Shown: positions 1 to 35,383 of the stretch, piece after piece
Numbering within the stretch: position 1 is the first letter of the stretch
How the letters are laid out: every line of letters begins with the position of its first letter
NCBI GenBank assembly: GCA_900620265.3
Contig: UYNY03000113.1
Span: 17,402 to 52,784, forward strand
Direction: 5' to 3'
Length of the DNA: 35,383 bases
From: Nitrosopumilaceae archaeon
GTDB taxonomy: Archaea; Thermoproteota; Nitrososphaeria; Nitrososphaerales; Nitrosopumilaceae
Made by a program: the position numbers and the translations under genes
Notes under the pieces: generated by a model
What the model saw: only the letters and a program-made list of their open reading frames with translations
Database searches by the model: none
Told to the model about the DNA's origin: nothing

Positions 1-2
1 AG

Positions 3-2000
3 CAGCGGGGCATCACCATCTACCAGGCCAACGTCACCCTGCACTTTACCCGCAAGGACACAGAGTACGTCATCAACATGATAGACACCCCGGGCCACGT
101 CGACTTTAGCGGCAGGGTCATCCGCAGCCTGCGCGCGATCGACGGGGCGGTCGTCGTCTGCGACGCCGTCGAGGGGATAATGACGCAGACCGAGACGGTC
201 ACGAGGATGGCGCTCGAGGAGCGCGTCAGGCCTGTCCTCTTCATCAACAAGGTGGACCGCCTCATAAAGGAGCTCCGCCTCACCCCCGAAAAGATGCAGC
301 AGCAGCTCGCAGAGGTCGTCTCGAACTTTAACCAGCTTGTGGAGACGTACGCCGAGCCCGAGTACCGGGAAAAGTGGCGCGTCTCCATCCAGGACGCCAG
401 CGTCACGTTCGGGTCCGCAAAGGACAGGTGGGCGATCAACGTCGAGGCGATGAAGGAGCGCGGCATTACGTTCAAGGACGTCATCGACGCGTACGAGAGC
501 GACGGCGTGGCGGGGCTGGTCGAGAGGGCGCCGCTGGCCGACGCCGTCCTCGGCATGGTGGTCAGGCACCACCCGCCGCCGCACGAGGCCGTAAAGTACC
601 GCATCCCGCAGATCTGGAAGGGCGACCTCGAGTCCGACGTCGGCAGGGCGCTGCTCGCGTGCGACGACGACGGGCCCACCATCATGATGATAGTCAACAT
701 GGTGCTTGATCCGGCGGCCGGCCCCGTCGCCATCGGGCGCCTCTTCTCCGGGACGATAAAGGACGGGCAGACCGTCCGGATTATAGACGCAAAGCGCGAC
801 GGGCGCGTCCAGTCGGTGAACTTTTTCATGGGCAACCAGCGCGAGCAGGTCGGCGAGCTTGGCGCGGGCAACATACCGGCGCTGCTCGGGCTGACAGAGG
901 CGCGCGCCGGCAACACGCTTGCAAGCGTGTCGGACATGCCCATGTTCGAGGCGGTCAGGTACGTCTCGGAGCCGGTCGTCCAGGTGGCCGTCGAGCCAAA
1001 GCACCCAAAGGACCTGCCGCGCCTGGTCGAGGTGCTAAAGCAGCTGACCATCGAGGACCCCAACCTTGTCGTAAAGATAGACCAGGAGAGCGGCGAGACC
1101 ATAGTCGCCGGGATGGGCGTGCTGCACCTCGACGTCGCGACGCACCGCATCCAGGACGCAAAGGTGGAGATCGTGACGTCCGAGCCGCTAATCAACTACA
1201 GGGAGACGGTGCGCGGCGGGTGCGACGCGGTGATGTCAAAGTCGCCCAACAGGCACAACAAGATCTTCATGCGGGTCGAGCCGCTCGAGCCGGAGATAGC
1301 CCACATGCTGAGGACGGGCGAGATCAGCGACATGAAGGACAAAAAGCTCGTCTCGGACCTGCTCAAAAAGGCGGGCTGGGACACCGACACCATAAAGCGG
1401 GTGATGCGGCTCGACTCGCGCGGCAACGTGCTCATAAACGGGACAAAGGGCGTCCAGTTCGTCCAAGAGTCGACCGACTCGATAAACTCGGGGTTTGACG
1501 ACGTGATGAAGGAGGGCCCGCTCTGCAGGGAGCAGATGCGCGACTGCAAGTTCATATTCACGCACTTTGTGCCGCACGAGGACACCGCCCACAGGGGCCT
1601 CTCGCAGCTGGGGCCTGCCTCAAGGCGCGCCTGCATGGGGGCCCTGCTGACGGCGGGGACCGCGGTCCTTGAGCCCATGCTGGCCATCGAGGTGCGCGTC
1701 CCGACCGAGATGGTCGGCAGCGTGGCGACCGTCCTCTCCGGCAAGCGCGGCAAGGTGCTGGACATGTCCCAGAAGGGCGCGTCGAGCATCGTGACGGGCG
1801 AGATACCGGCGTCCGAGACGTTCACGCTGTCCGAGGAGCTGCGCGGGCAGACTGCCGGCAGGGCCACCTGGAACACGTCGTTCAAGGAGTGGACCGAGGT
1901 GCCAAAGTCGATGCTGTCCTCGGCCGTCTCTGACATACGCAAGAGGAAGGGGCTGGCGCCGGACCCGCCAAAGGCGGGCGACTTTATAGACAAGGAGTAG
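3..2000 (+). CDS. fusA: Translation elongation factor 2 (aEF-2), 5' end lies outside the window
   Basis: The frame is open from nt 3 (QRGITIYQANVTLHF..INMIDTPGHVDF, a GTPase DxxG switch motif). EF-2/EF-G-like domains continue to the stop at 1998-2000. The track ORF 78-2000 is only the first internal Met. Confidence 0.95.
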   Translation, partial: QRGITIYQANVTLHFTRKDTEYVINMIDTPGHVDFSGRVIRSLRAIDGAVVVCDAVEGIMTQTETVTRMALEERVRPVLFINKVDRLIKELRLTPEKMQQQLAEVVSNFNQLVETYAEPEYREKWRVSIQDASVTFGSAKDRWAINVEAMKERGITFKDVIDAYESDGVAGLVERAPLADAVLGMVVRHHPPPHEAVKYRIPQIWKGDLESDVGRALLACDDDGPTIMMIVNMVLDPAAGPVAIGRLFSGTIKDGQTVRIIDAKRDGRVQSVNFFMGNQREQVGELGAGNIPALLGLTEARAGNTLASVSDMPMFEAVRYVSEPVVQVAVEPKHPKDLPRLVEVLKQLTIEDPNLVVKIDQESGETIVAGMGVLHLDVATHRIQDAKVEIVTSEPLINYRETVRGGCDAVMSKSPNRHNKIFMRVEPLEPEIAHMLRTGEISDMKDKKLVSDLLKKAGWDTDTIKRVMRLDSRGNVLINGTKGVQFVQESTDSINSGFDDVMKEGPLCREQMRDCKFIFTHFVPHEDTAHRGLSQLGPASRRACMGALLTAGTAVLEPMLAIEVRVPTEMVGSVATVLSGKRGKVLDMSQKGASSIVTGEIPASETFTLSEELRGQTAGRATWNTSFKEWTEVPKSMLSSAVSDIRKRKGLAPDPPKAGDFIDKE

Positions 2001-2165
2001 GGGGCGGCAGGATCTCCCCGCCGCCCGGGCCGTGCCCCGGATCAACGCCCCTTTGATCCACACAGATGGGAATGAATGTCCGCACGCGCGGGGCCGCCGC
2101 CCAGACTCGCATGATCGTCATGGATTGGTCCAAGATATGTCAACGGCTGACGGGATACGCCATCA

Positions 2166-2870
2166 ATGACGGGTGCCGGAAGCGAGCTGTCCGGTGCGAC
2201 AACCATCCATGAGGGGCGCGTCAAGGAGGCGGTACGGCTTGCAGGGATCGTTCCACAGCCGTATCGCGAAAAGGCGTCCGAGATGATCTTTGGCACGGTG
2301 TGCCCCGCCGGCACGGGTACCGGAGGCGGCGGTGACAACACATGCTACAGAATGCCCGCTGCGGTAAGGGCGTTTCTGGCAAAGTTCGTAGTACCAGAGG
2401 TGAGAATTAATGGATATTATATGATAACCGGACCGGGCGGGGTCTTTCCCATGTGCAGGGTCGGGCAAAAGGTAATTGCAAGGGCACAGATCCAGATTGC
2501 CTGTATTCAGGCACCGGGGCAGGCACTGCTGGACGGAGGCTTTGAGTTTTCCATCGGGGAGGTCAGAGATGCGCGTAGGGGGATCGGGTGCTTTGGCTCC
2601 GGTGACCTTATGGCCAACTTTGGGAACAGGGCGGATCTCTTCAAATCACTGACGACGGGCATCATGCGGGGCTGTCGGGGCCGGGCAAGGAATATCCGGC
2701 CAATCTGCTGGATGATGCCTAGACCGAGCCCTAGTATTCCGTCAGAATGCTCTGGGCCGCCATTCGCTCCACAGCGGCTGCCCCCTCGGACGCCCCCATG
2801 GGAGGCCCCCCAAGGGGAGGCCCAAATAGATCCGGGTGATCAGATGGGATCCGCCCCGTGCTTGATGTGA
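2166..2870 (+). CDS. Doubtful hypothetical ORF (234 aa) in the EF-2/psmA spacer
   Basis: It is the only long ORF in 2001-2870. The sequence is Gly/Arg/Pro-rich with a low-complexity tail. I recognise no motif and see no TATA at leaderless distance, so it may be decayed or non-coding. Confidence 0.2.
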   Translation: MTGAGSELSGATTIHEGRVKEAVRLAGIVPQPYREKASEMIFGTVCPAGTGTGGGGDNTCYRMPAAVRAFLAKFVVPEVRINGYYMITGPGGVFPMCRVGQKVIARAQIQIACIQAPGQALLDGGFEFSIGEVRDARRGIGCFGSGDLMANFGNRADLFKSLTTGIMRGCRGRARNIRPICWMMPRPSPSIPSECSGPPFAPQRLPPRTPPWEAPQGEAQIDPGDQMGSAPCLM

Positions 2871-2897
2871 ACTCATACCGTGGGTAAGACTAAACAG

Positions 2898-2903
2898 TTA
2901 AAT
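2898..2903 (+). promoter_or_regulatory. TATA-like box (TTAAAT) for hicB
   Basis: An A/T hexamer about 24-27 nt upstream of ATG 2924/2927. Most independent genes in the window show the same spacing. Confidence 0.5.
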
Positions 2904-2923
2904 GATCTGCCCCCATCTGCTGC

Positions 2924-3187
2924 ATGATGCTGGCAGAGCAGACCGTATTCGAGGCCGTGATAGGTCGAAACGAGGAGGGGTATCTTGCTCTGATCCCGCA
3001 GCTGCCATCCTGTTCGGCATATGGGGAAACACTGACCAAGGCAATAAAGAACATCAGCGAGGTCGCGACCCTGTCGCTTGCACATGCCAGAAAGTACGGA
3101 TTTGCCGTGGGATCACACGAGGGGGAAGAATACCTCCGTGGGCAAGGATTCGACATTGTAGAGAAGCGCCCAATCCGCATAAAATAA
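2924..3187 (+). CDS. hicB: HicB-like antitoxin (UPF0150 / RNase H-like fold, short form without a DNA-binding tail)
   Basis: 87 aa. FEAVIGRNEEGYLALIPQLPSCSAYGETLTKAIKNISEV matches the HicB pattern (Y.A..P.LPGC...GET.EEA..N..EA). It lies in AT-rich DNA directly upstream of a HicA-like ORF. Confidence 0.7.
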   Translation: MMLAEQTVFEAVIGRNEEGYLALIPQLPSCSAYGETLTKAIKNISEVATLSLAHARKYGFAVGSHEGEEYLRGQGFDIVEKRPIRIK

Positions 3188-3236
3188 TCGAAATCATCCA
3201 TGAAAACTTTTTAAAGCACAGGCGCTCTTGATTCAT

Positions 3237-3485
3237 GTGCCTAAAAGACCAAGGAGGGGACAGAAAGCCACGGATGTATGCTACAAAGACGTCCTCAAAG
3301 TGATACGGATACTAGGTTTTAAACAGCAAAGCCAAGTTGGCAGCCACATGTTTTTTTCACATGATGATGGCAGGGCCACAACGGTGACACGTATGAACAG
3401 TTATGGAGAGGGGTTGTTTCATCTAATGTTAAGGCAGATGGGTCTGACACGGAGCGAGTTTTTTCATATTCTGGATGACCGATAG
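3237..3485 (+). CDS. hicA: HicA-like mRNA interferase toxin (YcfA family)
   Basis: KDVLKVIRILGFKQQSQVGSHMFFSHDDGRATTVTRMNSYGEGLFHLMLRQMGLTRSEFF fits the HicA dsRBD-like pattern with the GSH motif. The track start is TTG 3228. The in-frame GTG 3237 sits about 26 nt after a TTTTTAAA box (3208-3215), so it is preferred. Confidence 0.75.
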   Translation: MPKRPRRGQKATDVCYKDVLKVIRILGFKQQSQVGSHMFFSHDDGRATTVTRMNSYGEGLFHLMLRQMGLTRSEFFHILDDR

Positions 3486-3763
3486 CCGGGCGCCCGTCTG
3501 TCCTACACGCTCATCCAAGCCTTGGATCTCGGCGGCCCGTCCGGGCCCCGTCCGGGATGCCGCTGGCCGTCCGATTATTCGCTCCGCCGCCCCCCTCCCC
3601 CGCCGCCCGTTGCCGGCCGCCCCGCTTACGCGCCTGATCCGGAATCCCGCGCCCCCTGCGGGCGGGCCCGGTGGCGCCGTGGATCCCGCCCCATTCAAGA
3701 CCCCCCGCAGCCGGCGGGCCCCGACCCGGCGGCCGCCGCAGCGCCCGCTCCCACGCTAAAGGG

Positions 3764-3773
3764 TTAAATTAAA
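3764..3773 (+). promoter_or_regulatory. TATA box (TTAAATTAAA) for psmA
   Basis: The only A/T-rich patch in a roughly 300-nt GC-rich spacer. It is centred about 25 nt upstream of GTG 3793. Confidence 0.6.
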
Positions 3774-3792
3774 CGCCCATGGCGGCCGCCCC

Positions 3793-4527
3793 GTGATACC
3801 GGCACAGCAGGGATATGACAGGGCGATCACGATCTTCTCGCCTGACGGGCGCCTCTACCAGGTCGAGTACGCCATAGAGACGGTCCGCCGAGGAACGGTG
3901 GCCGTCGGGGTAAAGTGCTCAGAAGGGATCGTCATAGCCGCCGAGGAAAAGCCGCGCAAGCTCCAGATATCAGAGGGGCCACAAAAGCTCTTCCAGGTGG
4001 ACGACCACGTCGGGGTGGCCGCCGCCGGCTACATACCGGACGCCCGGAGCCAGGTGGACAACGCCCGGTTCTTCTCGCAGAGCAACAGGATGATATACGA
4101 CGAGCCGGTAGAGGTCGAGACCATCGCAAAGCACCTTGCCGACCAGTCACAGCAGTACACCCAGTACGCGGGCGTCAGGCCGTTCGGCGTCGCGCTGATA
4201 CTCGGCGGCGTCGTCTCCGGCAGGCCGCAGCTATACCTTACCGACCCGAGCGGCACGTACATCGCGTACGACGCGGTCGCCATAGGCGCCGGCTCCGACC
4301 AGGTCACCGACTTTTTGGAGAAAGAGTACACGGGCGGGATCTCGCTTGAGGACGCGTCCGTGCTCGCGGCCGCCGCCATATACCTGTCCAGCGACGACAA
4401 GGAGGGCAGCGACCACATCAAGATGGCGCGCATAAAGTCCGACACGGGGATCTATGAGCAGGTGCCGGAGGACGAGGCGGCCGGGTACGCCGGCTCGGCC
4501 AGGACAAAGTACCCGCACGAAAAGTAG
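3793..4527 (+). CDS. psmA: Proteasome subunit alpha
   Basis: GTG start. GYDRAITIFSPDGRLYQVEYAIETVRRGTVAVGVK is the canonical alpha-subunit N-terminus. 244 aa. Confidence 0.95.
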   Translation: MIPAQQGYDRAITIFSPDGRLYQVEYAIETVRRGTVAVGVKCSEGIVIAAEEKPRKLQISEGPQKLFQVDDHVGVAAAGYIPDARSQVDNARFFSQSNRMIYDEPVEVETIAKHLADQSQQYTQYAGVRPFGVALILGGVVSGRPQLYLTDPSGTYIAYDAVAIGAGSDQVTDFLEKEYTGGISLEDASVLAAAAIYLSSDDKEGSDHIKMARIKSDTGIYEQVPEDEAAGYAGSARTKYPHEK

Positions 4528-4530
4528 CGC

Positions 4531-5331
4531 ATGGTCTCGGTCGCAGTCCCCGGATCGTCCCTCTCCGACGAGCCGAACATGGAGGGCAGGGCCCGCAAGG
4601 CGTCCGTGATAGCCAGGGCGTGCGCAATATTTGCCGTCGACCAGGTGCTCGTCTATGCGGACGGGGACAGGCGAGATGGCGAGCGCCTGGCCGCGCTGCT
4701 CCGGTATGCAGAGGCGCCCCAGTACCTGCGGCGCGCGCTCTACCCGAGGACGGCCGCGCTCCGGTACGCCGGCGTGATGAGCCCGCTCGGGATAAGCAGC
4801 CACTCCGTGACGCCGGATCCGCGCAGGATCACGGCCGGTGATGCGCGCGAGGCCGTCGTCGTGTCGGCCAGGGGGCGCAGGTTCATAGACGCCGGGCTCG
4901 GGCGCCTGCTCCCGTACCACGGGCGCGCGCCGCCCGGCAGGAGGATCACGGTGATGTTCCGGGGCGGGCCGCCGGGGCTGCCGTACAAGGAGGTCGGCAG
5001 GTCCGAGGCGCCCGGGTACTGGGGGTACGTGGTGCGCGAGCGCGCCGGCCTGCGCAGGACGCTCGCAGAGTGGGAGGGGCGCGTCATAATAGCGTCAAGG
5101 CGCGGGAGGCCTGCTGGGCGCGCCCTGCGCGCGCCCCCTGACGGCGGCACGCTGCTCGTCTTTGGATCGCCCGAGCGCGACGTGCACGAGATACTCGGGG
5201 GGCGCGCCGGCGGGGTGCGCGACGCCACCACCGTGGACTTTTTCCCGGGCCAGTCCACGAGGACGGTGCGCCTCGAGGAGGCCCTGCTCGGGGCGCTGTC
5301 CGTGATAAACTCGATGGGGGGGACGTCCTGA
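4531..5331 (+). CDS. SPOUT-class RNA methyltransferase, DUF171 / C9orf114-like (COG2106)
   Basis: VSVAVPGSSLSDEPNMEGRARKASVIARACAIFAVDQVLVY matches the DUF171 N-terminal signature (SVAIPGS...ArAcaIF.VDEivVy). It begins 3 nt after the psmA stop. Confidence 0.7.
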   Translation: MVSVAVPGSSLSDEPNMEGRARKASVIARACAIFAVDQVLVYADGDRRDGERLAALLRYAEAPQYLRRALYPRTAALRYAGVMSPLGISSHSVTPDPRRITAGDAREAVVVSARGRRFIDAGLGRLLPYHGRAPPGRRITVMFRGGPPGLPYKEVGRSEAPGYWGYVVRERAGLRRTLAEWEGRVIIASRRGRPAGRALRAPPDGGTLLVFGSPERDVHEILGGRAGGVRDATTVDFFPGQSTRTVRLEEALLGALSVINSMGGTS

Positions 5332-5435
5332 TGGCCGAGGGCAGGGTGTTCCTGGCGCTTGCGGCCGGGATGGGCGCGTTCGGTGTAGCCATGGGGGCCG
5401 TCCTGATATGGGAGATGATAGGCAGCCTGCCGTGA
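5331..5435 (+). CDS. Candidate 34-aa hydrophobic micro-protein (MAEGRVFLALAAGMGAFGVAMGAVLIWEMIGSLP)
   Basis: Its ATG overlaps the SPOUT gene stop (TGATG at 5329-5333). It has a single predicted TM helix and is below the ORF-track length cut-off. Confidence 0.3.
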   Translation: MAEGRVFLALAAGMGAFGVAMGAVLIWEMIGSLP

Positions 5436-5481
5436 CGTATGAGACTCTCAGTGTGTGAAATAAGACGGGGTTGTATTATAA

Positions 5482-5492
5482 CCCCCCCCCCC
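5482..5492. repeat. C11 homopolymer tract
   Basis: Eleven consecutive C residues at the left edge of the AT-rich islet. Confidence 0.9.
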
Positions 5493-5596
5493 ATGCCATA
5501 AATAACAAGTTGGGCGTTTATATGCATGTAAAATCTGCCCTCGCGTGTTGCCTATTTTTTTCGATCACCGCTTCTGGTATCTTTCCGACCAATTGG

Positions 5597-5604
5597 TTTA
5601 TATA
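5597..5604 (+). promoter_or_regulatory. TATA box (TTTATATA) for the mini-antitoxin/GNAT pair
   Basis: Ends 23 nt before ATG 5627, which is the leaderless spacing seen elsewhere in the window. Confidence 0.55.
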
Positions 5605-5626
5605 CCAATCTACGAGGTCAATAGGC

Positions 5627-5758
5627 ATGGTAATGAGAACGGTGGGACCACTGGGAGAAAAGGCATGGGCAGAACTTGAGAGGGTTATGGATCTCCCACC
5701 CACAAAAAAGCAAAAGGAGATACTTGATGAGGCCAAACGGATTTTGGAATCGTCTTAA
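5627..5758 (+). CDS. Putative 43-aa antitoxin resembling only the C-terminal (toxin-binding) part of DUF1778/TacA
   Basis: MVMRTVGPLGEKAWAELERVMDLPPTKKQKEILDEAKRILESS. The stop overlaps the GNAT start (TAATG). The ..W..F/L...LD.PP....L pattern recalls the DUF1778 C-terminus. The 95-codon track version (5471-5758) has an implausible hydrophobic, Cys-rich N-terminus. Confidence 0.45.
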   Translation: MVMRTVGPLGEKAWAELERVMDLPPTKKQKEILDEAKRILESS

Positions 5759-6285
5759 TGTGTGATTTGATGTCAGTCGATTTTTCAGAATCCAAGCCCA
5801 TTTTACTGGATGCCAATATTAAAGGAGTCGATAGTTTTCACAACCAAAAATCAGAAATGGTAGAGCACCTTCAAAATTTAGCACTAAAAGATCAAAAAAA
5901 CAGAATCGGGATCACGTATGTTTGGCCGCATGATGGTCAGATTGCAGGATACGTGTCCGTGTCGATGTATTTGCTGCGTAGATCGCTTTTGACCAGAAGC
6001 CTAAAAAAACAGATCCGTTTTAAGGAGATTCCTGTTATGTTGTTGGGTCAGCTTGCAACACATACTGATTATCAAAAAAATGGGCTTGGAAAACGTATGG
6101 TGATATGGACCGTCTCTCTAGCACTAAAATATTCAAGAGAAATAGGATGCAGAGGAGTTGTATTACACTCGGATCCTTCACTTATTGAATGGTATAAAGA
6201 AAGATGTGGCTTTCATTACCTGCTAGATGATGAAGAAGTTGGCAACAGGAGAAATATCATGTATTTTGATTTAAATCACCTATAA
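5758..6285 (+). CDS. GNAT acetyltransferase, TacT/AtaT/KacT-like type II toxin
   Basis: IPVMLLGQLATHTDYQKNGLGKRMVIWTVSLALKYSREIGCRGVVLHSDPSLIEWYKERCGFHYL carries the acetyl-CoA Q/RxxGxG motif and the overall layout of GNAT toxins. It is translationally coupled to the small upstream ORF and lies in AT-rich DNA. Confidence 0.75.
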   Translation: MCDLMSVDFSESKPILLDANIKGVDSFHNQKSEMVEHLQNLALKDQKNRIGITYVWPHDGQIAGYVSVSMYLLRRSLLTRSLKKQIRFKEIPVMLLGQLATHTDYQKNGLGKRMVIWTVSLALKYSREIGCRGVVLHSDPSLIEWYKERCGFHYLLDDEEVGNRRNIMYFDLNHL

Positions 6286-6512
6286 AGCTGATCTTGAGAT
6301 CAGAGAACCCTATTATACTCTCGGACCTTGGAGATTCTCACTAGATATCCACAATCATCGCCCAAAAATGTGTACAGGTGTGGCAATTGAGGCTGCTCCA
6401 GTAGATACACGATCAGTACGTTCGTGTCAAGAGCGGTGTCGATATAATAACAGCCGGATCCCTGTTTGCCATGAGCATATTCCTATGACCTCTGAGAACC
6501 CAACCGGAAATA

Positions 6513-6520
6513 TTTATATT
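6513..6520 (+). promoter_or_regulatory. TATA box (TTTATATT) for the 6543 gene
   Basis: Centred about 26 nt upstream of ATG 6543. Confidence 0.5.
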
Positions 6521-6523
6521 CCA

Positions 6524-6540
6524 ACCAAGTGTAACTTGGT
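6524..6540. promoter_or_regulatory. 7-3-7 perfect inverted repeat ACCAAGT-GTA-ACTTGGT (candidate operator)
   Basis: Lies between the TATA box and ATG 6543, so it overlaps the expected transcription start. Confidence 0.45.
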
Positions 6541-6542
6541 AT

Positions 6543-7160
6543 ATGACGGCGGAACGGGCACGGGAGGAAAATACACCCCATACGGGGGGCGTGGACGACA
6601 TCGGGATGTCCATACTATCGCTGGTTGCCCACAACGAGGAAAAGTATGAAGAACCCGTTGGGAAGACTAGGCTTCGCAAGACGTTTTTTCTAATGACAGA
6701 GGAGCTGCCGTGTTTCAGGTCACGCCTGAACTACAAGCCCAAAAACCACGGCCCGTACAGCGATACGCTGGAAAAATGCATGGCTTATCTGATAGATCGC
6801 GACATGCTGGATGAAAGGCATGAGTCTGGCTACAAAAAAAACCTGTATATCACGGAGCATGGACGCAAACTACTTGGAGGCGCCTTGTCCAATATTGGCA
6901 ACGATGTCATAATTTTGCTCCCGCAGATAAACGACTTTCTTAACGGCATGAGCCATGATGAAATGCTCGCATATGTCGACTTGAAATATCCGGGAATGGC
7001 CAAAAACTCCGACAAATACCATGATTTGATAAAACCCAATGCGCTTATTCCTGTAATGGGGCTGATCGAAAAGAGAAAGATCACGGCACAATGCGGCGCG
7101 GAGTTACTTGGAATTACATACACCGAGATGTATAAAAAACTGGGTGAAAGGCTGGAATAG
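6543..7160 (+). CDS. Antitoxin-like protein: N-terminal wHTH (DUF4065/Panacea-like, tentative) fused to a C-terminal UPF0175-like HTH
   Basis: TRLRKTFFLMTEE...KNHGPYSDTLEKCMAYLIDRDMLDE...LYITEHGRKLL resembles Panacea/wHTH. IPVMGLIEKRKITAQCGAELLGITYTEMYKKLGER matches the UPF0175 pattern (klS.g.AAelaG.s..ef..lL.erG). Confidence 0.5.
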   Translation: MTAERAREENTPHTGGVDDIGMSILSLVAHNEEKYEEPVGKTRLRKTFFLMTEELPCFRSRLNYKPKNHGPYSDTLEKCMAYLIDRDMLDERHESGYKKNLYITEHGRKLLGGALSNIGNDVIILLPQINDFLNGMSHDEMLAYVDLKYPGMAKNSDKYHDLIKPNALIPVMGLIEKRKITAQCGAELLGITYTEMYKKLGERLE

Positions 7161-7250
7161 ATGCACATACTGGACGCGTCGGCAATAATGTCAATTTGTG
7201 ATCAATCGGGGGCCGGCTGGCTGACGGACGGGGTGCCGGAATCGCCCTGA
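7161..7250 (+). pseudogene. Truncated PIN-domain (VapC-like) toxin remnant
   Basis: The ATG directly abuts the TAG of the antitoxin-like gene. MHILDASAIMSICDQ is a typical PIN N-terminus with the first acidic residue. At about 7207 the DNA switches to GC-rich and the frame stops after 29 codons. Confidence 0.4.
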
Positions 7251-7422
7251 CGGTACGGCCGCCGCCATTTCCAACCGCGCCCCGGGCGATCACGGGCGCC
7301 AAGGCCCGCCGGCCATGTGGCGGGCCGGCCGCCGCGATCCGGATCGGGGGCGCCAACATGCCGCCCCCCGTCCGGAACCGTGCCGCGGTCCCGGGCGGTT
7401 CCCCCTGTCCGCCCCCACATGG

Positions 7423-7429
7423 TTTAAAA
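7423..7429 (+). promoter_or_regulatory. TATA box (TTTAAAA) of the ribosomal protein operon
   Basis: The only A/T patch in GC-rich DNA. It is centred about 27 nt upstream of ATG 7454. Confidence 0.6.
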
Positions 7430-7453
7430 GGGCCCCGCCTTGGCGCGCCGCCG

Positions 7454-8443
7454 ATGGGAGCAAGAAAGAGGCACTCGCCGCGCAGGGGTAGCCTGGCGTA
7501 CTCGCCGAGGGCCCGCGCCGGCAGCATGGAGGCCCGGATCAGGGCATGGCCCGAGAGGGTGGAGGGAGGCCCCCGGATACTGGCGCACTGCGGCTTCAAG
7601 GCAGGCTGCGTGCAGGTCGTCAGCATTGATGATCGCGACAAGACGCCCAACGCAGGCAAGCAGCTGGTCAGCCTCGGGACCGTCATCGCGACGCCGCCTG
7701 TCCTGGTGCTCGGCATGCGCGGGTACGCGTCGACGACGTCAGGCATGCGCGCCATCTGGGACGTCTACTCTGAGAACCTGCCGCGCCACATGTCAAAGCT
7801 AATCTCGGTAAAGAACGCAGAGGACGCGGCTGGCCGCGCCGAGCGGGCCGTCGGCAGGACCGCCCAGGTGTTCGCGATACTGGCCGTCTCGCCGAGGGCC
7901 GCCGGCCTCGAGCAAAAGACGCCCTATGTATTTGAGGCCATGGTGGGCGGGGGCACGGTCCGCGAGAGGCACGACCACGTGCGCGACCTGCTGGGGCAGG
8001 AGGTGCGCATCGGCGACATATTCGAGGCCGGCTCGACCGTCGACGTGGCCGGCATAACAAAGGGCAAGGGGTGGCAGGGCGTCATCAAGAGGTGGCACGT
8101 CAAGAAAAAGCAGCACAAGTCGAGGAAGAGCGTCAGGGAGGTCGGCTCGCTCGGGCCCATATCGCCGCAGAACGTCATGTATACTGTCCCGAGGGCGGGC
8201 CAGATGGGCTTCCACCAGCGCACAGAGTACGACAAGCGCGTCATGGTGGTCGGGAGCGCCGAGGACGCCGAGGCGGTCAACCCGGCAGGCGGCTACAAGC
8301 ACTTTGGGCTGGTAAAGGGCGACTATGTCGTGCTAAAGGGATCCGTCCCCGGCGCGTACAGGCGCCTCGTAAAGATGCGCAGCCAGGTGCGCAACGCTCC
8401 CGCAAAGGTGAAAAAGCCCAACATACTGGAGATCGTGGTATGA
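7454..8443 (+). CDS. rpl3: 50S ribosomal protein uL3
   Basis: MGARKRHSPRRGSLAYSPRARA is the canonical archaeal uL3 N-terminus. The track start at 7358 adds a Pro/Arg-rich extension upstream of the TATA box. Confidence 0.95.
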   Translation: MGARKRHSPRRGSLAYSPRARAGSMEARIRAWPERVEGGPRILAHCGFKAGCVQVVSIDDRDKTPNAGKQLVSLGTVIATPPVLVLGMRGYASTTSGMRAIWDVYSENLPRHMSKLISVKNAEDAAGRAERAVGRTAQVFAILAVSPRAAGLEQKTPYVFEAMVGGGTVRERHDHVRDLLGQEVRIGDIFEAGSTVDVAGITKGKGWQGVIKRWHVKKKQHKSRKSVREVGSLGPISPQNVMYTVPRAGQMGFHQRTEYDKRVMVVGSAEDAEAVNPAGGYKHFGLVKGDYVVLKGSVPGAYRRLVKMRSQVRNAPAKVKKPNILEIVV

Positions 8444-9228
8444 CCCAGACGTACGCGCTCGACGGGACGCCCGAGGGCGAGGTGGACCTGCCGCCCGTCT
8501 TTGCGACCCCGCTCAGGCGCGACCTGATACGCAAGGCGTTCGTCAACCTCGCGTCGCACTCGTACCAGCGGCAGGGGCGCAAGCCGTCGGCCGGAATGGA
8601 CGTCGTGGCGGACTCGAACGACCCGCCGACGGGCCGCGGCGTCTCGCGCGTGGCAAGGGCCGCCGGCGGCGGCGGGGGCAGGCAGGGGCAGGGCGCCGAG
8701 GTGGCATCGACGCGCGGCGGCAGGCAGGCGCACCCGCCAAAGGCCGAGAAGGTCATCTACAAAAAGCTCAACAAAAAGGAGGGCAAGCTTGCCCTCTGCT
8801 CGGCCATCGCGGCGACGGCCTCAAGAAGGCTTGCAGAGGCGCGCGGGCACGTGGTCGACGGGGACAAAGAGTTCCCGCTGGTCGTCTCTGACGGGATCGA
8901 GTCGGTCTCAAGGGCGTCAGAGGCGCTAGGCGTGCTCGGGGCGCTCGGGATCGCCGGCGACTCTGCCAGGCTGGAATCAAGGCGGAGGCGCTCCGGCAGG
9001 CCGCTTCTCCGAGGCAGGGCGAAGAAGGAGGGCAAGAGCGCCCTCTTTGTCGTATCCGACGCCTCAAAGATATCAAGGGCCGTCGGGGCCATACCGGGCG
9101 TCGAGGCGGTGAGCGCCGGGACCCTGAGCGTGCTGGACCTTGCCCCCGGCTCGGATCCGGCCAGGCTGGCAGTCTACTCGGTCTCGGCCATACGGGAGCT
9201 TGGCAGGCTCGGGAGGGCCCCGGCTTGA
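8440..9228 (+). CDS. rpl4: 50S ribosomal protein uL4
   Basis: ATGA overlap with the uL3 stop. Motifs include YALDG...LPPVF..PLRRDLIRKA, HPPKAEK and KLNKKE. Confidence 0.93.
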   Translation: MTQTYALDGTPEGEVDLPPVFATPLRRDLIRKAFVNLASHSYQRQGRKPSAGMDVVADSNDPPTGRGVSRVARAAGGGGGRQGQGAEVASTRGGRQAHPPKAEKVIYKKLNKKEGKLALCSAIAATASRRLAEARGHVVDGDKEFPLVVSDGIESVSRASEALGVLGALGIAGDSARLESRRRRSGRPLLRGRAKKEGKSALFVVSDASKISRAVGAIPGVEAVSAGTLSVLDLAPGSDPARLAVYSVSAIRELGRLGRAPA

Positions 9229-9491
9229 ACCCCGAGCAGGCGAGGCGGATAATCCTAAAGCCGTACATCACCGAGAAGACCTTTGCCATGATAGAGAACG
9301 AGCGTAAGATCTGCTTCATAACCGACTCTGGGGCCAGCAAGAGGGAGATCGCAGAGGCGGTAGAGGCCCTCTACCGCCAAAAGCCCACGGGGGTCAACAC
9401 GGCAAGGACCCTGTACGGGAAGAAGGCCTTCGTCCAGTTCTCGACCACGGAGAAGGCCAGGGACCTTGCCACGGACATAGGGATGCTTTAA
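9225..9491 (+). CDS. rpl23: 50S ribosomal protein uL23
   Basis: TTG start overlapping the uL4 stop (TTGA). ILKPYITEKTFAMIE...FVQF. Confidence 0.9.
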   Translation: MNPEQARRIILKPYITEKTFAMIENERKICFITDSGASKREIAEAVEALYRQKPTGVNTARTLYGKKAFVQFSTTEKARDLATDIGML

Positions 9492-9522
9492 TAATGGCGT
9501 TACGGGGGCCGGGGCGCAGGTA

Positions 9523-9918
9523 ATGGCAAAGGAGTTCAGGTACCGCGGGATCCAGAGGCAGGAGCTGGAGGAGATGCCCCTCGAGAGGCTCCTCGGCCTC
9601 TTCAACGCCAGGCAGCGGCGGTCGCTGACCCGGGGGATAACCGACAACAAGCGGAAGCTCATCGGGGAGATAAAGGCGGCCCGGGAGTCGCCGCCGTCCA
9701 CGCCGATCAGGACGCACGTCCGGGACCTGATAATAATGCCGTATATGGTGGGCGTCACGGTCAACGTCTTCTCCGGCAAGGAGTTCGTCCCGGTGGAGAT
9801 CCGGGACGAGATGGTGGGCCGCTATATCGGAGAGTACGTCATTACCAACAAGAAGGTCTCGCACGGGGCCCCGGGCGTGGGGGCGTCCCGGTCAAGCCTG
9901 TACGTGCCGTTGAAGTGA
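9523..9918 (+). CDS. rps19: 30S ribosomal protein uS19
   Basis: FRYRGIQRQELEEMPLERLLGLFNARQRRSL...THVRDLIIMPYMVG..VNVFSGKEFVPVEI. Confidence 0.95.
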   Translation: MAKEFRYRGIQRQELEEMPLERLLGLFNARQRRSLTRGITDNKRKLIGEIKAARESPPSTPIRTHVRDLIIMPYMVGVTVNVFSGKEFVPVEIRDEMVGRYIGEYVITNKKVSHGAPGVGASRSSLYVPLK

Positions 9919-9924
9919 TGGTGG

Positions 9925-10383
9925 ATGGGCAGGTACGGATACTCCTTCGAGGGCTATGATCCGACAAGGCACGTGCGCGCATCGATGCGCGAGAAGGGCA
10001 TATCGCCAAAGCACGCGCGCGAGGTAGCAAAGGCCGTGCGCGGGCTGCGCGTCGAAAAGGCCAGGGACTACCTCGAGGCCGTCGTGCGCCGGGAGAGGGC
10101 CGTCGCGTTCGGGCGCCACAAGAACCAGGTCGGCCACAGGTCCGATCCGGGCATGATGTCCGGGAGGTACCCCCAAAAGGCGGCCAACGAGTTCATACGC
10201 CTGCTGGAGAACCTCGAGACGAACGCCGAGTACAAGGGCATGGATCTTGACAGGCTGAAGATAGCGTCGGTAGCCGTGCACAGGGGCGTCAAGGTCCAGC
10301 GCTTCACGCCGAGGGCGCAGGGGCGCGCCACCCCGAAGAACAACACGCTGACGCACGTCGAGATGGTGGGGGTCGAGGCATAG
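9925..10383 (+). CDS. rpl22: 50S ribosomal protein uL22
   Basis: [34 protein letters not shown]...[23 protein letters not shown]. Confidence 0.95.
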
Positions 10384-11282
10384 TGTCGACGATCCGGAAG
10401 ATGATCCAGGACAAGTTCCGCGAGATGAGGATGCACGACTATCTGCGCGACACGGTAAAGGACGCGGGGTACTCGCACTCGGAGACCACAAAGACGCCGA
10501 TGGGCACAAAGGTGGCGCTGCACGTCACCAGGCCCGGCCTCGTCATCGGGCGCAAGGGATCCGGAATCCGGGCGATAACAGAGACGCTCGGCACGGAATA
10601 CGAGCTAAAGAACCCCCAGATCACCGTCAAGGAGATCCAGACGCCCGAGCTCTCCCCCAGCGTCATGTGCAACAGGATGGCCGCCCACATCGAGCGCGGG
10701 ACGGCGTTCAGGAGGGCCACCATGTGGACCCTCAAGCAGGTGATGGAGAACGGGGCGCTCGGCGTCCAGATAACCATATCAGGCAAGCTCCGCGGCGACC
10801 GATCGGCGTTCGAAAAGCACACGGCGGGGATCCTGCCCCGGGCAGGCCACCACGCCGACCAGATAGTCGAGGAGGACATCGCCCACGTGCAGACCCCGAT
10901 GGGGCTCATAGGGGTGAGGATACGCATCGCAAAGAAGGACAGGGTCGAAAAGGAGTTCGACCTCTCAGGCGGCCCGGCCGCGCCAAAGGCGGCGCCCGCG
11001 GACGCCCCCGAGGGGGACGCCAAAGGCGGGACGGATCCTGACGCAGGCGCGGATACTTCCGGGGACGCCGGCGCGGATGCCGGCGATGCTGCGGCCGGGA
11101 CGGACGGCGGTGTTGCCGAGCCGGGCGCCGAGGTCGTCGAGGTGGATGGCGCAAAGGTCGAGGTAGTAAAGGCGCCAGGTGACCGGGACGGGGCGTCCTC
11201 AGAGTCAGAGGCAATCGCCATCGAGGAGGAGAGGATGAAGTCGATCGAGACGCACGACGAGGCCGAGGAGGCCGCAAAGTGA
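10383..11282 (+). CDS. rps3: 30S ribosomal protein uS3 with an acidic low-complexity C-terminal tail of about 100 aa
   Basis: GTG overlaps the uL22 stop. Contains a KH domain ([16 protein letters not shown]) and the uS3 C-domain. From about aa 196 onward the sequence is Ala/Asp/Gly/Glu-rich. Confidence 0.93.
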
Positions 11283-11482
11283 TGGCCCGTATAAAGAGGA
11301 CCCAGCTGCGGGACATGAAGCGCGACGACCTGCTCGCAAGGATCCGCGAGTCACGGGCCCAGCTTGCAAAGCTGCGCGTCGACGGCGCAAAGGGGACGCT
11401 GAGGAAGGAGAGCGGCAAGATCAGGCCGCTTCGCCGCGACATTGCGCGCATGCTGACGCGCCTGCGGGAGGCCGAGGCATGA
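11282..11482 (+). CDS. rpl29: 50S ribosomal protein uL29
   Basis: [32 protein letters not shown]. The ATG overlaps the uS3 stop. Confidence 0.9.
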   Translation: MARIKRTQLRDMKRDDLLARIRESRAQLAKLRVDGAKGTLRKESGKIRPLRRDIARMLTRLREAEA

Positions 11483-11718
11483 GCGCGCCGGCGGGGCTCG
11501 TCGGCGAGCAGGCCGAGGTCGTATCGCCCAGGAACGCCTCGCTTGCCGGGATCTCCGGCGTGATCATGGACGAGACGATGTCGATGCTGCGGATCCGCTC
11601 GGCGTCCGGCGACAGGTGGGTGCCAAAGGAGGCGTGCTCGTGGCGCATAGCGGGCGGCGCGCCGGTCGACGGATCGCGGCTGGTCGGAAGGCCGCAGGAG
11701 AGGGTGCGCCCGGCATGA
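11479..11718 (+). CDS. rnp1: RNase P protein component 1 (Rpp29/Pop4)
   Basis: LVGEQAEVVSPRNASLAGISGVIMDETMSMLRI...VPKE...GSRLVGRPQER fits the Rpp29 Sm-like pattern. It sits in the canonical archaeal position between uL29 and uS17. Confidence 0.85.
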   Translation: MSAPAGLVGEQAEVVSPRNASLAGISGVIMDETMSMLRIRSASGDRWVPKEACSWRIAGGAPVDGSRLVGRPQERVRPA

Positions 11719-12038
11719 CGCGCGACATCGGCCTCGGGATAACGGCCCCGGAGAAGGAGTGCGACGACAAGCACTGCCCGTTCCACGGCGGCCTGCCGGT
11801 CCGCGGGCGCCTCTTTGACGGGCGCGTCACCGGCGCAAAGTCGGGCAGGACGATCACGCTCCAAAAGGAGGCCCCGGTCTACTTTGGCAAGTTCCGCAGG
11901 TACGCCCGCAGCAAGAGCTCCATACACGCCCACGTCCCGGCCTGCATCAGCGCCCCGCAGGGGAGCCGCGTCCGGACCGCCGAGTGCAGGCCGATATCAA
12001 AGTCGGTCTCGTACGTGGTGGTGGAGGTGAGGGACTGA
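11715..12038 (+). CDS. rps17: 30S ribosomal protein uS17
   Basis: The ATG overlaps the Rpp29 stop (ATGA). DKHCPFHGGLPVRGRLFDGRVTGAKSGRTITL...SIHAHVP. Confidence 0.92.
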   Translation: MTRDIGLGITAPEKECDDKHCPFHGGLPVRGRLFDGRVTGAKSGRTITLQKEAPVYFGKFRRYARSKSSIHAHVPACISAPQGSRVRTAECRPISKSVSYVVVEVRD

Positions 12039-12460
12039 TGGCAAAGCAGGCGGGCAAGGGGGTCGAGGAGTTCCGCCCGTACGTCACAAAGGTGATCCCG
12101 GTGGGCGCCGAGATCGTCTGCGCCGACAACTCGGGGGCAAAGATACTCGAGGTGATAAACGTGCCGCGCCACAGGACGCGCGCATCCAGGCTCCCCTCTG
12201 CGTCGGTCGGCGACTTTTGCAACGTTGTGGTCAAAAAGGGCCCGGCCGAGCTGCGAAAGCAGGTGCACGGCGCCGTCATAATACGCCAAAAGTACGCCGT
12301 ACGCAGGCTCAACGGGGTCAGGGTCTGCTTTGAGGACAACGCGGCCGTCCTGATAACCCCGGAGGGGGAGACGAAGGGGACGGACATAAAGGGGCCGGTC
12401 GCCGCGGAGGCGTCGGAAAAGTGGCCCCGGGTCGCCAACCTGGCGTCGATGGTGGTTTGA
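12038..12460 (+). CDS. rpl14: 50S ribosomal protein uL14
   Basis: TGATG overlap with uS17. VGAEIVCADNSGAKILEVINV...VGDFCNVVVKKG..ELRKQVHGAVIIRQ. Confidence 0.95.
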   Translation: MAKQAGKGVEEFRPYVTKVIPVGAEIVCADNSGAKILEVINVPRHRTRASRLPSASVGDFCNVVVKKGPAELRKQVHGAVIIRQKYAVRRLNGVRVCFEDNAAVLITPEGETKGTDIKGPVAAEASEKWPRVANLASMVV

Positions 12461-12461
12461 T

Positions 12462-13250
12462 ATGAGGCCGACGAGGACGCGCAACAGGGAGATCTGGATG
12501 GCAGACCAGGCGTCGCGGAGCAGGCAGGCCGGATCCGCTCTCTCAAAGTCGCTGCGTGAAAAGTACAAGAGGCGCAGCATCCGCGTCGCGGTCGGCGACT
12601 CTGTGAGCATCGTGCGCGGCGAGTACGTCGGCGTGGACGGGCGCGTCTCGGCCGTCTCCGTGGCCGACGGGACCGTGGCGCTCGAGGGGCTCAAAAAGGA
12701 GAAGACAAAGGGCGACAAGTACGACGTCTACGTGCACGCCTCCAACCTGCTGGTCACGTCCATCAACACGGACGACTGGTGGAGGCGGGCGCGGCTGGAG
12801 GGCAAGGACCCCAAGGACGAGAGCATGCGCGCGCCGCCGGCCGACGAGGCGCCCGACGCGGAAGAGGAGCCAGATGTTGACGAGGAGCCCGGGACCGACG
12901 AGGAACCGGATGCCGACGAGGGCCCCGACGCCGTAGAGGACGGCCCGGCGGACATCCAGGCGGACGTCCCGGATGCAGAGCCGGGCACCGCGCCCGGGCC
13001 GGACACAGAGCCGGATCTCCGGCCCGGCGCCGAGCCGCCGGCAAAGCCTGACACCGCGCCCGGGCTGGACGCAAAGCCGGCCGAGGGGCCCTCCAAGCCC
13101 GATGCCAAGAGGCAGAGGGCCGCCGGCAGGGCCGAAAAGCCCGGCGCGGGGGGAGGCAGGCGTGGCAAGGCGCCCCCGGCGGGGCAAAAAGATAAGAAAA
13201 GGCAGGCCGACGACGAGGAGTTCGAGTATGACGAGGAGGATATTGACTGA
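12462..13250 (+). CDS. rpl24: 50S ribosomal protein uL24 (KOW) with an acidic/Pro-rich C-terminal tail of about 145 aa
   Basis: SKSLREKYKRRSIRVAVGDSVSIVRGEYVGVDGRV is the KOW core. After about aa 115 there are DEEPD-type hexapeptide repeats, and the protein ends ...DDEEFEYDEEDID. Confidence 0.9.
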   Translation: MRPTRTRNREIWMADQASRSRQAGSALSKSLREKYKRRSIRVAVGDSVSIVRGEYVGVDGRVSAVSVADGTVALEGLKKEKTKGDKYDVYVHASNLLVTSINTDDWWRRARLEGKDPKDESMRAPPADEAPDAEEEPDVDEEPGTDEEPDADEGPDAVEDGPADIQADVPDAEPGTAPGPDTEPDLRPGAEPPAKPDTAPGLDAKPAEGPSKPDAKRQRAAGRAEKPGAGGGRRGKAPPAGQKDKKRQADDEEFEYDEEDID

Positions 13251-13960
13251 TGGGCAACATATCGGGTAGCAAAAAGCTAAAGAGGCAGATGGCCCCCCTC
13301 TTCTGGGGGCTGCCCCGGAAGCAGGGCAGGTTCGTGGTGACGGTCCGCCCGGGCCCGCACGCCAGGGACCGCGCGATCCCGGTGGCGGTGCTGCTGCGCG
13401 ACATGCTCGGCGTCGTCTCGACGCTCCGCGAGGCAAAGAGCTCGATATACGCAGGCAAGGTAAAGGTGGACGGCGTCATTAGAAAGTCGCTGCACCACGG
13501 CGTCGGGCTGATGGACGTGGTGGAGCTTGACGGCGTGGACGGCGCGTACAGGATGGTGCCGTCAGGCGGCGCCCTGCTGGCGCCGGTACCGGCCGGCGAG
13601 CCAACGAAGAAGCTAGTCCGCGTCACCAGCAAGACGACCATCCGCGGCGGCAGGACGCAGATCGGGTTCCACGACGGGCGCTCCGCAATACACGACGGCG
13701 GCGCCTCCGTCGGCGACACGTGCCTCATCGAGGTGCCGGGGCAGAAGATACTCGACACGGTGGCGCTGGAGGCCGGCTGCCTCTGCCTCGTGACAAGCGG
13801 GGCCAACGCGGGCCAGACGGGGCGCGTAAAGAGCATCGAAAAGGGAACGTTCATACTCCCTAGGAGGGCCGTGCTGGAGCTCGAGGGGAGGGAGATAGAG
13901 ATACCGACTGGGATCATAATGCCTGTGGGGCGCGAGGGGCCCCTGGTGGGGCTGGCCTGA
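13250..13960 (+). CDS. rps4e: 30S ribosomal protein eS4
   Basis: TGATG overlap. GSKKLKRQMAPLFWGLPRKQGRFVVTVRPGPH. Confidence 0.95.
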   Translation: MGNISGSKKLKRQMAPLFWGLPRKQGRFVVTVRPGPHARDRAIPVAVLLRDMLGVVSTLREAKSSIYAGKVKVDGVIRKSLHHGVGLMDVVELDGVDGAYRMVPSGGALLAPVPAGEPTKKLVRVTSKTTIRGGRTQIGFHDGRSAIHDGGASVGDTCLIEVPGQKILDTVALEAGCLCLVTSGANAGQTGRVKSIEKGTFILPRRAVLELEGREIEIPTGIIMPVGREGPLVGLA

Positions 13961-13961
13961 G

Positions 13962-14480
13962 ATGGCGGGCAAGGACTCGCCGATGAGGCGCATATACCTG
14001 CAAAAGCTAGTCCTCAACATGGGGGTCGGCAGGTCCGGCGAGGCGATCGACGCCGCAAAAAAGGCGCTCGACCAGATATCGGGCAAGAGGTCGTGCGCCC
14101 GCAACGCCAAAAAGACGCAGAGGGACTGGGGCGTCCGCAAGGGGGAGCCCATAGGCGCCGCCGTCACCGTGCGCGGCAAGGACGCGGGGGATCTCCTGCG
14201 CCGCCTGCTTGACGCCCGCGGCAACACGGTCAGGGCCGGCTCGTTCGACGGGTTCGGCAACTGCTCGTTCGGGATCCGCGAGCACATCGACATACCGGGC
14301 GTAAAGTACGACCCCCAGATAGGGATACTGGGCCTGGGCGTCTCCGTGGCCCTCGGGAGGCCGGGGTACGGGATCAGGCACCGCAGCAAGCACAAGGCGA
14401 GGATCGGCAGGTCGCACGTGATAACCGCCAGGGAGGCAATGGACTATATGGCGGCGGAGTTCGGGGCGAGGGTGGAATGA
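13962..14480 (+). CDS. rpl5: 50S ribosomal protein uL5
   Basis: [19 protein letters not shown]...[22 protein letters not shown]. Confidence 0.95.
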
Positions 14481-14653
14481 AGGACAGGTCATACGAGGCG
14501 ACGGGAAGGAAGAAGCGCAAGTTCGGGCGCGGCTCGAGGTGGTGCAGGCGGTGCGGCGACTATACTGCCGTGATACAAAAGTACGACCTGAACATCTGCA
14601 GGCGGTGCTTTAGGGAGGTGGCCCCCCAGCTGGGCTTCAGGAAGAACAGGTGA
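14477..14653 (+). CDS. rps14: 30S ribosomal protein uS14 (zinc-ribbon type)
   Basis: Hand-translated 58 aa, below the track cut-off: [58 protein letters not shown]. It has CxxC...CxxC and an ATGA overlap with uL5. Confidence 0.9.
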
Positions 14654-14659
14654 CCGTAT

Positions 14660-15052
14660 ATGCCGGCGACAAACATACTTGCGAACCTGTTCGTGACCCT
14701 CTACAACAACGAGGCCCGCAGGAGGCAGGAGTGCACCATCCTGCCCACGTCCAAGCTCGGCACCCGCGTGCTCGAGGCGCTAAAAAAGGACGGCTACATC
14801 GGGGACTTTGAGCACATCGACGACAAGAGGGGCGGCAAGTTCAAGATACGGCTGCTTGCCAGGATCACAAAGTGCGGCGCCATCTCGCCGCGCTTCCGGG
14901 TCGGCGCCGGCGAGTACTCGTCGTGGGAGAGGCAGTACCTGCCGTCGTACGACCGCGGCATGCTGCTGGTCACCACCAACCAGGGCGTCATGTCGCACCA
15001 CGAGGCGGTGCAAAAGGGGATAGGGGGGTTCCTGATAGGGTATGTCTATTGA
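14660..15052 (+). CDS. rps8: 30S ribosomal protein uS8
   Basis: ILANLFVTLYNNEARRRQEC.ILPTSKL...LKKDGYIGDFE...GMLLVTTNQGVMSHHEA...GGFLIGYVY. Confidence 0.95.
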   Translation: MPATNILANLFVTLYNNEARRRQECTILPTSKLGTRVLEALKKDGYIGDFEHIDDKRGGKFKIRLLARITKCGAISPRFRVGAGEYSSWERQYLPSYDRGMLLVTTNQGVMSHHEAVQKGIGGFLIGYVY

Positions 15053-15590
15053 CCCCGAGAAGCTAAAGACGGAGGTCGCCGTCCCCGACGGCGTGAGGGT
15101 GACGCTCAAGGGCAGGATGCTCGGGTTCGAGGGGCCGCTCGGCAAGACGTTCAAGAGCTTCAGGAAGATACCGGTCGGGATAGAGGTCGCCGAAGGCAGG
15201 GTGCTCCTGAGGGCCGCCGGCGGCCGCAAGCGCGACTATTCGGTGCTGCACACCGCGCGCTCCCTCATACGGAACATCTGCGAGGGCCTGGTCGAGGGGT
15301 ACACCGTCAGGATGAAGGTCGTCTATGCGCACTTTCCGATCACGGTAAAGGTCGACGGGCGCGACGTCCTCGTGGAGAACTTCCAGGGGGAGCGAGCCCC
15401 GCGGCGCGCCGCCATCGTCGGGGGGACAAAGGTGTCGCCGGAGGGGGAGGACGTCGTGCTCACTGGCCACGTGCTGACTGACGTGACGCAGACGGCGGCC
15501 AACATCGAGCTTGCGACGCGCGTGCGCAACAAGGACCACCGCGTCTTCCTTGACGGCATATACGCGTACGAGAAGAAAAAGGGCTCCTGA
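15042..15590 (+). CDS. rpl6: 50S ribosomal protein uL6
   Basis: Overlaps uS8 by 11 nt. VAVPDGVRVTLKGRMLGFEGPLG...YAHFPITVKVDG..VLVENFQGER. Confidence 0.93.
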   Translation: MSIDPEKLKTEVAVPDGVRVTLKGRMLGFEGPLGKTFKSFRKIPVGIEVAEGRVLLRAAGGRKRDYSVLHTARSLIRNICEGLVEGYTVRMKVVYAHFPITVKVDGRDVLVENFQGERAPRRAAIVGGTKVSPEGEDVVLTGHVLTDVTQTAANIELATRVRNKDHRVFLDGIYAYEKKKGS

Positions 15591-15874
15591 TGGATCCCGA
15601 GTTCGTGCGGCAGACCGAGGGGCTCGTGACATCCACGCTGGACCTGTACAGGACGGCCGGCGCCTCGCCGCGCGTGGGCGACGTCTGGGGGTGCACGAAC
15701 GTGGGCGACTTTTTGTGCGGGTTCTTCGTCGGCGAGATGGTCGGGTCGGCGCTCAGCGCGTTCCAGGTGTTCCACAAGCGCGAGCCGACCGCCGATGAGC
15801 ACATGGAGATCGTCAAGATCGTCGAGGGGCACTCGGGGCAGATACGCGAGTTCTTTGCAAAGTTCAACGGCTAG
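15590..15874 (+). CDS. Hypothetical 94-aa protein translationally coupled to uL6
   Basis: TGATG overlap with the uL6 stop. The composition is protein-like (MDPEFVRQTEGLVTSTLDLYR...HMEIVKIVEGHSGQIREFFAKFNG). I recognise no family. Confidence 0.5.
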   Translation: MDPEFVRQTEGLVTSTLDLYRTAGASPRVGDVWGCTNVGDFLCGFFVGEMVGSALSAFQVFHKREPTADEHMEIVKIVEGHSGQIREFFAKFNG

Positions 15875-15959
15875 TGTGGCGGATCCCGGCGGCAGACCCG
15901 GTTCCGGCCACCCGGCTCAACCCGCAGGGTTAAATACGGACTGCGGGGGCCGCAACAGG

Positions 15960-16163
15960 TTGAACCCGGACGAGGAACGCAAGTACAGGATCGCGGCAAG
16001 GCAGTACCGTGAGTTCCGCAGGATGCAGGGCATGCTGGGCATAAAGCCGGCGGGGTTTGGCGACGAGGAGGGCATAATAAGAAACCTCTACGGGGACAGG
16101 TCGCGGGAGCTTGAAGAGTACAGGAGGACAGAGGACGGGACAGATGATGGGGGCGTATCTTGA
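15960..16163 (+). CDS. Possible small charged protein (about 47-67 aa), start uncertain
   Basis: Only the 3' part of track ORF 15795-16163 looks protein-like (NPDEERKYRIAARQYREFRRMQGMLG...). TTG 15960 lies about 28 nt after TTAAATA (15929-15935). ATG 16023 is an alternative start. Confidence 0.3.
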   Translation: MNPDEERKYRIAARQYREFRRMQGMLGIKPAGFGDEEGIIRNLYGDRSRELEEYRRTEDGTDDGGVS

Positions 16164-16233
16164 TGGCGCTGCACATACGGCGGCCTAGTCCATTGGAAAG
16201 TGTTATTATCGTGGCTCGGAGGGGTCGTCCACT

Positions 16234-17165
16234 GTGATGGAATGCACGGAGCCCGGTTGCGGCCTTGCCGATCAGGTGGCAGCGTTTAGGGACGCTTTCC
16301 GGAGGGGTTCGGAGGAAGACATTGATAGAGACCTTGCGCGGCTCGTACGCATGACCCAAGAGTACGTAGAACACGTCATGTATCCCGGCGGCGCCGTTGC
16401 AATGGGAAGAGAGGGCACGCTGGACAATCTGATCGGATCAAGCATTGCGATATACGAGTCGATCCGCAGCCTGAGCGACGAAATCAGGAATGACAGAAAG
16501 GTGATCGCCACGGAAAGGCTGGACGAGATGTCGCGCCATGTGAATCTGGCAACGCACCACCTGATGGTTGCAAAGGCATCGGTGCTCAACAACGAGCGGA
16601 GATATGCCGAGTCCGAAGAATGCCTGGCAGTGGCGCTTGACATCGAGGTCACCCCGGAGGCGGCCAACGAGCTCGGGGCCGCGTTAACTGGGATGGGGAG
16701 GTACTATGAGGCCGAATCCTGCCTTGAGACCGCCACGCTTTTGAGGCCTGAATACCACGCGGCTGAGTTCAACAAGGCCGTGCTTAACGACGATACCGGG
16801 AACCACGGCCTGGCGGCGGACGGGTTTGACTTTTTGCTTAACTACGTGGATTTGGACAGGTTCGGCTGCTGGTGCGGAAGGGCCTGGCGCTGGCGCATGA
16901 CGGGCTCCACGAGGACGCGGTGCGCCGCTTTGACGAGGCGGCCGGCATGCGGCCCGATAGCCCGGACGTCCAGTACCACAAGGCCGACTCTCTGTACAGG
17001 CTAGGCATGTACGACGAGTCCACCGCGTGCTACGGCAGGGCGCACGACCTGGGCGGGCCTGCGGACGCGGGGGCGAGGCGCGAGAGGATGCTGCAGATGA
17101 GGGATCTGGTCCCGGGGCGCATATGGCTGCCGGCCTGGCCGCCATGCGGCCCTCCTCACCTTTGA
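16234..17165 (+). pseudogene. TPR-repeat protein interrupted by a single-nucleotide frame change near 16850-16870
   Basis: The frame of 16234 reads TPR-like up to ...FDFLLNYVDLDR, then turns Arg/Cys/Trp-rich. The frame of 16872 continues with clean TPRs: LLVRKGLALAHDGLHEDAVRRFDEAAGMRPDSPDVQYHKADSLYRLGMYDESTACYGRAHDLG (to about 17057). Confidence 0.6.
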
Positions 17166-17235
17166 CAGCGACTTTACCTATTTTGCCGATATCATACGGG
17201 AGAGGCTCGGCGTCCACATAGTCAGCCTGCCATGA
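17101..17235 (+). pseudogene. PIN-domain (VapC-like) C-terminal remnant
   Basis: Hand translation ending at TGA 17233-17235: ..HAAALLTFDSDFTYFADIIRERLGVHIVSLP, the typical PIN C-terminal L.T.D.DF motif. The neighbouring frame reads AHMAAGLAAMRP, resembling the preceding IAA.A helix and implying a further frameshift. No intact N-terminal part is present. Confidence 0.35.
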
Positions 17236-17319
17236 CCGGCCTGGACGCCGCTGCCCGGCGGCCCGGGCAGGCGTGCCCCGCATGACACGATCCGGCCCGT
17301 GGATCCCCCGCCCAAAAGG

Positions 17320-17327
17320 AATATAAT
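17320..17327 (+). promoter_or_regulatory. TATA box (AATATAAT) for tRNA-Asn
   Basis: Centred about 30 nt upstream of the mature tRNA 5' end. Confidence 0.55.
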
Positions 17328-17353
17328 CAAACGCCCCGGGGCTGGCCCCGTGT

Positions 17354-17427
17354 GCCGCCCTAGCTTAGTTTGGTAGAGCATCCGACTGTTAATCGGACGG
17401 TCGGAAGTTCGAGTCTTCCGGGCGGCG
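17354..17427 (+). tRNA. tRNA-Asn (anticodon GUU), CCA encoded at 17428-17430
   Basis: Hand-folded cloverleaf. Acceptor GCCGCCC/GGGCGGC, D arm GCTT/GAGC, anticodon stem TCCGA/TCGGA with loop CTGTTAA, 5-nt variable loop, T arm GGAAG-TTCGAGT-CTTCC, discriminator G. Confidence 0.93.
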
Positions 17428-17458
17428 CCATCCCGTCACCCCCCGGGGGATCCCGCGC

Positions 17459-17491
17459 ATGTTTCCAAACCCGGGTATGGAAATATTGGCC
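17459..17491. repeat. Copy 1 of a 32-33 bp element containing a 28-bp imperfect palindrome
   Basis: ATGTTTCCAAACCCGGGTATGGAAATATTGGCC. The arms pair at 12 Watson-Crick positions plus 1 G-T out of 14, around the centre ACCCGGGT. Confidence 0.85.
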
Positions 17492-17554
17492 CCGGGGTCT
17501 GCCAAATTAGACCGGCTGGATCTAATTGCCCCCGCGCGTACAGCCCGCAGGTGA

Positions 17555-17803
17555 TCCGGCACGGCTAGGACCAGGCGCGCGAACAGGTACTGCGTCGACT
17601 GCGGCGCGAGGCTGGTCTACTATCCGAGGCTCTCGAACCCAAAGGCCCCAAACGAGCACCGGATCCTGGTATACGCGTGCCCCGACTGCTCGGCCGACTT
17701 TGGGCGGCCAAAGATGTTCTCAATCCGGCGCAACCAGGAGGAGGACCCCCTCGAGGCCGTCGAGATAGAGATAACGCAGGCAAGGCGCAAGGCGGCGGCC
17801 TAG
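17555..17803 (+). CDS. Zinc-ribbon ORF (CxxC-x21-CxxC) lacking an in-frame start codon; possibly frameshifted
   Basis: Hand translation: ..RYCVDCGARLVYYPRLSNPKAPNEHRILVYACPDCSADFGRPKMFSIRRNQEEDPLEAVEIEITQARRKAAA. The frame opens after TGA 17552-17554 with no ATG/GTG/TTG before the first CxxC. GTG 17551 in another frame (about 26 nt after TCTAATTG) would need a 1-nt shift. Confidence 0.3.
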   Translation, partial: SGTARTRRANRYCVDCGARLVYYPRLSNPKAPNEHRILVYACPDCSADFGRPKMFSIRRNQEEDPLEAVEIEITQARRKAAA

Positions 17804-17804
17804 C

Positions 17805-18047
17805 GTGGGCTGGGACGATCCGGGCCGCGGCGCCCCCGTCCAGAAGAGCTGGGCGTGGCTGCTCCTCCCGCTGCTTCTTGCCATACTCGGCGGGATCATC
17901 GGCTACCTGATGCTCCACAGGGTCGACCAGAGGCGCGCAAAAGACTGCCTGTACCTCGGGATTGCAGTCACCGTGCTTGGGATAATCGGCGCCGCCGCAC
18001 AGCTGGCCCTGCTCGGCTCCGTCACGCAGCCGGGAATCAACGTCTGA
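17805..18047 (+). CDS. Small membrane protein with two predicted TM helices (80 aa)
   Basis: GTG start 1 nt after the zinc-ribbon stop. The hydrophobic stretches are WAWLLLPLLLAILGGIIGYLML and LYLGIAVTVLGIIGAAAQLALLG. Confidence 0.5.
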   Translation: MGWDDPGRGAPVQKSWAWLLLPLLLAILGGIIGYLMLHRVDQRRAKDCLYLGIAVTVLGIIGAAAQLALLGSVTQPGINV

Positions 18048-18063
18048 CGGGGCACGCTTTTCG

Positions 18064-18095
18064 ATGTTTCCAAACCCGGGTTCTGAAACATGGCC
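18064..18095. repeat. Copy 2 of the 32-33 bp palindromic element
   Basis: ATGTTTCCAAACCCGGGTTCTGAAACATGGCC. The first 18 nt are identical to copy 1. The arms ATGTTTC/GAAACAT flank the 10-bp palindrome AACCCGGGTT. Confidence 0.85.
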
Positions 18096-18151
18096 AATCG
18101 ACGCCCGCGCGCCTGCTAGGGTAATATTTGGGTGCGTGCGGCACGCGGCGC

Positions 18152-18589
18152 ATGGGGCTCAGGGACGACGTGGAGCGCTGGACGTCGCACGCGGGCATGC
18201 GCATGTCGCCCGTCGAGGATCCTGACAGCACGTTCCACGTGATGGCGCGGCTGCCCGGCTCCGGCACGCCGCCGGTCGACGTCTTTGAGCCCGCAGGGCA
18301 GCCGGGCGTCATGGTCGTCGGCACCGCCGTCGTGCTAAAGAGCGGCCAGACGGGCAGGTACCTGCGGTACAACAGGGCCGAAAAGGAGTCGTTCGAGGGC
18401 AGGATCACCGACTTTTGCAACTCGATACGGGCCGTGAGCCGGATCCTGACCGAGGAGGGGCGCGTAAAGGTCGGCGTCTATGTCGTCATTGATGGCGGCG
18501 GGCCCATCCGGCAGGGCGACTTTGAGAGGGCCGTCGAGGAGGTGCAGGGCATGCACGAAAAGACGACCCGGTTCATGCGGACTCTGTGA
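18152..18589 (+). CDS. Hypothetical protein (145 aa); a YbjN/DUF2299-like fold is only a guess
   Basis: ATG 18152 lies about 26 nt after TAATATTT (18122-18129). The sequence is protein-like (..VEDPDSTFHVMARLPG...VVLKSGQ...FEGRITDFCNSIRAV...). Confidence 0.5.
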   Translation: MGLRDDVERWTSHAGMRMSPVEDPDSTFHVMARLPGSGTPPVDVFEPAGQPGVMVVGTAVVLKSGQTGRYLRYNRAEKESFEGRITDFCNSIRAVSRILTEEGRVKVGVYVVIDGGGPIRQGDFERAVEEVQGMHEKTTRFMRTL

Positions 18590-18593
18590 TCAC

Positions 18594-18628
18594 GCCTAGG
18601 AGCTCAACCCCCCTCCGGGGGCGGGGCG
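18594..18628. repeat. Spacer repeat R1 (GCCTAGGAGCTCAACCCCCCTC + CGGGGGCGGGGCG)
   Basis: The 14-mer GCTCAACCCCCCTC (18602-18615) and the 13-mer CGGGGGCGGGGCG (18616-18628) both recur at 18769-18809. Confidence 0.8.
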
Positions 18629-18667
18629 TGCAGGCACGGCGGGGCGGGCCCCCGATTTGGCCGGATC

Positions 18668-18684
18668 GAGGGGGGGTTTAGCTC
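18668..18684. repeat. Inverted, slightly diverged copy of the R motif (GAGGGGGGGTTTAGCTC)
   Basis: Its reverse complement GAGCTAAACCCCCCCTC resembles GAGCTCAACCCCCCTC at 18600-18615. Confidence 0.6.
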
Positions 18685-18760
18685 CCGTGCCTGATATGCG
18701 CGGCCAAGTACCAAAGGACCCCGATCCGCCGCCGGGAGATCCCGGGCCGCGCCGGATCGT

Positions 18761-18809
18761 GCCTGAGGGCTCAACCCCCCTCAGATTATATTGGATCGGG
18801 GGCGGGGCG
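18761..18809. repeat. Spacer repeat R2: the same two half-motifs as R1, split by a 14-nt TATA-containing insert (AGATTATATTGGAT)
   Basis: Identical 14-mer at 18769-18782 and identical 13-mer at 18797-18809. The insert ATTATATT (18785-18792) is centred about 27 nt upstream of ATG 18816. Confidence 0.8.
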
Positions 18810-18815
18810 GGCCCG

Positions 18816-19286
18816 ATGGTGAGCGCCGGGATCGTGATACTGCTCGGCGGGGTCGTGGCATCCATGGCGGTGGCCATCTACGTCTACAGCGAGGAGCGCG
18901 TGAACCTGGTCGAGGTCGGGCCCGGCGAGCGGTTCACTGTGGGCCCGCTGGCATTCCTGATAACCCTTGACGGGCCGCGCGAGGTGGATCCGGACTCGGC
19001 CCCGCTCGTCGGGATCACCGTGACGGCCGAGAACCCGGGGCGCGCCGAGGTGTCAGTATCCGGCGGGCAGTTCCACCTCGAGGCGGGCGGCAAGAGGCAC
19101 CAGCCGGTGAACATGGGGCTCGAGGGGGATCTTTTGCGCCACGTGGTAGGGCCCGGCGAGCAGATCACGAGGTCCACGCAGTTTGACGTGCCGTATGATC
19201 CGGGCGAAAGGTACGACCTGCTGGTAAGGCCGCTAAAGGAGCACGCAAGCGGCGATGTTGCCAGGATCTGCCTTGCAAACTGCTGA
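18816..19286 (+). CDS. Membrane-anchored protein with a DUF4352-like (Ig-like) ectodomain, tentative
   Basis: N-terminal TM helix MVSAGIVILLGGVVASMAVAIYVY, followed by ..ITVTAENPGRAEVSVSGGQFHLEAGGKRH...GPGEQITRSTQFDVP. The track start at 18657 lies upstream of the TATA box. Confidence 0.5.
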   Translation: MVSAGIVILLGGVVASMAVAIYVYSEERVNLVEVGPGERFTVGPLAFLITLDGPREVDPDSAPLVGITVTAENPGRAEVSVSGGQFHLEAGGKRHQPVNMGLEGDLLRHVVGPGEQITRSTQFDVPYDPGERYDLLVRPLKEHASGDVARICLANC

Positions 19287-19421
19287 TGCGGCGACCCGGA
19301 CCGCGCGGCCCGTTCCATATGAGACGCGGCTGCCCTTTCAGGCGTACCGCTGCAAGAGGGGCCGCCCGTATCTAGCGGGGCAGCCGTCCCCGCCTCTTTC
19401 TTTGGCGGCCCGCTGGGGATC

Positions 19422-19811
19422 CTACGCGTCCATCACAAAGACGCGCTCGGGCCGAACATAGACTGCCACGCGCCGCTCCCCTGCGCGCCTGTACTGGTAG
19501 TCGAGGCCCGTATACTGGCGTGAGAGCGCGTCGGCGTGCCTGTACTCGGGATCCGGCACTATCCTCTCTACCCTGCCGCGCACGGCGGCCGCGTCAAGCG
19601 GGTCCGACGGCGAGGCCACCGAGACTGCGACGCGCGGGTCGCGCAGGAGGTTCCTGTGCTTTATGCGGCCCTCGGCCGTGTTTATCGAGACGAGGCCGTC
19701 CTCGACGCCGGTCCAGACCGGGGTCACCTGCGGCGAGCCGTCGCCCATCACCGTCGCAAAGTGGGCGATGTTGGAGCCGGACAGCAGCCGGGCCGCCCTG
19801 TCCGGGATCAC
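19422..19811 (-). CDS. Pyridoxamine 5'-phosphate oxidase-family (PPOX-class, probably F420/FMN-binding) protein
   Basis: LLSGSNIAHFATVMGDGSPQVTPVWTGVEDGLVSINTAEGRIKHRNLLRDPRVAVSV is the typical split-barrel PPOX pattern. ATGA overlap with the upstream ArsR gene. Confidence 0.75.
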   Translation of the reverse strand: MIPDRAARLLSGSNIAHFATVMGDGSPQVTPVWTGVEDGLVSINTAEGRIKHRNLLRDPRVAVSVASPSDPLDAAAVRGRVERIVPDPEYRHADALSRQYTGLDYQYRRAGERRVAVYVRPERVFVMDA

Positions 19812-20308
19812 CTGCGCCCGCCCTCTAGGACACGCGCCATGGCCCGGTTCATTATCTGGACCGCCAGGTACTGGCCGTACTCGGGCGACCTCCGCCCCTT
19901 TGACCTCGCCCCCTTTGGCGCGAGCCCCTTTAGGAGCTTTTCGATCTTTGCCGACGCGCTCTCTATCTGCTCCGAGTACGTCGAGTCAAAGTCCGCCGGC
20001 TCCTCGAACCCGAGCAGCCTGGCCGACGTCCCATAGTACTTTGTGATGGCCCCCTTTGACTCGTCGATCCTGGCGACCTCTGCCAGGCCCGCCGACTTTA
20101 GCACCTCGATGTGGTGCCGCACCGTCGTCAGCGCCTTTTTGTGGCCCGCCTTGCCGAGGGCCGCCGCTATCTGCTCCGCCGAGAGCGCCTTCCTGTAGAG
20201 GAGCTCGACGATCTTTGAGCGCACCGGATCCTCCAGGGCCCTGGCGTGGTCCTGGCTGGTGGTGAGTATCCGGCTCACCCGTACCTGCCTCTCTAGCAGC
20301 GTCGACAT
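19808..20308 (-). CDS. ArsR-family winged-helix transcriptional regulator
   Basis: ARALEDPVRSKIVELLYRKALSAEQIAAALG...TVRHHIEVLKSAGLAEV. ATG 20308 lies about 28 nt downstream of CTTTTAG (complement of 20333-20339). Confidence 0.8.
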   Translation of the reverse strand: MSTLLERQVRVSRILTTSQDHARALEDPVRSKIVELLYRKALSAEQIAAALGKAGHKKALTTVRHHIEVLKSAGLAEVARIDESKGAITKYYGTSARLLGFEEPADFDSTYSEQIESASAKIEKLLKGLAPKGARSKGRRSPEYGQYLAVQIMNRAMARVLEGGRR

Positions 20309-20399
20309 CACCCTATGGCTGGCGCGGGGGATCTAAAAGATCATCTTATCATATTTTCTTGTCCAAATGCATGAATATTTTACCGCCACCATCAACCCC

Positions 20400-20670
20400 G
20401 TCGCCGTACCACTGGGATTGCACTACTCCAACAGGGATGGCAGCGGTGTCATCCCAGTAGCGGCGGGACGATCCCCCGGGTGCCGCTACCATCCCCCTTG
20501 TACCGGCGGGGCCCTTGTGCCGCCGCCCCGGGCGCAGCAGCAGTGCTACAAGGGTGGGAGTGCCGGTACGGGGACGGTGGCGCCGGTGGCACCGGGATGG
20601 CAGCGGTCCGGGGGATCCCCGGGGGTACGTGCGTCTGGCGTGTGTGCGGCGTGTGTGCGGCGTGTGCGTA
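20400..20670 (+). ncRNA. Candidate structured RNA / repeat-rich spacer (identity unknown)
   Basis: Coaxially nested helices: 20483-20495/20594-20606 (12 of 13 pairs), 20496-20507/20562-20573 (12 bp including 2 G-U), 20511-20518/20548-20555 (8 bp) and 20521-20524/20531-20534. There is also an 8-bp hairpin at 20411-20418/20451-20458. The G-U pairs exist only on the + strand. A + strand ATATTTTA box at 20375-20382 could drive it. Confidence 0.3.
20637..20668. repeat. 11-nt tandem repeat (GGCGTGTGTGC x2 plus a partial third copy)
   Basis: GGCGTGTGTGC GGCGTGTGTGC GGCGTGTGCG, located immediately 3' of the purC stop. Confidence 0.85.
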
Positions 20671-20673
20671 TGG

Positions 20674-21489
20674 CTAGAGGTCCCGCCCCGTGAGCCGCCT
20701 GTACGACTCTGCGTACCGGGCATAGACCAGCGAGATCACGTCCTGCGGTATCTCCGGGGGGACAGGCTCCCTGCCCGCGGCCCGCGCCTCGTCGAACGCC
20801 TCCTTGTGGCCGGCCGAGCGGAGCCAGTCGCGCAGCACCTGCTTGTCGTACGCCTCCTGTACCCTGCCCGGCCCGTATGACGAGGCGGGCCAGAGGCGGT
20901 ACTCGTCGGGCCCTATCGAGTCGCCGAGCGTCACGGCGCCATCAAGCATGCCGAACTCGAGCTTTAGATCCGCCAGTATGAACCCGGCCCCGGCCGCCAC
21001 GGCGGACATGCGCCCGTAGATGTCAAGGGACCTTGCCGCAAGCTCGTCATAGAGGGGCCCGTCCACGAGGCCGGCCGAGACGGCGCCGTCCCTGTCGACG
21101 GGCTCGTCGTGCTCGGCCTTTGTGGAAGGGTCGAATATGGGGGAGGGGAGCCTCGAGGCAAGCGGCGCCCCGGCCGGCACGCGCGGGTCGCCGGCGGCCC
21201 TCTCGGCGAGGCTCCCGTACAGGTACCCCCTCACGACGCACTCGAGCGGGATCATCTCCATCCTCCTGACGCGGATCTCGGTCTCGGACTCGCGCCCCAC
21301 AAAGTGGCTCGGGACGCCGAGCCTCCCGAACCAGAACTCGGCGAACCTGCACAGTGCCCGCCCCTTGCCGGGGACCGGCTGCCCGAACCCGACATCGTAC
21401 GCCGATATGCGGTCGGAGAACCTAAAGACCAGCGTCCCGTCCCCCGCGTCATAGACGTCCTTTACCTTGCCGCTACCCGCAAGCCTCAC
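20674..21489 (-). CDS. purC: Phosphoribosylaminoimidazole-succinocarboxamide (SAICAR) synthase
   Basis: [27 protein letters not shown]...[14 protein letters not shown]...[13 protein letters not shown] start, with an AATTTAA box (21513-21519) about 27 nt upstream. Confidence 0.9.
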
Positions 21490-21576
21490 GGGGCCGCGCG
21501 ATCCGCGGCGCGAATTTAACTGCTAGGGGCGGCGCCGCCCCCAAGCCTTAAATCCCATCGCCGGGATCCGGCCCCG

Positions 21577-22971
21577 ATGGCCGCGGGGATAGACGACATT
21601 GCGATCTACATACCGGGGCTCTACCTTGACGCGGCGGACTTTGCGGCGGCCCGCGGCCTCGACCCGGTAAAGCTGCAAAAGGGGCTCGGCGTCTCCCAGA
21701 TGGCGATCGTGGACGCCAACCAGGACCCCGCCTGCCTGGCCGCCAACGCCTGCCACCGGATAATGGAGCGGAACGGCCTCTCGCCGGCCGACATCGGGAG
21801 GCTGTACGTCTCGACAGAGTCATCCTTTGACGAGTCAAAGGCGATGAACTCGTACGTGGTAGGGATGCTCGAGCAGGTCTACGGGCAGGGGACGTTCGAG
21901 CACTGCGGCGGGGTCGAGACAAAGTTCGCCTGCGTCAGCGGGTCGTACGCCCTCTACGACAACACCAACTGGATACGCGCCGGCGAGTCCGACGGCAAGA
22001 GCGCCCTCGTCGTCGTCTCCGATATCGCAAAGTACGACCTCGGGTCCAGCGGGGAGATGACGCAGGGGGCCGGCGCCGTGGCCATGCTGCTCAACGACGA
22101 GCCGCGCCTTTTGGCGTTCGACCCGCGCGTGACGGCCACCTCGATAAAGGACGAGTACGACTTTTACAGGCCGTTCGGCAAGGAGACGCCCATCGTGCAC
22201 GGCCAGTACTCGAACCTGCTGTACATGATCCAGGTGCGCAAGGCGCTCGAGCTCTACAAGGAGAACGTCGCCAGGACCGGCCTCATCAAGATCGGGCCCG
22301 AGGAGACGATCCTCGACCACATGGACTATATCAACATGCACCTGCCGTACAGCAACATGGGCAAAAAGGCGCTCGCGTACCTGGTGCGGCACGAGTGGCG
22401 CCAGCTGCCGCGCTGGTCGGCCATACTCGAGGCCGTCGGCATGGAGGAGCCCGTCCCGGGGGAGGGGGGAGGCACCATCGAGGCGGTGCTGGCCGACGGC
22501 GAGTTCATGGCGCGCGACCACGAGTTCACAAGGTCGTTCTCTCAGACCGAGCAGTTCCGCCAGATATACGAGTCAAAGCTTGCAAGCTCGCTCGTCGCCT
22601 CCAGCATGATAGGAAACCTGTACACGGCGTCGCTGTACCTCGGGTTCCGCAGCAGCCTCGAGTTCGAGTTCAAGAAGGGGGCGGACCTTGCAGGCAAGCG
22701 CGTCGGGTTCGGCTCGTACGGGAGCGGCAGCAGCGCCATGGTCTTCAGCGGTGTGATCCAGCCGGGGTACGCAGACGTCGTCCGGGGGATGGACCTCGAG
22801 GCAGAGATAGGCCCGAGGCGCCGCCTCACGTGGGGCGAGTATGAAAAGCTGCACGAGAACGTGCTGGACCCGAGCGAGGCGGCCGGCCCGCAGGGGACCG
22901 GGTTCGTCCTCGTGGACGTAAAGACGGAGAGCGAGTCAAGGGGCGAGCGCCGCTATGCCTTCGTCGAGTGA
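21577..22971 (+). CDS. Hydroxymethylglutaryl-CoA synthase (long form, 464 aa)
   Basis: GIDDIAIYIPGLYLD...LYVSTESSFDESKA...KFACVSGSYAL...SDIAKY...EMTQGAGAVAML. A CTTAAAT box (21547-21553) lies about 27 nt upstream of the ATG. Confidence 0.9.
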   Translation: MAAGIDDIAIYIPGLYLDAADFAAARGLDPVKLQKGLGVSQMAIVDANQDPACLAANACHRIMERNGLSPADIGRLYVSTESSFDESKAMNSYVVGMLEQVYGQGTFEHCGGVETKFACVSGSYALYDNTNWIRAGESDGKSALVVVSDIAKYDLGSSGEMTQGAGAVAMLLNDEPRLLAFDPRVTATSIKDEYDFYRPFGKETPIVHGQYSNLLYMIQVRKALELYKENVARTGLIKIGPEETILDHMDYINMHLPYSNMGKKALAYLVRHEWRQLPRWSAILEAVGMEEPVPGEGGGTIEAVLADGEFMARDHEFTRSFSQTEQFRQIYESKLASSLVASSMIGNLYTASLYLGFRSSLEFEFKKGADLAGKRVGFGSYGSGSSAMVFSGVIQPGYADVVRGMDLEAEIGPRRRLTWGEYEKLHENVLDPSEAAGPQGTGFVLVDVKTESESRGERRYAFVE

Positions 22972-22972
22972 G

Positions 22973-24832
<1,860 letters not shown>

Positions 24833-24904
24833 CGCGGCGGCGGCCAGCCCGTCCAATTTAGCCGTTGCCAAGCTACATAAGCGGGCCGGGCGGCGGGGCG
24901 CCCC

Positions 24905-25948
24905 GTGAAGCGCGTCTTTGTGAACGGGTACGGCTCGATAGGGCGGAGGATTGCAGCTGTCATATCGGACGACCCGGAGGTGGAGCTTGCCGGGGTCGGC
25001 AGGCACACGCCGTCAGGCGACATTCGTGCCATCGCCTCGGGCGGGATCCGCGTCTATGCGCCGGCCGCCCGGGTTCACGAGTTCGAGGGGCTCGGCGTCT
25101 CGGGCACGATCGAGTCGGTCCTGCCGTCCTGCGACCTGGTGGTGGACGCCTCGCCCGGCGGCATGGGCGCCAGGAACAAGAGGGACCTGTACCTCCCGCT
25201 CGGCGTCAGGGCAGTCTACCAGGGGGGCGAGACGTCGCCCGGCGGCGGGGCCCCGTCGGATTTGATATTCAACTCGGCGGCAAACTACTCGGGGGCCGCC
25301 CCCCTGGACCACGTCATACAGGGCAGCTGCAACGTGACTGGGATGGGCCGGATAATCGGGCCGCTGCGCGCGGCGTTCCCGGGCAGGCTCGAGCGCCTTG
25401 ATGTCACGCTGGTGCGCCGCTGGGCCGACATCGGCCAGGACGCCGAGATCCCGGACACCGTCGAGATATCGCGCAGCCCGCACCACGGGGACGACGTCCT
25501 GTCCTACATGGGGACGGACGTGCCGCTGCACGTGCGCGCCGTAAAGGTGCCGACGCGGCAGATGCACCTGCACCTGCTTGACGCCCGCTTCTCGGGCGGC
25601 GCCCCGGACCCGGGCGACGTGCACGCAGCATACGCCGGGGCGCCGGGGGTGGCGGTCCTGTGGGGCGCCGGCGGCACGCGCCAGGTGCGCGAGTTTGCAG
25701 AGACGGCCGGGTTCGCGTTCGGGGACACGGGGATGGTGCACCTGCACGCCGAGATGACCTCGTCGGCGGGCGACACGGTCAAGATGATCTACTCTGACGA
25801 CCAGACGGGCATCGTGATACCTGACAACCACATGCTGGTGCAGGCGATGCTCTTTGGCAGGCCGTACGCAGAGGCGCGCGCCCACACCGAGCAGGTCATG
25901 GGGACGGCGCAGAAGAGGCGGCTCCTCGAGGAGCGCTTTGCGCGCTAG
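24905..25948 (+). CDS. gap: Glyceraldehyde-3-phosphate dehydrogenase, archaeal type II
   Basis: MKRVFVNGYGSIGRRIA and the active-site GSCNVTG. GTG start about 27 nt after TACATAAG (24874-24881). Confidence 0.85.
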   Translation: MKRVFVNGYGSIGRRIAAVISDDPEVELAGVGRHTPSGDIRAIASGGIRVYAPAARVHEFEGLGVSGTIESVLPSCDLVVDASPGGMGARNKRDLYLPLGVRAVYQGGETSPGGGAPSDLIFNSAANYSGAAPLDHVIQGSCNVTGMGRIIGPLRAAFPGRLERLDVTLVRRWADIGQDAEIPDTVEISRSPHHGDDVLSYMGTDVPLHVRAVKVPTRQMHLHLLDARFSGGAPDPGDVHAAYAGAPGVAVLWGAGGTRQVREFAETAGFAFGDTGMVHLHAEMTSSAGDTVKMIYSDDQTGIVIPDNHMLVQAMLFGRPYAEARAHTEQVMGTAQKRRLLEERFAR

Positions 25949-27192
25949 GACGCCTCGACCCTGATGCGGCGCGGCACGTTGCCCGAGGACTCCTCGACCA
26001 CCATGGTGACGCCTCCAAGCTCCAGCTTGTCGCCCTCCCTCGGTATGTCGCGCAGCCTCTCGTGGAGCAGGCCGCTCAGGGTGGTATAGCCGCCGTCCTC
26101 CGGTATGTCGGCGCCGAGCGCCTCGTTGACGGCCGCTATCTCCGTGTCCCCGCCGGCAATTATGGCCCCGGGGCCCACCCGCTGGTAGCCGGCGCGCCTG
26201 GCCTCGTCCGTCTCGTCCTCTATCTCGCCGACGATCTCCTCTATGAGGTCCTCCATGGTGACCAGGCCCTCGACCCCGCCGTGCTCGTCGACCACGATCG
26301 CCATGTGCGTCTTGCGCCCCTTCATCTCGCGGAGGAGCGCCCCGACGCGCTTCTCCTGCGAGGCGAAGACGGGATCCCGCGCTATCTGCTCGAGCGTGGC
26401 CATCTTGTTGTCCCGCTCCAGCTCGCCGAGTATGTCCCGCGCGTGCACGAACCCCGTTATCTGGTCCGGCGAGCCCCCGTGTATGGGTATGCGCGAGTGG
26501 CCGCTCTTGTTTATCATCGGGAGTGCCTCAAAGAGCAGCATCTTTGAGTTGAGCGCGAACATCTTTGTGCGCGGCGTCATCACGGACCTGACCGGCGTGT
26601 CATCGAACCTCAGGGCGCCGTGGGCCATCTCCATCTCCTCGCGCTCTAGCGCCTTTTCGGCGTGCCCCTGGTAGATCACCCCACGTATGTCCTCCTCCGT
26701 GATCGGGGGCGGGGTGTGGCTGCTGCCGGTCACCCTCACGACCCCCCGGGTCAGCACCTCGAAGAGCTTTACCACGGGCCAGAGCGCATAGCTGAACGCG
26801 AGCAGGACGGGCGCGTACCTGAGCGACACCTTTGCAGAGTTGGCGTTGCAGTACGTCTTCGGGGTGATCTCGCCGAAGACCAGTATGAGGAACGTCATTA
26901 TCCCGATGGCGATGCCGAGCCCGTCGTCCCCAAAGAGCCGTATCGAGACGCTGGTGGCAAGCGCAGAGGCGCCCACGTTGACGAGGTTGTTTCCCAGGTT
27001 GACGCTTGACATCATCCAGCTCGGGTTGGACTTTAGCCTGTCGAGCGCCCTTGATCCCTTGCGCCCCTCCTCCAGCATCTGGGCGACCTTTGAGCGGGTG
27101 ACGTTGACGAGGGCGACCTCGAGCCCGCTAAAGAACCCGGAGAGGCCAATGAGTGCGGCGAGCGCGCCTATCTCGACCCACGGGATCTCCAT
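25945..27192 (-). CDS. CNNM/CorC/TlyC-family transporter (DUF21 TM domain + CBS pair + CorC_HlyC)
   Basis: SGFFSGLEVALV, ITPKT, a CBS region (VMTPRTKMFAL...SRIPI) and the C-terminal ...GDKLELGGVTMVVEE. Confidence 0.9.
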   Translation of the reverse strand: MEIPWVEIGALAALIGLSGFFSGLEVALVNVTRSKVAQMLEEGRKGSRALDRLKSNPSWMMSSVNLGNNLVNVGASALATSVSIRLFGDDGLGIAIGIMTFLILVFGEITPKTYCNANSAKVSLRYAPVLLAFSYALWPVVKLFEVLTRGVVRVTGSSHTPPPITEEDIRGVIYQGHAEKALEREEMEMAHGALRFDDTPVRSVMTPRTKMFALNSKMLLFEALPMINKSGHSRIPIHGGSPDQITGFVHARDILGELERDNKMATLEQIARDPVFASQEKRVGALLREMKGRKTHMAIVVDEHGGVEGLVTMEDLIEEIVGEIEDETDEARRAGYQRVGPGAIIAGGDTEIAAVNEALGADIPEDGGYTTLSGLLHERLRDIPREGDKLELGGVTMVVEESSGNVPRRIRVEAS

Positions 27193-27423
27193 GCCTGAGC
27201 CCGCTACCCCCCGCCTTCCCGCCGCCCGCCCGCTCGCGCGGGCAGCCGGGCGCCGCGTGCCTGTGGCGAGGGCGGCGCCTTTGATGTGGACTTGATTCCC
27301 ACGGTTCTGGTCGGGGGCCCCGGTATAAAAAGCGTCAGTCCGCCCCGCCGCGTGCCGCCCCGGGGGCGGCCCGCCGGTTACCCTCCTCCGGACGCCCGCC
27401 GGCCCGGATCCCGGGCCGGCAGG

Positions 27424-28248
27424 TCACCTGTAGTAGTTGCGCGGCAGAAGTTCAGAGTCGAACACCGACTCGGTTATGGCGAACGGGGCCGACTCGAGGC
27501 CAAGCGTCGCTACCACGTACGTCCCCGGATCTGCGCCCTGCTTCGGCTGGAACCATGTGCCCCGATCCACATGCTGCGGGCCGTAGACCATCGTACCCGG
27601 ATAATACATCCGGGTGATCGTCTCCACGACCGTGCCGGTTGCGTTCTTGATGTGTATCTCGTGTACCATGCCAACGGTCAGGTCCTCTGTCCCCGTGTTC
27701 ATTATAAAGTACCTGACGGGCTCCCCCCTCTCGTACTCTGGCTTGTCCGTGCCCAGGACAAGCTGCTGCCCGTCAGCGGGATCCATCCACGGGTAGGCAA
27801 GCGACGAGTTGATTACAAAGTGCGCAGGGGCCGCATACGTGGCAAACGCCACAAAGTTTCCGGGACGCACCAGCTTGGAGAAAGAGTCCGTCTGGTGCCA
27901 GTAATGAACGACCCGCTCGCCGGGGACCAGCGGGGTTATCGCAAAGCCGGGAAAGTTTCCGGCGACCTGCCTTCCCGACGCCTCCTTCACGCCGGCCCCG
28001 CGGGACGTGTCCGGGTACTTTACTGTCACGTCGCCCTCGTTGTGAAGTATGTATGTCACGGTCTCGCCCAGCCGGTATTCCGGCTTGTCCGTGGACATCA
28101 CCACCGATCTGGTTCTCACCTCGCAGCCCCCGTCAAGCTTGCAGCCCCGGTCGTCCTGCGGGATCACCTGCATGTCGCCAAGCACGACGGCGATCAGGAC
28201 CGCCACGGCGGTGACGGAGATCGATGCGGCCAACCCGGTCTTCTCCAT
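27424..28248 (-). CDS. Membrane-anchored/secreted protein with two tandem BsuPI-like (Ig-like) domains, tentative
   Basis: TM anchor MEKTGLAASISVTAVAVLIAVVLG. Internal duplication: STDKPEYRLGETVTYILHNEGDVTV and GTDKPEYERGEPVRYFIMNTGTEDLTV. ATG 28248 lies about 25 nt downstream of TTTTATA (complement of 28270-28276). Confidence 0.55.
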   Translation of the reverse strand: MEKTGLAASISVTAVAVLIAVVLGDMQVIPQDDRGCKLDGGCEVRTRSVVMSTDKPEYRLGETVTYILHNEGDVTVKYPDTSRGAGVKEASGRQVAGNFPGFAITPLVPGERVVHYWHQTDSFSKLVRPGNFVAFATYAAPAHFVINSSLAYPWMDPADGQQLVLGTDKPEYERGEPVRYFIMNTGTEDLTVGMVHEIHIKNATGTVVETITRMYYPGTMVYGPQHVDRGTWFQPKQGADPGTYVVATLGLESAPFAITESVFDSELLPRNYYR

Positions 28249-28334
28249 GTCCCGTGGCGGCCCGTGCCGTATAAAAGCCAAGACGCGAAGAGCCGCCCGG
28301 ACACGGCGGGACGGGGACGGCTCCTGCCAGGTGG

Positions 28335-29672
28335 CTAGGTGCGCGGCGGCCTTGCGAACCTGTTGGCCGGATCCCTGTGGTACTCGACCGGGAGCATCGC
28401 GTCCTTTTGCCTGCCCGTCAGTATCCCGACCACGGTCTCGTCCCGCGCGATGACCCCCTCGGAGACGAGCCTCTTGATGCCAGCTATGGTGGCCCCCGAG
28501 GCCATCTCGCAGTCAAACCCGTTGAGCCCCGCAATCGACATGCCGTCAAGCATCTCCTCGTCTGTGACGGTTGTGGCGACCCCGCCAGATATCTCGAGGG
28601 CCCGCAGGCCCTTTAGCATGTTGGCCGGCCTCCCTATCTGGATGGCCGTCGCCCTCGTGGCCGGCCTGCCCCCCTCCCTGTCGAGCCTCGAATAGTACTC
28701 GTCGATCATCCCCGTGTCGGGGCTGCCGCCGTTCCAGCGCAGCCTGCCGAGCCCCGTCCCCCCGTTGTACAGGTCCGCAAAGGTGCTCGCCCCCTCTGCG
28801 TTGATGACCGCTATCCGCGGCGCCCTCTTTATCCAGCCCCACTCGAGGAGCTCCATGATCGCCTTGCCGCAGCTTGAGATGTTGCCGAGCGCGCCGCCCG
28901 GAAAGACCATCCAGTCCGGCGGGTCCCACCCCATGTACTCGAGTGCCCTGTAGGTGATGGTCTTCTGCCCCTCTATGCGGAACGGGTTGAGCGAGTTGAC
29001 GGTGTACCCGCCGCCGTCGGCCGCGTCGGCCAGCGACCTTGAGAGCGCGTCGTCAAAGTTGCCGTCCACCTCTATTATCTGGGCCCCGAACTGGTACGCC
29101 TGGCTGAGCTTGCCCGGGGCTATCTGCCCCGCCGGTATGTACACGCCGCACTCGATCCCCTCGTTGGCCGCGAACATGCCGGCCGATGCCGACGTGTTGC
29201 CCGTCGAGGCGCAGACGATCCTCCGGACCCCCGACATGCGGGCGTGCGTGACGGCGGTCGCCATCCCGTTGTCCTTGAACGAGCCGCTCGGGTTGTACCC
29301 CTCCGGCTGCAGCCAGAGGGAGCCGGCCGGCACGCCGGCGAACTCGGCGGCCCTTGACATCCTGTACGGCTTTGACTGCCTCCCCTCGGCGCCGTCCAGC
29401 GAGACCAGGCTGGCCGAGCACTGGGCGTCGTCGGCGGTGTCTATCTGGCAGAAGTTGAGCAGCTCGCGGAACCTCCAGACGCCGCTCTCGTTGAAGATGC
29501 TGCCGCCGGGGTTCCTCCTCGAGTAGAATACCTCCTTGAGGGACGGGGGCGGCCTCCTGGCGTACACGACGTCGAGCAGGTGGCCCCTCTCGCAGCGCAC
29601 CCCGGCGCGCCCGACGGGGTACTCGAGGCCGCAACCGTGCCCGATGCACCGGAGGTACGCGCCCTCTTGCAT
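28335..29672 (-). CDS. thrC: Threonine synthase (with an N-terminal Cys/His zinc-ribbon-like segment)
   Basis: ..NPSGSFKDNGMATAV (PLP lysine motif), ..CASTGNTSAS. The start at Met65 of the track ORF lies about 26 nt downstream of TTTAAATT (complement of 29695-29702). Confidence 0.9.
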   Translation of the reverse strand: MQEGAYLRCIGHGCGLEYPVGRAGVRCERGHLLDVVYARRPPPSLKEVFYSRRNPGGSIFNESGVWRFRELLNFCQIDTADDAQCSASLVSLDGAEGRQSKPYRMSRAAEFAGVPAGSLWLQPEGYNPSGSFKDNGMATAVTHARMSGVRRIVCASTGNTSASAGMFAANEGIECGVYIPAGQIAPGKLSQAYQFGAQIIEVDGNFDDALSRSLADAADGGGYTVNSLNPFRIEGQKTITYRALEYMGWDPPDWMVFPGGALGNISSCGKAIMELLEWGWIKRAPRIAVINAEGASTFADLYNGGTGLGRLRWNGGSPDTGMIDEYYSRLDREGGRPATRATAIQIGRPANMLKGLRALEISGGVATTVTDEEMLDGMSIAGLNGFDCEMASGATIAGIKRLVSEGVIARDETVVGILTGRQKDAMLPVEYHRDPANRFARPPRT

Positions 29673-29743
29673 TGCGGCGGCGTGCCACGCAGGCAATTTA
29701 AAGGGCGCCAACACATATTGGCCCGCCGTGCCGGCCCCGGCGC

Positions 29744-30088
29744 ATGGCGGACGCGGCCGGGCTGCTGGCAGGACTCGTCTCTGCGCACGACGAGCTTGCC
29801 GATCTCGAGGCGGGCGGGATCGACGAGGTCCGGGGCCTGCTGCTGAGGATAAACGGGCTTGCAAGGGCCGCGAGGCGGGCCTGCGGCGCGTCCCAGGACC
29901 TACAGCTGCGGGGCATGGCGCCGCTGCTTGACGGGTACCTCGGCGGGTACGACTTTGAGGCCGAGCTCGGCGTGATGTCCACCCTCTACGCGGGGGACGC
30001 CGGCAGGATCCGCAGCATGCGCCTCAAGATATTAGAGGCGCTGGGGGAGGGCGGCATGGTGGAGGAGGCAAGGGGGATCACGGGATGA
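29744..30088 (+). CDS. Hypothetical 114-aa protein
   Basis: The ATG lies about 27 nt after CATATT (29714-29719). The composition looks helical. No family recognised. Confidence 0.4.
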   Translation: MADAAGLLAGLVSAHDELADLEAGGIDEVRGLLLRINGLARAARRACGASQDLQLRGMAPLLDGYLGGYDFEAELGVMSTLYAGDAGRIRSMRLKILEALGEGGMVEEARGITG

Positions 30089-30186
30089 GGTGCGTCATAT
30101 GCGGGTGCAAGAGGCACCGGCTCGTCGGGTGCGCGTCCCACCTGCGCGGCACGTGCGGGTGCAGGTCACCGCCTTCCGGGTCCTGA
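30085..30186 (+). CDS. Candidate 33-aa Cys-rich micro-ORF (MRCVICGCKRHRLVGCASHLRGTCGCRSPPSGS)
   Basis: ATGA overlap with the stop of the 29744 ORF. Six Cys residues. Its 3' end overlaps the convergent Cys-rich micro-ORF by 21 nt. Confidence 0.25.
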   Translation: MRCVICGCKRHRLVGCASHLRGTCGCRSPPSGS

Positions 30187-30282
30187 GCGCTCGTGGAAGT
30201 TTATGCAGCACGGGCACCCGTCCCTGACGCAGTCGGCGGCCGACTTGTGGCCGCAGATCCCGCACTCGCACCCGCCGTTCAT
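30166..30282 (-). CDS. Candidate 38-aa Cys-rich (7 Cys, 2 His) metal-binding micro-protein
   Basis: Hand translation: MNGGCECGICGHKSAADCVRDGCPCCINFHERSGPGRR. The ATG lies about 27 nt downstream of GTTATATTC (complement of 30305-30313). The overlapping track ORF 30095-30325 is an Arg-rich alternative frame. Confidence 0.45.
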   Translation of the reverse strand: MNGGCECGICGHKSAADCVRDGCPCCINFHERSGPGRR

Positions 30283-30324
30283 GAGATCCCCCCGGGGGCC
30301 CGCTGAATATAACCGCATGGCCCA

Positions 30325-30639
30325 CTACCTGTGGCGCCGCTTTTTGGAGTGGTCCGATCCCTCCCCCAGCTCCTTCTCGATGGCCTCGGCCTTGCGGTCC
30401 ACCGCCCTGATTATCTCCTGGATGAGGCCGTCAAGGTCCCCCTCGGCGGCCACCGGCTCGACGTTGGCGGCGATCTCGTTTATCGTCTCTGATATCTCGG
30501 AGCTGACCTCCTCAAAGCTCTCCGGGTCCTCGTACGCGACGTTGTAGAGGTTCTTGAGGTTGGTCACGTGGCTGACCACCTGGTCGGTGAGGACCACCCT
30601 GTACCCGTTCCCGTTCACCTCGAACTCGCGCGAGCTCAT
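30325..30639 (-). CDS. Hypothetical acidic 104-aa protein
   Basis: The ATG lies about 27 nt downstream of ATTATAA (complement of 30663-30669). Protein-like sequence, no family recognised. Confidence 0.55.
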   Translation of the reverse strand: MSSREFEVNGNGYRVVLTDQVVSHVTNLKNLYNVAYEDPESFEEVSSEISETINEIAANVEPVAAEGDLDGLIQEIIRAVDRKAEAIEKELGEGSDHSKKRRHR

Positions 30640-30675
30640 GCGGGCCGTCGCGGGCCCATGTCTTATAATGTTTTA

Positions 30676-31065
30676 TCAGAACTCGATATAGTCGAGGGCC
30701 GAGGCGTCGCTTATCAGCCTCGTGTGCTTTGAGCCGACGACGTAGCCGTTCTTGATGTCGGACGCGGGTATCCACCTGTTGGTCGACGTATAGTGCCTCT
30801 TCTCGGCCAGCTCGCGCTCGATCGCCGCGATGTCAAACTCGCCCTCCTCGACCTGGCCGCTGCCAAGGTGCCTTATCGTGACCAGGATCTTGTCGACCTT
30901 TACGCGGTCGCCGAACTTCCACCTCGACGGCGTGGGCTCGTCGGAGACCTCGACCACCTTTATCTTCATCTGCTTCGTGCCAAACGCGTTGTGGCTCGTC
31001 AGCATCCTCTCGTCGGTGAACTCCTCGTAGGTCCTTGCCGGCTCCGGCGGCCCTGCCTCCTCCAC
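30676..31065 (-). CDS. Hypothetical 129-aa protein
   Basis: The GTG start lies about 26 nt downstream of GTTTTTTAG (complement of 31087-31095). Protein-like sequence (..KIKVVEVSDEPTPSRWKFGDRVKVDKILVTIRHLG..), no family recognised. Confidence 0.55.
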   Translation of the reverse strand: MEEAGPPEPARTYEEFTDERMLTSHNAFGTKQMKIKVVEVSDEPTPSRWKFGDRVKVDKILVTIRHLGSGQVEEGEFDIAAIERELAEKRHYTSTNRWIPASDIKNGYVVGSKHTRLISDASALDYIEF

Positions 31066-31099
31066 GGCGCCCCGGGGGCGGGGCCCCTAAAAAACCTGC

Positions 31100-31603
31100 C
31101 TAGGTACGCCGCCTAGTCCGGAAGGGCATCGGGCACTCGGCAAGCCGGATCGGCCTCCTCGAGCCACCGGTCCTCTCAAAGACGTCCCCGTCGTACGTGC
31201 AGACGCAGTCGGCCGCATCCCCGTCCCACACCTTGTAGTACTCGCGCAGCTCCCGCTGCACGTACCTGCCGGGCCCCGTCCTCTTCTTTGAGAGGAACTT
31301 GAATGCCAGCAGCACCTGGCCTCCCGCCATCCCGCTGAACGTGTCGACCCACTCCTTGCACCTGCGTATCTGGTCTGCCGGCACGTAGAGGGACATGCCG
31401 GAGCCGGACTTTGCCTCTATCGCGTAGATGAGCCCCTCTGACGGGCAGACTGCCAGTATGTCGGGGAGGCCCGTGCTGGGTGATCCGAGCCTGAACGCCC
31501 TCCACTTCCCGGTGCCGTTGAAGCGGTCGGCCAGGGTCTCCTCCCACCTGTACCCGCGCTGCCTCCGGAGCCTCGCGCCCCTTCTTCCGCCGTTCCGCGC
31601 CAT
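31100..31603 (-). CDS. Hjc-type Holliday junction resolvase-like PD-(D/E)xK nuclease with a C-terminal extension of about 50 aa
   Basis: RGYRWEETLADRFNGTGKWRAFRLGSPSTGLPDILAVCPSEGLIYAIEAKSG...VLLAFKF aligns by eye with the Hjc motifs (E, PDiiA, iE.K). The start at Met20 lies about 27 nt downstream of ATATTAA (complement of 31627-31633). Confidence 0.7.
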   Translation of the reverse strand: MARNGGRRGARLRRQRGYRWEETLADRFNGTGKWRAFRLGSPSTGLPDILAVCPSEGLIYAIEAKSGSGMSLYVPADQIRRCKEWVDTFSGMAGGQVLLAFKFLSKKRTGPGRYVQRELREYYKVWDGDAADCVCTYDGDVFERTGGSRRPIRLAECPMPFRTRRRT

Positions 31604-31638
31604 GTACCACCCCCTGATCCCCCCTGTTAATATGCAGG

Positions 31639-31658
31639 GGGTTATCTGCAGATAACCC
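31639..31658. promoter_or_regulatory. Perfect 20-bp palindrome GGGTTATCTGCAGATAACCC in a divergent promoter region
   Basis: The sequence equals its own reverse complement. The half-site TTATCTGC recurs at 31676-31683, at the TATA position of the 31705 gene. Confidence 0.6.
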
Positions 31659-31704
31659 ATGCACGCCCGGAGCCCTTATCTGCCCGCGGGGCCGCGGTGA
31701 TACC

Positions 31705-32490
31705 ATGCTGGAGGACGAGGCGGCCGCCCTCTGCCGGATAAAGGCGGATCTTGCATCGCGCGGGACGGGGGCCCACCTGGAGGAGGCCGTACCGGAGGGT
31801 CTTGGCGCCCTGCACGCGTTCGCGCGTGCAAACCCGGTCTATGACGGGTCGGAGGAGGCCGTGCTGGCGGGGACCGGGTGCACCATATACCGCGGCGACA
31901 TCGGCGGCTACTGGCTGGGCAGCACAAAGCACGGGGGGACGTGCCAGCCGTTCTACCCGACGTGGATGGCATCGGCCCGGATAATATCCGGGATGGCAAA
32001 GCGGCTGGGATACGCCGAGGTGGTCGACGTGGGATCGGGGGACGGGCGGATAGCGTACTGCGCCGCCGCCGCGGGGCTTGGCGCCCACAGCGTCGAGATA
32101 GATCCGGACCTTGCCGGCCTGCAGGGGCGGATATTCGGGGCCACGGGCTCTCCCGTCACCATCCACTGCGCCGACGCGCTGTCCGCCGACTATGGGGCGA
32201 TGGGGCTCTCAAGGCCGCTCTTCGTGGTCGGGGCCCTCCCCCAGATGGGCGGCGACATCCTTGCATCCGGGGTGATCGGGGCCGCGCGCGGCACCGGGGC
32301 GCCCGCCGGGATCCTGCTTGCAGGATCGCTCGAGTCAAGGGGCCTTGCGGCCGGCGGCGGCGACGGCGGCTGGAGCGGCGTCCTCGGATCCCACGGCCTG
32401 CGCCCGGATCCGGCCGTCCACCTTCCCACGTACTGGACCCACGACAGGCAGCACGACACGCCCTACATCCACGCGTCGCTTGCGACATAG
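31705..32490 (+). CDS. Class I SAM-dependent methyltransferase-like protein (substrate unknown)
   Basis: EVVDVGSGDGRIAYCAAAAGLGAHSVEIDPDL gives motif I (VDxGxGxG) plus the acidic post-I residue. The remainder is unrecognised. Confidence 0.55.
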   Translation: MLEDEAAALCRIKADLASRGTGAHLEEAVPEGLGALHAFARANPVYDGSEEAVLAGTGCTIYRGDIGGYWLGSTKHGGTCQPFYPTWMASARIISGMAKRLGYAEVVDVGSGDGRIAYCAAAAGLGAHSVEIDPDLAGLQGRIFGATGSPVTIHCADALSADYGAMGLSRPLFVVGALPQMGGDILASGVIGAARGTGAPAGILLAGSLESRGLAAGGGDGGWSGVLGSHGLRPDPAVHLPTYWTHDRQHDTPYIHASLAT

Positions 32491-32828
32491 TAGGGCCGGC
32501 CGTCCCGGACGCCGCACGAGGTGACGCGCACGCGCGATCCCACGGCGGCCCGCCCGCCAAGCTCCGCCAGGATCCTCACCCCCTCCCCGAGATCCACCAG
32601 CCCGAAGCGGGTGCCGGCCGCCCCCGACGCCTCGAGGACGAGCCCCTCCGGCTCGCCGTCCCGGAGGCCGGCGGGGCCCGTGCACCTGCCGCAGCGCGGG
32701 GCCGGCGGCCAGACTGGAATACTGCACGCGGCGCACCACGGGACGCGGAAGACGCCCTCCGAGACGGACTTGAGGAACGCTCCGCCGTCCATGCCGCCGT
32801 CCATGCCGCCCCGCCCGGCACCCGCCAT
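32463..32828 (-). CDS. DUF35 OB-fold/zinc-ribbon protein (thiolase/HMGCS-associated scaffold)
   Basis: VPWCAACSIPVWPPAPRCGRCTG (rubredoxin-like CxxC...CxxC) followed by an OB-like segment. It begins 8 nt after the thiolase stop. The upstream part of the 410-aa track ORF is artefact. Confidence 0.8.
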   Translation of the reverse strand: MAGAGRGGMDGGMDGGAFLKSVSEGVFRVPWCAACSIPVWPPAPRCGRCTGPAGLRDGEPEGLVLEASGAAGTRFGLVDLGEGVRILAELGGRAAVGSRVRVTSCGVRDGRPYYVASDAWM

Positions 32829-32836
32829 AAGAGCGC

Positions 32837-33922
32837 TCAGGACTCGACCACGATCACGGAGGAGGACGTCCCGGCCGCCGACATGTTGTGGATCATCCCG
32901 CACGTGGCAGAGTCGGCCTGCCTCCCGCCCGCCCGCCCGGTGACCTGCAGGAACGCCTCGGCGGCCTGCGCCACCCCGGTGGCGCCGGGCGGGTGCCCCG
33001 ATCCGAGCAGCCCCCCGCGCGGGTTTATCCTCCTGCTGCCCGTCTCGAGCATCTCGCGCGCGTACGCGGCGCCCGTCCCGGGGGCGCAGATGCCGGCGGC
33101 CTCCAGGGCCATCGGCTCGCAGACGGAGAACGCGTCGTGCACCTCGGCCACGCCGACCTCGGCGGGCCTGCGCCCGGCCATCAGGAGGGCGGCCGAGGCG
33201 GCGTCCGCCGTGGACTTGAGCGGGAGGAACTCGGGGCCCCCGGCGAACGAGGCGGACGCCGTTGCCTGCCCGATCCCGGTTATCCGGGCCGCCCCGTCCC
33301 CCGGCCCCGACGCGACGAGGACCGCCGCGGCCCCGGTGCAGGATCTTGAGCACTCGTAGAGCCGCAGGTCGTCCGTCACCTCGCGCGAGCAGAGCACGTC
33401 CTCCACGCTCCCCGGCCCCCCGGGCAGGGCGTGCGGGTTCTCCTCCGCGTTGGCCGAGTTCCGGGCCGGGATGACGGCAAGATCCGCGGCCGTCGCCCCG
33501 AACCTGCGCTTGTACGAGCTTGAGAGTATCGAGGCCCAGTAGACGGGGGACGCGAACGCCCCGCGCGTGGCATCCCAGTCGAGCACGAGGCCGGGGCCCC
33601 CGGCGGCGTCGGCGCCGCAGACCAGCACGGATCCGGCCAGCCCGGATGCGACGTGCGCGTACGCCGATATGATGGCGCTCGCGCCGGAGCTGCACAGGTT
33701 CTCCACCCTGTGGGCGGCCCCGGGCCGGATGCCGGCCCCCTCTGCCAGTATGGGGCCGAGGTACCCGGCCCCCTCGTTCGATGAGACGATCACTGCGTCG
33801 ACTGACCCCGGATCCACGTCATAGTCGCGCAGCAGGCGGGCCGCCGCGGCCGCCATCGCGGGGCCGGCGCCGCCGCCCGTGGAGAACCCCGAGTGCCCGC
33901 AGGCGGTGATCCCGACCCTCAT
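32837..33922 (-). CDS. Acetyl-CoA acetyltransferase (archaeal thiolase)
   Basis: Start at MRVGITACGHSG. Active-site NLCSSGASAI and GHPPGATGV. ATGA overlap with the upstream LLM gene. Confidence 0.88.
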   Translation of the reverse strand: MRVGITACGHSGFSTGGGAGPAMAAAAARLLRDYDVDPGSVDAVIVSSNEGAGYLGPILAEGAGIRPGAAHRVENLCSSGASAIISAYAHVASGLAGSVLVCGADAAGGPGLVLDWDATRGAFASPVYWASILSSSYKRRFGATAADLAVIPARNSANAEENPHALPGGPGSVEDVLCSREVTDDLRLYECSRSCTGAAAVLVASGPGDGAARITGIGQATASASFAGGPEFLPLKSTADAASAALLMAGRRPAEVGVAEVHDAFSVCEPMALEAAGICAPGTGAAYAREMLETGSRRINPRGGLLGSGHPPGATGVAQAAEAFLQVTGRAGGRQADSATCGMIHNMSAAGTSSSVIVVES

Positions 33923-34881
33923 GTCCCCCCCGGGTCGAACTCGGCCGCGAACAGCCCGAACGACTCGCGGACGTCCCCCGCCGGGTTGAACTGGAGCACC
34001 GGCAGGTCCACGCCCGCGTCCCGGAACGCGCCCAGCCTGCCGGCGCACTCGCCGGGCGCGCCGGCGATGCACAGCCTGTCCACCATCTTGTCCGGCACGG
34101 CCTCGTGGCACCTGCCCAGCCCGGACCTCTTGAGCTCCCCCATCACCGCTGCGACCTCCCCTGCAAACCCGTTGGCGGCAAGAAACTCCCTGTACGCGCT
34201 GCCGGCCCCGATGTAGAATCCAAGCGTCCTCCTTGCGCGGTCGATCGCCGCGTCGGCGTCCTCTGCCACGCACGTTATTATCTGGCACGCCACGTCGATC
34301 CTGCCCCTGCCGAGCCGCCCCGTCATGCGCGATATCTCGGCGGGCGGGCGCAGGTACAGTATCACCCCGTCGCCGACCTCCCACGCCAGGCGGCACATGG
34401 CGGGGCCGACGGCGGCAATGTATACCGGGATCCTGCGCCCCGGATCAACTAGCAGCCTGAACCCCGACAGGTCGAATATGCGGCCCCGGTGGTCAATCCT
34501 GCCGCCGGCGTGGGCGAGCCGGACGACCCTGACGAACTCGCGCATGCGGGAGAGCGGCTCGTCCCGCGCCATGCCGTGCAGCGACCCGACTATCTCGCGG
34601 CTGCTCGCGCCGAGCCCGAGGACGGCCCTGCCCCCCGATATGAGGTCCACCGTGGCGGCCCCCATCGCGGCGAGCGCCGGGCTCCTCGAGTAGATGTTCA
34701 CTATGGAGGAGCCGATCCTGCAGTGGGGGGCCCGGGCGGAGGCCGCCGCCATCATGGAGAAGGCCTCCATCCCCCACGTCTCCGGTATCCAGAGCGTCTC
34801 CACGTACGGGGGGATCCGGGAGGCGCAGTCCAGCAGGTCGCCGACGGGCAGCAGCGATCCCAGGCTGAACGAGGTGCGCAA
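33919..34881 (-). CDS. Luciferase-like monooxygenase family (probably F420-dependent) oxidoreductase
   Basis: ..TLWIPETWGMEAFSMMAAASA...GRAVLGLGASS...VYIAAVGPAM.. is a typical LLM/Mer-like TIM-barrel pattern. TTG start about 28 nt downstream of CTAAATATG (complement of 34905-34913). Confidence 0.75.
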   Translation of the reverse strand: MRTSFSLGSLLPVGDLLDCASRIPPYVETLWIPETWGMEAFSMMAAASARAPHCRIGSSIVNIYSRSPALAAMGAATVDLISGGRAVLGLGASSREIVGSLHGMARDEPLSRMREFVRVVRLAHAGGRIDHRGRIFDLSGFRLLVDPGRRIPVYIAAVGPAMCRLAWEVGDGVILYLRPPAEISRMTGRLGRGRIDVACQIITCVAEDADAAIDRARRTLGFYIGAGSAYREFLAANGFAGEVAAVMGELKRSGLGRCHEAVPDKMVDRLCIAGAPGECAGRLGAFRDAGVDLPVLQFNPAGDVRESFGLFAAEFDPGGT

Positions 34882-35041
34882 CGCGCGGGGCGGGGCGGCG
34901 GCGTCATATTTAGCACATCCGGTTTACAACAAGGTCAGCTATGCAAGAGCTCGGCGCGGTTATCCGGGGGGCGCCCACGTCCCGCCATGGAGTTCTGGGA
35001 CGACGCGGCAGCCTACGCGGTCTCGAGTTCGGACGGCAGGT

Positions 35042-35383
35042 TCAGGTCCGAGGTCGCCTACCTGATGGCCGCCCTGCGCCGGAGCGGCTGAGCGAGGCGG
35101 CGCACTCCTCAAGGTCCTTGAACGAGTCGACAGAGTGCCACATGGCGCCCTCGAACCTGACCGCCGAGAGGAGGCCCCTGGCGGCGTACGAGGGAAAGAG
35201 CGTCCTCTCAAGATCCCCCCTTGCGGGCATGTCCCGGACCGCCCCCGCGTCAAGGTTGTAGATGCCGGCGTTCATCCACGAGCCGGGCACCTCCCCCTTC
35301 TCCCCAAAGCCGGCCACGCGCGGGCCGTCAAGGTCCAGCACGCCGTAGCTGCTCCTGAGCGGGACGGCCGCCACGGAGCGCGG
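35042..35383 (-). CDS. NDP-sugar pyrophosphorylase/nucleotidyltransferase, 3' part (N-terminus outside the window)
   Basis: The frame is open to the window edge. ..YGVLDLDGPRVAGFGEKGEVPGSWMNAGIYNLDAGAVRDMP...LERTLFPSYAARG.LSAVRFEGAMWHSVDSFKDLEE is the typical C-terminal half of GlmU/RmlA-like NTP transferases. Confidence 0.7.
   Translation of the reverse strand, partial: PRSVAAVPLRSSYGVLDLDGPRVAGFGEKGEVPGSWMNAGIYNLDAGAVRDMPARGDLERTLFPSYAARGLLSAVRFEGAMWHSVDSFKDLEECAASLSRSGAGRPSGRRPRT

Follow-up and report, generated by a model that had tools for sequence, protein, structure and literature searches.

We found that a low-GC island within a 35,383-nucleotide stretch of DNA (hereafter the window, meaning the whole stretch that was analysed) carries a pair of overlapping genes that probably constitute a two-gene module of the type II toxin-antitoxin (TA) kind, made up of a GNAT toxin and an antitoxin that neutralises only. 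The host, a sponge-associated member of the Thaumarchaeota, belongs to the Nitrosopumilaceae and is close to the symbiont of Ianthella basta. Type II antitoxins consist of two domains, a DNA-binding half that mediates autoregulation and a disordered tail responsible for neutralising the toxin, and conditional cooperativity rests on both. The 43-residue protein encoded upstream of the GNAT would be the evolutionary counterpart of the C-terminal neutralising segment of DUF1778/TacA antitoxins alone.

Layout of the module and its genomic setting

The features of the module are summarized in Table 1. On the sequence, the TATA box, the ATG at 5627, the TAATG at 5756-5760 and the GNAT ORF all lie at the coordinates given in the first-pass annotation. 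Within TAATG, the stop codon of the short partner (TAA, 5756-5758) and the start codon of the GNAT gene (ATG, 5758-5760) overlap by 1 nt. According to the ORF listing of the sequence, the longest ORF upstream of the GNAT gene has 95 codons and is TTG-initiated (5471-5758).

Table 1 Features of the module and its surroundings in the window.
Feature	Position	Strand	Evidence or remarks
Low-GC island with the module	5401-7200	.	approximately 36-50% GC versus 65.7% GC in the window; composition profile, low-GC scan
Island borders	4531-5331 (RNA methyltransferase gene)		RNA methyltransferase gene on one side, rpL3 region on the other
TATA box TTTATATA	5597-5604	+	22 nt upstream of ATG 5627
Short partner, 43 aa, putative minimal antitoxin, MVMRTVGPLGEKAWAELERVMDLPPTKKQKEILDEAKRILESS	5627-5758	+	homology, dN/dS, profile comparison
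GNAT acetyltransferase, 175 aa, of the TacT/AtaT/KacT toxin kind	5758-6285	+	Pfam, PDB, AF2, Foldseek
Neighbouring gene, no conserved part of the module	6513-7160	+	own TATA box 6513-6520, 205-aa ORF 6543-7160

The GNAT is related to tRNA-acetylating toxins

The GNAT ORF had been described at first pass as a TacT-like toxin with a Q/RxxGxG acetyl-CoA motif, and its toxin-like relatedness was borne out by both sequence and modelled structure. The ORF matched the Pfam family Acetyltransf_1 (E 1e-8), and the QxxGxG motif is present within DYQKNGLGKRM (QKNGLG, GNAT residues 106-111). In a phmmer search of the PDB, the first 15 matches were all GNAT toxins (E 5.5e-6 to 8.5e-3), and the toxins matched included AtaT2 (7f37), GmvT, AtaT, KacT, and TacT. 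The AF2 model (pLDDT 89.5) has the GNAT topology. When it was searched with Foldseek, ranks 1-38 were occupied exclusively by AtaT, TacT, KacT, ItaT, or GmvT (TM 0.71-0.83), while the first non-toxin match was Naa60 (TM 0.57). Furthermore, Tyr146 (IEWYKERCGF) is nearly invariant in the clade alignment and aligns with FY..GF of GmvT and AtaT2. We take this residue to be the catalytic Tyr of the toxins (AtaT Y144 and KacT Y145, in the F/W-Y-x-x-x-G-F motif), for which Y144F and Y145F appear in PDB entry titles. These results support the placement of the protein, as a putative toxin, with the tRNA-acetylating toxins TacT/AtaT/KacT/ItaT/GmvT.

A word-index homologue search with the GNAT returned the identical protein and P0002, and no others. 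P0002 is a more distant relative (GNAT 38% identical) and is preceded by a bona fide 88-aa TacA1/PF08681 gene. Plasmid homologues are annotated as GNAT and DUF1778 pairs.

The GNAT could alternatively be a non-toxic acetyltransferase, for instance one acting on a protein or small molecule, with the short protein serving as a regulatory or specificity subunit or as a chaperone. Bikmetov et al. 2022 left open whether a GNAT that follows a short ORF with no DNA-binding domain acts as a TA toxin at all or has another role (PMC9177977), which leaves room for this reading, as does the clade signature (DSFKN...DQ, GQLATH), which differs from the F-x-C-G / GRLAVD of classical toxins. We nevertheless regard it as unlikely. 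The nearest neighbours in sequence and structure are validated tRNA-acetylating toxins, with a clear gap to other GNATs, and the Tyr at the catalytic position and the acetyl-CoA motif are both kept; in addition, the short protein is similar to the inhibitory segment of TacA (see below). The genomic setting also argues for a TA-like module. Related loci are located on low-GC islands and are patchily distributed, often with mobile or defence genes as neighbours (transposases, N6-methyltransferase, McrBC, and AAA_15/21 ATPases). At least one contig (L020) carries two copies, and a paralogue (L011) comes from the same sample as L001, a contig nearly identical to the window.

The short partner is a conserved gene under purifying selection

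The short partner had been handled in the first-pass annotation as a single oddity, but it turned out to belong to a conserved and fairly broad family, with an ORF of 43-58 aa directly upstream of the GNAT in all of the approximately 24 distinct related loci examined. Among the 25 best matches of an exhaustive search, nine relatives were looked up and all nine had an ORF of 44-58 aa immediately adjacent to the GNAT. A degenerate DNA pattern encoding IPxxL[LI]GQ[LI]ATH led to further loci; it gave 22 matches, 15 of them real GNAT loci (10 in genomes and 5 in metagenome contigs). The remaining seven were chance matches (Klenkia L022, L037-L039, L041, L042, and L044). The short ORF abuts the GNAT in 9 of the 10 thaumarchaeal genome loci, the tenth of which (L019) ends before the upstream DNA, and the same arrangement was present in the 5 metagenome loci.

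In all thaumarchaeal loci with upstream DNA, a profile built from five homologues recovered an equivalent ORF immediately ahead of the GNAT (E 1e-8 to 1e-27), and the 43-aa ORF is therefore far beyond chance. The thaumarchaeal short peptides align without gaps, and in peptides matching the family profile the alignment begins at the ATG, that is, at profile position 1. Since homologues share 28-49% protein identity, the related loci are not recent copies of one element. The short partner is under purifying selection, with dN/dS of 0.05-0.49 at synonymous sites near saturation.

Annotation has largely passed over this gene. It is uncalled at several of the loci (L005, L027-L032, and L034), and in the NCBI annotation P0003, which is probably the same gene, the GTG start lies five codons too late. 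A word-index search with the 43-aa peptide as query gave a 38-aa GTG-start annotation as its sole match. Because the short gene is uncalled or misstarted, these GNATs would count as orphans in TA surveys that rely on Pfam domains. Searches of Pfam, NCBIfam, PADLOC, PHROGs, and the PDB (phmmer) with the 43-aa or 95-aa product gave no relevant match.

Genes often decay in foreign low-GC islands, and a short gene in such a setting might be taken for the decaying remnant of a full-length TacA whose RHH half was deleted, in which case the two genes would be a dying pseudogene pair. That P0002, a more distant relative, has a full-length TacA would fit such a history. Comparative data effectively refute it, however, and we hold it to be highly improbable: the short form is kept, with the same ATG start, in approximately 24 distinct loci whose GC ranges from 29 to 64%, the range of dN/dS points to selection against change, the position of the promoter is conserved, and no remnant of an RHH domain was found in any frame.

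Start codon and promoter

Comparison of homologues favours the 43-aa over the 95-aa form, in line with the first-pass annotation, as similarity begins at the conserved ATG and nothing upstream of this ATG is conserved. A longer product, of either 95 aa (starting at TTG 5471) or 79 aa (starting at ATG 5522), would be compatible with a frame that is open from 5471 and with a second TATA-like box (TTTATATG, 5517-5524), yet we give it hardly any chance. The N-terminal extension has no homologue or domain, and in several homologous loci only 2-11 codons separate the conserved Met from a preceding stop codon. A poly-C tract at 5483-5493 has 10 versus 11 C, which in a second strain (L001/L002) takes the TTG start out of the reading frame. 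Independent gene callers also chose the 43-aa form. Taken together, the evidence supports a 43-aa product predicted to start at ATG 5627.

In 14 of 19 related loci, the homologous ATG is preceded by a TATA-like box whose end lies 19-25 nt (mode 22) ahead of it. The same spacing had been noted for other genes in the window, and this holds for at least one, the next gene, where TTTATATT at 6513-6520 lies 22 nt before ATG 6543. The arrangement predicts a leaderless or near-leaderless transcript from the box at 5597-5604, with the start position estimated from the sequence.

Similarity to the TacA C-terminus and lack of an RHH domain

In local profile-profile comparison (hhalign), positions 3-25 of the short partner aligned to TacA 52-74 with a score of 23.0 (P 4.7e-4, probability 33%), the TacA profile being dominated by one subfamily. 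None of 200 column shuffles reached this score (mean 8.9, sd 1.95, maximum 16.4). Global alignment placed positions 1-44 on TacA 50-88. When the TacA HMM was run on six-frame translations, its best match, though individually weak, fell on the short ORF in at least 9 loci, always over HMM positions 50-75 and never in the RHH part, so the resemblance is confined to the C-terminal segment of TacA/DUF1778, as first proposed. Residues W14, L17, V20, M21, and P25 of the short partner have a spacing identical to that of the toxin-contact residues W61, V64, A67, I68, and P72 of KacA (PMC6698736). The short partner thus appears, with moderate support that lies below the curated threshold, to correspond to the betaB-alphaC-PP linker-alphaD toxin-binding segment of TacA/KacA/AtaR.

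Profile searches for membership of DUF1778 itself were negative, with no PF08681 match at E<=10, and the similarity emerged in profile-profile comparison with the TacA C-terminus. The five-sequence profile of the short partner likewise retrieved no TacA, AtaR, or KacA chain from the PDB. We therefore did not file the short partner as a member of PF08681. The PDB matches that this profile did give were designed helical repeats, which we took as compositional.

The DNA-binding half was looked for separately. In agreement with the first-pass annotation, the TacA HMM found no RHH segment in six-frame translations upstream of 5627 or in the related loci. TacA HMM positions 1-49 had no match in any frame of the window or of the related loci, while the positive control (L003) gave 1.6e-47. 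Models of RHH, TacA1, and NikA-like proteins did not match the peptide or four homologues at E<=10. When the flanks of 18 loci were compared all against all, no gene other than the GNAT and the short partner proved to be shared, and no conserved third gene was found. With neither an RHH domain nor a conserved third gene, the module presumably lacks classical antitoxin-mediated autorepression, although a trans-acting regulator may reside elsewhere in the genome.

The 205-aa protein encoded downstream could be the real antitoxin or a second one, with the 43-aa ORF merely accessory. DUF4065 (Panacea)-GNAT pairs offer a known parallel (Bikmetov et al., PMC9177977). The protein has weak matches to PADLOC PDC-M19A (1.5e-6) and PADLOC DarG (7.4e-6) and a match to the NCBIfam DarG antitoxin (2.8e-4) over the non-macrodomain half, and a homologue (E 4e-10) is located approximately 3 kb downstream of a paralogous GNAT in L009. 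Unlike the partners in DUF4065 pairs, however, it has no DUF4065 match in Pfam and is not conserved beside related GNATs, the gene being missing within approximately 4 kb in every locus other than L009. It has its own TATA box and begins 258 nt past the GNAT stop codon. In addition, the variant contigs L001/L002 retain the short ORF and the GNAT but part from the window at 6273, before the 205-aa gene; comparison of their tail with the rest of the window, considering a simple insertion, deletion, or inversion of 6274-7165, gave chance 9-13-mers and nothing else. The AF2 model of the 205-aa protein from a single sequence was unusable (pLDDT 41.8). We consider a role of this protein as the antitoxin improbable.

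Proposed mechanism and comparison with known systems

In the module proposed here, the GNAT would, by analogy with TacT/AtaT/KacT, arrest translation by acetylating charged tRNAs on the amino group. The short partner is predicted to consist of a short strand followed by two helices joined by a Pro-rich turn, the first of them amphipathic and with an invariant Trp. Judging from KacA and AtaR, it would wrap the toxin monomer, blocking tRNA binding as well as the productive alignment of acetyl-CoA. Both genes would be expressed as a leaderless bicistronic mRNA from the TATA box located 22 nt upstream, and the toxin would be translated by coupling through the TAATG overlap.

The module shares with TacA-TacT, AtaR-AtaT, KacA-KacT, and GmvA-GmvT the fold, acetyl-CoA motif, and conserved Tyr of the toxin, for which these are the nearest neighbours in sequence and structure, and a small partner gene located upstream of the toxin gene and overlapping with it. 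Its product aligns to the betaB-alphaC-PP-alphaD segment of TacA and KacA, and the Trp and the hydrophobic contacts are spaced identically. It differs from TacA-type antitoxins in its length (43-58 aa versus approximately 88-99 aa) and in being without the entire N-terminal RHH domain for dimerisation and DNA binding. The hosts, mainly Nitrosopumilaceae, also set the module apart from TacA-TacT and its kin, as do the archaeal TATA box and the predicted leaderless arrangement. KacAT and AtaRT are characterised by operator binding, an A4T2 hexamer, and conditional cooperativity. As the partner lacks the RHH domain, none of the three can apply to the present module.

A further parallel is offered by engineered antitoxin C-termini. 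Titles of PDB entries describe toxins bound to C-terminal antitoxin fragments (AtaT-AtaR, 6gtq/6gtr; TacT1 and TacT3 with TacA, 7ak8/7ak9; GmvT-GmvA, 9ils), and such a fragment therefore suffices for binding. In these complexes the neutralisation segment still binds the toxin without RHH, and the present locus appears to encode a natural version of it. Unlike the fragments, which are truncations for crystallography, the short form here is native and conserved and has its own start codon and promoter.

Among natural systems, the module resembles the GNATs 'outside the true TA clade' of Bikmetov et al. 2022, which are TA-like and bicistronic, with a short upstream ORF that has no predictable DNA-binding domain (PMC9177977), and the present family may be among those loci. 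The short ORFs of that study were called divergent and their nature was left open (PMC9177977), whereas the ORF described here belongs to a conserved family with profile-level similarity to the TacA C-terminus. Our analysis thus suggests what the 'short ORFs without DNA-binding domains', left unexplained there (PMC9177977), are likely to be. Antitoxins without DNA binding are also known from three-component systems, namely epsilon of omega-epsilon-zeta and PaaA of paaR-paaA-parE (PMC8138530). Like epsilon and PaaA, the putative antitoxin would only neutralise (PMC8138530); unlike their systems, which have a third gene for a regulator, the present module has no such conserved gene.

A conserved family consisting of the tail alone would mean that the feedback loop is dispensable for the persistence of a GNAT-toxin module. 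This raises the question of how the ratio of toxin to antitoxin is controlled, for which leaderless translation, translational coupling, or proteolysis may be considered. The short partner may also serve as a minimal natural inhibitor peptide in structural and engineering work. It is possible, although we would put it at somewhat less than an even chance, that the 43-58 aa proteins are widespread and largely unannotated 'neutralisation-only' antitoxins of tRNA-acetylating GNAT toxins, prominent in ammonia-oxidising archaea and operating without antitoxin-mediated transcriptional feedback. Should the clade branch basal to, or outside, the toxins associated with DUF1778, the short form could be ancestral and the RHH domain fused later, and the modular origin of type II antitoxins would become open to a direct test. 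The partner in cyanophage Yong-M2-251, which has 55 aa and likewise no RHH domain, suggests more than one origin.

Host range

The first-pass annotation regarded the locus as an archaeal example of a mostly bacterial system. The archaeal part stands: 10 of the 11 matches to the subfamily motif in reference genomes belong to Nitrosopumilaceae or Thaumarchaeota, and Nitrosopumilaceae account for almost the entire clade among reference genomes. Three of the loci with a homologue (L016, L021, and L023) are from Nitrosopumilus sp. The description as mostly bacterial is only half right, because the clade itself is predominantly thaumarchaeal in reference genomes. Sponge-associated Thaumarchaeota have TA-rich genomes (PMC6790972), to which the putative TA pair would add a lineage-typical mobile module. 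Modules with a short partner were also observed on contigs of unknown origin, and a similar form occurs in a cyanophage.

The GNAT and its short partner form a conserved operon

The locus is a conserved two-gene operon, in which a gene for a TacT-like GNAT follows one for a 43-aa protein whose similarity to TacA is confined to the neutralisation segment. Both genes are carried by a low-GC island (~5401-7200, 36-50% GC; the whole window has 65.7%), which is flanked by an RNA methyltransferase gene on one side and the ribosomal protein L3 region on the other, and is preceded by a proteasome alpha-subunit gene, which marks the host as archaeal. The thaumarchaeal symbiont of Ianthella basta is reported to have 64.8% GC and to be enriched in toxin-antitoxin (TA) systems (PMC6790972); with the Nitrosopumilaceae protein match given below, this assigns the window to that symbiont or to a very close relative of it. 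The coordinates of the first-pass annotation for the promoter box, the short ORF start, the TAATG overlap and the GNAT end were exact; stop and start share one base, the last of the TAA being the first of the GNAT ATG.

Coordinates of the GNAT locus and neighbouring genes in the window
Feature	Position	Strand	Basis or remark
HicB-like, 87 aa	2924-3187	+	PF15919, E 5e-4
HicA, 85 aa	3228-3485	+	PF07927, E 5e-8
TATA box TTTATATA	5597-5604	+	sequence; 22 nt before ATG 5627
Short-partner ORF	ATG 5627, TAA 5756-5758	+	sequence
GNAT ORF, 175 codons	ATG 5758-5760, end 6285	+	sequence
TATA box TTTATATT	6513-6520	+	22 nt before ATG 6543
205-aa ORF	6543-7160	+	weak profile matches

Apart from one C homopolymer, the window and two near-identical metagenome contigs (L001 and L002) are identical from ~5330 to 6273, after which the contigs continue into unrelated, GC-richer sequence. 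Their GNAT ends in ...FDLGD* and that of the window in ...FDLNHL*, placing a strain-level breakpoint at 6273/6274, within the toxin gene's final codons. The far side of this junction, the tail of the two contigs, was sought in the window and not found.

The GNAT groups with tRNA-acetylating toxins

By sequence and by fold, the GNAT groups with the TacT/AtaT/KacT toxins, as had been proposed from its layout. The profile check returned Pfam Acetyltransf_1 (E 1e-8), and a search of all PDB sequences placed type II TA GNAT toxins at each of the top fifteen ranks (E 5.5e-6 to 8.5e-3), including AtaT2 (7f37), GmvT (9ilr), AtaT (6ajn, 6gts), KacT (5zgn, 5xun) and TacT1-3. When an AlphaFold2 model built from ten family sequences (mean pLDDT 89.5) was compared with the PDB by Foldseek, ranks 1-38 were all tRNA-acetylating toxins (E 4e-13 to 1e-8, TM 0.71-0.83), followed by Naa60 at a TM of ~0.57. 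The acetyl-CoA motif reads QKNGLG, and Tyr146, nearly invariant across the clade, aligns with the tyrosine of the toxin FY..GF motif. Plasmid homologues with 25-29% identity are annotated as GNAT and DUF1778 pairs, and in a metagenomic relative with 38% identity (P0002) the preceding gene encodes an 88-aa protein that matches TacA1/PF08681 and RHH models. Every toxin-family feature examined is present, and the protein is predicted to be toxic.

The short partner as a putative TacA hook

The first-pass annotation had likened the short partner to the C-terminal segment of TacA/DUF1778 antitoxins alone and had proposed a profile check. No curated model from Pfam, NCBIfam, PADLOC or PHROGs recognised it, and neither did a profile search of PDB sequences with the short partners; the likeness was supported by profile-profile comparison. 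Fifteen short partners were compared with a DUF1778/TacA alignment of 95 relatives of the TacA accompanying P0002 and four PDB fragments. Local hhalign placed short-partner residues 3-25 on TacA residues 52-74 (score 23.0, P 4.7e-4), a score reached by 0 of 200 column-shuffled queries (mean 8.9, sd 1.95, maximum 16.4), and global alignment placed residues 1-44 on TacA 50-88, the whole post-RHH part. On six-frame translations, the TacA HMM placed its best match, weak each time, on the short ORF (HMM positions ~50-75) in at least nine loci. Positions 1-49, the RHH, were never matched in any frame, with the TacA positive control (L003) at 1.6e-47, and the reported lack of an RHH near the short partner therefore stands.

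The neutralising region of KacA comprises betaB (52-56), alphaC (57-70), the linker 71-PPAP-74 and alphaD (75-86), with contacts to KacT at W61, V64, A67, I68 and P72 (PMC6698736). The 43-mer has R4-T5-V6, then W14, L17, V20, M21 and P24-P25, with spacing from the Trp identical to that in KacA. Together, the hhalign result, the TacA HMM placement and the KacA contact spacing indicate that the short partner is the counterpart of the TacA-type toxin-binding 'hook', beginning where the RHH would end. It is not filed under PF08681 because it is without the defining RHH feature and falls below the Pfam threshold. AtaR neutralises AtaT through a disordered C-terminal region that impedes tRNA binding and acetyl-CoA alignment (reviews, PMC7758455), and several PDB entries show a toxin in complex with a C-terminal antitoxin fragment, so that an RHH-less fragment suffices for binding in known systems. 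Judged from sequence, the partner probably acts like, and derives from or is ancestral to, the C-terminal half of a DUF1778 antitoxin.

Start codon and promoter of the short partner

In a mechanical ORF list the upstream frame runs for 95 codons from TTG 5471, and the NCBI annotation starts at GTG 5642 (38 aa); the first-pass annotation had instead predicted 43 aa. Thaumarchaeal short-partner peptides align without gaps (consensus M-x-x-R-T-[IV]-x-P-L-x-x-x-x-W-x-x-L-...-[GP]-x-T-x-E-Q), and profile position 1 is ATG in every locus whose peptide matches the family profile significantly. Across the related loci, no conservation was found upstream of this Met, and in several of them in-frame stops lie as near as 2-11 codons upstream. 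In pairwise comparisons the short ORF has dN/dS values of 0.05-0.49, and its synonymous sites are near saturation (pN 0.078 and pS 0.97 between loci L005 and L021). In 14 of 19 loci the distance from the end of a TATA-like octamer to the ATG is 19-25 nt (mode 22), and upstream AT content is maximal at -28 to -25. The next gene of the window has the matching arrangement, in agreement with the earlier remark that this spacing is reused. The conserved ATG, upstream stops, dN/dS and TATA spacing strongly support a 43-aa product with predicted near-leaderless expression.

The 95-aa form is very probably wrong, given the close upstream stops, the lack of conservation before the Met and a frameshift in L001/L002, where a C homopolymer at 5483-5493 has 10 C and puts the TTG out of frame. 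The GTG is very probably a wrong start as well, since family conservation begins at ATG 5627. The sole database protein matching the 43-mer is the 38-aa 'hypothetical protein IBTHAUMO2_990031 [Nitrosopumilaceae archaeon]'. The C homopolymer, which lies in the spacer ahead of the promoter, has 11 C in the window, and the difference is either a true length polymorphism or an assembly error.

Distribution of the gene pair

Searching 1.84 billion representatives exhaustively with HMMER yielded 960 relatives of the GNAT, just three of them at E <= 1e-30. Genomic context was taken for nine of the best 25 representatives (P0004, P0005, P0006, P0007, P0012, P0014, P0019, P0023 and P0025), and all nine have a 44-58-codon ORF abutting or overlapping the GNAT start, several not called by the gene caller. 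A degenerate DNA pattern for the clade signature IPxxL[LI]GQ[LI]ATH matched 11 times in 185,579 reference genomes, ten of these in Nitrosopumilaceae, Thaumarchaeota or Cenarchaeum MAGs, and recovered five genuine loci from JGI metagenomes. With profile HMMs for both genes, the two were adjacent and co-oriented in every locus with upstream DNA present (short-partner E-values 1e-8 to 1e-27). The first locus set gave 14 distinct short-partner peptides, and L026, L033, L034, L040, L046 and L047 added more; L030 and L043 carry a more divergent 'MLPK.P..LS.EE' subtype, and L027 has a different divergent form. The proposed survey of related archaeal genomes thus found the pair recurring, as a conserved family that is mostly unannotated and has its centre in Nitrosopumilaceae, and not as a one-off. 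Among the genes flanking it elsewhere are transposases, an N6-methyltransferase, McrBC and AAA_15/21 ATPases, which fits a mobile or defence-island module.

Thaumarchaeota MAG APA_bin_56 (L020, a 2.2-kb contig) has tandem module copies (375-1015 and 1792-1941), the second GNAT running off the contig end; a dN/dS of 0.49 between their short partners points to local duplication and divergence. A paralogous module at the P0007 locus (L009-L014, ~64% GC) has a GNAT 43% identical and a 58-aa partner with an acidic C-terminal tail, and adjoins a DDE transposase and a large gene for an N6-methyltransferase; QueC lies downstream. Some of these contigs share a sample (ERZ23492508) with L001, and either the window organism or a relative living alongside it probably has two or more modules of this kind.

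In Synechococcus phage Yong-M2-251 (OM868082.1; L036, 989-1671), an acetyltransferase sharing 28.6% identity with the window GNAT comes after a 55-aa 'hypothetical protein', MTEASIYSAQEELLDQRFMGVSPDVFDGVSELLSRPGIARDRLVKLFESKVDWIE. Inspected by eye, this protein would correspond to the last part of TacA helix 2 and the neutralising tail, with the strand and first helix of the RHH missing, and such partners may thus have more than one origin. Sulfolobus islandicus plasmid pYN01 (L035, 1120-1737) encodes a 205-aa GNAT (26% identity) with classical FDCG and LLGQLGID motifs and no annotated antitoxin gene upstream on the same strand.

Proposed mechanism and relation to known systems

We propose that the TATA box drives a leaderless bicistronic mRNA of both genes, from which the toxin would be translated via termination-reinitiation at TAATG. 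The GNAT would acetylate charged tRNA and arrest translation, and the 43-aa peptide would block it by wrapping the toxin 1:1. TacA/DUF1778 antitoxins combine an RHH with a neutralising tail, whereas the short partner would correspond to the tail without the RHH. As it has no DNA-binding or dimerisation domain, autorepression would be absent, and neither the A4T2 repressor complex nor the conditional cooperativity known from KacAT and AtaRT could operate here.

DNA-binding-free antitoxins are known from three-component systems (PMC8138530). Unlike those systems, the loci studied here have no third component: when the flanks of 18 loci were compared all against all, the GNAT and short partner alone were shared. 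The nearest published statement on such loci is that of Bikmetov et al. 2022 (PMC9177977), who described GNAT genes outside the true TA clade that follow divergent short ORFs lacking a predictable DNA-binding domain, and who left it undecided whether these act as TA systems. We found no published RHH-less TacA-like antitoxin family, which is weak evidence as search coverage of the literature was incomplete. The first-pass observation is confirmed, and its interpretation is supported to the extent that computation can test it. Neutralisation by a C-terminal fragment alone would not surprise a specialist; what is new is a natural, widespread class of putative antitoxins without the regulatory half, in archaea, which is directly testable and affects how TA loci are detected.

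Neighbouring genes

The 205-aa ORF downstream has weak matches to PADLOC PDC-M19A (1.5e-6), phrog_14939 (1e-6), an F-93 winged helix (1e-3) and the half of DarG outside the macrodomain (PADLOC 7e-6, NCBIfam 2.8e-4). On visual inspection its sequence (RLRKTFFLM...HGPYS) is reminiscent of SocA/Panacea-type antitoxins; Pfam DUF4065 did not match, and an AF2 model made from the single sequence could not be used (pLDDT 41.8). The ORF has a promoter of its own, lies beyond the 6273 divergence and is not adjacent in L001/L002, and is missing from the other loci except for a homologue in L009 (7574-8425), ~3 kb from the paralogous GNAT. We therefore regard it as an island neighbour and not as part of the module.

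A HicB-like/HicA toxin-antitoxin pair lies directly upstream of the proteasome alpha gene, where there is a second low-GC islet (3051-3500). Typical HicB antitoxins are longer than 87 aa, and no DNA-binding domain was detected in the HicB-like protein, which would be a second neutralisation-only antitoxin within the 35-kb window.
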